Origin: Pseudomonadota bacterium
GTDB lineage: Bacteria > Myxococcota > JACRCW01 > JAFGSX01
DNA: 64,000 bases
Reading direction: 5' to 3'
NCBI GenBank assembly: GCA_043821645.1
Contig: JBDRCO010000037.1
Coordinates: 1-64,000 of the forward strand
A model generated the notes under the pieces. It saw nothing but the letters and a program-made list of their open reading frames with translations. It was not told the origin of the DNA and made no database searches. Shown piece after piece: positions 1-64,000 of this stretch (within the stretch, counting starts at the first letter, position 1; every line of letters starts with the position of its first letter). The translations under genes and the position numbers were made by a program.

Positions 1-450
1 CTCCTGCTCATCCCGTCGACAGCGGCGGGTGTGGCTTTGCTCGTGCTCGTCCTTGCCGTGACCGGGCTTGCGCTGGGTCTGGGTATGCCCCTGCGCACCC
101 AGCTGGATGAAGCCAGTCGACACCTGGCCGATCGTGCCGCCCTGGGCCTGGGGCTCACCCTTCTTGTCGTCCTGGGCCTCGGCTTGCGGCTGGAGCCCAC
201 TGCGCACCTGGCCGGCGGGGACATGCCGGTGCTGCGCGCGCTTGCCACGGTGCTGTCGAGTCTGGGTCTCGCGGGTCTGGGCAGCGCCCTGGTCTTCGGC
301 GCAGTGGCGCGGGCCCATCGATTGCCCTCGGCTCTACCGGTGCAACAGATGGAGGGCGATTCGGCCGGGCGGCGGCGCCTGAACAATTCTGTGCGTGCGC
401 TGCACACGGTGCAGGACGCGGTGCAGAAGCTCGAGCACACCCATGCCTAG
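1..450 (+). CDS. Membrane protein, 5'-truncated by the window; ends at an in-frame TAG and may be the N-terminal half of a gene continuing to 1191
   Basis: Frame is open from base 1 (LLLIPSTAAGVALLVLV...); about 3 hydrophobic segments; the same frame continues with coding-like codons after TAG 448-450. Confidence 0.6.
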   Translation, partial: LLLIPSTAAGVALLVLVLAVTGLALGLGMPLRTQLDEASRHLADRAALGLGLTLLVVLGLGLRLEPTAHLAGGDMPVLRALATVLSSLGLAGLGSALVFGAVARAHRLPSALPVQQMEGDSAGRRRLNNSVRALHTVQDAVQKLEHTHA

Positions 451-486
451 GCCAGCGCGCACGCCCGCGACGAGAAGGACCCCGCG

Positions 487-1191
487 GTGGTTCGCAGCTA
501 TACCCAGACTGCCGAGGTCATCGCGGGCAAGCTGGAGACCGCGCGCACGCTGGTGAGCACCGCCACCCGCGCTGTGCTGCGACTGTCCTGCCAGACGGCG
601 CTGCAGGACGTGCTGGAGCGGCGCCCGGATGGGGTCATCGCGGAGGTCAGCCAGCAGGCTCCAGGTGGTGCGGCAGCGGATCGCGTGCTGCAGTGTGCCC
701 TGGCCGAGCTCAGCAGGTACATCGATCGTCTACAGGCGGCGCAGTGCAAGGTCAGGGACGAGTTCACCGGCGGCACCGGAAGCGTGGCCCGGGAGTTCGG
801 TACTGTTGCCGGCGACGAGGTGCATGCCATTGCCCAGGCCATCGACGAGATGCTTGGCTCCTACCAGCGCGCTTGGCACCAGTTGCAGGCCCTGGATCTT
901 CGGCGTCAAGCAGATCGGGGTGCGAGCAGAGCGGTGGCCGCGGCCTCGTCCCTGAGCGCCCAGGGTTCGCAGGCACCGGAACATCACGTGACCCGGGCGC
1001 TGGCCCTGGAGATCGTCAGCACCGAGGCCGCGGCCGAGCGCGCCCTGTCCCTGGCACAGGACAGCGGAGGGGACCTCGGTGAGGCCGTGCAGAAGGCGTC
1101 GGCCTTGCTGGACGGCGACGATGAGGAACTGCGCGATGTCCTGCGTTCGATGCGAGAGGTCAGCGAACAGCTGGGTCGAGAGCGCGGGTGA
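487..1191 (+). CDS. Hypothetical alpha-helical protein (same frame as the upstream ORF)
   Basis: 234-aa ORF with high-GC3 codons; GAGAAGGA shortly before GTG 487. Confidence 0.55.
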   Translation: MVRSYTQTAEVIAGKLETARTLVSTATRAVLRLSCQTALQDVLERRPDGVIAEVSQQAPGGAAADRVLQCALAELSRYIDRLQAAQCKVRDEFTGGTGSVAREFGTVAGDEVHAIAQAIDEMLGSYQRAWHQLQALDLRRQADRGASRAVAAASSLSAQGSQAPEHHVTRALALEIVSTEAAAERALSLAQDSGGDLGEAVQKASALLDGDDEELRDVLRSMREVSEQLGRERG

Positions 1192-1203
1192 TGCGGGTCG
1201 TGG

Positions 1204-1698
1204 CTACAGCCCGGCCACGATCTTCCAGGTCTCGCCCTCGCGCTTGAGTCGCATCTTGTTGACGTCGGTCTTGGTGATCCACTGCTCGCTGGCCGGGAAG
1301 GAGACCTGGGCGCGGGTCTGGTAGCGGTACAGCACCACGGCCGTGTCGTCCTTGATCTCGATGGTCTTGAGGTGCAGGTCAAGGCGCACGACCTTGCTTC
1401 GCTCGAAGTCGTCCTTGAGGTTCTGGGCCAGCTGCTCGTAGCCGTAGTCATCCCCGGGATCCTCGGTACCGGCGGTCTCGAAGTAGTCCTTCGACACCGT
1501 CTTCATCACCGCCTCGGCGTTTCGGTCCTGCATCCCCTTGTGGTAGGTCACGATGACGTCGTAGATGGCGCGATTCTCCTCGGACTCTTCGATCTCGGTG
1601 CCCGGGAGCAGCGCAGGTTTGCAGGCGGCCAGCCCCATCAGGATGAGCCCCAGGGTGCAGGCAAACATGCGGATTCGAAGCAGCTGAGCTTTGGTCAT
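1204..1698 (-). CDS. Lipoprotein with an NTF2/SnoaL-like (DUF4440-like) fold
   Basis: Lipobox LAAC; GGAG RBS before ATG 1698; ends MRLKREGETWKIVAGL, a typical NTF2-like terminal strand. Confidence 0.7.
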   Translation of the reverse strand: MTKAQLLRIRMFACTLGLILMGLAACKPALLPGTEIEESEENRAIYDVIVTYHKGMQDRNAEAVMKTVSKDYFETAGTEDPGDDYGYEQLAQNLKDDFERSKVVRLDLHLKTIEIKDDTAVVLYRYQTRAQVSFPASEQWITKTDVNKMRLKREGETWKIVAGL

Positions 1699-1762
1699 GC
1701 CATGTCTCCAGTGAGCGGCGCGACGCGCAGGTCGTGCTCGCTGAACTCTCCGCGCTGGGTTG

Positions 1763-4108
1763 TTATTCCAATCCCAGCTCCTCGATGGTGATCGGGACGT
1801 CGCGCCCGTGCTCGAAGCGAATACGTTCTGCCAGGTCGCGAACCTGCCTTGCATAGGGAGGCAGGGCCAGCGACTCGACCAGCGCCAGGTCTTCCTGGGC
1901 ACCATCCAGGTCGTCGGCGAGGTAACGGGCCATGGCGCGCTGCTCCAGGGCGGCCACGCGGAGCTCGAGTTCGACCCCGGGCAGGGCCAGGCTCTCGTCG
2001 AGCAGGGCTGCAGCCCGTGCCGGGTCCGGAAGCAGCAACTGGCGCGCGATCAGGTAGCTGATCAGGCCGCGCAGGGACTGCGCTGCAGGGTGGGTCGAGG
2101 CGACCAGGGCCTCGCGGACCTGGGCCAGGGCGATCAGGTCGGAGCGAGAGCCGGCGCGTTGTGGACCCTTGCCCGCGAGATAGGCGAGCACGCCACGCGC
2201 GGCATCGCGGACTGTGGTGTCGTCGACGCCGACCCAGTCGCAGACCAGCTGGCGGACCAGCAGGTTGCGGCGCTGTGCCGAGTTCAGGGCTTGCAGGATC
2301 AGGTCCCGGTAGGACGCGCAGGCCGTCTTCTCGTCGTCCGCGCGCAGCGCAAGGTCGCCGCGAATGCGTTCGAGCTCCTGACGCTCCACGGCGGTCAGGT
2401 TGCCCGCGGCACGCAGCCACTCGCTGGCTTCCTGCACCCAGGCCGGCTCGTCGAGCTCCTGGCCCAGACCAAGCAGACGCTGTGCCGTCTCGATGTCGTC
2501 AGGCTCGTCGTCATGCAAGCTGCGGAGCATGTTCACGGCTCTCTGTCGCTGTCCCAGGCGAAGGGAGGCGTCGATCTCGTTGTAGCGATCGCGCCGGCTG
2601 TGCACGCAGCGTCGCTCGAGCAGCGAGCTGCGCTCGAAGCGTCGACGGGTCAGGGCCAGGGCCTGGGCACTCGCGGGCTGCTTGTCGAGCCAGGAACCAT
2701 AGTTTTGTTGCAGGGCCTCGAGCGTGATGTCGCCGAGAGTCTCGACGTCACCGCTGCGGTAGAACTCTCGCACCCGCCCCATCCCGTACACCTCGAGGAG
2801 GTAGCGGAACAGGCCGCCGCCGGCGACATAGCCGCGTGCAGGCGCCTCGCTGCCAAAGGCCGTCAGGCTGAGCAGGGTGTCGATCTCGGGCAGACGTTCC
2901 AGGGACTTGAGCGCTCGCACCTCGTCGAGCAGGGGTAGCTCGTCCACGTCGGGCTCGAGGGCCACAGCCAGGCCCTCGATCAGACCCGGGCGGATGAGCA
3001 CACCAAGCCGCGACGACACGCGCAGGGGACCGGTGCCCATGGTCGAGGCCAGCACGTGCACCAGTTCGTGTGCCAGCACGGGATGCGGGAAAGCCGAGGC
3101 ATTTATGTGCATCTCGAGTTGCCAGGGACGTGCCAGCTGGGTCCCGGCCGCGCCCATCAACTCGGCCTTTCGCTCCGCCGAGGGGTAGACGTAGGACCGG
3201 ATGGTCCCCTGTGGCACCACGCCGAGCCGCTGGCGAAGCTGGTCGTACCGGAACTCGTGGTCGCGAGCCAGACGGCGCAGATCCTCATCGGAGGTGCGGC
3301 GGTCGACCAGGATCTCGAAGTGCGCGGTGGTGGCCTTTTTGCCCAGGGCCCTTTCGATGGTCTCGCGGCGTGGGTGCAGGTTGTCGTCCCAGCTCCAGGA
3401 CAGGGCTCCTGCGGTCAGCAAGCACAGCGCGGCCCAGCCCGGCGCGCGACGCGGTGCGGTGTCGCGGCGGGGAACGAGGGCGCGGGCCAGGAACAACCCG
3501 CCCAGAGCCCATAGCCAGGTGAGGACGCGGAACTGCAGCAGGCGCCCGTCGACGCCCGCCACCTCGTCGTAGAGCATGCCGTAGTAGGCACCCCAGAAGT
3601 GATTGAAGAAGAAGGTTGGTGGCTCACGGTACAGGCGCAGCAAGGTGAGGGCCCCTGACACCAGCACCACCAGCACCGCGGCCACCGCCGTCAGCCAGGG
3701 TGAGCGCAGCACCTTGCCCAGCAGGGCCACCAGGGCCAGCCCGAGCATGGCCGAGGCCGGAGGTCCAAGGGCATACAGGATGAGCGAGGTGCGGGCATCG
3801 CACGTGGGCAAGAGGATGAACACCAGGCCCGTGACCAGAGGGGGCACGGCCGTGGGCAATACCACAGCGACCACGCTCTCGGTGAGAACCCGCGGGTCAT
3901 GGCCGATGAGATGTCCGCCGGCGGCCACCGCGGCCAGAGGAGCCAGCAGGGCGGTCACCAGGCACAGGACGAAGACGTACTCCTGGGTCACGCTGCGTCC
4001 CACGGGGAACACAGCCAGGATCAGCGCAGCGACGAGGTACACCCCGGCCATGCCAAACAGCGCGGCCACCGGATGCGTTCGCGGTTGTAACGTGGACAGC
4101 ATCTTCAC
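1763..4108 (-). CDS. Multi-pass membrane protein with a gluzincin/peptidase MA-like domain and a helical (TPR-like) C-terminus
   Basis: About 7 N-terminal TM segments; HELVH motif followed by GLIEGLA (third zinc ligand). Confidence 0.65.
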   Translation of the reverse strand: MKMLSTLQPRTHPVAALFGMAGVYLVAALILAVFPVGRSVTQEYVFVLCLVTALLAPLAAVAAGGHLIGHDPRVLTESVVAVVLPTAVPPLVTGLVFILLPTCDARTSLILYALGPPASAMLGLALVALLGKVLRSPWLTAVAAVLVVLVSGALTLLRLYREPPTFFFNHFWGAYYGMLYDEVAGVDGRLLQFRVLTWLWALGGLFLARALVPRRDTAPRRAPGWAALCLLTAGALSWSWDDNLHPRRETIERALGKKATTAHFEILVDRRTSDEDLRRLARDHEFRYDQLRQRLGVVPQGTIRSYVYPSAERKAELMGAAGTQLARPWQLEMHINASAFPHPVLAHELVHVLASTMGTGPLRVSSRLGVLIRPGLIEGLAVALEPDVDELPLLDEVRALKSLERLPEIDTLLSLTAFGSEAPARGYVAGGGLFRYLLEVYGMGRVREFYRSGDVETLGDITLEALQQNYGSWLDKQPASAQALALTRRRFERSSLLERRCVHSRRDRYNEIDASLRLGQRQRAVNMLRSLHDDEPDDIETAQRLLGLGQELDEPAWVQEASEWLRAAGNLTAVERQELERIRGDLALRADDEKTACASYRDLILQALNSAQRRNLLVRQLVCDWVGVDDTTVRDAARGVLAYLAGKGPQRAGSRSDLIALAQVREALVASTHPAAQSLRGLISYLIARQLLLPDPARAAALLDESLALPGVELELRVAALEQRAMARYLADDLDGAQEDLALVESLALPPYARQVRDLAERIRFEHGRDVPITIEELGLE

Positions 4109-4114
4109 TCGACG

Positions 4115-4143
4115 TTGACGCTCCCCTTAAGCCTGGCTAGAGT
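4115..4143 (+). promoter_or_regulatory. Sigma70-like promoter for the PilZ gene
   Basis: TTGACG (4115-4120), 17-nt spacer, TAGAGT (4138-4143) in an AT-rich divergent gap. Confidence 0.5.
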
Positions 4144-4190
4144 CAAGCGCAAGGTTTAAAAAATAGTCCTTTTCTCGACGGGGAGCACGC

Positions 4191-4607
4191 ATGGCAGCGA
4201 CGGATGGAAACGACGAAGGGGTGAAGCGGCGAAAGCACCCGCGTGCGCCCATCGAGCTCAAGGTCGAGTACCGGAAGATGAATACCTTCTTCTCGGACTT
4301 CACCAAGAACATCAGCAAGGGTGGAACCTTCATCAAGACCGAGCGGCCGCTGCCCGTGGGCACCGAATTCGTGTTCAAGCTCTTCGTACCCGCGCGAGAC
4401 AAGCCATTCGAACTCAAGGGTCGCGTGGTCTGGCACAACACCCTGGAGAAGAAGCAGCGGCCCGAGGTCGACCAGATCGGCATGGGTATTCGATTCGTGT
4501 ACGAAGATCCCTCGGCGCGTACCGTCTTCGAGAGCACGGTCGAAGATCTCATGCGAGACTCGCTGGGTGACCGCATCTACCACAAGCTGCTTGGAGAGGA
4601 CGCCTGA
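4191..4607 (+). CDS. Stand-alone PilZ domain protein (TIGR02266-like)
   Basis: RRKHPR (RxxxR) and NISKGG (D/NxSxxG) c-di-GMP motifs; GMGIRF; GGGGAG RBS. Confidence 0.9.
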   Translation: MAATDGNDEGVKRRKHPRAPIELKVEYRKMNTFFSDFTKNISKGGTFIKTERPLPVGTEFVFKLFVPARDKPFELKGRVVWHNTLEKKQRPEVDQIGMGIRFVYEDPSARTVFESTVEDLMRDSLGDRIYHKLLGEDA

Positions 4608-4909
4608 ACTGATTCCTGGTCTGCGCATCGCGTGAAGCTGTCATCCCAGTCTCGCACCCTTCCTGGCCCGCGCAGGTGATTCTGATCGCGTCGGTCCTGC
4701 GCTCTCCCCGGCAAGGTCACCGCTGTCTGCCAAGCCCCTCGCGCCGGGCACACCAGCTCGACGTGCCTGGGTGCGCACCCTGGAATCACCCTGTGGCAGG
4801 CGAACGCGAGGGCACATCGTGCGTGTGACTGGCCCCGGGCACACCAGGGCGCTACCTCATTGACTGGGCCGGCCGAGTGTCTTCGCGAGCCGACCCGGGG
4901 GGCAATGTC

Positions 4910-5518
4910 ATGAGTCACGCAGTCTCTGCTCCGGTCACCAGTGTTCGTGTTCACAACGCCCATGGCGTCAAGCTGGTGCGTCACGACATGACCGTGTCCG
5001 ATCGCGCTTTTCTGCCCGAGTCCATGCGTGGTCTTGGGGTCACCTTCGGTCACCTGTTCTCCAATCTGCTGCGACTGGCGACTTGCCACAGCATCGAGAC
5101 CGTCTCCTACCCAGAGCAGAAGCGGCCCTACCCGCTGCGTTTTCGCGGCATGCACCGCCTGCTCCGGCGCGACGACGGTACACCGCGCTGCGTGGCCTGC
5201 TTCATGTGCTCCACGGCCTGCCCCGCGAAGTGCATCACCATCGTCGCGACAGAGCGCACCGGCTCGACCGAGAAGCGGCCCTTGAAGTTCGAGATCGATG
5301 AGATGCTGTGCGTGGACTGTGGCCTGTGCGTCGAGGCATGCCCCTGCGACGCGATCCGCATGGACACCGGTATTCATCCCGCACCGACCCTGACCCGCGA
5401 GGAGGCAGTGTTCGATCTGCCGCGGCTGCTCGCGATGAGCGGCCAGCCTGATGGCGAGATTCCCAGGACCGCACGCACGCTGGAGAGCTTGCAGGGCGCA
5501 GACCGCGAGCAGAGCTAA
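4910..5518 (+). CDS. nuoI: NADH-quinone oxidoreductase subunit I-like 2x[4Fe-4S] protein
   Basis: TVSYPEQKR..RFRGMHRL; CVACFMCSTACP and CVDCGLCVEACPCDAI. Confidence 0.8.
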   Translation: MSHAVSAPVTSVRVHNAHGVKLVRHDMTVSDRAFLPESMRGLGVTFGHLFSNLLRLATCHSIETVSYPEQKRPYPLRFRGMHRLLRRDDGTPRCVACFMCSTACPAKCITIVATERTGSTEKRPLKFEIDEMLCVDCGLCVEACPCDAIRMDTGIHPAPTLTREEAVFDLPRLLAMSGQPDGEIPRTARTLESLQGADREQS

Positions 5519-5570
5519 GAAAGGTACCCGCGCCGACAGGGCGTGCCCGGGCTGAGCGTCGGGCGAGAGT

Positions 5571-6056
5571 TCAGAAACACGAGGCCTGGTCGAGGGCCAC
5601 CCGCCAGTAGAAGTAGTCGAACCGAGCGCCCTCGAGAAAGTCCAGGTACGCCTGCGATCCGGGACTGGCGAACTCGGTCACCAGCACCTCGACGATGTGC
5701 GTGGCCGTGGGGCTGACGCCTTCGATCCAGGCTCGCGGTACCAGGGCCGGGCTCGCCTCTCGCACAGGCTGCTGGGTCGAGAAGGTCTCTTGGAAGAATG
5801 GGCGCGAGTTCACCGACCCGGTGTCCGGATTAAAATCGAAGTACCAGTAAATAAAGGTGTCGTCCCCAGCGTCGGGCTCCGCGATGAAGATCCTGAACTC
5901 CTGCTCCAGCCCTTGACTGCTGCAGCGTGCAAACAGGATCTGGTTGCCCGTCACCGGTGGGTGGACCCGGTTCTCCTGGATCTTGGGAAAGGTGCTCATG
6001 GCCTGGCCGCACGAGAAGAGGAACAGGGTGGTGGCCAGGATCGTGGGTGTCTTCAT
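5571..6056 (-). CDS. Hypothetical lipoprotein
   Basis: Signal peptide MKTPTILATTLFLFSC with lipobox; directly downstream of ffh. Confidence 0.6.
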   Translation of the reverse strand: MKTPTILATTLFLFSCGQAMSTFPKIQENRVHPPVTGNQILFARCSSQGLEQEFRIFIAEPDAGDDTFIYWYFDFNPDTGSVNSRPFFQETFSTQQPVREASPALVPRAWIEGVSPTATHIVEVLVTEFASPGSQAYLDFLEGARFDYFYWRVALDQASCF

Positions 6057-6082
6057 GGTTCGCGCGCTGCACGTTCGTCGAG

Positions 6083-7645
<1,563 letters not shown>

Positions 7646-7775
7646 GGCGTTCCTCGCGTGAAGGGAGCTTGATAGCCCACGGCTGCAGGGGCGGCAAGCG
7701 CCGCGCTCCAGGCTCCCCGTCGCCAGGCTGCGGTCCTGGTTGACACTGCCCCGTCGTCACGGCGACGATGCTCCC

Positions 7776-8240
7776 ATGTTCGGACCCACTCCCGATGGAG
7801 ACAGACGACGCCTGCTGACCGCGGGTGTGGCAGGGCTGGTGCTAGCCGCCAGTGGCATGGTGGTCGGCGCCCTGCGCCTGGCCCTGGGGCGGTCACAGCG
7901 CCGGCGCTGGGTGCCGGTGGGACGGGTCGGCGAGTTCGTACCGGGCACCTGGCGGCTCATCGAGCAGGTGCCGGCTTATGTCGTGGTGAGCGCGGCCGGT
8001 GTGGCCGCGGTGAGCGCCCGCTGTACCCACCTGGGCTGCACGGTCCGGCGCCAGGGCGATGGATTCCTGTGCCCCTGTCATGGGAGCCGCTTTGGACTCG
8101 ACGGCGAGGCGCTCAACCCGCCGGCGCGTGCCCCCTTGCCCTGGCTGCGTGTCGAGATCGATGGGGAGCGCGTGTTCGTGCTGCCCGACGTCACGGTGGT
8201 CAGCGGGACCTTCACCGCGGTGGGAGGCGCCGGTGTCTGA
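7776..8240 (+). CDS. Rieske [2Fe-2S] subunit of a Rieske/cytochrome b complex
   Basis: CTHLGC and CPCHGSRF boxes; Tat-like DRRRLL followed by a TM helix. Confidence 0.9.
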   Translation: MFGPTPDGDRRRLLTAGVAGLVLAASGMVVGALRLALGRSQRRRWVPVGRVGEFVPGTWRLIEQVPAYVVVSAAGVAAVSARCTHLGCTVRRQGDGFLCPCHGSRFGLDGEALNPPARAPLPWLRVEIDGERVFVLPDVTVVSGTFTAVGGAGV

Positions 8241-8901
8241 GCCCCGCTCGGGTCGCGCCCTGCGATCGGGCCGCAGCTTCTGGCTGCACCTGCACCCGCC
8301 GCGTGTGCACGCCGACACGCTCCGCCCGACCACGACCCTTGGCCTGGGTGTGCTGGCCGTGACCTTGCTTGCACTCCTCGTCGTCACCGGCGTCGTGCTC
8401 ATGCTGCTGTACACGCCGAGCCCCGAGCGGGCCCACGGTGACCTGCGCGACATCGCCTATGCCGTGCCCTTTGGCCGACTGCTGCGCAACGTGCACCGCC
8501 TGGCGACTCACGGCCTGGTGGTGGTGGTGGCTCTGCACATGCTTCGCGTGCTGCTGGTGGCGGCCTACCGCGGCCGGCGCTGGCTCAACTGGCTGGTCGG
8601 CCTGGGTCTCCTCGGAACCACGCTGGGGCTGGCCTTCACCGGCTACCTGCTGCCCTGGGATCAGACCGCGTACTGGGCCTGTACCGTCGGCGCGGACATG
8701 ATGGGCTTGCTGCCGGGGATAGGACCTGCGCTGCGGAGTGCCTTCCTGGCCGGTGACGAGGTCAGCGCGCGATCACTGCTGCGCTTCTACGTGCTGCACG
8801 TGGGTGTGTTGCCCGGGCTGGGTCTGGGTCTGGTGGTCTATCACCTTTGGCGTGTGCGCAAGGATGGCGGACTGGCGCTTCACGGCGAGGACCGGTCATG
8901 A
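8233..8901 (+). CDS. Cytochrome b N-terminal part (cytochrome b6-like)
   Basis: RNVHRLATH..LHMLRV, FTGYLLPWDQTAYW, RFYVLH..YHLW; GGAGG RBS; overlaps the Rieske stop. Confidence 0.92.
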   Translation: MSEPRSGRALRSGRSFWLHLHPPRVHADTLRPTTTLGLGVLAVTLLALLVVTGVVLMLLYTPSPERAHGDLRDIAYAVPFGRLLRNVHRLATHGLVVVVALHMLRVLLVAAYRGRRWLNWLVGLGLLGTTLGLAFTGYLLPWDQTAYWACTVGADMMGLLPGIGPALRSAFLAGDEVSARSLLRFYVLHVGVLPGLGLGLVVYHLWRVRKDGGLALHGEDRS

Positions 8902-9683
8902 GCCGCAAGAAGCGACGCTCCGCCACGGTCTCGTCGTCACCGCCGCACGAAGGCGGCGACAGCCTGTCCGGCACAGGCCTCCCCGACCTCGTTGCCGGGC
9001 CAGAAGTCTCGCAGGCGGTAAGTGGCGATCCTCACCCTCTGCCTCCGAAGCTCGACGGCAAAGAAGCTCCCGTTCGTGGCCTGGTGGAATCCTGGCCCTC
9101 GCTGGTGGTGCGCGAGGCCACCCTGGTGGTGGCGGCGCTGGCCCTGCTCACATTCTTGGCCTTGCTGTTCGATGCGCCCCTCGCGGACCTGGCCACGCCC
9201 GCCCAGCCCGACAATCCCGAGAAGGCTCCCTGGTACTTCGTGGGCATGCAGGAAATGGTCAGCTATTCGGCCACGTCGGGAGTCTTGCTGTTTCCGGGCG
9301 CTTTGCTGGTGGCCCTGCTGCTATTGCCCATGCTTGAGCGCCGCGGTTCGAGGACAGGGCGATGGTTTGCGGACAGTGGCGGCGTGTCATTCGGGCTCGC
9401 ACTGTTGCTAGGACTGGCGAGCTCCAGCCTGGGTCTGCTGGCGTGGGAACAGGACCTGACGCGCCCGGGTGTGCTGGACCCGGCGCTGCTCACGGTGCTG
9501 ACCGGCCTCGTCGCCAGCGGCGCGGTGGGGCTGCTGCAGCGTCGCTGGCACGCCGCCCTGAGCGTGCTGATGGGTGTGCTGCTGGCCGCCTACCTGGTGT
9601 TCACCGTCGTGGGAGTGCTGTGTCGAGGCCCCTCGTGGCAGTTCTTCTGGCCCTGGCAACCGTGGACAGGAGGCGCCGGATGA
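8898..9683 (+). CDS. Cytochrome b subunit IV-like protein
   Basis: FDAPL..PDNPEKAPWYFVGMQEM (APWY variant of PEWY); multiple TM segments; ATGA overlap. Confidence 0.85.
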   Translation: MSRKKRRSATVSSSPPHEGGDSLSGTGLPDLVAGPEVSQAVSGDPHPLPPKLDGKEAPVRGLVESWPSLVVREATLVVAALALLTFLALLFDAPLADLATPAQPDNPEKAPWYFVGMQEMVSYSATSGVLLFPGALLVALLLLPMLERRGSRTGRWFADSGGVSFGLALLLGLASSSLGLLAWEQDLTRPGVLDPALLTVLTGLVASGAVGLLQRRWHAALSVLMGVLLAAYLVFTVVGVLCRGPSWQFFWPWQPWTGGAG

Positions 9684-10603
9684 GTCGCGCCTGGAACACG
9701 GGTTTTGCCCTGGCCTGCGCAGGCCTAGTGGTTGCGGTGGCCCTGGCCTGGGTGACCGAGGCGCGGCGCCCGTGGCATGGATCCGAGGCCCAGAGCGGGT
9801 CGAGTGCGCCAGGTGTCGTCGAGCTTGTGGGTATCGCAGGTGTGGAGCGCTGCCAGACCTGCCATGCCGTTTCCGACGACGGCGTGGACCATGCCCATGC
9901 CACGCTTCGCTCCTCACATCCGGCTCGCGTGCAGGGCTGTGTGGCGTGCCACGGTGGCGAGGGGCGAGCCCTGGATGCCGAGCACGCCCATGCCAGGGCA
10001 GGGCGCCATCGCCTGCTGCCCGCAGAGCAACGGGCCGCGCGCTGCGTGCTGTGTCACGTGCCGGGCAGCGTCGATGGGACTCACGACGTCGTGCGCGGCT
10101 TTCAGGCCATGGCGGATCTCGGCTGTCTGAGCTGTCACCGTCTTCGTGACCTGCGGCAAGCCGCGGATCAGCAGGGCGGCTACGGACCCGACCTCGACGA
10201 CGTGGGGCGGCTGGAACCCGCACGGCTGCGCCAGATGCTGCACGAACCCAAACATGCATTTGGCTCCACCACGGACATGCCCTCGTTCGGCGGTCTGCTC
10301 GACGCCCAGCCAGCGATCGAACGCGCCCTGCTCACGGCCCTGGCCAGTCTGCGCGCAGATCTGCCGAGGCCACGTGCCCGCGGCGATGCCCAACGTGCCT
10401 GCGCAGGCTGCCACGCCAGCCGACCCGCGCGTGGTCTCACCGCGCATGGCTGCGTCTGGATCCTCGAGCGTCGGGACGCGCTGCGGTGCGAGCGCTGTCA
10501 CGTCCATGCCTTGCCGCCAGGCAGCGCCAATGAGGGCCGTTGCCTGTACCTGGACGGTCAACGCAGCGTCTGTGGAGTATGCCACCAGGAGGCGCCGCGA
10601 TGA
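9680..10603 (+). CDS. Membrane-anchored heptaheme cytochrome c
   Basis: Seven CxxCH motifs: CQTCH, CVACH, CVLCH, CLSCH, CAGCH, CERCH, CGVCH; N-terminal TM; ATGA overlap. Confidence 0.88.
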   Translation: MSRAWNTGFALACAGLVVAVALAWVTEARRPWHGSEAQSGSSAPGVVELVGIAGVERCQTCHAVSDDGVDHAHATLRSSHPARVQGCVACHGGEGRALDAEHAHARAGRHRLLPAEQRAARCVLCHVPGSVDGTHDVVRGFQAMADLGCLSCHRLRDLRQAADQQGGYGPDLDDVGRLEPARLRQMLHEPKHAFGSTTDMPSFGGLLDAQPAIERALLTALASLRADLPRPRARGDAQRACAGCHASRPARGLTAHGCVWILERRDALRCERCHVHALPPGSANEGRCLYLDGQRSVCGVCHQEAPR

Positions 10604-11163
10604 CGGCGGACCGCCGCGAGTTTCTGGCCCAGCTGTCGCAGCTCACGGCTCTGGCCGCGGTGGGCACGAGCCTGCCTGGCTGCCGCCGTGTGGCCACCGC
10701 CGAAGCTCCGCCACTTGCCGTCGAGGGGGCCGCCCTGGAGACCCTGCGCGAGCTGGTCGACCACGTGCTTCCCGCCGACGAGGAGCCGGGTGCGCTGGCC
10801 GCGGGGTGCGCCGAGTTCATGTCGCGCGAGCTGGCCAAAACCCAGTTCGCGGTCCTGCGCAGCGTGGTCGAGCGTGGACTCACCCTGGTCGAGGCCGACC
10901 TCAAGAAGCGCGGCGTCTCCTCTCTGGCCGCTCTCGAGGTCCCTGCCCGCGACGAGGTCCTGCGCAGCGTCGAGCGCGCCCGCGTGCGGGGCTTTGATGG
11001 TCGACGCTTTGTCCACCTGCTGGTGGTGCTCACCCTCGAGGGCTTCCTGAGTGATCCCAGGCACGGCGGCAACCGGGGGGGGGTGGGCTGGCGCTTTGCC
11101 CGCTTCACCCCGGTGCGCTGGGGCCCCGACGACGACCGCGCCTGGCGCGAGGAGACACCGTGA
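10600..11163 (+). CDS. Gluconate 2-dehydrogenase subunit 3 (gamma) family protein with Tat signal
   Basis: DRREFL twin-arginine motif; TLEGFLSDPRHGGNRGGVGW signature. Confidence 0.85.
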   Translation: MTADRREFLAQLSQLTALAAVGTSLPGCRRVATAEAPPLAVEGAALETLRELVDHVLPADEEPGALAAGCAEFMSRELAKTQFAVLRSVVERGLTLVEADLKKRGVSSLAALEVPARDEVLRSVERARVRGFDGRRFVHLLVVLTLEGFLSDPRHGGNRGGVGWRFARFTPVRWGPDDDRAWREETP

Positions 11164-12821
11164 AGCCCCTGAGCTGCGACGTGCTGGTGGTGGGATCCGG
11201 AGCGGGAGGTGCCACCGCCGCCATGGTGCTGGCGCGTCGCGGTGCGCGGGTCCTCGTCGTCGAGAAGGGGCCCTATCACACCCTGGCCGACTTCGAGCGC
11301 GATGAGCTGCGCATCTGCCGTCGCGACTTCTTCGTTCCCTTCGTCTCCGACGAGCCCAACCTGCTCCGGAGCAGCCCCGACGGTGCCTTTGGCCGTAGCA
11401 ATGAGGGCTGGACCGCCTGCTGCGTGGGCGGCGGCACCGTGCACATGAGCGGTTACTTCTACCGGCTGCACGAGCTGGATTTTCGCGCGCGCAGCGAACT
11501 CGGTGACGTCGACGGCGCCGAGGTCTGGGACTGGCCCTTTGGCTACGCGGACCTGGCGCCCTACTACGATCGCGTCGAGGCCTTGCTCGGGGTCACCGGT
11601 CAGGCTGGCGATAATCCCTTCGACGCGCCTCGCCAGATGCCCTATCCCTTGCCACCGCTGCGCGATCATCCGGCTGCAGGGACCCTCGACGACACGCTGC
11701 GCTCCCTGGGCTGGCATCCCTTTCACACACCCCGCGCCGTGCTCAGCCAGTCCTACGACGGTCGCCCGCGCTGCACTTACAGCGGGCTGTGCGGATCCTA
11801 TGGGTGCGAGACCGGAGCAAAATCCAGCGCACTGTCCGCGGTGCTGCCCAAGGCTGTGGCCACAGGCCGCTGCCGAGTGCTGTCCGGCCACTTGGTGAAT
11901 GAGATCCTGTGCGCTGACGACGGCAAGGTGACAGGCGCCGTGCTGCGGGATCGCGATGGCAGCGAGAAGAGGATTGAAGCGCGGGCGGTCTGCCTGGCCG
12001 CAGGCGCTATCCAGAGCGCGAGGCTGCTGCTCAACTCACGATCGGCGCGCTTCCCGCGCGGCCTTGCCAACAGCAACGACAGGGTGGGGCGCCACCTGTT
12101 CTTCAGCACCTTCGCCCACGTCGAGGCCGAGTTCCTGCGCGAGGGTGGGGGCCAGAGGCTGGCCGAGTTCGATGATCCGCTGCCCTGGCTCGGCCGCAGC
12201 GTACAGGATCACTACCTGCTCGATGGACAGGGAGGCCGGCGCAAGGGTGGCACCTTGCGCTTCGACTTCGTGCACCCCAATCCCATCTACAACGCCGAGC
12301 ACGTGGCTGTGCGCCATGGCCAGGTGATCTGGGGCCAGGCGCTCAAGCAGGCGCTGCGGCGCCGTTTTCAGCAGGGCAAGACCCTCGAGGTCGAGATCTT
12401 TGGCGAGTTTCTTCCGACGCCGGACACCCGGGTCGAGGTCGACGACAAGGTGCGCGATCGCTTCGGTGCGCCGGTCGCCAGGGTCACCGTGGTGCAGCAC
12501 CCGCGCAACCTGGAGATTGCAGGCGAGCTCGCTGGCCACGCGCGTCAGGCCTTCGAGGCCCTGGGCGCAGACAGCATCGACGTGGTGGTGCCCTCGGGTG
12601 TGACCTACGTGTTGCAGGGCGGTACCTGCGTGGCTGGCACGGACCCCGCGCTGAGCGTCCTCGATGCGGGCTGCCGCAGTCACGAGGTGGACAACCTGTA
12701 CGTGGTCGATGGCAGCTTCATGCCCAGTTCGGGTGGGGTGCCCATCACCCTGACCATCCACGCCAACGCCTGGCGCGTGGCCGAGCAGCTGGCTGCACGG
12801 CTGGCCCGGCGCGAGCTCTGA
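11160..12821 (+). CDS. GMC family FAD oxidoreductase (gluconate/2-ketogluconate dehydrogenase-like)
   Basis: GSGAGG Rossmann motif, VGGGT, C-x5-C-x4-C cluster, NLYVVDGSFMP..PITLTI.ANA. Confidence 0.9.
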   Translation: MKPLSCDVLVVGSGAGGATAAMVLARRGARVLVVEKGPYHTLADFERDELRICRRDFFVPFVSDEPNLLRSSPDGAFGRSNEGWTACCVGGGTVHMSGYFYRLHELDFRARSELGDVDGAEVWDWPFGYADLAPYYDRVEALLGVTGQAGDNPFDAPRQMPYPLPPLRDHPAAGTLDDTLRSLGWHPFHTPRAVLSQSYDGRPRCTYSGLCGSYGCETGAKSSALSAVLPKAVATGRCRVLSGHLVNEILCADDGKVTGAVLRDRDGSEKRIEARAVCLAAGAIQSARLLLNSRSARFPRGLANSNDRVGRHLFFSTFAHVEAEFLREGGGQRLAEFDDPLPWLGRSVQDHYLLDGQGGRRKGGTLRFDFVHPNPIYNAEHVAVRHGQVIWGQALKQALRRRFQQGKTLEVEIFGEFLPTPDTRVEVDDKVRDRFGAPVARVTVVQHPRNLEIAGELAGHARQAFEALGADSIDVVVPSGVTYVLQGGTCVAGTDPALSVLDAGCRSHEVDNLYVVDGSFMPSSGGVPITLTIHANAWRVAEQLAARLARREL

Positions 12822-12823
12822 GC

Positions 12824-13618
12824 GTGCCCCTCGACGACGGTACCGATCTCTACGACGATCCAGAGCTGTATGACATGGAACACGCGGGCTACGCCGGCGA
12901 TGTCCCCTGGTACCTGGCGCTGTGCCGACGTCCGGGTGTGCAGCGGGTGCTCGAGCTGGGGTGTGGCACAGGTCGGCTGCTGCTGCCGCTGCGCCACGCC
13001 GGGGTGCAGGTCCTGGGGGTGGATGCGAGCCCGGCCATGATAGCGCACTGTCAGTACAGGCTGGGGGCGCTGCTGCCGATGCTGCCCGGGCACGCCCTGT
13101 GTCAGGTGGGCGACATGCGCACGCTGCGCGGCGCGGCCGACTCTATGGATCTGGTGATCGCGGCATTCAATACCTTGCAGCACGTGGACGAGCGCGACAT
13201 CGACGCGGTGCTCGAAACCGTGCGTCACCACCTCTCTCCCGCCGGGCTGTTTGCCTTCGATGTGTACGCTCCCGCGCGCGAGCTTGAGCATGCGCGCATG
13301 CACGAGGACGCGCAGGTGGCTCGGGACGCGCTTGGCCAGCCATGGCAGGTCACCAGGCAGCGCCAGCTCGAGGTCCGTACCTCGTGGCTCGAATCGCGAT
13401 TTCGTTGCGAACCTGTGCCCGCGGACGCGCCTGGCAGCGAGACAACTCAACGGCGGCTGCGACAGTACCAGTGGACCCGCGATGCGCTCGCATCGGCCCT
13501 GCGTCGTCATGGTCTGCAGCTGTGCGTCGAGGCCGGTGACCTCGATGGTCGTCCCCTCACGCTACATTCGCCGCGCTGGCTCGCCGTGGCGCGCCCTGGA
13601 CAGGACGACAGCTGCTGA
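12824..13618 (+). CDS. Class I SAM-dependent methyltransferase
   Basis: VLELGCGTGRL motif I, GVDASPAMI, GDMR. Confidence 0.85.
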   Translation: MPLDDGTDLYDDPELYDMEHAGYAGDVPWYLALCRRPGVQRVLELGCGTGRLLLPLRHAGVQVLGVDASPAMIAHCQYRLGALLPMLPGHALCQVGDMRTLRGAADSMDLVIAAFNTLQHVDERDIDAVLETVRHHLSPAGLFAFDVYAPARELEHARMHEDAQVARDALGQPWQVTRQRQLEVRTSWLESRFRCEPVPADAPGSETTQRRLRQYQWTRDALASALRRHGLQLCVEAGDLDGRPLTLHSPRWLAVARPGQDDSC

Positions 13619-14374
13619 TCAGACCCCTGTGACCTGGGCTGCCAGGCTGTCTGGCCAGGGATCGTCCAGCAAGCGCTGCGGCTCGGACCACAGTGTTGCG
13701 TCGAAACCCATGTGTCGCAGGGGTCCGGCCAGGTCGTCCGGGAGTGGTGCGCTCACCGTCACCGGCACCCCGGTGATGGGGTGCTCGAACCGGATCGCAG
13801 CCGCGTGCAGCGCCAGCCTGGTCAGCCCGTGGAACGCCTGCACCGCGCGATTGAAGCGGTTGTCGCCGTGATTGGCGTCGTTGACCACAGGGTGGCGCAG
13901 GTGCTTGAGGTGACGCCTCACCTGGTGCAGTCGCCCGGTGGTCGGTGCGGCCTCGACCAGAGCCATGGCACGCGGCTGTGTCTCCACCGTGGCCAGGGTG
14001 CGAAAGGCTGTCTGGGCCGACACGCGCTCCTTGCCGGGTGCGCGCGGGATGGCGTAGTCAACCAGGCCGCAGGCTGGCGGCTCTCCCCGCACCAGCGCCA
14101 GGTAGCGCTTGTGTACGCACCGCTGGTTGAACAGCTGATGCATGGCGTTCGCCGCGTCCGGACTCAGGGCGAGCAGCACCACTCCGCTGGTGCCTTGATC
14201 CAGCCGATGTACCAGGAACACGTCCCGGTGTAGTTGATCGGCGAGGAGCCGGTCGAGATACTGCGGTGCTCTGGCCCAGCCGCGGTGCATGGGGAGACCC
14301 GATGGTTTATCCACCGCCAGCAGGCTGTCGTCCATGTAAAGCAATGCTATGTCAGCGAAAATCATAATGTCCAA
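13619..14374 (-). CDS. RluA/TruC-family pseudouridine synthase
   Basis: AVDKPSGL, VHRLDQGTSG (catalytic Asp), TGRLHQVRRHL, LALHA. Confidence 0.92.
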   Translation of the reverse strand: MDIMIFADIALLYMDDSLLAVDKPSGLPMHRGWARAPQYLDRLLADQLHRDVFLVHRLDQGTSGVVLLALSPDAANAMHQLFNQRCVHKRYLALVRGEPPACGLVDYAIPRAPGKERVSAQTAFRTLATVETQPRAMALVEAAPTTGRLHQVRRHLKHLRHPVVNDANHGDNRFNRAVQAFHGLTRLALHAAAIRFEHPITGVPVTVSAPLPDDLAGPLRHMGFDATLWSEPQRLLDDPWPDSLAAQVTGV

Positions 14375-14479
14375 ATAATATATAGATAAAAGATGACATA
14401 GTGGAAGCTCGTGCCTATCTTACACTCACCAAGAACACACCAAGCCCTCCGCCAAGGAGCGCTCGACACGAGGAAAAGC

Positions 14480-15325
14480 ATGCTGACCACCCTACCGATC
14501 CTCCTCGCCCTGGCCTCCAGCCCAAGCTCGCAACCGGCCGACGACGGCGCGCGATCCTGGATCAACAATCCCGACGCCTTCTACCAGCTGTCGCTGCATG
14601 CGGAACTTGGCTTTCTGGCCTCGCTCTCCCACACCATACAGTTTGGTCGCGATGGCACGTCCTTCGACTATGTGCAGTCCGGAGGACAGGACGTGCTGTT
14701 TCCCTTCCTGCGCCTGTCCGCGGACCTGACCCTTTGGAAACGCCACACCGTGGTGTTCCTGTACCAGCCACTGGACATCAAGACACGAGTCTTGCTGGAC
14801 CAGGATATCCTCGTCGACGGGCAGAGCTTTGCCAAGAACACGCCGATGGACCTGGGCTACGGCTTTTCGTTCTGGCGCTTGTCCTACCTCTTCGACTTCT
14901 TCGATGATCCGGCGACCGAGCTGGCCGTGGGTGCATCACTGCAGATCCGCAACGCCAACATCGACTTCGCCAGCGTCGACGGCACCGCCTACCGCGCCAA
15001 GCGCAACATCGGCCCCGTGCCCATCCTCAAGGCCAGGGCCCGCACCGACCTGGGGTCCAGCGTGTGGACCGCGGGCGAGGTCGACGGGTTCTGGGCGCCA
15101 ATTCGCTACCTCAACGGCGGCGATTCCGACGTCGAGGGAGCCATCGTGGATCTCAGCCTCAAGGCCGGCGTCCATCTCATGCACGGTATCGATCCCTTTC
15201 TCGGTGTTCGCTACATCGCCGGTGGAGCCCAGGGCACCAACAGCAGCAACAAGGGTCCCGGCGACGGATTCTCGGACAACTGGCTGCACTTCGTGTCCGT
15301 TACCCTCGGCACCAGCCTGCGCTGA
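14480..15325 (+). CDS. Putative outer-membrane beta-barrel protein
   Basis: Signal peptide; alternating aromatic/hydrophobic beta-strand pattern; GAGG RBS. Confidence 0.6.
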   Translation: MLTTLPILLALASSPSSQPADDGARSWINNPDAFYQLSLHAELGFLASLSHTIQFGRDGTSFDYVQSGGQDVLFPFLRLSADLTLWKRHTVVFLYQPLDIKTRVLLDQDILVDGQSFAKNTPMDLGYGFSFWRLSYLFDFFDDPATELAVGASLQIRNANIDFASVDGTAYRAKRNIGPVPILKARARTDLGSSVWTAGEVDGFWAPIRYLNGGDSDVEGAIVDLSLKAGVHLMHGIDPFLGVRYIAGGAQGTNSSNKGPGDGFSDNWLHFVSVTLGTSLR

Positions 15326-15362
15326 CCGCGTACCGCGTCTCGCCCCTTGCACCGTGTCGCGA

Positions 15363-15389
15363 TGCTGACCTAATAAAAAAGGGTCAGCA
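15363..15389. terminator. Hairpin between convergent genes (possible bidirectional terminator)
   Basis: TGCTGACC, 11-nt A-rich loop, GGTCAGCA. Confidence 0.4.
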
Positions 15390-16445
15390 GTAGCGAAAGG
15401 CCTGACCGCTCAGCACCAGCACTTCGGCACTGGATGCTGTCTTGGGTGGGGTAGAGCTCAGATAGGCATCGACCACCAGTCGCGCCACGGGTGACGACGG
15501 GAGAGCCACTTGCTGGCCCGCCAGGTGATCGAGCAGCACCACTTCTTGCGAATGATGCAACAGGTGCGTCACCGTCGCGGGGTCGTGGGTGCCCTTGAGC
15601 GGGTCATACATACCGTTGGGGTCCACCATCATCAGCGAACCCTCGACGTCACGCACCAGGCCCACCACGTGGTGAAAGCCGGTCGCGCCGCGGCTGGTCT
15701 GGGCATCGTGTCCAGGCCTGTCGGCCACGATCAAGCAGGCATGCTGCTTGGTCAGCTCGAGCAGCTGTCTAGGGCTGGTGATACCCGTGTCGCGCTGGCC
15801 CAAAGGGACCGCACCTTCGCACAGGTCGACGATGCCGGCAGCGCGTCGCAGCATCGCGCTGGCCCGTGGCATGGATGCGGCCAGCAAGGGCACCAGGCTG
15901 GTCAGGTGCTCGGCGTTGAGGGTGCGCGTTCCGGCGTGGCGTTGAAGCGTTTCGAAGCGGCGCTTGGCGTCTGTGGACGCCCCGTTGCTCCGGGCAAAGG
16001 CCGTGAGCAGCATGCGCAGACCCTTGGCTTCGCCTAGGATGGCAACTCCGAGCAGGGCACGCGCCACCGCGGTCAGGGCCGCCTCGTCGAAGCCGTACCT
16101 CTTGTTGGGATCCGGGGCGGTGGCTGGACAGATGGCACAGGCGAGCTGGGCACCGTTCCAGATACCGCTGCCGCGAAAGCCCTCGAGAGCGTCCTTGTCG
16201 TGGCTGGCCTTGCCGGCGCGGCGTGCTGCCGAGGCCGAGGCGAGCAGGGCCACGTTGATACCAGGTTCGATCTTGGCGCCGGGTATGGCCGCAGCCTTGG
16301 CACCCGGGCCGTACATCACGGGTAGCTTGTCGATGGTGGCGAGGTTCTTCTTGCCCAGAAAGGCGCGAGTCTGCGCCTTGTTGTCCAGGGTGTCGTGTTC
16401 CTTGGGGCGGCTGAGCTTGTCCTCGGACGGGTGCTTGGTGGCCAC
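15384..16445 (-). CDS. Hypothetical protein, possibly with a papain-like C-terminal region
   Basis: 353-aa ORF with GGAG RBS before GTG; HHVVGLV..GSLMMVDPNG motif. Confidence 0.55.
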   Translation of the reverse strand: MATKHPSEDKLSRPKEHDTLDNKAQTRAFLGKKNLATIDKLPVMYGPGAKAAAIPGAKIEPGINVALLASASAARRAGKASHDKDALEGFRGSGIWNGAQLACAICPATAPDPNKRYGFDEAALTAVARALLGVAILGEAKGLRMLLTAFARSNGASTDAKRRFETLQRHAGTRTLNAEHLTSLVPLLAASMPRASAMLRRAAGIVDLCEGAVPLGQRDTGITSPRQLLELTKQHACLIVADRPGHDAQTSRGATGFHHVVGLVRDVEGSLMMVDPNGMYDPLKGTHDPATVTHLLHHSQEVVLLDHLAGQQVALPSSPVARLVVDAYLSSTPPKTASSAEVLVLSGQAFRYC

Positions 16446-16598
16446 GGTGTGCTCCGGCTCATGAATCGTTGCAGGGTAGCGTCGAGACGCAGGTGGAACA
16501 ACCGGGTGACGCGATGGTCCCGGGCGCGCAAGTCCGGTCGCAAGGTGAATGACGCGTGCGCGGTATCAACCAGGCCGTTGTCGCTGATTCAGATGGCG

Positions 16599-17267
16599 CT
16601 AGCAGCTCGTCCCCACCTTCTCTGGCCTGGCAGCTCTGTCGACCGTGGCCCTCGCCACGCGGCCGGACAGGCCGTCGAGCTGGCTGGCAGCGGCGCGCTC
16701 CTGCTCGCTGAGGACCTGGTTGCCATCGCGATCCAGATCGGAGATCTTGCTCTTGGCGTCGACCAAGGCATCGAACACGGAGCTGGCCTTGGCCAGGTTC
16801 AGGGTCCTGGCCGGCTCCTCGACCTCGCTGGTCGACGTGCCGCCACAACTGGTGGTGACTGTGACCGGTCGCGAGGTGGCGAACTCGCGCTTGACGACCT
16901 CGAGCGCGGCCTCGGCCTCGGTGTCGCCCTTGATCAGGCTGGCCACCCTGTCGAGGTTGACCTGCCCCGAACCGTCGCGAGCCTGTTCCATCGCGCCCTT
17001 GAGCATGTTCAAGGATTCGGCGAGGCCGCCGGGTGTGACCAGGCGGATGCCCAGAAAGCCGGCCAGCATCTCCTTGGCGCCAGGCTCGAACTTGTCGGCG
17101 TGCTGCTCGATGAGTTCGGTCAGCTCGGCCTTCTCTTTCTTGGAGACGTGCTTGAAGAACAGGAAGCCATCTTTGGCTTCCTTGATCAGACTGTTGACCT
17201 CGCTGTGGTCTATCCTGCGATCTGTCATGAAGCGTGCGCGCAGGTCCTGAAGCCCCTTGACCGACAT
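16599..17267 (-). CDS. Hypothetical protein with an EF-hand-like loop and two TSC motifs
   Basis: GGGGAGG RBS before ATG 17267; DLDRDGNQVLSEQE; internal TTSCGG and terminal GTSC. Confidence 0.7.
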   Translation of the reverse strand: MSVKGLQDLRARFMTDRRIDHSEVNSLIKEAKDGFLFFKHVSKKEKAELTELIEQHADKFEPGAKEMLAGFLGIRLVTPGGLAESLNMLKGAMEQARDGSGQVNLDRVASLIKGDTEAEAALEVVKREFATSRPVTVTTSCGGTSTSEVEEPARTLNLAKASSVFDALVDAKSKISDLDRDGNQVLSEQERAAASQLDGLSGRVARATVDRAARPEKVGTSC

Positions 17268-17406
17268 CGATGCCTCCCCGACGCGCGTTGAGCAGGACCG
17301 CGCGATGCACAGCCCGTGAAGCAAGAAACTCCTGCCATTTCCATACACGCTGGGTTCGGTGTTTGGCAAATGCACCGGCGAGCGGTGGCACGATAGGATC
17401 CGGTTC

Positions 17407-18699
17407 ATGCGCGAGCGGTCCGACATCCTCCGGCTCGAGTCCTTCGGCGGCTTCTACTACTCCCGGCGCAGTCGCGATACCACCGCGCTTCCCGTCGAGT
17501 ACGCGGACCTGCTGCTCGAGGCCACGCGTCGTCCGGCCGCCCAGGTGCTGCGGGAGGACAGGTCTCACTTCGCCGTGATACGGCGTCGGGGCAAGCGCAC
17601 CTTGCAGGAGTGGCAACGCGATGGTCTCCTCGATGCCGAGGGCCTGTGCCACGCCCGCATCGTTGCCAATCGGCCACCGACCGGGGTGCTGGGAGCGCCT
17701 CTGGCCACCAGCTTCGAGCTCACCGAGCGCTGCAACCTGAGCTGCCAGCACTGCTATGTCGAGCGCTGTACCCCGGGTTCCGCCGAGGTGAGCCCGGCGA
17801 CACTTGGGCTGGCCTTCGCGGCACTGGCACGCGCGGGCAGTCCCGGAATCACCCTGTCCGGCGGCGAGCCCCTGGCGCGTCAGGATCTGTGGGAGATCCT
17901 GGATCGCGCCCGCGACCAGCAGATGGATATCAAGTTCTGCACTAACGGAACGCTCGTCGACAGGCCCTGCGCGCGTCGCCTGGTGCGCTATCCGATTCAC
18001 ACCTTCTCGATCTCCCTCGACGGAGCCACGCCCGAGATCCACGACAGCGTGCGTGGTGCGGGCAACTTCGAGCAGGTGGCACGAGGCGTTCGCCACCTGC
18101 GTGCCGCCGGCGCGGCCAGGATCCTGCTGCGCCTCACCGTCAACGCCAGGAACCTGGGAACTCTCGCTGACGTCGCTGCTGTGGGCGACGCCTGGGGTGT
18201 TGATGCGGTCTCGTTCAGGCCTTTTCGCTACAATGGCGCGGCGCTCGACGCCTCTCTCGTCGTCAATCGCCAGACCTACGACCTGGCCTTGCGTCGGCTC
18301 CGACGTCGCTGGCGCGGCCAGTGCAAGGGCATCTTCGGCAGTTCGCTGCCCGCACGCGCGCCTCGATTCGCGGGCTACATCCCCCGCTTCGGCTGCAACG
18401 GTGGCCACGGCACCCTGTCGGTCAAGGCCGATGGCTCCGTCGTGGCCTGTGCCAGTGTGCGCGCGCCGGACGAGTGGAAGCTCGCGCAGCACGACCTGAT
18501 CGAGGCCTGGTACGAGGCACCGTCCATCCGTCGCTGGCGCTCACTCGAGGCGCCGGGAGAGTGTGCGAGCTGCGCCCACCTCGATCGCTGCGGAGGCGGC
18601 TGTCGTGCCCGGGCACAAGCTCTGGGACTCGGCATCGAAGGGGTGGATACGTGGTGTTGCATGGCGACGGAGGGGGAAGGTGACAGGCGCCGGCACTGA
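17407..18699 (+). CDS. Radical SAM/SPASM protein with an N-terminal RRE/PqqD-like extension
   Basis: CNLSCQHC; SGGEP; CNGG..DGSVVAC; CASCAHLDRCGGGCRARA..WC SPASM motif. Confidence 0.9.
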   Translation: MRERSDILRLESFGGFYYSRRSRDTTALPVEYADLLLEATRRPAAQVLREDRSHFAVIRRRGKRTLQEWQRDGLLDAEGLCHARIVANRPPTGVLGAPLATSFELTERCNLSCQHCYVERCTPGSAEVSPATLGLAFAALARAGSPGITLSGGEPLARQDLWEILDRARDQQMDIKFCTNGTLVDRPCARRLVRYPIHTFSISLDGATPEIHDSVRGAGNFEQVARGVRHLRAAGAARILLRLTVNARNLGTLADVAAVGDAWGVDAVSFRPFRYNGAALDASLVVNRQTYDLALRRLRRRWRGQCKGIFGSSLPARAPRFAGYIPRFGCNGGHGTLSVKADGSVVACASVRAPDEWKLAQHDLIEAWYEAPSIRRWRSLEAPGECASCAHLDRCGGGCRARAQALGLGIEGVDTWCCMATEGEGDRRRH

Positions 18700-18746
18700 A
18701 TCCAGAAGGATCCAAGGCTGCCCGCGTGCTCTCCTGTCTCCTGAAC

Positions 18747-20276
18747 TCAACGGCGTCGGATGCGCCTTGACAGCCAGAGGGCAGCGATCGCAGCGAGCCA
18801 CCCCGCGTCGACGGTTGTCCTCGCCCGAGCACTGGCGCAGGAGCAACCGTCCGCTGGAGGTGCAGGCTCAAGCCACACGTAGCTGGTCAGGGTCCGCGGC
18901 ACCAGCTCTCCTTGATCCTCGATCAACACCTCCGCGCGCACGCGCATGGCAAGGTCGCCCTTGGCGGGCACGCTGCGAACCAGCGTGAAGGTCTGGGGAT
19001 CGCCGGTGATCTCCAGTGACTGCGCCACGCCGCGACCGTTCTGTACGAAGCGGAAGCGCGCCCCCACGCCACCCGTGACCGTCGCGTGCACTCTGGTCTC
19101 GTTGGCAAAGACGGTGTCGCCGCTGCGCGCCGGATCGGTCTCCAGCGTGATCATCGGATCGCCAGGCCCCTGCATCTTCACCACCGTGCGCGACGCCAGG
19201 ATTCCCTCGCGCAACGCTGCCGCGCCGAGCCCCTGGGCAAAGACGAGGGTGGTGGGGTCGCCGATGGGCGACTGCACACCCTGACCGGCCTGGTGATCGT
19301 CGGAGCCGCCGATGGCCGCCAGGTGGTGCCCGGCATCCAGCATCGATTCCCACAGTGCCATGGCGTCGAGGGCGAAGTAGCGACCGGCTTGCGCCCAGCC
19401 TCCCGAGGCGATCTCGACGCCATGAATGCTGCCGAGCGGCGGGATCCCGAGACGCCACGCGCAGCCTATGCACAGGTCGCCGAGCTCGATCGAGGGGTGG
19501 TTGATGAAGACCAGTGCCTCCTGCGCGGCGAGTGCCTCGAGGGCGCTTGCCAGCGTGGCATCACCGTAGCCCAGGCGGTGATCCACCCATCGGGTGGCGC
19601 CGAAACAGCCCGCGTGACCCTCGTAAGTCGTGAGTTCCAGGCCAGGCACTAGCAGCAGCGCGGGATGGCGTGCCTGCACGGCCCCGAGGCGGTCGACCTG
19701 GGCGATGGTGTTGTGCTCGGTGAGGACCACGAAGTCCAGGCCCCTGCTCTCGGCGAAGCTGGCGATCTCCTCAAGCGGAGGCCGGGCGTCGCCCGAGTCC
19801 TCCGAGTGCACGTGAAAGTCGCCGGCGAAGAAGCGCGCGCGCGTCTCGAGCGGCGCTGCTTCGGCGTAGGGGCTGCGGTCCGTCGCGGGTGGCAGCGTCG
19901 CGGTGGTGCGAAACGTGACCTCCACGTGATAGCCCGGTGACGCACTGCTGACCCTCGCCTTGCCCACGTACAGTGCCCACGTGCCCGCCGGGATGGTTCC
20001 GGGCACGTAGCTGCGCGAGGAGGCCGCCACGCCAATGACCGTGTCCTCGAGGTTGCCTCCGCCGTAGCCGCGAAATCCGCCACCTGGCTCCAGCAGGCCC
20101 CAGTCCAGCACGTCGGCGTCATCCGTCGAGTGATGGGCGATCTGAAACTCCACCGTCCCGGCGGGCACCTCCAGGGGGATTTCGAAGTACGCAACTTCGG
20201 CGGGCACAGCGCCGTCGAGGACTAGGTCCGGTACCTGCTGCATGGCCAGGGCGAGAGCAAAGAGCAGGGTGCTCAT
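18747..20276 (-). CDS. CehA/McbA-like PHP-domain metallohydrolase with MYXO-CTERM-like tail
   Basis: GDFHVHSEDSGD, LTEHN, NHP, GGSDDH; C-terminal GCSC-hydrophobic-RRIRRR. Confidence 0.82.
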   Translation of the reverse strand: MSTLLFALALAMQQVPDLVLDGAVPAEVAYFEIPLEVPAGTVEFQIAHHSTDDADVLDWGLLEPGGGFRGYGGGNLEDTVIGVAASSRSYVPGTIPAGTWALYVGKARVSSASPGYHVEVTFRTTATLPPATDRSPYAEAAPLETRARFFAGDFHVHSEDSGDARPPLEEIASFAESRGLDFVVLTEHNTIAQVDRLGAVQARHPALLLVPGLELTTYEGHAGCFGATRWVDHRLGYGDATLASALEALAAQEALVFINHPSIELGDLCIGCAWRLGIPPLGSIHGVEIASGGWAQAGRYFALDAMALWESMLDAGHHLAAIGGSDDHQAGQGVQSPIGDPTTLVFAQGLGAAALREGILASRTVVKMQGPGDPMITLETDPARSGDTVFANETRVHATVTGGVGARFRFVQNGRGVAQSLEITGDPQTFTLVRSVPAKGDLAMRVRAEVLIEDQGELVPRTLTSYVWLEPAPPADGCSCASARARTTVDAGWLAAIAALWLSRRIRRR

Positions 20277-20934
20277 GGACGACCACCACCGGTTCGGTGT
20301 GGGGACACATTGGCCATGGGCTCCCTCACAGCGGCGAATGGCATGCTGAACAGCATCTCTGGAAGTCTAGCACCCCCGCGGAGCCAAGCGAGTCAGAGCC
20401 CTTGCGCCGTGCCACGACTGGATTCAACAAGAACGCTCCCGGGCAGAGCGGTCAGGGTGCCCCATCCAGTGCCAGCAAGTCCTCCTGCGTCGTGCGCGCT
20501 GAGTGCCGCACGGCACCGTCTCGACGCCAGCTTGCCTGTCCCTGGTCATGCAGGGAAACCAACCATGAGACGCATCCAGGCCACGACTTCTGAGTATCTG
20601 GTGGTGAGTTGTCACGGCTTGCTGCGCACTGTGTGTCTGGGCGAGCTGCGCGACCTGGTGGCGCGCATGACCTTGCATGACTGCGTCGAGGAGCGAAAGT
20701 CGACCCTGGCCCAGGGGATGGCCACCGCCCCGTCGCGGGTCGGTGCGGATGACGCCTCGTTGAACGGCCTGGCACCCCTGGTGAGTGACGGTCTCTTCCT
20801 GCCAACCCAACGGGAATCTCGGTCCTCCCTGGCTGTCGAAAAAAACGCGGCACTGGTTTGAACAGCTCCCGAAAGCCTGCTATTCGACAGGGCTGCTGTC
20901 GTCGACAACCATTCCCGATACTGGAGTGCGAGCC

Positions 20935-23736
20935 ATGAAGACTCGAGCATGGATGGCAGGCGCAGCCGGCGCGCTGCTGGTCGCCGCTGGGGTGCGTGCA
21001 CAGGATGAGTACTGTGTCTCCGCGAGTTGGAATAACTGGGATACCACCTGTCAGGTCTTCAACAATGCGTTGACCCTGCAACCCGATGGGACCTACCAGG
21101 CACATGACTTCTTCGACGCTGACGCGCCGCCCAACTGGGCCGCCTGGGTCATCTACGAGAAGTCCGCGAGTCCGGCGGTCCGCCACGGTGCGCTGTGGGG
21201 AGACGACGACGCTCACCCTGAAGCGCTCCTCTACGTCGCACCGGAGCCAGGCAATTATGACGGATTCTTTTTCCTGGACCCACGCGACCGCTCGGCCGAG
21301 GGTTGGGTCCCGAACGGCCCCACGGTGGGCGCCGATGCAGCGCTCGCCTGGTCACACCCCTGCGGCAACAACTGCCTGGACGGAGTCAAATACTTCTGGC
21401 AGGTGCTGGGCGACTTCGAGGTCAGCACAGGAGTCAGCTACTTCGAGGGTGTCGGTTGCAGCCCCGGCGCAACCAACTGCCTGCCCTGGATGCTGACAGA
21501 GTCCGGCATCTTTACCACGGCCACCACCGGTGCGGGCTGGGACCAGAGCCTCGGCCGCGACGGTGTCTACACCTTTGGAATGATCATTCCATCCGAACTG
21601 GCTGGCACCGATGTGCACTGGCGCGCTGCGACCAACACGGATGACGGCCAGGTCACCACACAGTACGGCCCATCCGGGTGGCTGTTTGTCCAGGATGGCA
21701 CGCCGAGCCTGGACCCGGGCGACGTGACCACGACGCTTCCGGCAGAAGCCCGTGGCCAGCTGCTCCTGCTCGAGTTTGACGCCTATTACGGCCGCCTGCG
21801 GGGTCGGATCATGCCACCTCCCAAACTGCTGCTCACCGAGTTGGTGACCTCGCCACTCGCCGGCGAGTACGTCGAACTCTACAACCCCACCGATCTCGTC
21901 GTGTCCCTCGAGAACTACTACCTGTCCGATGTGCACACCTACCATCAGATTCCTCAGAGTGCGCCTCCGTCGGTGAGCGCCGGAGACTTCATCGCGCGTT
22001 TCCCGGCTGGCGCGCGCATCGAGCCCCACACCTACGAGGTGGTGTCCCTACACAACGATCTTCAGTACACCGGTGTGTACGGGGCGACGCCTGGCGCGGA
22101 CTACAAGCTGCACCTGGACAGCAGCGGCGACAACAGCACCCGGATGCGCGAGGCTTTTTCAGGAAGCATTCCTGGGACCGACGCCAGCCCGATGCTGACC
22201 GATACCAACGAGATGGTGGTGCTCTTCCACTGGGACGGCATCAACGACCTCGTGTTCGACGTCGACTATGTGTTTTATGGCGCTCCCGCAGCTCCGAACT
22301 CGCCCGTCAACAAGTCTTCGGTCAGCGCCGAGAGCGACACGGATTCGGACGCAGTGGCCAGCGACTACCAGGACGACGCTGACTTCGCATCGGCCACTCA
22401 TTTGCATGCGCCGGAACATGCCTCGGGACTGAGCATCGCCCGCGTCAAGTACGATGAGATCGGTTTTGATGGTAGCGACCACCTTCAGCTTACCGGCTGT
22501 AGCCCCTCCGGTAGCCACTGCAACGGCATCTCTGGCGAGGACGAGACCTCGGAGTGGAGCAGCCTGACCTGGCGCGTCACCACGGCGCCGGCACCTGGAA
22601 TGGCCGATTTTCTCACCGATGGTACGCCCTGCACGACGGACTCGGAGTGCATCAGCGACAATTGCCGGTTGGTGATCGGCGGCAGCTCACATTCGTGTGT
22701 GGCTGCGGGCTACTCCTGCGTCGACAGCAACGGCGATGGCTTGCTGACCTTCGAGGCTGCCTGCTTCGGCGCCACCACCGGCACCTGCACTGCGCTGGAT
22801 ACCTTCGAGTACGTCGACTGCGACGATTCTCTGGCATGCACTATGGACAGTTGCAGCCTGGGTGTCTGCACCAACGATCTGCAAGTCGGACACTGCCTCA
22901 TCGGCACCACCTGCGTGGCAGAGGACAGCCTTCAGGGCGGTGAGGAATGCATGTCCTGCCGGCCCACGCTGGATCCGCAGGCCTGGTCCATGGTGGAGGA
23001 CGGCACTGTCTGCACGGATACCGCACCCAGTGACTGCAAGACCGCGGCTTGCGTGAGCGGTGGATGCAGCCAGAGCTACGGCAACCAGCAGCCAACCTCG
23101 ATGTGCGACGACGGCGATGCCTGCACCGACGGCGATCAGTGCGACAGCATCGGTGTTTGTCTGCCCGGTACGGACATCTGCCAGGAGGACGCCGGCGTTG
23201 GCTTGGACGTCTCCCCGGGGGCCGACGTGGTGACGGCCAGCGACGCTGCCTCGGACCCAGATGTCGCGACCGCTGGCGACGCGACTGCCCAGGACGTCAC
23301 GACCTTGGCTGACGCGGGCAATGTGGACAGCGCTGTGACAGCTGACAGCGCGGTGACAGTGGACAGTGCAGTGACGCCCGACAGCGCGGTGACAGTGGAC
23401 AGTGCGGTAACGCCAGACAGTGCGGTGACAGTGGACAGTGCACTGACACCTGACAGCGCGGTGACGCCGGACAGCGCCGGGGCGGCTGACGCACTGGTAG
23501 TAGACGGTGCTGCGGTCGTGGACGGCGGATCGCTGGATACGACGCACATCGTCGACGCTCCCCCTCCAGTGGACGGCGGCAACGCCCCCCGAATCGATCC
23601 CACGGGAGGTGGCTGCAGCTGTCGTGCCCTGGGCGACACCAACGAGGCAGAAGGGCTCCTGGGCCTGCTGTTGCTCGGACTGCTGTCGAGAAGGCGGCGC
23701 TTGCGAGAACGCACCTCACTGCTCACCGCGCCGTGA
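20935..23736 (+). CDS. Large Cys-rich surface protein with lamin-tail-like domain, Asp-periodic stalk and MYXO-CTERM-like tail
   Basis: Signal peptide; LLTEL..EYVELYNPT..LENYYLSD; CDDGDACT..DQC Cys repeats; GGGCSC..LLGLLLLGLLSRRRR. Confidence 0.8.
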   Translation: MKTRAWMAGAAGALLVAAGVRAQDEYCVSASWNNWDTTCQVFNNALTLQPDGTYQAHDFFDADAPPNWAAWVIYEKSASPAVRHGALWGDDDAHPEALLYVAPEPGNYDGFFFLDPRDRSAEGWVPNGPTVGADAALAWSHPCGNNCLDGVKYFWQVLGDFEVSTGVSYFEGVGCSPGATNCLPWMLTESGIFTTATTGAGWDQSLGRDGVYTFGMIIPSELAGTDVHWRAATNTDDGQVTTQYGPSGWLFVQDGTPSLDPGDVTTTLPAEARGQLLLLEFDAYYGRLRGRIMPPPKLLLTELVTSPLAGEYVELYNPTDLVVSLENYYLSDVHTYHQIPQSAPPSVSAGDFIARFPAGARIEPHTYEVVSLHNDLQYTGVYGATPGADYKLHLDSSGDNSTRMREAFSGSIPGTDASPMLTDTNEMVVLFHWDGINDLVFDVDYVFYGAPAAPNSPVNKSSVSAESDTDSDAVASDYQDDADFASATHLHAPEHASGLSIARVKYDEIGFDGSDHLQLTGCSPSGSHCNGISGEDETSEWSSLTWRVTTAPAPGMADFLTDGTPCTTDSECISDNCRLVIGGSSHSCVAAGYSCVDSNGDGLLTFEAACFGATTGTCTALDTFEYVDCDDSLACTMDSCSLGVCTNDLQVGHCLIGTTCVAEDSLQGGEECMSCRPTLDPQAWSMVEDGTVCTDTAPSDCKTAACVSGGCSQSYGNQQPTSMCDDGDACTDGDQCDSIGVCLPGTDICQEDAGVGLDVSPGADVVTASDAASDPDVATAGDATAQDVTTLADAGNVDSAVTADSAVTVDSAVTPDSAVTVDSAVTPDSAVTVDSALTPDSAVTPDSAGAADALVVDGAAVVDGGSLDTTHIVDAPPPVDGGNAPRIDPTGGGCSCRALGDTNEAEGLLGLLLLGLLSRRRRLRERTSLLTAP
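23326..23469 (+). repeat. Eight tandem 18-bp units encoding DSA(V/L)T(A/V/P)
   Basis: Units such as gacagcgcggtgacagtg and gacagtgcagtgacgccc, read directly. Confidence 0.9.
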
Positions 23737-24946
23737 AGTACTGCCCCTCGAGGTCAATGGTGTAGTCGATGTCGACGCTGGGCGTGCTGCCGGCGACCAG
23801 GAACTGGTGTACCAGGACTTGCTTTCCGGGTTCTGGAATGCGGTCGGTGAACTCCACTGCAGGTACGCTGTCGACGGGGGCGAGGCTGCCGCCGCTCCAG
23901 GCGTAGTTGAACACCGCAGGCAGGTGCACCACCACGAAGTACTCGTTGACTGTCCAGGATGCCGAGGGGAAGGCGTGATGCAAGCGGCCCGACAGGTTGT
24001 AGCCTGAAGCCTCTCCCAGCAGCACCAGCTCCAGGCTGGCGCTCTCGTCTCCCGCCCTGGCGTGGGCCACGATCAAGCGCACCGCGCCGTCTTCGACCAC
24101 AAAGGGCACGCCCACGCCGTTGACGAAGACCTTGTCGACCTGCTGTCCGGCAGGCACCTGCAAGGAGATGGTGGGCTTGCCGCTGAAGCGCAGTGCGAAG
24201 TGCACGCGGGTGATGGGGCGGCCTGCCAGGGTCGACACCATGGAGGCCGTGGCCGCGGTGACGACGGGCTCGATGGGAACCTGCGGCGCCGAACGGGCCA
24301 CGCGCTCGATTGGCACCAGGCGCTTCCAGGACATGGCAAGCTCGGCACCTCGAGGGTGCACGACCACCCCGTCGGCCTCGCGCTGCAGTCCCTTGCCCAG
24401 GACTTCGAACAGGGCACCGTCATGTCGCAAGCGCAGGACAGTGGGGGCAGCGGCGTGAAGCAGAAGTGTCGCCGTGCGCCTGTCGCGCTCGACGCGGGCG
24501 CGCTTGATCAAGGTGACGTCAAAGGTATAGCGGCCCCGGCGCTGGGTGGCCAGGCTCAGGGCTCCACCCTCGGACAGCAGGGTGGCATTCTCGATCGCGG
24601 GCAAGGACGGGATGCTGAGATCCTCGTCGGGGCGGAGCAAGGGCAGCTCGGTCCAGGTGCCGTCCGCCAGCACGGCCACCTCGAAGTGAGCGTCCAGCGC
24701 CACGGCGTCGTCGAGCAGGCGACCCTGGATCTCGATGTGCTGCACGGCGGCCGCCACCGGAGGCTTGGCCGGGCGAGCCTGTTGACCCGCCTCGTTCTCG
24801 CGGTATAGCCGCAACACCTCGTCGAGGGGGACCGTGGCCTGAGCCTGGCTCCGGGAGGACTCCTGGGCAGCCAGAGGCGTGATGGCGACAAACAGCAGTG
24901 CGACCATGGACAACAACCAACTCAGGGGTGTGTTCTCAATGCGCAT
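23723..24946 (-). CDS. Exported hypothetical protein coupled to the creD-like gene
   Basis: Signal peptide ending PLAA-Q; GGGAGG RBS; overlaps the creD-like stop. Confidence 0.7.
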   Translation of the reverse strand: MRIENTPLSWLLSMVALLFVAITPLAAQESSRSQAQATVPLDEVLRLYRENEAGQQARPAKPPVAAAVQHIEIQGRLLDDAVALDAHFEVAVLADGTWTELPLLRPDEDLSIPSLPAIENATLLSEGGALSLATQRRGRYTFDVTLIKRARVERDRRTATLLLHAAAPTVLRLRHDGALFEVLGKGLQREADGVVVHPRGAELAMSWKRLVPIERVARSAPQVPIEPVVTAATASMVSTLAGRPITRVHFALRFSGKPTISLQVPAGQQVDKVFVNGVGVPFVVEDGAVRLIVAHARAGDESASLELVLLGEASGYNLSGRLHHAFPSASWTVNEYFVVVHLPAVFNYAWSGGSLAPVDSVPAVEFTDRIPEPGKQVLVHQFLVAGSTPSVDIDYTIDLEGQYFTAR

Positions 24947-26186
24947 GGGAGCCTCCCTCGCTGGCCACACTGGCCAGGGTGTCGTCGACGACCCGTCCGA
25001 AAGCAGAGCGCGTGGTCAGCACCATCAGCGCGCTCAGGCCCACCAGGATCTCGAGGCAGTAGATGAGGCCGGTGTAGCCCTGGGCGATGACCGCCACGTT
25101 GGGCACCAGCAAGAAGGAGATCAGCAAGCCAGCGACAGAGCGGCGAGCCGCGGGTGCAATGACCAGACCCAGGTAGAAGGTGAGCAGCGCGCCGATGATG
25201 AGCAAGGACAGGCCAAAGGCCAGGTAGAAGTCCATGAAGGCGGCCAGGTAGGCCAGCAGTACGAAGAAGAAGCCGTAGCCCGCAGCGGCCAGGTAGCCCT
25301 CGTGCAAGCGCAGCCGGCGACCGTGGAGCAGACACAGGGCGATGATGCCGGCGTAAAACAGGGTGAAGGTGGCCCAGCTCCGCCGCACCATGGTGGCGAT
25401 GAGCTCGTCGTAGGACTTGAGTGAGGGCAGCACCACACCGACGGGAATCCCGGACTCGAGCGAGGCGAAGCTCCAGCCCAGGTCGATGCGGTCGCCGTCG
25501 GCGCTGACTTCGTGCGCAGGCACCACTCCATCCTCGTAGTCGAAGTTGTCACCCCCTGTGATGTGGACCTGGACGTCGACGTTGTGCGCGGGCAGGGCCG
25601 GATCCATGCGGTAGGTGAAGGCATCGAGGCCGCGGCCGGTGAAGAAAAGCGCGAACGTTGCGACCTCGTCGGGTTTGAGGCGACCCGTCCACATCAAGGT
25701 GTCGCCATCGCCTGGCGCGCCACGGCCGCCGTCGCGTCCGTTGACCGTGAAGGCCAGGTCCGCCAGCAGGATCTGGTTCCGCGCGCGCTGCAAAGGGAAC
25801 ACGAACACCACGTCGATGTCCCGGGTCTGATGGTTGCGTGCCTCGAAGGTGCCGCGAAAGCTGAAGTCGAAGCCCGAGAAGTAGATGAGCCCCCGTTTGC
25901 GGTAGTTCATGGCGGCGTCCACCAGGATCTGCTGTCGCTCGAAGGGCATGGCCTGCAGAGCATTGAACACGGTGCCGCTCTCGACCCAGCGCAGCGACGG
26001 TACAGGCTGCGCGATGGGTGCCCCCCAGCGCTCCATCACGTCCTGATGCAGCTCGCTGTCGGCGAAGGTGCGCCGGTTGGACATCTGGCCCGAGATGGTG
26101 ATGGCCACCACCAGCAAGATGAGCAGTCCACCAAAGAAGTGAAAGCGCGAGGGAATCTGGAGCAGGATCTTGAGTCGTCGCCACAT
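24936..26186 (-). CDS. creD: CreD-like inner membrane protein
   Basis: N-terminal TM, large periplasmic loop, six C-terminal TMs (FFVLLAYL..FYLAF); CAGGAGG RBS; lies downstream of a two-component system. Confidence 0.65.
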   Translation of the reverse strand: MWRRLKILLQIPSRFHFFGGLLILLVVAITISGQMSNRRTFADSELHQDVMERWGAPIAQPVPSLRWVESGTVFNALQAMPFERQQILVDAAMNYRKRGLIYFSGFDFSFRGTFEARNHQTRDIDVVFVFPLQRARNQILLADLAFTVNGRDGGRGAPGDGDTLMWTGRLKPDEVATFALFFTGRGLDAFTYRMDPALPAHNVDVQVHITGGDNFDYEDGVVPAHEVSADGDRIDLGWSFASLESGIPVGVVLPSLKSYDELIATMVRRSWATFTLFYAGIIALCLLHGRRLRLHEGYLAAAGYGFFFVLLAYLAAFMDFYLAFGLSLLIIGALLTFYLGLVIAPAARRSVAGLLISFLLVPNVAVIAQGYTGLIYCLEILVGLSALMVLTTRSAFGRVVDDTLASVASEGGSHAH

Positions 26187-26270
26187 GGTCGCCTCCTGGG
26201 GATGACGCACCCAGCATCGCCTGTGGGAGTGGCGCCCGAATGCCGAAGAGGTCGCGAGGTGGTGGCGAGA

Positions 26271-26288
26271 TCGTGCAGAACCTGTGCA
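26271..26288 (-). promoter_or_regulatory. Putative response-regulator box upstream of the creD-like gene
   Basis: Minus strand TGCACAGGTTCTGCACGA (TGCAC-N6-TGCAC); 17/18 identical to 28639-28656. Confidence 0.6.
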
Positions 26289-26316
26289 GACGCGTGTCAG
26301 ACCGGCTCGACAGCGA

Positions 26317-27876
26317 TCAGAGCAGGACGGTGAAGCGGCTGCCGGGCTGCTCCGGGTGGTACTCGATGCGGCCACCCCTGGCATCGGCAATGGCCTTGAC
26401 GATGGCCAGCCCGAGCCCCGTGCCCCCCTGGTCGCGCGCTGTGGTGAAGAAGCGCTGGAACAGGCGGGTCTGGTTGGCCAGGCTGATACCCGCACCGTGG
26501 TCGCGGACCTCGAGGTGAAGGTGCTGGCCCTCGCCGCGCAGGGTCACCTGCACTGGTTGGTCAGCGGCGTGCCGCAGCGCATTGTCGATCAGGTTGCATA
26601 GGACCGAGACCAGGTGATCCGGAAGGATGTCGAGGTGGATAGGGGTATCCCGCAGGTCCCACTGCACGGCCTCGCCATAGCGCTGCCGCAGCGAGTTCAC
26701 GATGTGCGACACGTCGACAGCGTGTATGCCACTGTCCGGCGTGGCGCTCTCGATGCGGGTCAGCTCGAGCAAGCGATTGACCAGGCGCTCCATGCGCTCG
26801 CTGTCGTGCAGGATGTTGTCGACGAAGCGCGTGCGCTGGGTCTCGTCCATGTCCTGCCAGCCGTCGCGCAGGAGCTCCGCCGCGCCTCGGATGGAGGTGA
26901 TGGGGCTCTTGAGCTCGTGGCTGGCTGTGGCCGCGAACTGCACCAGCTCGGTACCGCGCTCGGCCAGGCGCCGGGTCATGGTGTCCAGGGCCTGGGCCAG
27001 CACTCGCACCTCGGCAGGGGCCCAGCCGTCCACCGCCAGGACCTGCTCGGGCGCACCTCCGGTGATGGCGCGGGCGCGTACCGTGAGCCTGCGCAGCGGC
27101 CTGGCAATCGCCGTGGCGAAGAGCAGGCCGATTCCCAGCACGGCCAGCACCACCACGATGCCCACGCTGAGGAAGCCGCGGCGACTCAGCCACAGCGACG
27201 ACAGTGCATCCATGCTGGTGCGCGACATGCGAACCACGGCGATGACCTGGCCATCGACGAACAGCGGCAGGGCTGTGTAGACGCGGATGTCGCCACGCCG
27301 TCGCAGATCGCCGAGCGGTGGGGTGTCGCCCACCACCCGCCTGCGCTTGACGGCCGTGTAGGTTCCGGCCAGGGCGCGCTGTACCTCGGGCAGGCTGGTC
27401 AGGCAGCGGCCCGCGTCGCCACCGGTGGTGGCCACGGTGCAGCCCCGGTGGTCGAGAATCCGGGCCGCGGTCAGGGTGAAGACCTGGGACCGTTGCAACA
27501 GCAGCTGCACTCTCTGGCCCGCACGACGTGCGGCACTGTCGACGTTCTGGGCTGCTGGCAATGCCGCGGACTCGGGCTCGGCGAGCGGGCTGAAGGCGCC
27601 GATCACTGGTTCGTAGGGTACCCAGCGCTGCTGTGCCCGTTCCGGGGGGCGGATGGCGAGTGCGGCGTCGGAGTGGTCGTTCTCCTCGAGCCAGGCCTGA
27701 CGAAAGGCCTCGCCGAGGACCACGCCCTGGGCAATGAGCTGCCTCTCGGTCTGGCGCAAGAGGTACACGTCGTACAGGCGCAGGGTCAGCACGGCTGCCA
27801 GGGGCAGAGCCAGCACGGCAGCGTTGGCACCTACCAGCAGCCAGCGAATCGACGGTCCGCGCGACGCGGTGCTCAC
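26317..27876 (-). CDS. HAMP sensor histidine kinase (CreC/ChvG-like)
   Basis: SHELKSPITSIRGAAELL H-box, NLIDNALRH, DHGAGI, GTGLGL; two TM segments. Confidence 0.9.
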   Translation of the reverse strand: MSTASRGPSIRWLLVGANAAVLALPLAAVLTLRLYDVYLLRQTERQLIAQGVVLGEAFRQAWLEENDHSDAALAIRPPERAQQRWVPYEPVIGAFSPLAEPESAALPAAQNVDSAARRAGQRVQLLLQRSQVFTLTAARILDHRGCTVATTGGDAGRCLTSLPEVQRALAGTYTAVKRRRVVGDTPPLGDLRRRGDIRVYTALPLFVDGQVIAVVRMSRTSMDALSSLWLSRRGFLSVGIVVVLAVLGIGLLFATAIARPLRRLTVRARAITGGAPEQVLAVDGWAPAEVRVLAQALDTMTRRLAERGTELVQFAATASHELKSPITSIRGAAELLRDGWQDMDETQRTRFVDNILHDSERMERLVNRLLELTRIESATPDSGIHAVDVSHIVNSLRQRYGEAVQWDLRDTPIHLDILPDHLVSVLCNLIDNALRHAADQPVQVTLRGEGQHLHLEVRDHGAGISLANQTRLFQRFFTTARDQGGTGLGLAIVKAIADARGGRIEYHPEQPGSRFTVLL

Positions 27877-28562
27877 GCCAGGTCCTCGCGCAGGCGATAG
27901 CCCACGCCGTACACGGTCTCCACCGGGTCGCCGTCGAGTGCGGCGAACTTCTTGCGGATGCGCCGCACGTGGCTGTCGACGGTGCGGTCGGTGATGTAGT
28001 GATCCTGACCGTAGGCGCGGTCGACCAGCGCGTCGCGCGACAGTACGCGTCCCGGCGCCGACAGCAGGGCCTGCAGCAGGGCGAACTCGGTCACCGTGAG
28101 CACGACCTCGGTCTCGTGCCAGGTGCAGCGGTGTCGGCCGGGGTCGAGCACCAGCGGCCCCTGCTGCAACAGGGGCACGGGTTCGGTCGACGCGACGGGT
28201 TCGCGCAGCCTGCGCAGCACGGCCTTGACCCTGGCCACCAGCTCCCGCGGGCTGAAGGGTTTGGTCAGGTAGTCGTCGGCACCGAGCTCCAGGCCGAGCA
28301 CCCTGTCCAGCTCCTCGTCGCGCGCCGAGAGGAAGATGATGGGGACCTGGCTCACGGCACGGATGCGGCGGCACAGCTCCAGGCCATCTTGCTCGGGCAT
28401 GACCACGTCGAGTATCAGCAGCTCGGGGGACTCCCGCTCGAACTGCTGCCAGCCCTGGATCCCGTCCGCGGCCTCGCGGACCTGGTGGCCTGCCTGGGTC
28501 AGAGCAAAACGCAGCACCTCGCGGATGTGCCCGTCGTCGTCGACGATGAGGATGCTGGCCAT
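27873..28562 (-). CDS. OmpR-family response regulator (CreB/ChvI-like)
   Basis: ILIVDDD, LDVVMP, GADDYLTKPFSPREL, DRTVDSHVRRIRKK, TVYGVGY. Confidence 0.93.
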   Translation of the reverse strand: MASILIVDDDGHIREVLRFALTQAGHQVREAADGIQGWQQFERESPELLILDVVMPEQDGLELCRRIRAVSQVPIIFLSARDEELDRVLGLELGADDYLTKPFSPRELVARVKAVLRRLREPVASTEPVPLLQQGPLVLDPGRHRCTWHETEVVLTVTEFALLQALLSAPGRVLSRDALVDRAYGQDHYITDRTVDSHVRRIRKKFAALDGDPVETVYGVGYRLREDLA

Positions 28563-28638
28563 GGATGCCCTCTAAAGAATTACAGAACCCATGCTAGCAG
28601 AGCGCACCCGGGGTTCGGGTGGAAGGCTGCAGGCAAAC

Positions 28639-28656
28639 TCGTGCCGAACCTGTGCA
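28639..28656 (-). promoter_or_regulatory. Putative autoregulatory box upstream of the response regulator
   Basis: Plus strand TCGTGCCGAACCTGTGCA, near-identical to 26271-26288 and at a similar distance from the ATG. Confidence 0.6.
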
Positions 28657-28713
28657 CGTGTTCCCGCCCTGCGCGCGCCGACCGGCGGTATGGTCCCGGG
28701 TCTTCTGATCTCT

Positions 28714-29592
28714 TCAACCGGCGAGGAGCCGGAACAATCCCAGCATCCAGGCGAGAGCCACCACGAGACAGGCGCCGGTCGCGAGCATGGCCTGACGGGA
28801 TGCTGTCCGGACACGCGAGCCCAGCTGCCGCCACAGCAGGGCCAGCACGAGTCCCATGCCGAAGCCGAACAAATGAGCGGTGACGTCGGTCTTCTCGGAC
28901 GATCCCAGCAAGCCGAGCAGGGCAAAGCCCGCGGCCAGGGGCAACCAGGCGCGCAGGCGTTCGCGGCGGTCGCGGTGCCGCGCCAGGGCATTGGTCACGG
29001 CGAGCAGGCCAATGGCTCCGAACACGGCGGTGGAGGCTCCGATCGAGTTGTGACCCTGCTGGTGGAGCAGCGCATTGAGCAGGTTGCCAAGGGCTCCCGT
29101 CGCCAGGACCAGGGCCCAGCCCGCACCCGCACCCCACAGAGCGGCCACCGCTCCACCGAAAAGGATCAGCCCGACCATGTTCCCTAGCAGGTGAGCGACG
29201 TCGCCATGCAAGAACAGTGCAGTGACCGTCCTGTCCAGCTCACCGCCCAGGATGGCGTCGGCGCGCGCCCCACAGCTGGCGATGAGCGTGCGGCGTGCAA
29301 GCAGCGTCAGCGAGGCCAGATGCACCGCGGCCATGGAGGCGGCTACCAGCATGCCGCTGGTCGACAGGACGTAGCGGGGGAGGGGTCGAGCGGAGCGTGA
29401 ATCCGGCTGGTTCTCCTCGAGGAAGCGGTCGATGGCCCGGAGCGCGCGCAGGTGATCTAGCTCGTCCACCCACAGCTCCCAGCCCGTCGCAGCCAGGTGG
29501 CTCTGATGCACCACGCCTGACGAGGCCAGGACCAGCGAGAATGTGTCCTTCTGCTCCACGGTCAGCTCTGACAGTGCAGTACGCATGCCCAT
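28714..29592 (-). CDS. Rhomboid family intramembrane serine protease
   Basis: HGDVAHLLGN, IGASTAVFG (catalytic Ser), AHLFGF (catalytic His). Confidence 0.9.
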   Translation of the reverse strand: MGMRTALSELTVEQKDTFSLVLASSGVVHQSHLAATGWELWVDELDHLRALRAIDRFLEENQPDSRSARPLPRYVLSTSGMLVAASMAAVHLASLTLLARRTLIASCGARADAILGGELDRTVTALFLHGDVAHLLGNMVGLILFGGAVAALWGAGAGWALVLATGALGNLLNALLHQQGHNSIGASTAVFGAIGLLAVTNALARHRDRRERLRAWLPLAAGFALLGLLGSSEKTDVTAHLFGFGMGLVLALLWRQLGSRVRTASRQAMLATGACLVVALAWMLGLFRLLAG

Positions 29593-29602
29593 GGCGCGAC
29601 GA

Positions 29603-31705
29603 TCAGTCTCCCAAGGTGACGTCGAGCTTCTCGGTCTTGCCCGGCTGGATGGTGACCTTGCGGGTGTTGTCGATGCCCGCGCTCTCGTTTACCAGCTTCA
29701 CGGTGTGCCGACCCGCAGGGAGCTCTTCCTTGTACAGGGGGGTTGACCCGTAGGGTTTGCCGTCGATGAAGACCTTGGTCCAGGGCGTGGTGCGTACCGA
29801 CAAGAAACCGTTGCCCGTCTCGATCGCTGGCGTGGGCGTGGTCACGGTCGGGGTCGTCGCCGGTGGCTTCTTGGTCGCCGGTTTGCCGCGGCTCTTGAAC
29901 AGTGGAAAATTGAGCTCGCGTGTCTCGCCCGGCTGCAGCGATAGCTCTGTGGACATGGGCTCGTAGCCACTTTTCTCGATCGCAAGCCGGTAGCGACGTG
30001 ACGGTTCGAGCGTGGACAGCGTCAGGGGTGTCTTGCCTGCGGCTGCGTCGTCGAGCTTGACCAGTGCACCTGTGGGCACACTGTTGACAGCCAGCCGTGG
30101 CGCCTGGACCGGTGCTTTCTCGCTCAGGGTGGTCTGCTCCCCCTCGGTCAGGGTCAGCGTCTTGTCGAGGACGGGCCTGTTCGGAAGCTTGAGCTGGACC
30201 TGATGGGGACCCGCCGGGAGTCCGGTGATCAGGGTCGGGACCTTTTCTGGCCACGGCTTGTCGTCGATGAAAACGCCAGCGCCCACGGGTTCCTGAATGT
30301 CCAGGGCCGTTCCCGCGAACGGTTTCATGCGTCTCAGGTTGTTGGTCTTGCCCTCGATCAGCGTCACCTTCTTGATCATCGGCGGGCGGCCTTCGATCTC
30401 GAGTCGGACCTCGTGCACGCCGACAGGGAGCCCGGTGACGATGGTGGGTGCTCGCTCCCTCCACTCCTTGTCGTCGACAAAGACCTGGGCGCCGCGCGGA
30501 CCCTCGATCTCCATCACCACGTCCGAGTTCGATCCAGGCGTCTGCAACAGGCGCAGGCTCCCGATGCCTGCGGCGGCCAGCACCAGGGCACCCGCCACCA
30601 CTCCCAGGACCAGGTTCCGGCGACCTCTCCTGGCCTGGTCCAGCGTCTCCCTGCTGTCACCCAAGTGCTGCGATCCCGAAAAACGCTGTCCTGTGGGGGT
30701 GATGCCGCCAATGCCGATCACTGCTGCAAAGGGTGACTCGCTGGTCGGGGTGAGGTCGTGCAGGTCCTCCTCGACCTTCTCGGCCAAGACGTCCCGCACG
30801 TAGGCCGAGACCGCGCTCTCGCCCACCGGGGTCGGTGTGCTGTCGAGAAAGGCCTGGATCGCTGCCGCGGCGTCGGCACAACGCGGGAAGCGGGCCTCCC
30901 GATCGCGCTGCAACATGCGCATGATGATGGCGTCCAGTGGCACAGGAAAGTCCGGCACCACCGTCGAGGGTGCCGGGATGGGCTCGTGGATCAGCTTGCG
31001 CAGGGTGATCAGGTCGTTGTCAGACTTGAACAGGCGGCGGCGGGTGGCCATCTCCCACAGCACGACGCCGAGGGAAAACTGGTCACTTCGTCCATCGAGA
31101 TCCGCGCCCGCGGCCTGCTCGGGTGACATGTAGGGGAGCTTGCCCTTGACCATGCCGGTGCGGGTGCGGGTCGAGCGGTTGGCCGCTCGCGCCACGCCAA
31201 AGTCCACCACCTTGGCCACGCCGTCCAGGCGGACCATGATGTTCTGCAAGCCGACGTCCCGGTGCACGATGCTCAGGGGCTTGCCATCGGTGTCGACGGC
31301 AAAGTGCGCGTGGTCCAGGGCCAGAGCGGCATCGTGAACGATCTTGGAGGCGACAAGGTAGGGGATGGGCTTCTTGGCCTTGATTGAACTCTGGATCAGG
31401 CGGCCCAGGTGGTCACCTTTGATGTACTCCATGGAGATGATGTAAACGCCCTGCCACTGCCCCACCTCGTAGATGTTGACGATGTTGGGGTGGTTGAGCG
31501 TGGCTGCAACGCGTGCCTCGTCTAGAAATTGATCGAGAAAGCCTTCCTCCTCGACCAGATCCGGCAGCATGGTTTTCAGGATGACCAGGCGATCAAAACC
31601 CGCCACGCCGGTCTGTCGCGCGAGAAAGATCTCTCCCATGCCACCGACCGCAATGCGCCGGATCACACGGTACTTTCCAAAGACCAGGTTCTCGCCTTCT
31701 GCCAC
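29603..31705 (-). CDS. Membrane Ser/Thr protein kinase with C-terminal PEGA domains
   Basis: GGMGEIF, HRDV, DFGVA, GKLPYMSPEQ, SDQFSLG; TM segment; repeated GA.V.IDD/G.TP PEGA units. Confidence 0.93.
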   Translation of the reverse strand: MAEGENLVFGKYRVIRRIAVGGMGEIFLARQTGVAGFDRLVILKTMLPDLVEEEGFLDQFLDEARVAATLNHPNIVNIYEVGQWQGVYIISMEYIKGDHLGRLIQSSIKAKKPIPYLVASKIVHDAALALDHAHFAVDTDGKPLSIVHRDVGLQNIMVRLDGVAKVVDFGVARAANRSTRTRTGMVKGKLPYMSPEQAAGADLDGRSDQFSLGVVLWEMATRRRLFKSDNDLITLRKLIHEPIPAPSTVVPDFPVPLDAIIMRMLQRDREARFPRCADAAAAIQAFLDSTPTPVGESAVSAYVRDVLAEKVEEDLHDLTPTSESPFAAVIGIGGITPTGQRFSGSQHLGDSRETLDQARRGRRNLVLGVVAGALVLAAAGIGSLRLLQTPGSNSDVVMEIEGPRGAQVFVDDKEWRERAPTIVTGLPVGVHEVRLEIEGRPPMIKKVTLIEGKTNNLRRMKPFAGTALDIQEPVGAGVFIDDKPWPEKVPTLITGLPAGPHQVQLKLPNRPVLDKTLTLTEGEQTTLSEKAPVQAPRLAVNSVPTGALVKLDDAAAGKTPLTLSTLEPSRRYRLAIEKSGYEPMSTELSLQPGETRELNFPLFKSRGKPATKKPPATTPTVTTPTPAIETGNGFLSVRTTPWTKVFIDGKPYGSTPLYKEELPAGRHTVKLVNESAGIDNTRKVTIQPGKTEKLDVTLGD

Positions 31706-31807
31706 GAGTGAAATCTACCGCAGAATCGGACAAATCGCCCAGAAACTGCCCTGTTGCGGGTCGGTCTACGAACTTGTCGGGTGCCCGGAAAAAGTGCCCG
31801 CCGTCCC

Positions 31808-33811
31808 TCAGGCCCGCGCCACGCGCAGGACGTGGGCAGGCAAGACCCGGGGATCCAGGCGGACGTAGTTGTCACCCGCGCGCCAGGTGTAGACCGCGTC
31901 GGTGAGCAGGTCGGTGACGTGGAAGGTGTTGTCGGGGCTGCTACCCACGAGTTCGATCGGCACATGCACCGTGCCTTCGTGCACCTGGTGCGGGTCGACG
32001 TTGACCACGACGATCACCACATTCTCGCCATCGGGGGTGGCCTTGGCAAAGGCCAGGATCCCGGGCGAGGTGCTGTCCAGGAGCCTGAAGTTGGCGGCCA
32101 GGCGCAGGGCGGGGTTCTGGTGACGCAGGGAATTGGTCCGGGCGACAAGGTGGGTGATGTGTCCTTCTTTCTGCCAATCCCTGTTCTTGAATTCGTACTT
32201 CTCGCTGTCCAGATACTCCTCGCTGCCCTCTCGCAGCGGCGTGTTCTCGCACAGCTCATAGCCCGAGTAGATGCCGTAGCTTGGCGACAGGGTGGAGGCC
32301 AGCACCAGGCGCGCGATGAAGGCGGGACGGCCACCCTGCTGCAGGTAGGCGTGCAGGATGTCCGGCGTGTTGGCGAAGAAGTTGGGCCTGTAGAAGTCCG
32401 CCACGTCGGTGTTGAACAGCTCGAGAGCGTAGCTCGCCAGCTCGCTCTTGGTGTTGCGCCAGGTGAAGTAGCTGTAGGACTGGCTGAAGCCCAGCTTAGC
32501 CAGGGTGTACATGCGCTTGGGCCGCGTAAAGGCCTCGGCCAGGAACAGCACATCGGGATGCTCGCGGTGCACGCTGGCGATGAGCCATTCCCAGAAGGTC
32601 GCGGGTTTGGTGTGCGGATTGTCGACGCGGAAGATCTTGACGCCGTGCTCGACCCAGAACAAGAAAACCTCGAGCAGCGCGTTGTAGAGTCCGTCTCGGT
32701 CTCGGGTGTCGAAGTCGATGGGATAGATGTCCTGGTATTTCTTGGGTGGGTTCTCGGCGTACTTGATGCTTCCGTCGGGGCGGTGCGCGAACCACTCAGG
32801 GTGCTCGGTCACCCACGGGTGATCGGGTGAGCACTGCACCGCGAGATCGAGGGCAATCTCCAGCCCCAGAGCCTCGGCGTGAGCACGGAAATGGTCGAAG
32901 TCGTCCAGGGTGCCGAGCTCTGGATGCACGGCCGTGTGGCCTCCGTCCGGGCTGCCAATGGCCCAGGGACTTCCTGGCTCACCGCGCTTGCACAGCGGAT
33001 TGTTGTTGGCACCCTTGCGATGGCTGAGGCCTATCGGATGGATGGGCGTGAGGTAGAGCACGTCGAAGCCCATGGCTGCGATGGCAGGCAGCCGCTGCTC
33101 GGCCTCGCGAAAGGTTGCGCCGCGGCCCGGGACCTGCCCCTGGGAGCGCACGAAGATCTCGTACCAGGCGCTGAAGCGAGCCCGCTCGCGATCCACCCAC
33201 AGCGGGATCTCGAAGGGGTAGAGGGTGGCATCGGTCCGCGGATCGTTGCGCTGCATGAGTTCGGCGAGGCGGGGGTGCAGCCCCAGCTCGACTCCATGCT
33301 CGACGCTGTCGGCAGCGCGCATCGCCGCCAGGAACTCCTGGATGTCCTTGTGGTCGCGGCCCGCCGTACCCTTGCCGTAGTTCTCGACAATGGCCTGCCC
33401 CTCGAGCAACTCGCTCTTCAGGTCAGACTGCTGGGCCTCGTGCTTCTTGCGCAGCTCCTCCCGCCAGGTCCAGAAACGGTCCGTCCAGGCGAGCACGGTG
33501 AAGGCCCAGGGGCCGATGGCATCGACCTCGAAGCGGCCGTGCCAGCGATCGTTGACGCCCTCGGTCAGGGGCGCCTCGCGCCACCCCTTGCGGGTGCGCC
33601 TCGATGCCACAGCGAGTTCTTGTACAGGAACGCGCTCACCCGGTGCCAGAGGCCGCCACAAAACGACCGCGCGGAGCTGATCGTGGCCGTCCTTGTAGAT
33701 ATCGGCGCCCACCTGCAGGACGTCCCCGGCCACGGCCTTGACCTCGTAGCGCCCGCCGTCGACCTGGGGGGTGACGCCCTGGATACTGATGCGTCTTTGC
33801 TCGATGCTCAT
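31808..33811 (-). CDS. glgE: Alpha-1,4-glucan:maltose-1-phosphate maltosyltransferase GlgE
   Basis: DGHD, SAWYEIF.RS, GSPWAIG, AENPPKKYQDIYP, FRVDNPHTKP, LAEAFTRP, NTPDIL. Confidence 0.96.
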   Translation of the reverse strand: MSIEQRRISIQGVTPQVDGGRYEVKAVAGDVLQVGADIYKDGHDQLRAVVLWRPLAPGERVPVQELAVASRRTRKGWREAPLTEGVNDRWHGRFEVDAIGPWAFTVLAWTDRFWTWREELRKKHEAQQSDLKSELLEGQAIVENYGKGTAGRDHKDIQEFLAAMRAADSVEHGVELGLHPRLAELMQRNDPRTDATLYPFEIPLWVDRERARFSAWYEIFVRSQGQVPGRGATFREAEQRLPAIAAMGFDVLYLTPIHPIGLSHRKGANNNPLCKRGEPGSPWAIGSPDGGHTAVHPELGTLDDFDHFRAHAEALGLEIALDLAVQCSPDHPWVTEHPEWFAHRPDGSIKYAENPPKKYQDIYPIDFDTRDRDGLYNALLEVFLFWVEHGVKIFRVDNPHTKPATFWEWLIASVHREHPDVLFLAEAFTRPKRMYTLAKLGFSQSYSYFTWRNTKSELASYALELFNTDVADFYRPNFFANTPDILHAYLQQGGRPAFIARLVLASTLSPSYGIYSGYELCENTPLREGSEEYLDSEKYEFKNRDWQKEGHITHLVARTNSLRHQNPALRLAANFRLLDSTSPGILAFAKATPDGENVVIVVVNVDPHQVHEGTVHVPIELVGSSPDNTFHVTDLLTDAVYTWRAGDNYVRLDPRVLPAHVLRVARA

Positions 33812-33858
33812 GGTTGGTCCGTCCTCGATACGAGAGCCGCGGGTCCCGCGTGCCGCAC

Positions 33859-35496
33859 TCAGGGTTGAAGCACGAAGGGCTGCCCCGTCTTGTACTTGAA
33901 AAAGAACACGTCGCCGGCAGCAAGCCGCACGTCCAGTCGGCTGTGGTTGCCATCGATCGGCGTCAGGGACTTCTCGACGACGTTGCCCGTGGCTTGCTCG
34001 AGCTGAAGCAGGGTGCTGCGGTCTACCGTGACCGGCGCGCTCGAAAAATCAAACTCGAGCCGCGCGGTCCCTGGATTGTTGCTGTCGATGGGCCAGTCGC
34101 CGTGGGCGTGGCGCACGTTCTGGACCATGGCGTAGGTCTCGCCGGCGTCGTCGACGAAGAAGCCGACCAGCAGCTCCAGAAAACTGTTCCCCGGAGCGGG
34201 CTCGAGGGCACTGAGGAAGGGATCCTGACCGGCGCCGGCACTCCAGGCCGAGGTCCCGGCGGGCTGGGTCACGGCCCAGGTCGACTGATAGCGCACGTCG
34301 GTGCTGGTCAAGAGCACCAGGGCACGCCCGAGGTGAGCCAGCTCGGTGTTGAGCTGGGCTGCGTTCGCCCACTCCGCGGTGGTGGCCGACGAGAAGTCTC
34401 CCTTGATGGAGAAGAACGCCGGGACGAGGTCAGGATTGGTGGGTTCGATCTGGTACAGGAACCAGGTGTGGCCTGTGTAGCCATAGACCGCTCCCGAGAA
34501 CGCGTCCCAGCGTAGATCCGAAGCATCCAGGGGATCGTCGCCATCGGCGGCGTAGTACGACTTGAGATAGCGCCAGTAAGGCGCACCATGTGCGAGGGCC
34601 CTTTCTCTGAACAGTGCAAGCTTGCCGTAGGCACTATTGCTGCGGGTGTAGGCGTCGTAGCTGAGGATGTCGCCGCCCCAGTTTCCCAGGTACTCATCAC
34701 ACATGCGCTCGACCTCGTCGGCGCCGCTCATGTGGTTCATGACGATGAGCGCACCCGGATCCGCGCCGCGCACCGCATCGAAGCCCGCGCGCATGCTCAG
34801 GAACTCTGCGTAGTCGCCGGGCTCGTCCCACAGCTGGTAGCCGATGCGACCGGCTGGTGGCGTCGTCAGGCCCCCCAGGAGCTGGCCGTTGGCCGAGCTG
34901 TTGCCAGCCTGGTTGAGCCAGGACAGCCAGCGCAGGTCCGAGCGTCCCGCCGCCGCCCAGCCCGCCTGCTCGTCGGGCAGCCCGGTTTGCCACAGGTGCA
35001 CCGCGGTGGCGTGAAAGCCGTCAAAGTAGGCGTGGACGAAGTCCGCAGGCGGAGCCGCCATCACCACCGTGAGCCCGCTAATGAACATCGGATTGTCGCG
35101 TACCCATTGCAGGGCGCGCGAGCGCGGGGGCATCGCAGCGTCGGCGGACGAGGCATCCGGCCCGGCCGCGTCCGGGGACGTGTCGGGCATCGATCCGTCA
35201 GACGCGACGATCAGATCGGGCTGGCCCAGGTCGCCTGGAGCGAGGTCCGGGACCGCTGCGTCGAGGGGAGTGCTGCGGTCGGGCGCGCTCGCCGAATCCC
35301 GAGCCACGTCCGTCGCTGGCACGTCGGCGCGTCCCGAATCCGTGGCCGCATCGATGGCAGCACCCGCGCCGTCCTCGCTGGAGCCACTGTCCTGCACCAC
35401 GGAAGGAGCCGGGCAGGCTCCCAGGCACAGCGACAATGCCAGCAGCGCCAGGGCGCCACGACGCGCTGGGTAGGGCGACAAAGGAGAGCAGGTCAT
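33859..35496 (-). CDS. Lipoprotein with Asp-periodic linker and putative glycoside hydrolase-like domain
   Basis: Lipobox LGAC; GYQLWDEP, ILSYDAY, LRWDAFSGAVYGYTGHTWF; 4-bp overlap with glgA. Confidence 0.6.
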   Translation of the reverse strand: MTCSPLSPYPARRGALALLALSLCLGACPAPSVVQDSGSSEDGAGAAIDAATDSGRADVPATDVARDSASAPDRSTPLDAAVPDLAPGDLGQPDLIVASDGSMPDTSPDAAGPDASSADAAMPPRSRALQWVRDNPMFISGLTVVMAAPPADFVHAYFDGFHATAVHLWQTGLPDEQAGWAAAGRSDLRWLSWLNQAGNSSANGQLLGGLTTPPAGRIGYQLWDEPGDYAEFLSMRAGFDAVRGADPGALIVMNHMSGADEVERMCDEYLGNWGGDILSYDAYTRSNSAYGKLALFRERALAHGAPYWRYLKSYYAADGDDPLDASDLRWDAFSGAVYGYTGHTWFLYQIEPTNPDLVPAFFSIKGDFSSATTAEWANAAQLNTELAHLGRALVLLTSTDVRYQSTWAVTQPAGTSAWSAGAGQDPFLSALEPAPGNSFLELLVGFFVDDAGETYAMVQNVRHAHGDWPIDSNNPGTARLEFDFSSAPVTVDRSTLLQLEQATGNVVEKSLTPIDGNHSRLDVRLAAGDVFFFKYKTGQPFVLQP

Positions 35497-36650
35497 GGCT
35501 TCTTCTCGTCGACAAGCTCCTGGTACATCTCCAGCGTCTTGCTCGCGATGGAAGCCCACGAGAAGTGGTCCACCACGCGTTGTCGGCCGGCCTTGCCCAT
35601 GCGCAGGGCGAGGGCAGGATCTCGCAGCACGTCGTTGATGCGCCGGGCCAGGGCCTGTGCATCGCCCGGCGGCACCTGGAAGCCCGTGGTCCCGTCGACT
35701 ACCACTTCCTGGATACCGCCCACGGCGCTGGCCACCACCGGGGTCTCGCAGGCCATGGCCTCGAGGTTGATGATGCCGAAGGGCTCGTAGACCGACGGGC
35801 AGCAAAACACCGAGGCGTGGGTGTACAGTTCGATGTACTGGTCCTCGCGCAGCATGGTGTTGATCCACAGAGCGCGTGGCTGCTGGGCGATCTTGGCAGC
35901 GATCTCCTGCTCGATCTCCGGCGTGTCCGGGGCGCTGGTGCAGCAGACCAGGCGGACACCCGGGTCCACGTGCTGCATGGCGTCGATGAGGTGCACCATT
36001 CCTTTCTGGCGGCTGGTGCGCCCCACGAACAGGATGTAGGGCCCCTCGATCTCGTACGCGCGCCGCGTGGCCTGGCTCGCACTGGGGGTCCATACATCGA
36101 GATCGATGCCGTTGTGGATAACCCGGATCCGTCGCTGGTCGACGTCGAAGTGCTCGAGGATCTCACCCTTGGCGTGGTTGGAAACGGCGACGATTCGGTC
36201 CGCAGCCTCCAGGGCGACCTTCTCGACCCAGGTGGTCAGGTGGTAGGAACGGCCAAGCTGTTCCTCCTTCCACGGCCTCAGCGGTTCGAGGCTATGTACC
36301 GTCGCCACGTAGGGAACCTGGTACAGCTGCTGCGCCATGTAGCCGGAGAGTGCGGCATACCAGGTGTGCGAGTGCACCAGGTCGGCATCGATGGCGTCTC
36401 GGACCATGGATAGGTTGGTCGAGAAGGTGCCGAGGGCGCTGTTGAACTTGGGGTTGTGGCCCTCCCACATGCGGTTCCAGGCACCGAAGCCGTGCACGGC
36501 GAGCTGAGGCTCGTCGCTGCGCTGGTCACCCATGCAGCGCACCTCGACGTCGATGAGCCGTGACAGCTGCCGGGTCAGGTTCTTGACGTGCACGCCGGCG
36601 CCACCGTAGATCTGCGGCGGATACTCCTTGGTGAAGAAGCAGACCTTCAT
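35493..36650 (-). CDS. glgA: GT4 glycosyltransferase of the actinobacterial GlgA/GlgM type (maltose-1-phosphate synthase-like)
   Basis: EYPPQIYGGAGVHV, HSHTWYA, HSLEPLRPWKEEQLG, YEPFGIINLEAMAC. Confidence 0.9.
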   Translation of the reverse strand: MKVCFFTKEYPPQIYGGAGVHVKNLTRQLSRLIDVEVRCMGDQRSDEPQLAVHGFGAWNRMWEGHNPKFNSALGTFSTNLSMVRDAIDADLVHSHTWYAALSGYMAQQLYQVPYVATVHSLEPLRPWKEEQLGRSYHLTTWVEKVALEAADRIVAVSNHAKGEILEHFDVDQRRIRVIHNGIDLDVWTPSASQATRRAYEIEGPYILFVGRTSRQKGMVHLIDAMQHVDPGVRLVCCTSAPDTPEIEQEIAAKIAQQPRALWINTMLREDQYIELYTHASVFCCPSVYEPFGIINLEAMACETPVVASAVGGIQEVVVDGTTGFQVPPGDAQALARRINDVLRDPALALRMGKAGRQRVVDHFSWASIASKTLEMYQELVDEKKP

Positions 36651-37921
36651 CGGGTGACCTCCGTCCGCTTCACGCTGCTCCCCGACGCCACCTCACCCGC
36701 GAAGTCCTCTCCCCGGGCATCGGCGTGGACCACGCAGTTGCGCCCGATGCGTGCACCGGCCGGCACTCGCACGTCCATGCCAAACACGCTGGCACCGCAG
36801 GTCAGCGAGCCCCGCATCTCCGTCGACGGGATGCTCTCGCCTCGACCCACCTGGCACCCCGGGCCAAAGTGGACCCGCTTGTCGGACACCACGCCGCTCA
36901 GCTGCGCCGCGGTCTCGACCACCACGTCCTCCCACAGCACACAGTCGTCGACCACGGCGTCCTTCTGAACGTGAACTCCGCGGCTGAGCACGCTGTTGCG
37001 CACCGTGCCCTCGATCACGCAGCCCGGGCAGACCAGCGAGTTCTCGACCACGCCACCGGGGAGCACGCGGGCCGGTGGTGCCGGGTGCGAGCGCCGAGCC
37101 ATGACATTGGAGCGGACGTCCCACAGGTTGAGATCGACGGCCGGGTCCGGCCCGAGGAGCTTGTGGTGAAAGGCCACATACTCGTCAAGGGTGCGGGTGT
37201 AGTGCCATTCGCCGTGGAACACGTAACCGTAGGCCCGGCGTCGCGGGATCATGCGGTGCAGGATCTCGTGGATCTCGAAGGTGGCTCCCTCCCGTCCAGC
37301 CACCGCGGTCGACAGCTCGTCCAGCAGCACCTGGCGCTTGAAGAGATAGACGCCGATCGAGGCCAGGTTGGTCCTCGGGTACTCGGGTTTCTCGACGAAG
37401 TTCATGATCTGGCCGACCGCGTTGATCTCGCCGATGCCATAGCGCGAGGGGTCCTCTTCCATGGGCTTGAAGGCCATGGTGAGGTCGGCGTCGCGCTCGC
37501 GGTGGAAGTCCAGCAGGGGCCTGTAGTCCATCTTGCTGACATGGTCTCCGGACACCACCAGCACGTGCTCGGGTGCATGGCGCTGGATGAAGTCGATGTT
37601 CTGGTACAGGGCGTCCGCCGGGCCTCGGTACCACTCGCCGGCGCCCGGTCCCAGGTATGGGGGCAAAAAGCGCACCGTCCGATCGGTGCCGACGAGGTCC
37701 CAGGCCATGCCGCTGCCCACGTGATCCATGAGTGACGACGGGCGATACTGCGCCAGGATGCCGACCTGACCGATGCCCGCGTCTGCCAGATTGGTCAGGG
37801 CGAAGTCTATGGTCCGGTAGGCGCCCCCGAACACCACCGCGGCCTTGGCTCGCCGCTCGGTGAGCACACCCAACTCGGGTACCCGGCCACCGGCAAAGAT
37901 CATGGCAACGATGCGATGCAT
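36647..37921 (-). CDS. glgC: ADP-glucose pyrophosphorylase family protein (GlgC, divergent N-terminal loop)
   Basis: RAKAAVVFGG.YR.IDF.L.N, WYRG.ADA.YQN, SGDH, FVEKP, C-terminal beta-helix. Confidence 0.85.
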   Translation of the reverse strand: MHRIVAMIFAGGRVPELGVLTERRAKAAVVFGGAYRTIDFALTNLADAGIGQVGILAQYRPSSLMDHVGSGMAWDLVGTDRTVRFLPPYLGPGAGEWYRGPADALYQNIDFIQRHAPEHVLVVSGDHVSKMDYRPLLDFHRERDADLTMAFKPMEEDPSRYGIGEINAVGQIMNFVEKPEYPRTNLASIGVYLFKRQVLLDELSTAVAGREGATFEIHEILHRMIPRRRAYGYVFHGEWHYTRTLDEYVAFHHKLLGPDPAVDLNLWDVRSNVMARRSHPAPPARVLPGGVVENSLVCPGCVIEGTVRNSVLSRGVHVQKDAVVDDCVLWEDVVVETAAQLSGVVSDKRVHFGPGCQVGRGESIPSTEMRGSLTCGASVFGMDVRVPAGARIGRNCVVHADARGEDFAGEVASGSSVKRTEVTR

Positions 37922-38065
37922 GGCGATCTCCTGTTCCGTGAGGCGCGGCGGCCATTCTATACACGGTCGCCGGGTCGCGGGACCCCTGGTTGGAACTCGA
38001 GTTGGGCTGCGCGTTCAGGCTCGCGTGGTGCTCCCGGGTGTCGGCCAGGGGGGGGCCACGGCCTT

Positions 38066-38773
38066 CTACCACAGCGAGGTTCGCCAGCGGCCGGACCCCA
38101 GGTCGCCATGGCCACGCCGTGCCATGATCTCGTCGAGAAAAGCAAAGAAGTTGGTGCGGGTGTGCTTCACGTTGAGCTGCCGTGACCAGATGCGAAGTAC
38201 CTCGCGATCCACCGCGCGCTGCGTCTCGTCGTCCACGATCAGCTGCTCCAGGGCATCGCGCGCCCGGGAGCTGGATGGCCAGGCCCGGGGACACTCGCTG
38301 GGCGGCTGCTGCGCGAGCATGCCCGGGGGAGCCCGGCGCTGCGCCACGCGGTTGGCAATGATGGGGAACACGCGGCAGGCTTTTGGTCTCTGCGCATGGA
38401 CGCTGCACTGGAGCTGCCCACCCACCCGGCGAACGAACAGGCAGCGGCGCTTCCGGCGCTTCAGGGCGAGCTGGTGCTTGTGCTGGCCAAGGCGAACCCA
38501 CCAGGTGGGAGCATCGTGGTGATAGGGAGCGAAGGTCGCAAAGGCTCGCCACTCGAGACCGAGCTCGCTGCGGAGCCGGTACGCGTCGACGACGTTGAGG
38601 GGGACCACGTACGTGGTGCAGCAGGGTGCCGGGCAGCCAGCGCACACGTCGGCGGTCTCGGCATCTGCAGACCATGGACGATGCTCGTAGGCCGAGGTCG
38701 GGTGAATGCTGCACCCGGTCAAGGAGGCAAAGCGCGCAAGCACGCTGGAGGTCCCGTCTTCTGGCTGTGGCAC
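38066..38773 (-). CDS. YkgJ family cysteine-cluster protein
   Basis: CAGCPAPCC, CLF, CSVHAQRPKACRVFP; start codon uncertain. Confidence 0.75.
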   Translation of the reverse strand: MPQPEDGTSSVLARFASLTGCSIHPTSAYEHRPWSADAETADVCAGCPAPCCTTYVVPLNVVDAYRLRSELGLEWRAFATFAPYHHDAPTWWVRLGQHKHQLALKRRKRRCLFVRRVGGQLQCSVHAQRPKACRVFPIIANRVAQRRAPPGMLAQQPPSECPRAWPSSSRARDALEQLIVDDETQRAVDREVLRIWSRQLNVKHTRTNFFAFLDEIMARRGHGDLGSGRWRTSLW

Positions 38774-38893
38774 GTGAACGAGATTAGCACCGATGCCGAT
38801 TCGATTCCCTGGTGACCGGCGCCTTGACCTCGGCGGAGGTTTTCGTTCTTTATACCCCCTCTGATCGATCCACCTTCGGTGCGGGGGTATGCG

Positions 38894-40141
38894 ATGCCCG
38901 GGGACTCCAAGGCACTCATCAAGAAAATCCGTTCGACCGCTGCCATGCGCGATGTGATGGCAGACTATTTCAAGGAGCTCGACGAGGCCGCGCGGACGCA
39001 CAGCTCCAAGGTCGCCTGGTGCACCAGCGTGGGGCCGGCGGAGCTGCTGCGAGCGCTTGGCTACAAGGTCTACTTCCCGGAGAATCATGGCGCCCTGCTG
39101 GGTACCTCGCGCGTGGCCGCTGACCTGATTCCAGCCACCAACGCCATCGGCTATTCGCCGGACATCTGCTCCTATTGCACCAGCGACATCGGGTCCTATC
39201 TGAAGAAGCAGACGCCCCTGACCAAAGCCTTCGGACTCGAGGGCGTGCCACGCCCGGACGTGCTGGTCTACAACACCAACCAGTGCCGTGACGTGCAGGA
39301 CTGGTTTGGCTGGTATCAGCGAGAGTTCCAGGTGCCCATGGTGGGCATCGAGACCCCGCGCAGCGTCGACGATCTCAAAGAACAGCACGTGCAGGATGTG
39401 GCCGGCCAGATCCGGGACCTGGTGCCCACCCTCGAGCAGATCGCGGGGGTTCGTCTCGACATCGACCGCCTGCGCGAGGTGGTCGCTGCTTCACATCGCT
39501 GCACCGTGCTGTGGAAGCGCGTGCTGCGTGCAGCCGAGCAGGTGCCATCACCCATCACCTTCTTTGATGGCACCATCCACATGGGGCCGGCAGTGGTGCT
39601 GCGTGGCGACGAGCGTGCCGAGCAGTACTACCAGGTCTTGCTCGCCGAGCTGCAGCAACGCATGGATCAGGGCGTGGCCGCTGTCGACGGCGAGAGGTGG
39701 CGCTTCTACTGGGACGGCATGCCGGTGTGGGGCAAGCTGCGTGAGCACGCGGAGCTGTTTGCCGGACGCCAGGCGTGCGTGGTCGCCTCGACCTACTGCA
39801 ATAGCTGGATCTTCGAGCCGCTGGCGGATCCGGATCCCTTCGTCGGCATGGCCAGGGCCTACACCGAGCTGTTCATCGTGCGCGCCGAATCCTTCAAGGA
39901 GCGCTATCTCGAGGCCATGGCCCGGGACTACAAGATCAACGGCTTCATCTACCACGACGCCAAGACCTGCCCCAACAACAGCAACAATCGCTACGGCATG
40001 CCACGGCGGATCGCCGACAAGCTGGGAATCCCTTTCGTGACCTTCAACGGCGATCTCAACGACCTGCGGCTGTACTCCGAGGAACAGGCGCGGACCCAGT
40101 TCGAAGCCCTGGTGGAGCAACTCGAAGAGAAGCGCGCGTGA
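38894..40141 (+). CDS. 2-hydroxyacyl-CoA dehydratase subunit (HgdA/FldB family)
   Basis: FPENHGA, GYSPDICSY, NTNQC, HDAKTC, GDLND.R..SEEQ..TQFEA. Confidence 0.9.
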   Translation: MPGDSKALIKKIRSTAAMRDVMADYFKELDEAARTHSSKVAWCTSVGPAELLRALGYKVYFPENHGALLGTSRVAADLIPATNAIGYSPDICSYCTSDIGSYLKKQTPLTKAFGLEGVPRPDVLVYNTNQCRDVQDWFGWYQREFQVPMVGIETPRSVDDLKEQHVQDVAGQIRDLVPTLEQIAGVRLDIDRLREVVAASHRCTVLWKRVLRAAEQVPSPITFFDGTIHMGPAVVLRGDERAEQYYQVLLAELQQRMDQGVAAVDGERWRFYWDGMPVWGKLREHAELFAGRQACVVASTYCNSWIFEPLADPDPFVGMARAYTELFIVRAESFKERYLEAMARDYKINGFIYHDAKTCPNNSNNRYGMPRRIADKLGIPFVTFNGDLNDLRLYSEEQARTQFEALVEQLEEKRA

Positions 40142-40190
40142 GGGACCAGACGTCGAGGGTGTGCAGCGCGAAAGAGGGGATGGCGTGGCA

Positions 40191-40994
40191 ATGAGCGACG
40201 GCGCCCTGTACTGCGGCGTCGACATCGGCGCCTCGGCCACCAAGCTGGTCCTCATCAACGAGGCCGGCGAGGTGAGAGCCCGCAGTGTGGCGCTATCGGG
40301 TGTGGACTACGCAGGGACCGCTCGCCTCAACCTGCAGCGCGCTCTCGGCGAGATCGGTGCCAGTGACGATCAGATCCGCCGCACCGTGGCCACAGGTTAT
40401 GGTCGCCGCAACGTCCCCTTTGCCCAGGACATGTCGACGGAGATCCAGTGCCACGGCATGGGGTGTTACCATCTGGTTCCGCGCGCCATCACCGTGGTCG
40501 ACATCGGCGGCCAGGACAACAAGGTGATCCGTCTCGACGGCAGCGGCCATCGCGTGGACTTCAAGATGAACCGCAAGTGCGCGGCGGGTACAGGCTCCTT
40601 CATCGAGGAGATCGCCCTGCGCCTGGCCCTCGAACCCGGGCAAATGGAGCCCCTGGCCGCGAGCACGGATCGCGCGGTCAAGCTGTCGAGCTTCTGCACC
40701 GTGTTTGCCAAGACCGAGATCCTGTCGCACTTGCGCGAGGGTGTCCCGGTGGCCGAGATCGTTCGCGGCAGCTTCCTGTCGGTGATCCACCGCGTGGTCG
40801 AGATGGATACTCTTGACGGTGAGGTGGTGCTGACCGGTGGCGTCATCGCCCACAACCCGACCATAGGCACGCTGCTGGCCGAGCGCCTGGGGCGTCCGAT
40901 CACCGTGCCGCCACATCCGCAGTACACAGGCGCCCTGGGGGCCGCCCTGATGGCCAGGCGCCAGGCCACGGTTGCAGACACAAGGAGCACATGA
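40191..40994 (+). CDS. CoA-substrate-specific enzyme activase (HgdC/BcrA/BadF ATPase)
   Basis: GVDIGASATK, ATGYGR, DIGGQDNK, MNRKCAAGTGSF, CTVFAKTE. Confidence 0.93.
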   Translation: MSDGALYCGVDIGASATKLVLINEAGEVRARSVALSGVDYAGTARLNLQRALGEIGASDDQIRRTVATGYGRRNVPFAQDMSTEIQCHGMGCYHLVPRAITVVDIGGQDNKVIRLDGSGHRVDFKMNRKCAAGTGSFIEEIALRLALEPGQMEPLAASTDRAVKLSSFCTVFAKTEILSHLREGVPVAEIVRGSFLSVIHRVVEMDTLDGEVVLTGGVIAHNPTIGTLLAERLGRPITVPPHPQYTGALGAALMARRQATVADTRST

Positions 40995-43072
40995 TGCTGG
41001 ACGGACTCTTCAAGCCGCGCGCGGTCGCTGTCGTCGGGGCCTCCAACAACCCCTTCTCGATCGGCCACATCGTCATCAAGAACCTGGCGGCCTACGGCTA
41101 CAAGGGACCCATCTTCCCCATCAACCCCAAAGGCGGCAGCATCCGCAGCTACCAGTGCTACAAGTCCGTGCTCGACATCCCCGTCGACGTCGACCTGGTC
41201 AACATCTCGATCAAGGCCACCCTGTTGCCAGGGATCATCGAGGACTGTGGCAAGAAGGGCGTGAAGTTTCTGATCGTGCACTCCGCTGGCTTCAAGGAAG
41301 TGGGCGAGGAGGGCATCCAGCGCGAGCGTGAGATGGTGGCGCTGGCCCACAAGTACGGCATGCGGGTTTTTGGCCCCAACTCCCAGGGTATCCAGAACGC
41401 CGATCCGGACATCAGCGTCTATGCGAACTTCACCTTCGTGCCCATGAAGCCCGGCAACATCTCCATCATCGCCCAGGGTGGTGGCATGGGCGAGATGCTC
41501 AAGCTGCATCTGCACAATGTTGGCCTCGGTCACCGCATGTACTGCTCCTACGGCAACGAGTGCGACCTGAGCATGCCCGAGATCCTCGACTACTACGGCC
41601 AGGATCCCGGAACCAAGGCCATCCTGATGCAGACCGAGAGCTTCAAGGATCCGAGGGCCTTTCTCGAGGTGGCGTCGAAGATCACACCGCACAAACCCAT
41701 CCTCGCCCTCAAGGCCGGCCGCACCCGGGAGGGCTCCATCGCGGTGTCCTCACACACTGGCACCCTGGTGGACCAGGCTGCCATGGCCTCGGCCATGTAT
41801 CGCAAGGCCGGTGTGCTGGAGTTTCACGACACCCAGACCATGATCAAGGCCGGCATCGCCTTCAGCTATCTCGAGCCACCCAGGGGTCGCCGTATCGGCA
41901 TGATCACCAACACCGGTGGTCCTGGCATCCAGGCCGTGGACGAGGCCGTGGCCCAGGGGCTGCAGCTCGCGACCTGGTCGGATGCCGGGCGCGCCCGCCT
42001 GAAGGAGAGCCTGATCCCCGAGGCCAGTGTGGGCAACCCCGTGGATGTGGTGGCGACGGGAAACGCGGACCACTATCACGCAGCCACCGACACCCTGCTC
42101 AAGGAGGAGGGTGTCGATATGGTGCTGATCTTCTTCGTCACCGCACCCTTCGTGGACCTCGACGCCATCGCGGCGCGCATGGAACAGGTGGTCAAGACCT
42201 CGACCAAGCCCGTGGTCATGGTCATCGAGACCATGTCGACCTGGTACGGCCTCATCGACAAGCTGCGCCAGTCCGGCGTGCCGGTCTACGAGTTTGCCGA
42301 GGACGGCTCGCGCGCGTTGGCGGCCATGGCCAGCTACAGCGCACTGCGCGACCGCGTCCGGGAAGACCTCCCGGAACTCAAGGTGGATCGTGTCGCGGCG
42401 GACGCCATCGTGAAGACCTACGCGGGTCACGACGCCTACCTGCCACAGAAGGAAGCCTTCGACCTGCTCGCCGCCTACGGCTTGCCCGTACCCAGGCTGG
42501 CCGTCGTGCGCAGCCGCGATCAGCTGGCAGCCGCTGGGCAGCGCGTGGGTTATCCCTGCGTGCTCAAGATCGACGCCAAGGATGTTGTCCACAAGTCCGA
42601 CGAGGGTGGGGTCTGCCTCGACCTGGCCGACGCTGCGGCTCTCGAGGCGGCCTTTGGCGAGATGCAGGATCGCTTCGCGGGCAAAGCCGCGACCTATCTC
42701 GTGATGGAACAGAAGAAGCCTGGCCGCGAGATCATCGTCGGCGCCACCGCGGCGCCAGGCCTGGGCAGCCTGGTCATGTTCGGTCTGGGCGGAGTCTTCG
42801 TCGAGGTGATGAAGGACGTATGCGTTGGTGTGGCACCGCTGAGCCGTCCCGAAGCACGCGAGATGATGCAGCAGATCAAGGGCTACAAGGTGCTGCAGGG
42901 CATGCGCGGCGAGGCCGGAGTGGACCTGGCCGCCGTCGAGGATCTGCTGCTGCGTGTGTCGCGTCTGACCTCGGACTACCCGGCCATCACCGAGATGGAC
43001 CTCAACCCCATCTTCACCTATCCGGCAGGACAGTCTCCGGCGGTCGTCGACGTGCGGCTCAAGCTCAAGTGA
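40991..43072 (+). CDS. ADP-forming acyl-CoA synthetase (fused alpha/beta subunits)
   Basis: VAVVGAS, GPNS.G, SSHTG (phospho-His), TNTGGPG, HKSDEGGV, MFGLGG, EMDLNP. Confidence 0.92.
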   Translation: MMLDGLFKPRAVAVVGASNNPFSIGHIVIKNLAAYGYKGPIFPINPKGGSIRSYQCYKSVLDIPVDVDLVNISIKATLLPGIIEDCGKKGVKFLIVHSAGFKEVGEEGIQREREMVALAHKYGMRVFGPNSQGIQNADPDISVYANFTFVPMKPGNISIIAQGGGMGEMLKLHLHNVGLGHRMYCSYGNECDLSMPEILDYYGQDPGTKAILMQTESFKDPRAFLEVASKITPHKPILALKAGRTREGSIAVSSHTGTLVDQAAMASAMYRKAGVLEFHDTQTMIKAGIAFSYLEPPRGRRIGMITNTGGPGIQAVDEAVAQGLQLATWSDAGRARLKESLIPEASVGNPVDVVATGNADHYHAATDTLLKEEGVDMVLIFFVTAPFVDLDAIAARMEQVVKTSTKPVVMVIETMSTWYGLIDKLRQSGVPVYEFAEDGSRALAAMASYSALRDRVREDLPELKVDRVAADAIVKTYAGHDAYLPQKEAFDLLAAYGLPVPRLAVVRSRDQLAAAGQRVGYPCVLKIDAKDVVHKSDEGGVCLDLADAAALEAAFGEMQDRFAGKAATYLVMEQKKPGREIIVGATAAPGLGSLVMFGLGGVFVEVMKDVCVGVAPLSRPEAREMMQQIKGYKVLQGMRGEAGVDLAAVEDLLLRVSRLTSDYPAITEMDLNPIFTYPAGQSPAVVDVRLKLK

Positions 43073-43118
43073 ATCCTGTTTCTGCGTCGATGCACTGCTG
43101 GATCCACGCTGAGAAGCC

Positions 43119-44540
43119 ATGAGCAACTGGATCCCCATCACCGTCGTTTCTGCCTACATGGTCGTGCTGTTCGGCATGACCGCCTGGGCACAGCGCCTGA
43201 ACCGGCGCGGTGGCGAGGGACTGGTGAGCTACCTGCTCGCGGGTCGGGGCTTGCCGTCCTGGGTTGCAGCAGCCCTGGTCGCGGGCCTGGCCGTGGGTGG
43301 GGCGTCGACCATTGGCGTGGCCGAGCGCGCTTACACGGTTGGAATCTCGGCGGGCTGGTACAACGCGGCCTGGTCCTTTGGCGCGCTGGTGCTGGGCCTG
43401 GTGGCGGCGCGGCGCTTTCGGCGCATGGAGCTGACCACCCTGCCCGAGTTCTTCGAGCGCCACTACACGAGCACCGCGCGCGTGCTCGCTGTGGCGGGCC
43501 AGCTCGCCATCCAAGTCGTGATCACCTCGCTGCAGTACGTGGCGGGCGGCGCTATCCTGCGCTCGCTGTTGCCCGAGGTGTTCAGCGATTTCGGCGGCAT
43601 GCTGACCACCGCAGTCGTGTTCGTGGCCATCACCCTCATCGGTGGCTTCTGGGCTGCGGGTCTGACCAACGTCGTCAACGTCATCGTCATCTACGTGGGC
43701 ATCGTGCTCGGTGCGGTGCTCACCCTGCAGCGGGTGGGTGGCTTCGAGGGTCTGCAGCAGCACCTACCCGCGGCACACCCGGGCTTCGACCTGTGGGCCG
43801 TGGGCCCCGGTCTCATCGCGGCCTGGTTCCTGATCATGGTGACCACCACCCATAGCAACCAGGCCACCATCCAGATCGGTTTTGCCACGCGGGACGAGAA
43901 GAGTTCGCGCAACGCCTACCTGCTGGGTGCACTGCTCATCCTGCCTGTGGGCTTCATCAGTGCGCTGATCGGCATGGCCGCGGCAGGCCTGTACCCGGAC
44001 ATCCTGCCCAAGGAGGCCCTGCCCCGGGTGGTGCTCGAGCTGCCGCCGGTGGCTGCAGGTCTGATCCTGGCGGGGCTGTGGGCCGCCGACGTGAGCACGG
44101 CCTCGGCCCTGCTCATGGGCAGCGCCACCGTGGTCTCCACCGACGTCATCAAGCGCTTCTTCGTGCGCGATCTGAGCCCGCACCGTGAGCAACTCATGTG
44201 CCGCCTGACCGTGGCCGGCCTGAGCGTATTCACCTTCGTGCTGGCCCTGGGTGTGTCGCAGAACATCCTGGGCGCGCTGCTCGCTGGATTGAGCCTGGGC
44301 ACGGCCTACGCGCTCATCGTGCTCATGACCCTGTTCGCACCCCGTCTGTGTCGTCGAGGATCTGGCACCTGGACCCTGGCCGCGACCATGGTGTCCTTCG
44401 GCCTGTGGTACATCATGCCCGCGGCGTGGCACCTCGTACCGCACCCCATCTACTTCACCTGGGTGGTGAGCTTGCTTGCCTTCTTCGTGGTGATGCTCGT
44501 CGACAAGCGGCCCATGCTGGGCGCGGATGCTGCTCGCTGA
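43119..44540 (+). CDS. Sodium:solute symporter family protein
   Basis: YLLAGRGL, VGGASTIG, TLPEFFERHY, AADVSTAS; about 13 TM segments. Confidence 0.9.
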   Translation: MSNWIPITVVSAYMVVLFGMTAWAQRLNRRGGEGLVSYLLAGRGLPSWVAAALVAGLAVGGASTIGVAERAYTVGISAGWYNAAWSFGALVLGLVAARRFRRMELTTLPEFFERHYTSTARVLAVAGQLAIQVVITSLQYVAGGAILRSLLPEVFSDFGGMLTTAVVFVAITLIGGFWAAGLTNVVNVIVIYVGIVLGAVLTLQRVGGFEGLQQHLPAAHPGFDLWAVGPGLIAAWFLIMVTTTHSNQATIQIGFATRDEKSSRNAYLLGALLILPVGFISALIGMAAAGLYPDILPKEALPRVVLELPPVAAGLILAGLWAADVSTASALLMGSATVVSTDVIKRFFVRDLSPHREQLMCRLTVAGLSVFTFVLALGVSQNILGALLAGLSLGTAYALIVLMTLFAPRLCRRGSGTWTLAATMVSFGLWYIMPAAWHLVPHPIYFTWVVSLLAFFVVMLVDKRPMLGADAAR

Positions 44541-44561
44541 TCGCCAGCTCGGGGCTTGACC

Positions 44562-45761
44562 TCAACCGCCGTAGTTGGCCACACCCACCACCTGCGTCGC
44601 TGGCAGGCTGAAGATTTCGTCGAAGCAGGTCGGGTCGACCACGTAGGGCCCGACGCCCGAGGTCATCTGCCAGCCGAAGCAGAAGCGTGCCGTGTAGGTT
44701 CCAGCCGGTGCAGGCGTGCGCACCCAGCAGTCCCGGCTCTCGTCAAACTCGCGCAGGTAGCCATCCCAGCTCTGCCAGATCTGACCTGAATCGGTGCTGT
44801 GGGTGAGGCTGTGCACCATGGGGCCCACCGCGGCACAGCAGCCCTCGCAGTCCAGGCTGTCACAGAAGGTGACGTCGCAGCGGTCGACCATGACCAGGGG
44901 CCTGTTGTCCTTCCACAGCTGCACCCAGCCTGGCGCGCCGCCGTCATCGGAGGTCTGCACGTAGACTTCCTCGGGCACATCGGTGTTGTAGCGCAGGCCG
45001 AGGCTCAGGGGCTGCGGATCGGCGCCGTGTCGATTGTCCGCCACGATGTGGTAGCGCGCATTGTCGTCGAAGACCTCGACGTCCATGTCCACCAGGTCCA
45101 GGCCGTGCCGGCTGTACATGGCCATGTCCACGCAGCCGTCGGCGCTCAGCACCTGGGCATTGCCGCCGTAACCCCAGCCCGCGCAGGGCCCGTCGGTGTC
45201 TGTCTCCAGGTACACGTAAAAGGGGCCGTAGGGCTCACCGCCGAAGATGCCGCAGGATGGTATCTCGCTCATCCACACCAGGGTGGCGCAGACCCGGGCC
45301 TGGGCGTCGTGACCGGTGACGAAGGATCGCTGGGCGCCGGTGGGCAGTTCGCCGAATTGCATGCTTGCAGGGTCGAGCACGACCTCGACGCGCTCGGTCG
45401 GGACATCCATGCCCACCAGGTCCGGCGAGCCCGCATCCAGGTCGCCATCCACCGAGCCGCCATCGAAGCCACCACCGTCGAGGGCGCTGTCCAGGCCTCC
45501 GCTGTCCCAGCCGCTGCTGTCGTACGCTCCGCCGTCCCAGCTGCCGCCATCGACACCGGCCTCGACGGAACCGCCATCCTGCGCGGCGTCCGCGGGCGAA
45601 TTCGCGTCCGCGCCCGCATCAGGTGCTGGTTGCGACGATGGTCCCACCTCGTCGGGGCCATCCGGTCCTATGCTGATGAAGATGCAGCCGCTCGAGTGCA
45701 GGACTGCAGCGAGCCACAAACCAAGCACTGCCACTTGCCAGGCGCGTTCCGAGGACCTCAT
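44562..45761 (-). CDS. Hypothetical lipoprotein with DGG/DSG-rich linker
   Basis: Lipobox HSSGC; GGAGGG RBS; Cys-containing C-terminal domain. Confidence 0.65.
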   Translation of the reverse strand: MRSSERAWQVAVLGLWLAAVLHSSGCIFISIGPDGPDEVGPSSQPAPDAGADANSPADAAQDGGSVEAGVDGGSWDGGAYDSSGWDSGGLDSALDGGGFDGGSVDGDLDAGSPDLVGMDVPTERVEVVLDPASMQFGELPTGAQRSFVTGHDAQARVCATLVWMSEIPSCGIFGGEPYGPFYVYLETDTDGPCAGWGYGGNAQVLSADGCVDMAMYSRHGLDLVDMDVEVFDDNARYHIVADNRHGADPQPLSLGLRYNTDVPEEVYVQTSDDGGAPGWVQLWKDNRPLVMVDRCDVTFCDSLDCEGCCAAVGPMVHSLTHSTDSGQIWQSWDGYLREFDESRDCWVRTPAPAGTYTARFCFGWQMTSGVGPYVVDPTCFDEIFSLPATQVVGVANYGG

Positions 45762-45918
45762 GTCACCCTCCTACCATGATGCGGACCTCGGGTTTCAAGG
45801 CCCGTGCCATGTGAGCGCCATTGAAAAAGTGTTGTGAGGCGGGCATCGAGGCACGACGGCGAGGGCAGCAGGTATCAGTTTTCTGAGTCGGGGAGAGCAG
45901 GGGCGGGGGAAACCGAGG

Positions 45919-47283
45919 TCAGCGGCTGAGCACGCGGGCGCGGGCCTTGGCGCTCTTCTGCACGGCGCTCTGGGTGGGTGCGTCAGCGTCCGCGCGGGTC
46001 GAGTCCTCCAGCGCATCCATCTGCTGCAGCTCCGAGCTCAGTGAGGCGCTGCCGATGTAGGCGTTGGCCTGGGCAGTGGCGGCATTCTGGGCGCGCAGGA
46101 TGCCCTGGGCCTTGTCGGCGTTGCCTTTCTTGTACTCCTCCATGGCCTTGTTCACGGCGGTGGCCACCTTGACCTTCTCCACCTTCTCGGCCACGTCCTT
46201 GTTCAGACTGGCAGCCACCTGCTCTCGGTCTGCCACGAAGCTGGCAGCCACGGCGGTGGTCGCGGTGCGGCCGGTGTTGGCCAGGGCATCGTGGTAGGCC
46301 AGGGTCACGTTCACCAGCTCTGTATTTCCGCTGCTCGCCGGGAAGCTCAGACGCGCCAGCACCTCGGACGAGCGCCCGCCCAGGATGTCGCCGATGGGGA
46401 TGGCAGCCTCGCTGCGGCCGGTGCTGGCCTCGTAGCCAAAGACCTCCTCGACGCGAACACCGTTCTTGAGGGCGATCTTGAGCACGGCCTCGCGCGCCAC
46501 CACGGCCATCATGGACTTGAGCTCCTCACCGAAGATGGTGGCCATGCGCGCCGAGTCGCGAATGAAGTAGTAGTTCCCCTGGCCCGCGTCGGCGATGCGC
46601 GACATCAGGTTCTCATTGTAGTCCGTGCCCACGCCCATCGTCGTCACCGTGATGCCCTTGCCGGCGGCGCGACGCGAGATGTCCTGCAGGCCCTCCTCGG
46701 TGTTGGGCAGACCGTCGGAGATGAGGATGATGCGGTTGACCTGGTCGCGGCGCATCAACGATGAGGCCTGCTCGAGACCTACGTTGAGGCCGGACACCAT
46801 GTCGGTGCCACCGCGGGCGTGCAGGGTATCGATGCGGCGAGCGATCTCGCGCGCCACGCCGGCGCCGATGACCCTGGCCTCGCTGAGCACCTCGGCGCCA
46901 TTGTCAAAGGACACGATGGCCACCTTGTCGCCGTCGGCGAGCTGATCGACCAAGAACTTCGCGGCCTGGCGTGCGTCCGCCATCTTCTCCGAGCCGGTGG
47001 GGCTGCGACCGCTCATGGAGCCCGAGCGGTCGATCACCACGACGACATTCATGGGCAGGCGTTCGGTCTGCGGAGCGCGCTGGCCCACCAGGGCGATGCG
47101 CAAGAAGGTCTCGCCGCGCTCCCCCGCGAGCAGGCGACTGCGTTCAAGGGCGGCATCCATGGTCACCGAGCCTTCGGCCGGGCTGCCGAGGGTGGTCTTG
47201 GCATTGACGGTGGAAGGAGGGGCGGCCAGCACAGCCAGCAGGGCCGTGGCAGCGACCAGGGCGAGGGGGGCGAACTTCTTCAT
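45919..47283 (-). CDS. Exported VWA domain protein (YfbK-like)
   Basis: MIDAS DRSGSMSG, GGTD, LISDG; signal peptide; CAGGAGG RBS. Confidence 0.88.
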   Translation of the reverse strand: MKKFAPLALVAATALLAVLAAPPSTVNAKTTLGSPAEGSVTMDAALERSRLLAGERGETFLRIALVGQRAPQTERLPMNVVVVIDRSGSMSGRSPTGSEKMADARQAAKFLVDQLADGDKVAIVSFDNGAEVLSEARVIGAGVAREIARRIDTLHARGGTDMVSGLNVGLEQASSLMRRDQVNRIILISDGLPNTEEGLQDISRRAAGKGITVTTMGVGTDYNENLMSRIADAGQGNYYFIRDSARMATIFGEELKSMMAVVAREAVLKIALKNGVRVEEVFGYEASTGRSEAAIPIGDILGGRSSEVLARLSFPASSGNTELVNVTLAYHDALANTGRTATTAVAASFVADREQVAASLNKDVAEKVEKVKVATAVNKAMEEYKKGNADKAQGILRAQNAATAQANAYIGSASLSSELQQMDALEDSTRADADAPTQSAVQKSAKARARVLSR

Positions 47284-47354
47284 GGCAGCCTCCTGGGTGA
47301 CCCGGAGCGGGTGACGCGGTTCAGGAGGGGAAACGGGCGAGCCCTGGCAGCGAT

Positions 47355-48683
47355 CTAGGCCGGCGTTTTTTTCTTCTTCGCGCGGCTCCTTCCCGGAGCC
47401 CGGCTGCGGGGCCGAGCTGGGGAACTCCGGGCAGGTCGTGCGGGGGTCAGGCCCAGACGCATCTCGATGATCGTGTGCACGAGCTTCTCGGCGAAGTCGA
47501 CGGCGTGCATCACCTTGTCCAGGTCCACGTGTTCGAGCGTGTCGTCGGGAAGGTGGTAGTGGGCGGCCGTTCCCAGCCGTCGGTCCAGACAGCACAGGCA
47601 GATCGCATCGTAGCCGTTGGCCAAAAAGGCGGCGGCGTCGGAGCCTCCCACCGGCGGCTCGAAGCCCTTGACGCCTGCGAAGCGCGGCTCGCTGGCTACG
47701 ACCTTGTGGACGGCCTCGATCAGCCAGGCTGGTGTAGGTGTCTGTACGACCTCTCCCTCGCCCTGCAGAAAGACCAGCTCGCCGTTGCCCAGCATTTCCA
47801 GCGACAGGCCCACCGTGTTCTGCGGCGACCATTGATCCCGCTTCGCCTTCACCAGGGCGTCTGCGCCGCCCATGCTCGCTTCCTCGCAGCCCGTGGCGGC
47901 GAAGACCAGCTCGACCTCGGGTGGCTTGACCGCGGCGAGGCGCAGAGCCAGCACAGGCAGGGCCGCCACTCCGGTGAGGTCGTCGTTGGCGCCGGGCACG
48001 ATCTGGTTGCGCAGGCAGACCTCGGCCGTGGCCAAAAAGGCGACCAGGCCCGGAGTGCCAAGCAGCCACTCGAGCGGTCTCAGGGGCCAGGTGAGTGGGC
48101 CGAACACCATGCGCAGCAGGTCAAAGCCTGCGAGTGCGAACTGGGTGTTGGTGGCCAGGGCCAGCGGTCGGTCGAGGAAGGGTAGGGGGTTCGCACGTTC
48201 ATCGCCACTGAGGGCGTCGACGACCCGGGGGTTGAAGACCAGACCGGTGAAGGCCGCGTCGAGGTGCGCGTTGAGCACGATGCGCAGCTTCGGCTCGCCC
48301 TCGGCCGGCAGCACCGCCAGCACATTCTGTGAAGGTTTGAAACCCAGCATACGGCGCAGCAGATATGCCCGGCGCGTCGAGTCCAGGCGGTAGGACAGGC
48401 CCGCCAGCAGGTGCAGTGGCAGCGCCAGGTGGGGTGCCACACCGGAGATCGCGGTGCCCAGGCTGCCCAGACCGAAGTGCAACGCAATGTTGGCGTAGAG
48501 GTTGTCGTTAAACTCGAAGCCCTCACTCCAGGATTCCAGTCCGAGCCTGGCAAACGCATCCTGCACGATGGTGGCTGCGCGCCGCTCGTCCTCGCTGGTC
48601 GGCTGGCGGCGGGGACACTCGTCGACCACACGCTCGATCAGGTCGCGGATGTACGCGCTCTCGTCGGCGATGGACTGGGGCAT
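47355..48683 (-). CDS. M28 family peptidase, membrane associated
   Basis: NAHLD, PGANDD, GCEE, SDA, HYHLPDD. Confidence 0.85.
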   Translation of the reverse strand: MPQSIADESAYIRDLIERVVDECPRRQPTSEDERRAATIVQDAFARLGLESWSEGFEFNDNLYANIALHFGLGSLGTAISGVAPHLALPLHLLAGLSYRLDSTRRAYLLRRMLGFKPSQNVLAVLPAEGEPKLRIVLNAHLDAAFTGLVFNPRVVDALSGDERANPLPFLDRPLALATNTQFALAGFDLLRMVFGPLTWPLRPLEWLLGTPGLVAFLATAEVCLRNQIVPGANDDLTGVAALPVLALRLAAVKPPEVELVFAATGCEEASMGGADALVKAKRDQWSPQNTVGLSLEMLGNGELVFLQGEGEVVQTPTPAWLIEAVHKVVASEPRFAGVKGFEPPVGGSDAAAFLANGYDAICLCCLDRRLGTAAHYHLPDDTLEHVDLDKVMHAVDFAEKLVHTIIEMRLGLTPARPARSSPARPRSRAPGRSRAKKKKTPA

Positions 48684-48781
48684 GACGTGATCTCCGCGGC
48701 CGGGTGAGCGGTGCAGTGCTCCGTCGTCGAGCCTGCCGTTCCGATCCTGGCTGGACCACCGCCCGGTGGTCATCAGTGGCT

Positions 48782-49174
48782 TCAACCCACCTTGCCGCAG
48801 GTCGCGGCAACATGCGGTTGAAAGTAGGACTCGAAGAAGGCGTCACCCAGGGATTCGCGGGCCAGCAGCGGCTCGACCTGCTGCAGCTGTCCCAGCCAGT
48901 ACTGCGCGATGCGCTGGTTGGGGTGCTGCTCGGCCAGGACCCGGATCAAGGGAACAGCCAGCGGCCGCTGGTACGCGTCCCACAGTCTCCGAATGGCGTG
49001 GTTGTAGGCATCCGGCTGGGCGTCGAGCGAACGTCGCGCGATGGCCTCGAGCAGCGGGGCCACGTCGCCGTGAGCAAGGGCACGCGCGATGGGGCGCTCG
49101 AGCCCTGAACCCAGTACGCGCCAGCCCACCAGGACCATGGTGACGAGGAGGGCAATGGCGATGACGGTGCTCAT
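48782..49174 (-). CDS. Small hypothetical membrane-anchored protein
   Basis: N-terminal TM; co-oriented with its neighbours; ends ATCGKVG. Confidence 0.6.
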   Translation of the reverse strand: MSTVIAIALLVTMVLVGWRVLGSGLERPIARALAHGDVAPLLEAIARRSLDAQPDAYNHAIRRLWDAYQRPLAVPLIRVLAEQHPNQRIAQYWLGQLQQVEPLLARESLGDAFFESYFQPHVAATCGKVG

Positions 49175-49188
49175 GACGGGTGCGCGGA

Positions 49189-50166
49189 TCAACCGCGACG
49201 GGGTTTCTCGGGCTTGTTGACCGGGTTCGCGGGAGCCTCGCCGCGCAACACCCTGGCCACGTTGTCGACGACACGATCACCCATGGCCAGGCGAGTCTCG
49301 CGGGTGGCACTGCCCAGGTGCGGGACCAGCACCACGTTGTCGAGGCCAAGCAGGCGTGGGTCGATGTCCGGTTCTTGCTCGTACACATCCAGACCCGCCG
49401 CCGCGATCCAGCGTCGCACCAGGGCGTCGGTCAGGGCTTCCTCGTCGATGACAGGCCCGCGTGAAGTATTGACCAGCACCGCGTTGCGCTTCATCCACTT
49501 CAGGTTGTCGGCGTGGATCAGATGGTAGGTCTCCTCGGTCAGGGGCACGTGCAAGCTGACGAAGTCGCTGTGCCTGAGCAGGGTCTCGAGGTCGACCTCG
49601 CGGTCACCCTCCAGGGCCTCGACGTTGTCGCCAGGGCCCACGGTGTACAGCACCTGCATGTCGAAGCCATGCGCTCGCCTGGCAACAGCGCGGCCAATGC
49701 GGCCGTAGCCCACGATACCCAGGGTCTTGTGGTGCAGGTCGACACCGAGCAGCAGATCCAGCTCCCAGCCCCGGAACGCGCCCGAGCGAACCAGGCGCTC
49801 GCCCTCGGGGACCCGGCGGGCTGCAGACAGCATCAGGGCAAAGGCCATGTCTGCCGTGCTGTCGGTGAGCACATCGGGTGTGTTGGTGACGTGGATGCCC
49901 TGCCGTTCGGCGCAGCCGAGGTCGATGTTGTTGACGCCCACGGCGTAGTTCGCGATGACGCGCAAACGCGGCAACCTGGCGAGCACGGACTCGTCGACGA
50001 TGTCATCGAGCAGGCAGACCAGCGCATCGGCCTGGGCCAGGTCGGGGTGACCCTTGCGCAGACCCTCGACGCCGATGTCGCGTACCTCTCCCAGGGCCTT
50101 CAACTGCTCCAGCGTCGGGGGCAGCAGCTGATGGGTGACCAGGATCAATGGTGCGGTGGCGTTCAT
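49189..50166 (-). CDS. D-isomer 2-hydroxyacid dehydrogenase (glyoxylate reductase-like)
   Basis: TNTPDVLT, GYGRIG, NTSRG, GLDVYEQEP, PHLGSAT. Confidence 0.93.
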   Translation of the reverse strand: MNATAPLILVTHQLLPPTLEQLKALGEVRDIGVEGLRKGHPDLAQADALVCLLDDIVDESVLARLPRLRVIANYAVGVNNIDLGCAERQGIHVTNTPDVLTDSTADMAFALMLSAARRVPEGERLVRSGAFRGWELDLLLGVDLHHKTLGIVGYGRIGRAVARRAHGFDMQVLYTVGPGDNVEALEGDREVDLETLLRHSDFVSLHVPLTEETYHLIHADNLKWMKRNAVLVNTSRGPVIDEEALTDALVRRWIAAAGLDVYEQEPDIDPRLLGLDNVVLVPHLGSATRETRLAMGDRVVDNVARVLRGEAPANPVNKPEKPRRG

Positions 50167-50263
50167 GGCGCCCGACTTTAACAGAACTGGCGCACGGGCC
50201 AATCCGCTTTTGTCGAACCTCGTCGTCGTATCGGTGGCGCGCCAATTCGGCTAGCCTGGCGCC

Positions 50264-52612
50264 ATGTGGCGGACGCGCACGGCCATCGCGCTGGTGACCC
50301 TGGCCAGCCTGCTGTTCGAGGTGACCCTCACCCGGGTTCTGTCCTTCACACTGTGGTACCACTTCGCTTTTCTCGTCGTGGGTGTGGCGCTGCTCGGCTC
50401 GGCCTCCGCCGGCACCTGGCTTGCCACGCGTCGGGCCAGCGTCGACACCGTGGTCACCTGGCGCTGGGCACTGGTGCTGGCGCTGGCTCTGCCGGTGTCC
50501 CACGCGGCCTTCCAACTCATCCCCTTCGAGCCGTTTCGCCTCGCCCTGGAGCCGATGCAGTGGGTGCTGGGCGCGTTCGGGGTGGTGGTCCTGGCCGCGC
50601 CCTTTTTTGCCAACGGCGTGATCCTGTCCTCGTTGCTGGCGCGTGCGGGCGAGCGGCCCTACCCGGTGTACGCCGCGGATCTGCTCGGCGCGGGTCTTGG
50701 TGCTACCCTTGCTCCCCTGGTCATCGGGCGGGTCGGTGCGCCCGGCGCCATCGTTGTCGCCGCCGTGCTGGCCGGCGTGGCAGCCCTGCTCTTCGCCTGG
50801 GTCGAGCGGGGCATCGCGCGCTGGCTCAGCGCCGGGGTGGTGTTCGGTCTCATCGTGCTGCTGCCCACCGCGCACCAGGTCCTGCCCTGGCGCGTGAGCG
50901 CCGACAAGCGGATCGGGGGTCAATCCGCAGAGGCTGTGCTGCGCCAGGAAAGGCTGGTGCGGTGGTCAGGCTGGGATATCGCCTCCCGGGTCGATGTCAT
51001 CGCCACCCGGGAGGGCGCGCGCATCCTGGTTGACGCCGGCACCGCGATGACCCGCGTGCCTCGTGTTCCCGCGACGCTCGACCACCTGACGCCCATCGTC
51101 GATGCCACGGCGGCGGTGTTGCAGCCCGCCCGCGGGCAGCGCGTACTGATCGTCGGATCCGGTGGTGGCTGGGAGGTCCTGCGTGCTCTCTCGCACGGCG
51201 CCGCCCTGGTCGACGCCGTTGAGATCAACCCGCTCGTGGTGCGCTGGGTGCAGCAGGACCTGCGCGACGGTGCGGCGCGTCTGCATCAGGATCCTCGTGT
51301 GAGGCTCCACCTCGACGAGGCACGGGCCTTCTTGACCGCGCACGACACGCGCTACCGGGCCATTCTGATGGTGCACACCATCAGCAACGCAGCCTACGGC
51401 GCCGGCGCCATGAGCCTGGCCGAGGACTACATCCTGACCCGCGAGGCCTTTGTCACCCTGCTGGCACATCTCGACGACGAGGGACTGTTGCTGGTGACGC
51501 GGCCAGATGCCCAGCTGGCTCGCCTGGTGCGGACCGTGCAAGCAGCACTGCCTGGGGGTGTCGAGGTGGATCACACGGGGCTGGCCTTCGTGGACCCCCG
51601 CGGTGCCGGTTTCTTTGCCGGACTCATCACCTCGAGGCGTGCGCTCACTCCCGAGACGCGTTCGCGCATCGAGCAGCTCCTGACGACGCTGGGTCTTCAG
51701 GTGCGGGTCCCGTCGTCGCTGCGCGCACCTTCGTCGCGATCGATCACAACGCCGGCCTCCGACGACCAGCCCTTCTTCTCGCAACGTGTTCGATTTTCGG
51801 ACCTTGGGCTGGCGGATCTTGGCGCTGTGCTGGGGGGGCGCAGCTCTGACCTCGACGCGCGAGGATCACAGCACGCTGCCGATGGCCGCATGGCCCTCGA
51901 GGAAAGACCCGTGGCCGAGATCGCTGCCGTGGGCACGGGCTTCATCGCCTGCCTGGTCGGGTTGCTCGGGGTGCTGCTTCCTCTGATCCTGGCGCGACGC
52001 ACCCGGCGCCAGCTCGCGGCGCAGCCTGCGGCGGTCGTGCTGCGCTTCGTGGCCCTGGGACTGGCCTTTCTGTTCGTCGAGATCGCCTTGATGCAGAAGC
52101 TGACCCGCGTTCTTGGCCACCCGTCGCTATCCTTCGCCGTGGTTCTCGGTGCCCTGCTCGTGGGCACAGGTCTCTCGAGCCTGCTGCTGGCTCCCAGGTT
52201 GGCGACCCGGCTGCGTCCCCTGCGAGCAGCACTCTGGATCGCGGCGGCCAGCGCGGGCCTACTCGCGGTCAGCCTGAGCGCTGTGCTTGGCTTGGTCGAG
52301 GCTGCGCCCCTGGCTGTGCGTATTCTCGCAGCTCTGCTGCTGTGCACCGGCATGGGTCTGGCCATGGGCCTGCCTTTCCCCACCGCGCTGCGCGATCTGG
52401 CGCAGCAAGGGGGGAGCGTGCCGTGGGCCTTCGGCGTCAACGGCTTTGCCTCGGTGGCTGCACCGGCTCTCGCTCTGGTCGCAGGCGCCGAGTTCGGCCT
52501 GACGGCGACTCTGCTCGTGGGATCATTGCTCTATGCCTTGTGTGGAGTGTTGCCCGAGAGCACACCGCCGCCGCGTCCGGACCTGTCCCGCGCTGGAGGA
52601 GCGGAGTCATGA
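50264..52612 (+). CDS. Multi-TM protein with central spermidine synthase-like SAM-binding domain
   Basis: YAADLLGAG, VLIVGSGGG.EV, AVEINP, T.EAF, SDDQPFF, GLPFP, WAFGVNG. Confidence 0.8.
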   Translation: MWRTRTAIALVTLASLLFEVTLTRVLSFTLWYHFAFLVVGVALLGSASAGTWLATRRASVDTVVTWRWALVLALALPVSHAAFQLIPFEPFRLALEPMQWVLGAFGVVVLAAPFFANGVILSSLLARAGERPYPVYAADLLGAGLGATLAPLVIGRVGAPGAIVVAAVLAGVAALLFAWVERGIARWLSAGVVFGLIVLLPTAHQVLPWRVSADKRIGGQSAEAVLRQERLVRWSGWDIASRVDVIATREGARILVDAGTAMTRVPRVPATLDHLTPIVDATAAVLQPARGQRVLIVGSGGGWEVLRALSHGAALVDAVEINPLVVRWVQQDLRDGAARLHQDPRVRLHLDEARAFLTAHDTRYRAILMVHTISNAAYGAGAMSLAEDYILTREAFVTLLAHLDDEGLLLVTRPDAQLARLVRTVQAALPGGVEVDHTGLAFVDPRGAGFFAGLITSRRALTPETRSRIEQLLTTLGLQVRVPSSLRAPSSRSITTPASDDQPFFSQRVRFSDLGLADLGAVLGGRSSDLDARGSQHAADGRMALEERPVAEIAAVGTGFIACLVGLLGVLLPLILARRTRRQLAAQPAAVVLRFVALGLAFLFVEIALMQKLTRVLGHPSLSFAVVLGALLVGTGLSSLLLAPRLATRLRPLRAALWIAAASAGLLAVSLSAVLGLVEAAPLAVRILAALLLCTGMGLAMGLPFPTALRDLAQQGGSVPWAFGVNGFASVAAPALALVAGAEFGLTATLLVGSLLYALCGVLPESTPPPRPDLSRAGGAES

Positions 52613-53754
52613 AGAAGCCGCTCGTCATCGCCGCCTCCTTGTTGACGCTTGTTCTCGTCGCTGCGGTGCTGGCATTCATCACCCTGGACAGGTGGGTGTT
52701 CGCGGCGCTGGATCCTGGCGTCTTTGATCCAGACAAGACTCCCGCCGCCCCCGACTACGGCAAGGAAGCGGCCTGGGCGGCGCTGCCCACGATGGTGGAC
52801 GACGCCGACACTGCGCTGCCCGAGTTACCTGCCGTGGACCCCGCGGCGGCCGCGGCCGATGTGTTCTTCGTCCACCCCACGACCTCCCTTGGCTCGTCGT
52901 GGAATGCTCCGCCAAACGATCCCGTCGTGGTGCAAGCCACGGCTCGCGGTGCCACGCTGATCCAGGCGAGCGTCTTCAACGCCTGCTGTGCGGTGTATGC
53001 CCCGCGTTATCGACAGGCCCATGGCACGACCTTCGTGGAACCCAGTCCAGACGGAGCACGCGCCCAGGACATCGCCTACTCGGATGTGGCTGCTGCATTC
53101 GAGTTTTTCCTCGAGCACCACAGCCGTGGCCGCCCCTTCATCCTGGCCTCGCACAGCCAGGGAACAGTGCTGTCGGCACGCCTGCTGCGCGAGCGCATCT
53201 GGGGGCAGGAAGCAGGCTCTCGCCTCGTCGCGGCCTACCTGATCGGAGGACCCATCACGCGCCTGGTTCTGGGACCCGAGATTCCCCTCTGTGCATCCGC
53301 GGAGCAGACGGGCTGCGTCATCGCCTACAATGCCCGGGGGCCTCGCTACGTCGGCAATGACCTGGATTTCGCCAATCCAGGCGGCAAGGCTGTCGGTCGT
53401 CCAACCCACGGTTGGCTTTGCACCAATCCGCTCTCCTGGTCCACGGACGACGTCCGGGCGCCGGCCTCTGCGCACGCGGGGGCGCTGTTTCTGGACGCGG
53501 ACACGCCCCGGGTCCTGCCCAGCTTTGCCGATGCCCGGTGCCAGGACGGGCGCCTGCTCGTCGAGAAGATCGGCGACATCCCCCGGCGCGATGTCATGAG
53601 CTGGTTGTTGCTGAGGATCATCGGGCCGCAGAACTACCACCCCATCGAGTACCAGCTGTTCTACGTCAACCTGCGGCGGAACGCGCAGGTGCGCGTCCGG
53701 GCCTGGCTGGAACATCGTGCAGAGATTGTGGCTCCCGCCAGCATGCCCGGCTGA
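52609..53754 (+). CDS. DUF3089 family alpha/beta hydrolase
   Basis: PDY..AAWAALP, DVFFVHPT, YAPRYRQA, ILASHSQG, AAYLIG, YH..Y.LFY. Confidence 0.88.
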   Translation: MKKPLVIAASLLTLVLVAAVLAFITLDRWVFAALDPGVFDPDKTPAAPDYGKEAAWAALPTMVDDADTALPELPAVDPAAAAADVFFVHPTTSLGSSWNAPPNDPVVVQATARGATLIQASVFNACCAVYAPRYRQAHGTTFVEPSPDGARAQDIAYSDVAAAFEFFLEHHSRGRPFILASHSQGTVLSARLLRERIWGQEAGSRLVAAYLIGGPITRLVLGPEIPLCASAEQTGCVIAYNARGPRYVGNDLDFANPGGKAVGRPTHGWLCTNPLSWSTDDVRAPASAHAGALFLDADTPRVLPSFADARCQDGRLLVEKIGDIPRRDVMSWLLLRIIGPQNYHPIEYQLFYVNLRRNAQVRVRAWLEHRAEIVAPASMPG

Positions 53755-53934
53755 ATCGTGACATTCACCTCCCCAACGCATGGCCACCGATTGTTGTTTG
53801 CGCCCCATTCTCTGAGCTAGGCTGCCCCCTCTTCTGGTGCTGCTGCGGGGGCTTGCAGCATCCGACCATGGCAGCGGTCTCGCATGGTTGCCTGTGGAAG
53901 CGGTCGCTCATTTTTTTCAGGTGAGGTGTCGTGC

Positions 53935-54834
53935 ATGCCCTGTCCCCCTCTTGTTGATCCCGCGGGAACCTTGACCCGAAGTCTCGCGCGTCTGCGTGGC
54001 GGCATGGTAGTCGCGGTCTTGTTCTCGACGCTGCTCGCCTTCAACGGGCTGCAGGTGGTCAGCCTGCTGGTGCGGCTGTTCTCGTTGCGCGCGTTTCGCG
54101 CCATCAATCGCTGGGGTGCGAACACCTGGTGGGGATGGTGCACCTACATGGCGGCCTGGGGATATGGCACGGGCATCGCGCTCAGTGGCGACGAGCTGCC
54201 TCCGCTCGAACACGTGCTGCTGCTATCCAACCATCAGCAGATGGCGGACATCACCTTCTTGATGTTTCTCGGTCGACGCCAGCAGCGGCTGGGCGACATG
54301 AAGTGGTTCGTCAAGGACATCGTCAAATGGGTTCCGGGCGTGGGCTGGGGCATGCTGTTCCTCGACTGTCTGTTCGTGAAGCGGCAGTGGGCCGAGGACC
54401 GGAACTCCATCGCGCGCACCTTCGCCAGCATTCTCAAGGGACGCGTTCCTTTGTGGCTGATCCTGTTCCCCGAGGGCACGCGAATCACCGCCAGCAAGGT
54501 CCAGCGCAGCCATGACAAGGCCCTGCGCAAGGGCACGGCGCGCTACGATCACGTGCTGCCACCGCACACGCGTGGTTTCACGGCCTCGGTGCAGGGACTG
54601 CGCGAGCACCTGCACGCCGTGTACGACGTCAGCATCGCCTACGAGCAGGGCGTCCCGTCGCTGTGGCAGTACATCCAGGGCTTTGGTCGCCTGGCCCATA
54701 TCCATGTGCGTCGCTACACCATGGACCAGCTCCCGCAGGAGGACGCCGAGCTCGACCGCTGGTTGCAGGACAGGTGGGCTGAAAAGGACAGGTTGCTCGG
54801 GTCCTTCTACACCGACGGGACTTTCGCTGTCTGA
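53935..54834 (+). CDS. Lysophospholipid acyltransferase (PlsC/YihG-like)
   Basis: SNHQQMAD (HxxxxD), FVKR.W, FPEGTR. Confidence 0.88.
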   Translation: MPCPPLVDPAGTLTRSLARLRGGMVVAVLFSTLLAFNGLQVVSLLVRLFSLRAFRAINRWGANTWWGWCTYMAAWGYGTGIALSGDELPPLEHVLLLSNHQQMADITFLMFLGRRQQRLGDMKWFVKDIVKWVPGVGWGMLFLDCLFVKRQWAEDRNSIARTFASILKGRVPLWLILFPEGTRITASKVQRSHDKALRKGTARYDHVLPPHTRGFTASVQGLREHLHAVYDVSIAYEQGVPSLWQYIQGFGRLAHIHVRRYTMDQLPQEDAELDRWLQDRWAEKDRLLGSFYTDGTFAV

Positions 54835-55009
54835 CCGGGCTCGGAGAGCGCAGGACGATTGTGGCATACCCTGATACGCGAGCGCCGCGGGGGCCCGAGG
54901 CCGCCTGTTGACCCGATCAGGGCGCGATGCTACCGCTGCCAGGTCCGTCTCACCGTCGGAGCCGCGCCCGCGGGGACGCGCGCAAACCGACCAGCTCGAG
55001 GAGTTCGCC

Positions 55010-56185
55010 ATGCCCAACGCCGTCATCGTCGGAGCAGCCCGCACCCCCATCGGTGCTTTCCAGGGATCCCTGTCGTCCCTTTCCGCGGCCAAGCTCGGCG
55101 CCGTCGCCATCAAGGCAGCCCTCGAGCGCGCGGGTGTCGCGCCCGACCAGGTCGACCAGGTGTACATGGGCAACGTGCTCATGGGTGGCCAAGGGCAAGC
55201 CCCGGCGCGCCAGGCCGCCATCTACGCCGGTCTGCCCAAGAAGGTGCCCTGCACCACCATCAACAAGGTGTGCGGCTCGGGCCTCAAGGCGGTGATGCTG
55301 GCCGCCAACGAGATCCGCCTGGGCGAGGCCCAGGTGGTGGTGGCCGGCGGCATGGAGTCCATGAGCAACGCGCCCTACTACCTGTTCAAGGCACGCGACG
55401 GCTATCGCATGGGCAATGGTGAGCTGGTCGACGGCATGATTCACGACGGCCTATGGGACCCCTACGGCAACGTGCACATGGGGACCTGTGGTGACCTGTG
55501 TGCCCGCGAGAAGAACTTCAGTCGCGAGGACCAGGACGCCTTCTCGAAGACCAGCTATGAAAGAGCGCAGAAGGCCTGGGCCGAGGGCCTGTTTCAGGAT
55601 GAGGTGGTGCCGGTCCAGATCCCGCAGAGAAAGGGCGATCCTGTCGTCGTCAGCCAGGATGAGGAGCCGGCCAAGGGCAACTTCAAGAAAATGCCCGAGC
55701 TGCGACCCGCGTTCGGCAAGGAGGGAACGGTCACAGCGGCCAACGCCAGCAAGATCGACGATGGCGCAGCGGCGGTGGTGGTGGTCAGCGAGGACTACGC
55801 CAAGCAGCACAGGCTGACCGTGCTCGGTCGCATCGTGGCCTACGACGGTGTTGCCCAGGAGCCCGAGTGGTTCACCACCGCGCCGGTGGGCGCGATCCAG
55901 CGCACCCTCGACAAGGTCAAGCTGAGCACAGGAGACATCGACCTGTACGAGATCAACGAGGCCTTCGCCGTCGTCACCATGGTGACGATGCGCGAGCTGA
56001 AGCTCGACCATGCCAAGGTCAACGTGCATGGCGGCGCCGTGTCCCTGGGGCACCCCATTGGCTGCTCCGGAACCCGCATCCTGGTCACCCTGTTGCACGC
56101 CATGAAAGCCCGCGGTGCCAAGCGTGGCCTGGCGTCGCTGTGCATTGGTGGTGGCGAGGCGGTGGCCCTGGTCGTCGAGAGATGA
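55010..56185 (+). CDS. Acetyl-CoA C-acetyltransferase (thiolase)
   Basis: NKVCGSG, NEAFA, GHPIGCSG, LCIGGG. Confidence 0.95.
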   Translation: MPNAVIVGAARTPIGAFQGSLSSLSAAKLGAVAIKAALERAGVAPDQVDQVYMGNVLMGGQGQAPARQAAIYAGLPKKVPCTTINKVCGSGLKAVMLAANEIRLGEAQVVVAGGMESMSNAPYYLFKARDGYRMGNGELVDGMIHDGLWDPYGNVHMGTCGDLCAREKNFSREDQDAFSKTSYERAQKAWAEGLFQDEVVPVQIPQRKGDPVVVSQDEEPAKGNFKKMPELRPAFGKEGTVTAANASKIDDGAAAVVVVSEDYAKQHRLTVLGRIVAYDGVAQEPEWFTTAPVGAIQRTLDKVKLSTGDIDLYEINEAFAVVTMVTMRELKLDHAKVNVHGGAVSLGHPIGCSGTRILVTLLHAMKARGAKRGLASLCIGGGEAVALVVER

Positions 56186-56186
56186 T

Positions 56187-56453
56187 GTGAAGATCCCATC
56201 CCGCGACCGCGATCTCGAGCCCATCCTCGATGAGCTGAGGCAGAACTTCGACCGTGCCATGAACCTGGACGTGCAGGGTCTGCGCGAGCGTGTCGAGCTG
56301 CTCGAGGCCGAGAACCGCGGCCTGCGCGGGGAGCTGGTCGAACTCAAGCAGGGCTTCGAGCTGTTGCGCCACATCGCCAGCGAGCACGAGGAGCGGCTCA
56401 AGCTGGTCGAGAAGGGCGCCACCGTGACCGCGGCCGTACGCCGCACAGCCTGA
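56187..56453 (+). CDS. Small coiled-coil protein
   Basis: 88-aa heptad-rich ORF starting at GTG 1 bp after the thiolase stop. Confidence 0.65.
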   Translation: MKIPSRDRDLEPILDELRQNFDRAMNLDVQGLRERVELLEAENRGLRGELVELKQGFELLRHIASEHEERLKLVEKGATVTAAVRRTA

Positions 56454-56477
56454 CGATTTGCACATCCGGAGGACGTG

Positions 56478-57620
<1,143 letters not shown>

Positions 57621-57687
57621 CGCTGCTCCGAGGTCTGGATACCCACAAGGACAGCGCTGCAAGCATCCCATCTGGGGAGGTCGAGAG

Positions 57688-58833
57688 ATGGATTTCGAGC
57701 TGAGTGAAGATCATCGTCTGGTGCAAGAAGCTGCTCGCGATTTTGCGATTCGAGCCGTGGCGCCGGGGGCCGCGGAGCGGGATCGCACACACATCTTTCC
57801 CGTCGACATCATCGGTCAGCTCGCCGAGCTCGGTTTCCTTGGCGTCAAGGTCAAGGATACCTATGGCGGTGCTGGCTGCGACTTCACGTCCTATGCTCTT
57901 GTCATGCGTGAGATCTCGCGCGCCTGTGCCTCGACGGCGGTGGCCATGGCCGTGACCAATATGGTGGCCGATGCCATCGAGATGTTCGGCAGCGACGAGC
58001 AGAAGCAGCGCCTGTTGCCTCCGCTGATGCGTGGTGAGCTGTGCACCGGGGCCTTCTGCCTGTCCGAGCCAGAGGCGGGCAGCGACGCCACGGCCGTGCG
58101 CTGCACCGCGCGCCTGGATGGCGACCACTACGTGCTCGACGGCACCAAGCAGTGGGTGACCAACGGTGTCAACGCGGGCCTGGCCGTGATCTTTGCCACA
58201 CTCGATCGCAGCCGCGGCAAGGACGCGCTGTGCGCCTTCGTGGTCGAGAAGGGTACACCGGGCTTCTCGGTGGCCAGGGTTGAGGAGAAGATGGGCTTGC
58301 GGTCGTCGGAAACCGCGCAGCTTGTGCTGGACGGTGCCCGGGTGCCCGCGGCCAACCGTCTCGGCGCCGAAGGGGAGGGCGCGCGCATTGCCTTCGGCGT
58401 GCTCGATGGCGGGCGCGTGGGTGTGTCGTCGCAGGCCGTGGGTGTTGGCGAGGCCGCCCTGGCCGAGGGCGTCAAGTTCGCCCGCGAGCGCAAGGCCTTT
58501 GGCAAGGCCGTGGCCGAGTTCCAGGCGCTGCAGTGGATGATCGCAGATACCGCCACCGAGCTCGAAGCGGCGTGGCTGCTGACCTTGCGTGCCGCCAACC
58601 TGCGCGACGCCGGGCAGCGCGTGACTCGCGAGGCGTCGATGGCCAAGGTCTTTGCCACCGAGGCCTGCGGTCGTGCCGTGGATCGCATGCTTCAGATCCA
58701 CGGTGGCTACGGCTACACCCGCGATTACCCCATCGAGCGCCTGTACCGCGACGCCCGGGTGTTTCGCATCTACGAGGGCACTTCCGAGATCCAGCGCCTG
58801 GTCATCGCGCGGCAGCTCCTGCAGGAGCAGTGA
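57688..58833 (+). CDS. Acyl-CoA dehydrogenase
   Basis: [32 protein letters not shown]. Confidence 0.95.
   Translation: MDFELSEDHRLVQEAARDFAIRAVAPGAAERDRTHIFPVDIIGQLAELGFLGVKVKDTYGGAGCDFTSYALVMREISRACASTAVAMAVTNMVADAIEMFGSDEQKQRLLPPLMRGELCTGAFCLSEPEAGSDATAVRCTARLDGDHYVLDGTKQWVTNGVNAGLAVIFATLDRSRGKDALCAFVVEKGTPGFSVARVEEKMGLRSSETAQLVLDGARVPAANRLGAEGEGARIAFGVLDGGRVGVSSQAVGVGEAALAEGVKFARERKAFGKAVAEFQALQWMIADTATELEAAWLLTLRAANLRDAGQRVTREASMAKVFATEACGRAVDRMLQIHGGYGYTRDYPIERLYRDARVFRIYEGTSEIQRLVIARQLLQEQ
58591..58823 (+). repeat. 233-bp direct repeat, copy 1 (3' end of the acyl-CoA dehydrogenase)
   Basis: Aligns without gaps to 61026-61258; 7 mismatches by my count. Confidence 0.95.
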
Positions 58834-58873
58834 TGGACTCCTGTCGCTTCTCTTCCGCATTTTGTCACGAAGG

Positions 58874-61024
58874 ATGGCAAGAGTGAGGAGTGCGGCCACT
58901 CCTGGAACCAGCACAATGTTTTCGACCCTGAGAGCACTCTTAGCAGCCCATCGCACAGCCTTGTCGCTGCTCGTCCTCGGCTTCACCACCCTGTTCCTCG
59001 AACTCGCGCTCATCCGGTTTCTCTCTGCCAGTGTCTGGAACCTGGGCTACTTTCCAAACTTCGTGTTGATGGCAGTGTTCATCGGCATGGGCCTCGGCTT
59101 CGTGCTGAATCGCCGTCTCTCGGATCGCTCGTCAGTCCTCGTTTACGAAGGAACAAGCCTTCTGATGCTCGGGATCATCGCGCTGGCGATCTTCTTTCGA
59201 CCTCAGGTGCCGGGGTTTGGTCCCAACGAGGGGCTGATAGCGGGAGAAGTCTTCTTTTCCGACGACAGGACGAACGACGGCGGCCTGGGCTATCTTTTTC
59301 TTGCGGTCACCTTCGTCTTCGTGATGTTGACTGCAGCGGCAGTTTCCCAGCGAACAGCTCGCCTGTTCAGGCAATTCTCTCCTCTGCTCGCATACTCCCT
59401 GGATATCAGCGGAGCCATACTCGGGATTCTCGTCTTCTCACTCATGAGCTGGGCGCAACTTCCGGCATGGGGTTGGTTTCTCGTCGTCAGCTCCACCTTT
59501 TTGGCCGCGGCCCCAAAGACGCCTGCATGGAGGCGGGGAACAGCGGCCACCCTCCTTGTTGCCATGGTGTACCTGGCTTCTCTCTCTGATCGACACCCGC
59601 TGTGCGTTCCCGAACAGGCCGAGACCTTTCAGTCTTGGTGGTCGCCCTACCAGCGGCTCGACCTGGTCGTCGTGCCACCTCAGCCACTCGCCGTCTGCGC
59701 CAACGGTATTGCTCACCAGGTTCTTCTTCCTGGAGACAAACTCAAGGGTTCCATCTACGACGCGCCGCACCGTGCTCACGCTGCCGCCCACCTACCCCCA
59801 TACCGGCGGGTTCTCATCATTGGAGGCGGGACGGGAAACGATGCGGCGGCGGCACTGATGCACGGTGCGGAGCACATCGACGTCGTGGAGATCGATCCGC
59901 AGATCGCCGCCATCGGCAAGGCTGCGCACCCCGAAAAGCCCTACAGCGATCCCCGCGTCCATCTCATCATCAACGATGGACGCAATTTCATCGAACGTAC
60001 TGAGAATCAGTACGACTTGATCGTTTTCGCGCTTACCGACTCTGTCCTCAAGGTCTCCGCTCACTCCCAGCTGCGCCTCGAGAACTACCTGTTCACGCTG
60101 GAGTCGATCACGGGAGCGTATTCTCGTCTGAGCAGTGATGGGGACCTGATTCTGTGCAACTTCTACCGCCAGGCCTGGTTGGTTCAGAAGCTGCTCGCCA
60201 TGGTCTCGGTGGCGACAGGTCGGACCCCGCACATCGTCATGCAGTCGCACGATTTCGTCATGATCAGCGGGTCCCCATCTGCAGCACCATACCGAGGACC
60301 GGAGTTCGACAAGGACCAGCTACCGGTGGATGACTGGCCCTTCCTGTACCTGAAGCAGCGCGCCGTGCCTGGCTTCTACCTCGGCGTCCTGTCCGCGCTT
60401 GCGCTTTTTGTGGCCGCGATGATCTGGATTGCCCACCGATGGGCCCGCCGAGACCAATCCCAGTCTCATGCCGCGACGAGCATCTGGCTCAAGGTCACGT
60501 TCCTGGCAATGGGGATGGCTTTCATGCTCCTCGAAACGAAGAGCGTTGTGCAGTTCAGCCTGCTTTTCGGAACCACCTGGATCAACTCCTTGCTGGTGTT
60601 TTTGGGAGTCCTCGTATCGGTCCTGATTGCGAACTGGTGTGCTCACGTGCTTCGAGAGAAACGGATCTGGTGGCCGGTGTTCGGGGCTCTCATCCTTGCC
60701 TGCTTGTTACCCCTGGCATTTCCGCTCTCCGCGTTGCTGAACGTGCAATCGGATACCTGGCGTGTCCTCGTGGCGAGCATGCTCACGTTTGCACCGATCT
60801 TCTTTGCGAATCTTCTCTTCGGCGCGGTGTTCGCTCGGCAGCCGGCGGCAGAGAGCCTGTTTGGCTGGAATCTGATTGGATCGACGCTCGGAGGCCTTCT
60901 CGAATACGCCAGCATGGCAACCGGGTACTCATTTCTCGCCGTGCTTGTGGCCCTCCTGTACTGCCTGGCGTTTTTGGCGCTCATGCTGGATGGGCGCCGC
61001 GAAGGAGCTTTGTCATCTGGCTAA
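58874..61024 (+). CDS. Second multi-TM spermidine synthase-like/methyltransferase protein (apparently lower GC)
   Basis: LFLELALIR, WSPYQR, VLIIGGGTGND, VEIDP, DGR.F, RLENYLFTLES, DDWPFLYL, FMLLETKS; start at 58874 or 58916. Confidence 0.82.
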   Translation: MARVRSAATPGTSTMFSTLRALLAAHRTALSLLVLGFTTLFLELALIRFLSASVWNLGYFPNFVLMAVFIGMGLGFVLNRRLSDRSSVLVYEGTSLLMLGIIALAIFFRPQVPGFGPNEGLIAGEVFFSDDRTNDGGLGYLFLAVTFVFVMLTAAAVSQRTARLFRQFSPLLAYSLDISGAILGILVFSLMSWAQLPAWGWFLVVSSTFLAAAPKTPAWRRGTAATLLVAMVYLASLSDRHPLCVPEQAETFQSWWSPYQRLDLVVVPPQPLAVCANGIAHQVLLPGDKLKGSIYDAPHRAHAAAHLPPYRRVLIIGGGTGNDAAAALMHGAEHIDVVEIDPQIAAIGKAAHPEKPYSDPRVHLIINDGRNFIERTENQYDLIVFALTDSVLKVSAHSQLRLENYLFTLESITGAYSRLSSDGDLILCNFYRQAWLVQKLLAMVSVATGRTPHIVMQSHDFVMISGSPSAAPYRGPEFDKDQLPVDDWPFLYLKQRAVPGFYLGVLSALALFVAAMIWIAHRWARRDQSQSHAATSIWLKVTFLAMGMAFMLLETKSVVQFSLLFGTTWINSLLVFLGVLVSVLIANWCAHVLREKRIWWPVFGALILACLLPLAFPLSALLNVQSDTWRVLVASMLTFAPIFFANLLFGAVFARQPAAESLFGWNLIGSTLGGLLEYASMATGYSFLAVLVALLYCLAFLALMLDGRREGALSSG

Positions 61025-61025
61025 C

Positions 61026-61258
61026 GCCGCCAACCTGCGCGACGCCGGGCAGCGCGTGACGAGCGAGGCGTCGATGGCCAAGGTCTTTGCCACCGAGGCC
61101 TGCGGTCGTGCCGTGGATCGCATGCTTCAGATCCACGGTGGCTACGGCTCCACCCGCGATGACCCCATCGAGCGCCTGTACCGCGACGCCCGGGTGTTTC
61201 GCATCTATGAGGGCACTTCCGAGATCCAGCGCCTGGTCATCGCACGGCAGATCCTGCA
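61026..61258 (+). pseudogene. Duplicated 3' fragment of acyl-CoA dehydrogenase (repeat copy 2)
   Basis: Lacks the N-terminal ~300 codons; conserved GYGYTRDYP changed to GYGSTRDDP. Confidence 0.9.
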
Positions 61259-61421
61259 ACACCACCGAGGCGGCCACGGCCACTGCCCGCGGTTTTTTAA
61301 ACGGATGGGTCTTTTGCCACCGCTCGTCGCCTGACCGGACCTGCCAGAGCTCCAAAATGAGGTCGTCAATGCTACTCGGTATAGCCGTCACGCATTCTGC
61401 CTGCTGTCTTCGAGGTGAGCG

Positions 61422-62780
61422 ATGAGCAACGTCGTCGTCGAGCGCGGTCAGAGCCTGTGGTCCATCGCCCGTAGCCAGCTCCCCGGCGGATCTTCCGACG
61501 CCACCATACAGCAGGCCGTCCGCGACATCGCCAAGGCCAATGGCCTGGCACCCGACGCCAGGCTGAAGCCGCACCAGACGCTGGTCATCCCCGATGCCTA
61601 CACCGGTGTGTCGGCGTCGAACACGGTGGCCGAGTCGCTGCCGCGCCTGAGCACCGCCGGATCCAGCGCAAATGTTCTCACCGCGCGTCTGGGGGCCACG
61701 GCCAAGCCGCTCGTGTCCTTCAAGGCCATATTCTCGGACACCGTGCGCAAAGACCTTGGCGCCGTCGACCTCCCCGCGATAGCAGGCACGCCCGTTTTGG
61801 GGCAGCGCCAGCGGTACGAGGGCCTGCGGAGCTCGATAGGCGAGGCGTCGCTGAACACCGTGGACGCGCGGCTGGGCACGCTCTCCCGTGAGCAATTCGA
61901 TGCGGTGCACGCCCAGCTGGGTGGTCGCTCGGGAGTGACCTACGACGCCGGCCGGGACTACCGCGTGGTCGACTTCTTGCCTCCTGCGCTGCAGGCCCTG
62001 CTGCACAAGGACCTCGAGATCCCTGAGCCCGTCGAAATCATGGGTACCAAGAAGCTGGTGCAGAATCTCATCGAGCAGGGCGGCATGCTCATCGGGGATG
62101 ACCCCGAGGGTGCAAACCTCGATGTGAACCTGACCATGAACTGCCACGCCACGGCCTGGGAGGCTGCGCGCGCCTACCAGGGGACGTCGGGGTCCGTGGC
62201 GGTGTTCTATGGCGAGATGATCACGATGGATGGGTTGTGCCAGGACCCCAAGCTGTTCGACAAGGTCGGAGAGGTCGACGCTGCACACATCAAGGACCTG
62301 ACCCGGCTCGACCTCAAGCCCGGTGACCTGGTGCAGTTTCACGAAGTCAGCGACTGGGCACGCATGACCATGCTGCTGCACACGGCGGTGTACGTCGGCG
62401 GCGGCCTGTTCTTCGAGAAGCCCAACACCGAGGGGCCCGAAAAAGCCGACCCTGCCCGCTACATCCAGCAAGACGAGACGCCGTTCAGGCTGGCCACCCT
62501 GGATGACATGGTCGCACCTCTGAGTGATGCCGTGGAGGGGAAGTTTCGTGTCGAGGTACTCAGACCCAGGGTCTCGCTCGAGGATCCGGGCATTGCCTTC
62601 GCCTCGTCCGTGGCCGAGCCCGTCACGCAGTGGGCGGGTAAGAAGGGGCGACAGCTGGGAGTGGAGCTGGTGTCCGAGTTCGAACAGGGCATGGGCGGTG
62701 GCATCCGCGCAGAGCACGTGAGCGCTTTGGTGCGTGTGCCTGTGGTTACCCAGGACGATGGCACGGCTGTCCTCGGCTGA
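61422..62780 (+). CDS. LysM domain protein with NlpC/P60-like (papain-fold) C-terminal domain
   Basis: VVERGQSLWSIA..IAKANGL..LKPHQTLVIP; MNCHATAW; KPGDLVQF..LHTAVYVGGGLFFEK. Confidence 0.75.
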   Translation: MSNVVVERGQSLWSIARSQLPGGSSDATIQQAVRDIAKANGLAPDARLKPHQTLVIPDAYTGVSASNTVAESLPRLSTAGSSANVLTARLGATAKPLVSFKAIFSDTVRKDLGAVDLPAIAGTPVLGQRQRYEGLRSSIGEASLNTVDARLGTLSREQFDAVHAQLGGRSGVTYDAGRDYRVVDFLPPALQALLHKDLEIPEPVEIMGTKKLVQNLIEQGGMLIGDDPEGANLDVNLTMNCHATAWEAARAYQGTSGSVAVFYGEMITMDGLCQDPKLFDKVGEVDAAHIKDLTRLDLKPGDLVQFHEVSDWARMTMLLHTAVYVGGGLFFEKPNTEGPEKADPARYIQQDETPFRLATLDDMVAPLSDAVEGKFRVEVLRPRVSLEDPGIAFASSVAEPVTQWAGKKGRQLGVELVSEFEQGMGGGIRAEHVSALVRVPVVTQDDGTAVLG

Positions 62781-62844
62781 GCTGGCCAGGGCTCAGGACG
62801 CGGGTATTTGGCTAGTTCCATGCCACCCGGCTACACTGAGCTTG

Positions 62845-63528
62845 ATGCGCAGACTCCATGCACTGGCCAGATTCGCGTTCGCCATGACCCTGGTCCTGGT
62901 CAGCCCGCTGCGTGCGAGCGATCCCCCCGACGAGGAGATCCCCATCGACAAGTCCCTGGCCTACCGCACCCTGCAGGCCGAGATTCGGGCTCTCGAGAAA
63001 GACATCGCGACTCGGCAGTTTGGCTACTACGGACAGTCCGAGCGCGATCGGCTCAAAAAGGACCTGCTGCATCTCAAGCAGGTGCAGAAGCGTGTCGACG
63101 GTTACGTGTTTGCACTTCCAGCCAACTGCGATGAGTACCAGCCCCTGGCCACGGGCAAGCAGCCATCGCAGAACGTTGTGCAGATGGGGCCAGACGAATC
63201 GCACGTGCTCCTGGCCCCCGATCGCAACCACTTTGGTGAAAAACCCATCAATGCCTACACGGCGAGGGATGTCCGCTGCCGGCCGCGCATGCGAATCTCC
63301 GACGCCATGCTGCTCAAGGTGCGTGAGGCCGAGGACCTGCGCCGCACCCTCGGCGCGCGAAACTTCGACTTCGAACACCGCGACCAGAAGCACGAAGCCG
63401 AGCAGCACCTGGCAGACCTCGAGCTCGAGCTGCGGCAGGCCGGCGTCCCGGGTGATATCCACGCCGCGCCACCACGCCCCGAGAAGGCCGACCTGCAGAT
63501 CATGAGCGGACAGCCCGTTCACCGCTGA
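62845..63528 (+). CDS. Exported hypothetical protein
   Basis: Signal peptide-like N-terminus ending PLRA-S; coiled-coil segments. Confidence 0.6.
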   Translation: MRRLHALARFAFAMTLVLVSPLRASDPPDEEIPIDKSLAYRTLQAEIRALEKDIATRQFGYYGQSERDRLKKDLLHLKQVQKRVDGYVFALPANCDEYQPLATGKQPSQNVVQMGPDESHVLLAPDRNHFGEKPINAYTARDVRCRPRMRISDAMLLKVREAEDLRRTLGARNFDFEHRDQKHEAEQHLADLELELRQAGVPGDIHAAPPRPEKADLQIMSGQPVHR

Positions 63529-63593
63529 TCGCGTCCCGCCTTCACCCCGACTTGGTTCTGCGCCACAGTAGACCCCTTGCCGAGGGAGGCGAC

Positions 63594-64000
63594 ATGGATC
63601 CGCGTGCATGGCCCGCGAAGCTTGGGGTGCTTGGCATGGCGGGCGTGCATCGTGCACTGAACGGCGTGCTGCGACGGCCCGTGGCAGTCCTCATCGCCTG
63701 CGCCGTGTTGACCGGGCTGTCGCTGGTCAGCGCCAGTCGTATCCAGATCAAGACCTCGTTCTGGGACACCATGTCCGAGGACGAACCCGTGATCGCCCGC
63801 ATCCGGCGCCTGGCGACCAATTTTCCCGCTGCCATGACAGCCATGGTGGTGCTCGAGGGCAACGAGCCCGATCGCCTCGTCGAGGTGGCCCGCCGCATCG
63901 AGCAGGACCTGCGCCGCGAGCTCGAGCAGGTGCGCGGGGTCTACCTCGAGCAGGACCTCGCGTTCTTCGAGCAGCGGGCCCTGCTGTACCTTCCCGTTGA
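63594..64000 (+). CDS. MMPL/RND family transporter, N-terminus (runs off the window; not in the ORF track)
   Basis: GGGAGG RBS; own translation MDPRAW..RRPVAVLIACAVLTGLSLVSASRIQIKTS..MVVLEG..AFFEQRALLYLP. Confidence 0.7.
   Translation, partial: MDPRAWPAKLGVLGMAGVHRALNGVLRRPVAVLIACAVLTGLSLVSASRIQIKTSFWDTMSEDEPVIARIRRLATNFPAAMTAMVVLEGNEPDRLVEVARRIEQDLRRELEQVRGVYLEQDLAFFEQRALLYLPV

Follow-up and report, generated by a model that had tools for sequence, protein, structure and literature searches.

A conserved gene cluster encoding a Rieske/cytochrome b complex, a heptaheme cytochrome and a GMC-family dehydrogenase in uncultured Myxococcota

Gene content and organization of the locus

The window, that is, the whole stretch of 64,000 nucleotides analysed here, originates from an uncultured groundwater bacterium and contains a block of seven genes for redox proteins and a methyltransferase (Table 1). 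An earlier note on this DNA had described these genes as co-oriented and joined by short overlaps or a gap of 2 nt, and this description was borne out: all open reading frames lie on the plus strand, and consecutive genes overlap by 8, 4, 4, 4 and 4 nt, followed by a 2 nt gap between the genes for the GMC protein and the methyltransferase. Both neighbouring genes, ffh and a pseudouridine synthase gene, are located on the minus strand, and the block thus represents a self-contained co-oriented unit. The methyltransferase gene, which had been listed together with the other six, is present and co-oriented but is not a member of the conserved unit; among the relatives' loci compared it follows the GMC gene only in the window and in a relative of the same family (G001; G and L numbers denote genomes and loci, respectively), and is thus family-specific.

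Table 1. Genes of the block and its two neighbours (positions in the window).
Feature	Position	Strand	Characteristics
ffh	6083..7645	-	left-hand bracket of the seven-gene block
Rieske 2Fe-2S protein	7776..8240	+	PF00355 (E 1.3e-10); twin-arginine N-terminus DRRRLL; box I CTHLGC, box II CPCHGS
Cytochrome b, N-terminal four-helix part (b6-like)	8233..8901	+	PF00033 (Cytochrome_B; E 1.4e-33)
Subunit IV-like membrane protein (C-terminal part of cytochrome b)	8898..9683	+	NCBIfam memb_ExtQ; NPEKAPWYF
Heptaheme c-type cytochrome (MHC7)	9680..10603	+	7 CxxCH
Gamma ('hitchhiker') subunit	10600..11163	+	PF13618 (Gluconate_2-dh3; E 9.8e-20); Tat motif DRREFL
GMC-family FAD dehydrogenase, catalytic (alpha) subunit	11160..12821	+	GMC_oxred_C (E 1e-16), GMC_oxred_N (E 2e-14)
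Class I SAM methyltransferase	12824..13618	+	PF13649 (Methyltransf_25; E 4e-19)
Pseudouridine synthase	13619..14374	-	right-hand bracket of the seven-gene block

Rieske protein, cytochrome b and subunit IV-like protein

Both boxes of the Rieske motif are present, including the disulfide cysteines, and among the NCBIfam models the iron-sulfur subunits of b6f and bc1 complexes score best, all of them under the cut-off. Cytochrome b possesses the four expected heme ligands in helices B and D, His88 and His102 with 13 residues between them, and His189 and His204 with 14 residues between them, the latter spacing being typical of the b6 type. In an alignment of 24 relatives these histidines are kept in 24, 24, 23 and 22 sequences, with gaps in the remaining cases, and the N-terminus of the protein contains no cysteine. 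The best NCBIfam match of cytochrome b is cytb_ExtP (221.8 bits, below the cut-off of 290), and the subunit IV-like protein, for which a Pfam search yielded no match, is hit by memb_ExtQ (E 1.8e-14, 54.1 bits, cut-off 150). Where the Qo 'PEWY' loop would be expected, all 25 aligned subunit IV-like sequences show, with minor changes, the motif given in Table 1, a PE...PWY variant that is a likeness at the level of the sequence motif only. A search of the 7.07 Mb genome from which the window derives recovered the operon cytochrome b as the sole PF00033 match; the linked cytochrome b is also the single match in six of seven relatives with the full gene order, with G037 encoding three.

The earlier note pointed out a split cytochrome b, and in the window two genes do encode it, but this is not a general trait, as it occurs only here and in G001. 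In the other relatives read, a single open reading frame of ~410-460 amino acids covers both cytochrome b and the subunit IV part.

Gamma subunit and GMC flavoprotein

The gamma subunit starts with MTADRREFL, in agreement with the Tat motif recognized earlier, and the arginine pair of this motif is invariant in 19 relatives. A lipobox-like LPGC follows the Tat motif, and in the window's genome the protein is thus probably also lipid-anchored as a lipoprotein. It is the only PF13618 match in this genome and showed no sequence match to solved chains. The GMC protein lacks a signal peptide and begins directly at its Rossmann motif (GSGAGG), and from the pairing of a signal-less alpha subunit with a Tat-signal-bearing PF13618 gamma subunit, export by a Tat carrier is predicted. 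Residues 6-545 of the GMC protein match the alpha subunit of the Burkholderia cepacia FAD-dependent glucose dehydrogenase (FAD-GDH; 6a2u_B, residues 9-536) over the full length with an E value of 4.1e-49, and a further full-length match is the large subunit of fructose dehydrogenase (FDH; 7w2j_A, E 1.5e-37).

According to the available text on the Burkholderia enzyme (PMC6719666), Cys212, Cys218 and Cys222 bind a 3Fe-4S cluster that passes electrons to the cytochrome subunit, continuous density joins His105 to FAD, His476 and Asn519 form the catalytic pair, and a cysteine pair between alpha and gamma forms an inter-subunit disulfide. In the window GMC, Cys205, Cys211 and Cys216 align to the cluster-binding cysteines and are invariant in 22 relatives (predicted 3Fe-4S triad), and His95 (GGGTVHM), which aligns to TWHW at the covalent-FAD position, is likewise invariant in the relatives. 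The catalytic pair, however, is not kept, its positions being occupied by Val484 and Pro528. The GMC proteins of relatives have a histidine at position 484 (main linked clade) or 487 (others), whereas the window has Val and Gly, respectively, and also departs from the near-invariant R491 and F492. With both histidines missing and R491 and F492 altered, the catalytic competence of the window GMC is not assured, although Asn536, which is invariant in the GMC proteins, might substitute for the catalytic Asn. The second cysteine of alpha and the 'CWW' cysteine of gamma co-occur in 31 pairs; the window, G001 and L031 have lost both, and the gamma cysteine is never found without its alpha counterpart.

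A modular heptaheme cytochrome

As the GMC protein belongs to a dehydrogenase group that passes 3Fe-4S electrons to a cytochrome subunit, a cytochrome partner is implied. The adjacent MHC7 contains exactly seven CxxCH motifs, as had been counted before, and all seven are invariant in an alignment of 56 relatives, as are Met200 and His256. It consists of an N-terminal membrane helix (residues 3-28 in an AF2 model with a pLDDT of 83.9), hemes 1-3, a class I domain of the His/Met type (MPSF) with heme 4, and a C-terminal three-heme part. In comparisons with solved structures, residues 113-231 alone match class I cytochromes, e.g. CcoO, CcoP and QcrC, and the matches to the cytochrome subunits of FDH and FAD-GDH are weak (E 0.034 and 0.13). 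No triheme class I cytochrome subunit is encoded in the block, and only one class I-like domain was found in the seven-heme protein.

Cytochromes with five and eight hemes encoded behind other Rieske/cytochrome b operons match MHC7 only in residues ~1-250. In G178 and G180, where Rieske/cytochrome b is not present, a four-heme lipoprotein corresponding to the class I domain and the last three hemes of MHC7 precedes gamma-GMC, and in G039 and G082 the trio MHC7-gamma-GMC occurs alone, again without Rieske/cytochrome b. MHC7 thus looks modular in these alignments, with an N-terminal half common to cytochromes of Rieske/cytochrome b operons and a C-terminal half that accompanies gamma-GMC. The suggestion of the earlier note that the heptaheme protein takes the usual place of the triheme subunit is supported by the 3Fe-4S cysteines of the GMC protein and by the stand-alone trios. 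In addition, G127 and G268 contain a paralogous operon in which Rieske/cytochrome b and an MHC7-related multiheme cytochrome are followed by a cbb3 oxidase, which indicates that this cytochrome family does join Rieske/cytochrome b to a catalytic partner.

Conservation of the gene order

Whether the GMC/gamma pair is syntenic with the Rieske/cytochrome b genes in relatives had been set beforehand as a check on the proposal; the synteny is conserved, and the attempted refutation failed. The gamma and GMC genes are located directly behind those for Rieske, cytochrome b and the heptaheme cytochrome in 7 of 40 relatives, representing at least four families, and in 16 of 21 loci located through MHC7. 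Full-length MHC7 was found in 32 of 401 sampled genomes of the same phylum, 20 of which show the order Rieske-cytochrome b-MHC7-gamma-GMC. The remainder comprises one genome lacking only the Rieske gene, four loci cut by contig ends, two with MHC7-gamma-GMC but no Rieske/cytochrome b, and five with gamma-GMC elsewhere; in these five, the separately encoded GMC is of the same clade (25 rows, SH-aLRT 100). A PF13618 match was found in every one of the 32 MHC7 genomes, compared with 243 of 401 overall (including the unpublished G195), but these co-occurrence counts are partly circular, because MHC7 is recognized by the C-terminal part proposed to dock GMC and the genomes are mutually related.

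The flanks of the cluster vary, with no flanking gene family common to more than 5 of 24 loci, and the order is kept at GMC identities down to ~46% while all flanks differ. An in-frame start permits overlap of the subunit IV and MHC7 genes in 26 of 31 loci and of the MHC7 and gamma genes in 24 of 31, with a 4 nt overlap possible at the latter junction in most loci; since starts were taken nearest the upstream stop, these overlaps are the tightest possible readings. Phylogenetically, the window GMC groups with a clade without Rieske/cytochrome b (98), whereas its cytochrome b groups with the MHC7-linked type, which points to a complicated history of the link.

Mere co-transcription could also underlie this arrangement: Rieske/cytochrome b-MHC7 would then be an ordinary quinol:cytochrome c oxidoreductase and gamma-GMC an independent periplasmic enzyme using another acceptor. 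Eleven relatives indeed encode gamma-GMC pairs (40-51% identity) without Rieske/cytochrome b, in 10 of these 11 loci without any adjacent CxxCH-bearing open reading frame, which shows that the flavoprotein family can work with unlinked partners, and both the five genomes with separated halves and the related cytochromes serving other Rieske/cytochrome b operons fit this explanation, as does a value of 0.00 in one of three complex prediction runs (see below). Nevertheless, we consider it quite improbable, as the persistence of the order amid changing flanks and the 4 nt overlap possible between MHC7 and gamma in most loci argue against independent enzymes, the 3Fe-4S triad calls for a cytochrome as partner, for which MHC7 is the only cytochrome encoded nearby, and the C-terminal half of MHC7 accompanies gamma-GMC even where Rieske/cytochrome b is absent.

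Prediction of complex formation

For GMC, gamma and MHC7(46-307), complex prediction gave a score of 0.58 (runs 0.00, 0.73 and 0.58; best control 0.00), to which memory of the solved FDH and FAD-GDH heterotrimers may have added. Among solved complexes 116 of 157 pass the mark used, and among mismatched pairs 2 of 215 do; passing scores of up to 0.60 come from only 18 of the 157 solved complexes and from both of these mismatches. Contact agreement between runs was at least 0% and partner pLDDT at least 71, and no interface was reported. Physical association of GMC, gamma and MHC7 is thus weakly supported by the predicted models, and so is the dehydrogenase-bc supercomplex proposed in the earlier note, with the run of 0.00 counting against it; the note's interpretation as a whole finds partial support.

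A putative respiratory module

In our reading, to which we assign a probability of about one half, the six genes at 7776-12821 encode one respiratory module in which MHC7, the cytochrome subunit of the dehydrogenase, doubles as the c subunit of the Rieske/cytochrome b complex. This reading builds on the conserved gene order, the cofactor motifs, the gene content and the modular homology of MHC7, from which we infer physical association of the six proteins, the kind of substrate and the direction of electron flow. The GMC protein would be a periplasmic FAD/3Fe-4S dehydrogenase exported by riding on the Tat-signal-bearing gamma subunit, and MHC7 would serve both this dehydrogenase, as its membrane-anchored electron-accepting cytochrome, and a b6-like Rieske/cytochrome b complex, as its c-type subunit. 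An alcohol- or sugar-type substrate would be oxidized at the GMC flavin, from which the 3Fe-4S cluster would relay electrons to the hemes in the C-terminal part of MHC7, and menaquinol oxidized at the Qo site of Rieske/cytochrome b would feed MHC7 through its N-terminal half. With both inputs entering it, MHC7 would form the junction of substrate dehydrogenase and quinone pool. We favour the flavoprotein as donor and an exit of electrons from MHC7 to an acceptor encoded outside the operon; alternatively, the Rieske/cytochrome b part may move electrons to or from menaquinone.

No acceptor gene for MHC7 is located within the operon. A search for heme-copper oxidases came up empty in 6 of 10 cluster-bearing draft genomes (82-98% complete), and the window's genome has only a partial COX1 match at a contig end. 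Cytochrome bd, a quinol oxidase, was detected in four of five genomes checked, among them the window's genome. This distribution, the closed and conserved six-gene unit without an acceptor gene, the status of the linked cytochrome b as sole PF00033 protein in the window's genome and six of seven full-order relatives, and the presence of gamma in every MHC7 genome would agree with a substrate:menaquinone oxidoreductase. Here, electrons would travel from the substrate via FAD, 3Fe-4S, MHC7 and Rieske to the Qo site, with Rieske/cytochrome b running in reverse and taking over the quinone-reducing role of the triheme subunit of Gluconobacter- and Burkholderia-type enzymes, and menaquinol would be delivered to cytochrome bd-type oxidases. 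However, a Q cycle in reverse consumes proton-motive force, dropping electrons first to the Rieske centre would waste the low potential offered by alcohols or sugars as donors, and a cytochrome that reduces quinone directly would be the simpler solution. In addition, the Rieske motifs are those of ordinary bc-type centres, MHC7-gamma-GMC occurs without Rieske/cytochrome b in four genomes, and the absence of an oxidase from draft genomes is no proof. Taken together, we regard this route as unlikely.

The more far-reaching proposal, in which Rieske/cytochrome b does not act as a general complex III but serves a single flavoprotein as its obligate module for coupling to quinone, i.e. a hard-wired dehydrogenase-bc supercomplex linking substrate and menaquinone in either direction via FAD, 3Fe-4S, seven c hemes and Rieske, and possibly running in reverse where only a quinol oxidase is available, is tentative, and we would not expect it to hold in this strict form. 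Electrons might also flow from menaquinol through Rieske/cytochrome b in the forward direction, MHC7 and the 3Fe-4S cluster to the flavin and a periplasmic acceptor, making the system a terminal reductase of anaerobic respiration. In G127 and G268 the position behind the multiheme cytochrome is filled by an electron acceptor (CcoN/CcoO), no heme-copper oxidase was detected in many cluster genomes, and the catalytic loop of the window GMC is altered, all of which would suit a reductase; yet reduction would be uphill, given the much lower potential of the ketone/alcohol and lactone/aldose couples compared with a Rieske centre. The solved homologues found are dehydrogenases, as far as the available text of PMC6719666 describes them, and the gene context suggests no candidate high-potential substrate. 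A reductase thus appears very unlikely, and a module with the flavoprotein as electron donor remains our preferred reading.

Significance

Rieske/cytochrome b complexes are usually regarded as general quinol:cytochrome c oxidoreductases, and to our knowledge those of anammox bacteria are the main case with built-in extra catalytic subunits. The operon suggests a second, independent case of catalytic subunits on Rieske/cytochrome b, in another phylum and with a different kind of partner, whose GMC family is also employed in glucose and fructose biosensors that work by direct electron transfer. A dedicated supercomplex, if it exists, would be the first case of a Rieske/cytochrome b complex reserved for a dehydrogenase of organic substrates. 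With physical coupling, MHC7 would be a natural seven-heme wire from a 3Fe-4S flavoenzyme to a membrane complex, and the system a test bed for reversible or dedicated Rieske/cytochrome b complexes in bacteria whose genomes yielded no heme-copper oxidase. Physical coupling would also support a modular rule, with the N-terminal half of the cytochrome serving Rieske/cytochrome b and the C-terminal extension serving the partner, a three-heme tail for GMC and class I domains for cbb3. Even if the genes are only co-transcribed, they still represent a clean, widespread operon of uncultured Myxococcota, which annotation pipelines would split into unrelated entries such as 'hypothetical cytochrome', 'GMC oxidoreductase' and 'cytochrome b'.

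Comparison with known systems

In the literature searched we found no description of a GMC dehydrogenase, Rieske/cytochrome b and a seven-heme cytochrome in one operon. With enzymes of the FAD-GDH/FDH type (6a2u, 8hdd, 7w2j) the window shares a homologous GMC protein, the cysteine triad, the covalent-FAD histidine, a signal-less alpha subunit and a Tat gamma subunit, and most relatives, the window not included, also share the alpha-gamma cysteine pair. In contrast to the triheme class I cytochrome of this type, the window encodes a seven-heme cytochrome with an N-terminal membrane helix behind Rieske/cytochrome b, and its gamma subunit (probably a lipoprotein) and the catalytic positions Val484/Pro528 differ as well.

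The Geobacter cluster extHIJKLMNOPQS encodes a Rieske protein, a cytochrome b and a membrane protein (ExtO, ExtP and ExtQ), whose function is called uncharacterized, together with 4-, 5-, 10- and 12-heme cytochromes, a porin and a rhodanese-like protein, with no GMC/gamma pair mentioned in the available text (PMC5877670). This split b6-like complex, encoded with multiheme cytochromes in a bacterium once assigned to the deltaproteobacteria, resembles that of the window, but the window proteins do not reach the curated cut-offs of the ExtP and ExtQ equivalogs (NF040969 and NF040970; scores given above).

Within the same phylum, loci L090 (G127) and L091 (G268) likewise encode Rieske, cytochrome b and a multiheme cytochrome resembling the N-terminal part of MHC7, followed by a catalytic partner. 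This partner is a cbb3 oxidase (CcoN, CcoO) instead of GMC, the cytochrome has four class I domains where MHC7 has its three-heme tail, a gene for an FeS/NAD(P)-type flavoprotein that is absent from the window cluster precedes Rieske, and the cytochrome b proteins form a separate clade (9 rows, SH-aLRT 99).

The anammox bacterium Kuenenia encodes complexes (Kustd1480-1485 and Kuste4569-4574) with a b6-like four-helix cytochrome b and a subunit IV-like protein, in which a hexa- or octaheme cytochrome c replaces cytochrome f, and the same clusters encode catalytic redox subunits, an HAO-like octaheme enzyme and a cytoplasmic NAD(P) oxidoreductase, according to the available text of PMC12954380. 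Neither of these two enzymes is found among the seven genes of the window. As far as that text allows a comparison, the two systems are alike in combining a b6-like cytochrome b, a multiheme cytochrome and catalytic subunits in one cluster, and differ in phylum and in the partner, which is an HAO-like enzyme or NAD(P) oxidoreductase in Kuenenia and a periplasmic GMC protein with its gamma subunit in the window.

Organization of the gene block

Seven co-oriented open reading frames, all on the plus strand, make up the block studied here, and they are joined by overlaps of 8, 4, 4, 4 and 4 nt followed by a 2-nt gap, exactly as the earlier note had described them. At either end, the block is bounded by a gene of the opposite strand, ffh on one side and a pseudouridine synthase gene on the other. 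Its cytochrome b and gamma genes are the sole PF00033 and the sole PF13618 matches in the window's genome, a draft of 7.07 Mb in 140 contigs (94.7% complete); the window covers the opening 64 kb of one of these contigs, 314 kb long.

Genes of the Rieske/cytochrome b-GMC block
Gene	Position	Strand	Characteristics
Rieske	7776-8240	+	Pfam Rieske
Cytochrome b	8233-8901	+	Pfam Cytochrome_B
Subunit IV-like membrane protein	8898-9683	+	without Pfam match
c-type cytochrome (MHC7)	9680-10603	+	seven CxxCH motifs
Gamma subunit	10600-11163	+	Pfam Gluconate_2-dh3; N-terminus MTADRREFL
GMC flavoprotein (alpha)	11160-12821	+	Pfam GMC_oxred_N/C
Methyltransferase	12824-13618	+	Pfam Methyltransf_25

A promoter and terminator scan, whose counts were within chance, found no promoter-like site within the block, none in the gap that precedes the Rieske gene, two such sites downstream of the block at 14344-14421, and one weak terminator-like site within the methyltransferase gene. 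No RNA runs containing the stretch were listed, and two RNA runs from the study of the best DNA run contained next to none of the sampled words. In the vicinity, a solitary NuoI-like open reading frame with two 4Fe-4S motifs (Fer4 families) is found at 4877-5518, upstream of a lipoprotein gene and ffh. Two flanking open reading frames lack any Pfam match; that at 14411-15325 encodes 304 aa and has a signal-like N-terminus, and that at 5571-6056 encodes a lipoprotein-like product of 161 aa.

Conservation of the linkage

The operon does exist, and it is conserved and common among the uncultured members of a single phylum. The earlier note, which proposed a dehydrogenase-bc supercomplex, had named conserved synteny in relatives as one test of it, and the gene order was indeed kept across three partly overlapping genome sets: (a) 40 relatives, (b) species-representative genomes scanned by pattern with the alignment of the heptaheme cytochrome MHC7, which yielded 21 loci, five of them on contigs also in set (a), and (c) 401 genomes sampled evenly from the phylum, of which all 32 nearly whole-profile MHC7 loci were fetched. 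In set (a), a GMC match at E <= 1e-30 was present in 24 relatives and cytochrome b in 15. The order Rieske-cytochrome b-subunit IV-MHC7-gamma-GMC was found in seven of the 40 (G001, which belongs to the same family as the window's genome, and G005, G014, G015, G024, G037 and G038), spanning families f1, f4, f13 and f21, and in an eighth genome, G031, the contig stops right behind MHC7. The linked cytochrome b is the sole PF00033 match in six of these seven relatives; G037 has three. The loci of set (b), whose record titles name Myxococcota, Myxococcales, Polyangia, Deltaproteobacteria or Thermodesulfobacteriota MAGs, show the full order in 16 of 21 cases. Among the rest, one contig begins inside the subunit IV gene, one stops after MHC7, and one has 796 nt remaining, with no gamma match there; of the two further loci, one contains only Rieske/cytochrome b-MHC7 and the other Rieske/cytochrome b-MHC7-gamma without GMC.

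In the phylum sample, a near-whole MHC7 profile match was obtained in 32 of 401 genomes, and all six genes occur in order in 20 of the 32. One genome, G268, carries five of the six, no Rieske motif being present within its 14.8-kb locus; four loci are cut by contig ends, five comprise Rieske/cytochrome b-MHC7 without a GMC gene behind, and two (in G039 and G082) comprise MHC7-gamma-GMC without Rieske/cytochrome b. The five genomes with separated halves encode a GMC protein of the same clade on another contig, preceded by gamma in G066, G071, G076 and G091; no gamma match lies beside the two copies of G099. The separated GMCs group within the linked clade of the GMC tree (25 rows, SH-aLRT 100), which covers five of the six separated loci, that of G071, broken into two pieces, having been left out. 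A PF13618 match is present in all 32 MHC7 genomes versus 243 of 401 overall (a count that includes the unpublished G195); gamma positions were read from the fetched loci and not from this phylum-wide search.

No flanking gene family is common to more than five of 24 loci. A GC3-based gene caller, which missed genes and did poorly on lower-GC loci, served for approximate context only. In-frame starts would let the subunit IV and MHC7 genes overlap in 26 of 31 loci, mostly by 11 nt, and the MHC7 and gamma genes in 24 of the 31, mostly by 4 nt; since the start nearest to the upstream stop was picked, no tighter reading of these junctions exists. That the six genes are merely transcribed together, with no functional coupling between their products, seems to us improbable. 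The methyltransferase was ruled out as a member of the system, being located behind the GMC gene only in the window and G001; its best NCBIfam match is a daptide-type RiPP methyltransferase (83.9 bits, cut-off 175). Downstream of the cluster, five of 24 loci (L004, L028, L031, L034 and L043) encode a secreted protein, about 430-450 aa long, that contains a GCGCGCG stretch and numerous thrombospondin type 3-like repeats (DxDxDGxxD); both loci that lost the GMC gene are among these five.

In the GMC tree, the proteins of the window and G001 group with four GMCs from loci without Rieske/cytochrome b (6 rows, SH-aLRT 98). A short cytochrome b tree, in which the label L078 is wrong as its alignment ended early, places the cytochrome b of both genomes with the MHC7-linked type, apart from nine other Rieske/cytochrome b sequences. 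The two halves may have come together repeatedly, or an exchange of the GMC gene may have occurred.

MHC7 as the proposed link between both halves

Judging from its relatives, MHC7 would be the protein that joins the Rieske/cytochrome b and the flavoprotein halves. A word-index search found at least 4 relatives with the single sequence and at least 17 with the profile; an exhaustive profile search was used instead and recovered 555 representatives (E <= 1e-30). In the top 150, proteins of about 300-345 aa match the entire profile, and proteins of 650-1050 aa match only positions ~10-250. Behind other Rieske/cytochrome b operons of this phylum stand cytochromes with 5 or 8 hemes, whose match to MHC7 is limited to its first ~235-250 residues, a stretch made up of the membrane helix, the first three hemes and the class I domain. 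In G178 and G180, on the other side, gamma-GMC is preceded by a four-heme lipoprotein consisting of the class I domain and the last three hemes, with no Rieske/cytochrome b nearby. The existence of cytochromes with the N-terminal or the C-terminal half only suggests that the former pairs with Rieske/cytochrome b and the latter with the flavoprotein. At four loci with a cytochrome-gamma-GMC trio and no Rieske/cytochrome b (L013, L081, L082 and L083, in G039, G082, G180 and G178), the trio is preceded by a ~750 aa protein with one or two CxxCH motifs and weak beta-propeller or cytochrome d1-like matches, which may be the electron partner in this clade.

The AlphaFold2 model of MHC7 (56 sequences, pLDDT 83.9) has an N-terminal helix at residues 3-28. 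Likeness to solved structures is confined to residues 113-231, the heme-4 domain with its invariant Met200, which resembles class I cytochromes such as CcoO, CcoP and QcrC. Foldseek against the PDB gave no match at E <= 0.001, and VIA-align against 48,161 chains recovered this class I domain only (best Z 9.5); the comparison bears on that domain and hardly on the N- and C-terminal heme parts, and carries no claim of a new fold.

The physical association proposed in the earlier note, which had pointed to complex modelling, received weak support. GMC, gamma (residues 31-187) and MHC7 (46-307) were predicted together from separate alignments and without cofactors, with a score of 0.58 (0.00, 0.73 and 0.58 in the individual runs), against 0.00 for the best of three controls. 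Of 157 solved complexes, 116 pass the mark applied to this score, as do 2 of 215 mismatched pairs; passes at 0.60 or under come from just 18 of those solved complexes and from both of the passing mismatches. One of the three runs scored 0.00, contact agreement between runs was at least 0%, partner pLDDT was at least 71, and no interface was reported. The solved FDH and FAD-GDH heterotrimers could feed the score by memory. The prediction is a small push towards a GMC-gamma-MHC7 association, not proof of it.

The flavoprotein and its gamma subunit

Full-length alignment relates the GMC protein to the catalytic subunit of the Burkholderia FAD-glucose dehydrogenase (E 4e-49) and to that of Gluconobacter fructose dehydrogenase (E 1.5e-37). 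According to the publication on the Burkholderia enzyme, a surface 3Fe-4S cluster held by Cys212, Cys218 and Cys222 relays electrons from FAD to the multiheme subunit, a disulfide connects alpha Cys213 with gamma Cys152, and FAD and His105 are joined by continuous density (PMC6719666). The window's GMC retains the triad as Cys205, Cys211 and Cys216, together with His95, and none of these four residues varies among 22 relatives. In the alignment, Val484 takes the place of the catalytic His476 of the Burkholderia enzyme; a His is found in relatives at either 484 (the main linked clade) or 487 (most others), and these two positions are Val and Gly in the window and Val and Asn in G001. In addition, Val and Ala replace the near-invariant Arg491 and Phe492, and Burkholderia Asn519 aligns to Pro528, which is near-invariant throughout the whole family. 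Residues 482-493 (window 12600-12640) read TYVLQGGTCVAG in the window versus TYHLQHGTCRFG or TYVLQHGTCRFG in relatives, G001 being partly like the window. The gene, intact and with 69% identity to its G001 counterpart, is therefore not decaying; its chemistry may differ from that of its relatives.

By their cysteine patterns, alpha and gamma behave like the subunits of the solved enzyme. The second cysteine of the alpha motif and the cysteine of a C-terminal CWW(A/N)P motif in gamma co-occur in 31 pairs, both are missing in the window and G001 and, independently, at locus L031, and the gamma cysteine never occurs without its alpha counterpart. In 12 further pairs (solo pairs, pairs without Rieske/cytochrome b, and the loci L009 and L072), alpha has its cysteine, and the pattern left the gamma cysteine unscored because the tail differs; a cysteine can be seen there in L009 and L072. 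The gamma subunit itself gave no sequence match to solved chains. A lipobox-like cysteine (LPGC, LSAC, LTAC and others) follows its Tat signal in the window and in roughly half of its relatives, and position +2 is frequently Lys or Arg (alignment A4). Gamma may thus be exported by the Tat route as a lipoprotein, which would set it apart from the hitchhiker subunit of the solved enzyme, a soluble protein.

Possible routes of electrons

The Rieske protein has a twin-arginine N-terminus and both cluster boxes including the disulfide cysteines. The four heme-ligand histidines of cytochrome b, 13 and 14 residues apart, are kept in 22-24 of 24 relatives, the misses being gaps, and a conserved NPEKAPWYF in the subunit IV-like protein sits at the place of the Qo loop. 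By homology, the flavoprotein would be a dehydrogenase that reduces its cytochrome. No electron acceptor gene is encoded in the operon. A heme-copper oxidase (PF00115) was detected in four of ten cluster genomes checked (G096, G268, G127 and, as a fragment, G038) and not found in the other six, namely G045 (98% complete), G005 (95%), G024 (92%), G001 (82%), G015 (97%) and G014 (95%). The window's genome has a single partial match at a contig end and no match for FixO. Cytochrome bd is present in four of five genomes checked, the window's genome among them.

The periplasmic electron-transfer repertoire of the window's genome is rich. Six NrfD-family genes, on contigs C53, C6, C81 and C63 outside the window, adjoin multiheme cytochromes with 3 to 16 CxxCH motifs; their neighbours are a 16-CxxCH cytochrome, a pair with 5 and 9 CxxCH motifs, an FeS protein together with a 3-CxxCH protein, and an enzyme of molybdopterin type. 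None of the six was specifically assigned to an alternative complex III (ACIII). This pattern of oxidases, bd and NrfD keeps three readings alive. We prefer, with a probability of about one half, a junction at which oxidation of the GMC substrate would reduce MHC7, menaquinol would reduce the same MHC7, and periplasmic acceptors would take the electrons from it. Alternatively, electrons might return to menaquinone through the Rieske/cytochrome b part working in reverse. The missing oxidases and the closed gene set fit such a closed chain. From what is known of Q-cycle energetics, it would be expensive to run, and the Rieske motifs look ordinary; we consider it doubtful.

A third reading takes up a paralogous operon at loci L090 (G127:C11:148500-160500) and L091 (G268:C11:1411000-1423000), in two genomes that carry the GMC cluster too. 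Here an FeS/NAD(P)-type flavoprotein (609 aa; Pyr_redox_2, Fer4_20 and Fer4), Rieske, cytochrome b and a multiheme cytochrome with seven CxxCH motifs and four class I domains are followed by CcoN and CcoO, an order that indicates the same Rieske/cytochrome b platform wired to a cbb3 oxidase. The upstream flavoprotein recalls the NAD(P) oxidoreductase of anammox complexes, and a similar upstream gene is found at locus L055. By analogy with the oxidase, the chain would run forward, and the GMC protein would occupy the position of a terminal acceptor and act as a terminal reductase, which conflicts with its dehydrogenase family; we hold this reading to be very unlikely. The mechanism that we prefer, with MHC7 as a putative junction, is plausible.

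Comparison with known systems

A Rieske/cytochrome b complex encoded with a GMC/gamma pair was not found in the full-text literature searched, to which subscription journals are largely external and which is no proof of its being unpublished. Flavoproteins of the FAD-GDH/FDH type, b6-like Rieske/cytochrome b complexes and the built-in catalytic subunits of anammox bacteria are known already. With both halves known and no earlier case of their combination found, we regard the combination as a new variation. Related to the FAD-GDH/FDH complexes and member-like, the flavoprotein half departs from them in two features, having neither their triheme subunit nor their His/Asn pair. For the membrane half, the closest NCBIfam models are Geobacter ExtP for cytochrome b (221.8 bits, cut-off 290) and ExtQ for the subunit IV-like protein (54 bits, cut-off 150); as these best matches remain below the cut-offs, the pair is related to that split b6-like complex and not a member of it. 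Geobacter ExtOPQ, a split b6-like complex that its source calls uncharacterised (PMC5877670), is nearest to the b6-like membrane half of the window, and Rieske/cytochrome b complexes with multiheme cytochromes and built-in catalytic subunits are already known from anammox bacteria (PMC12954380).
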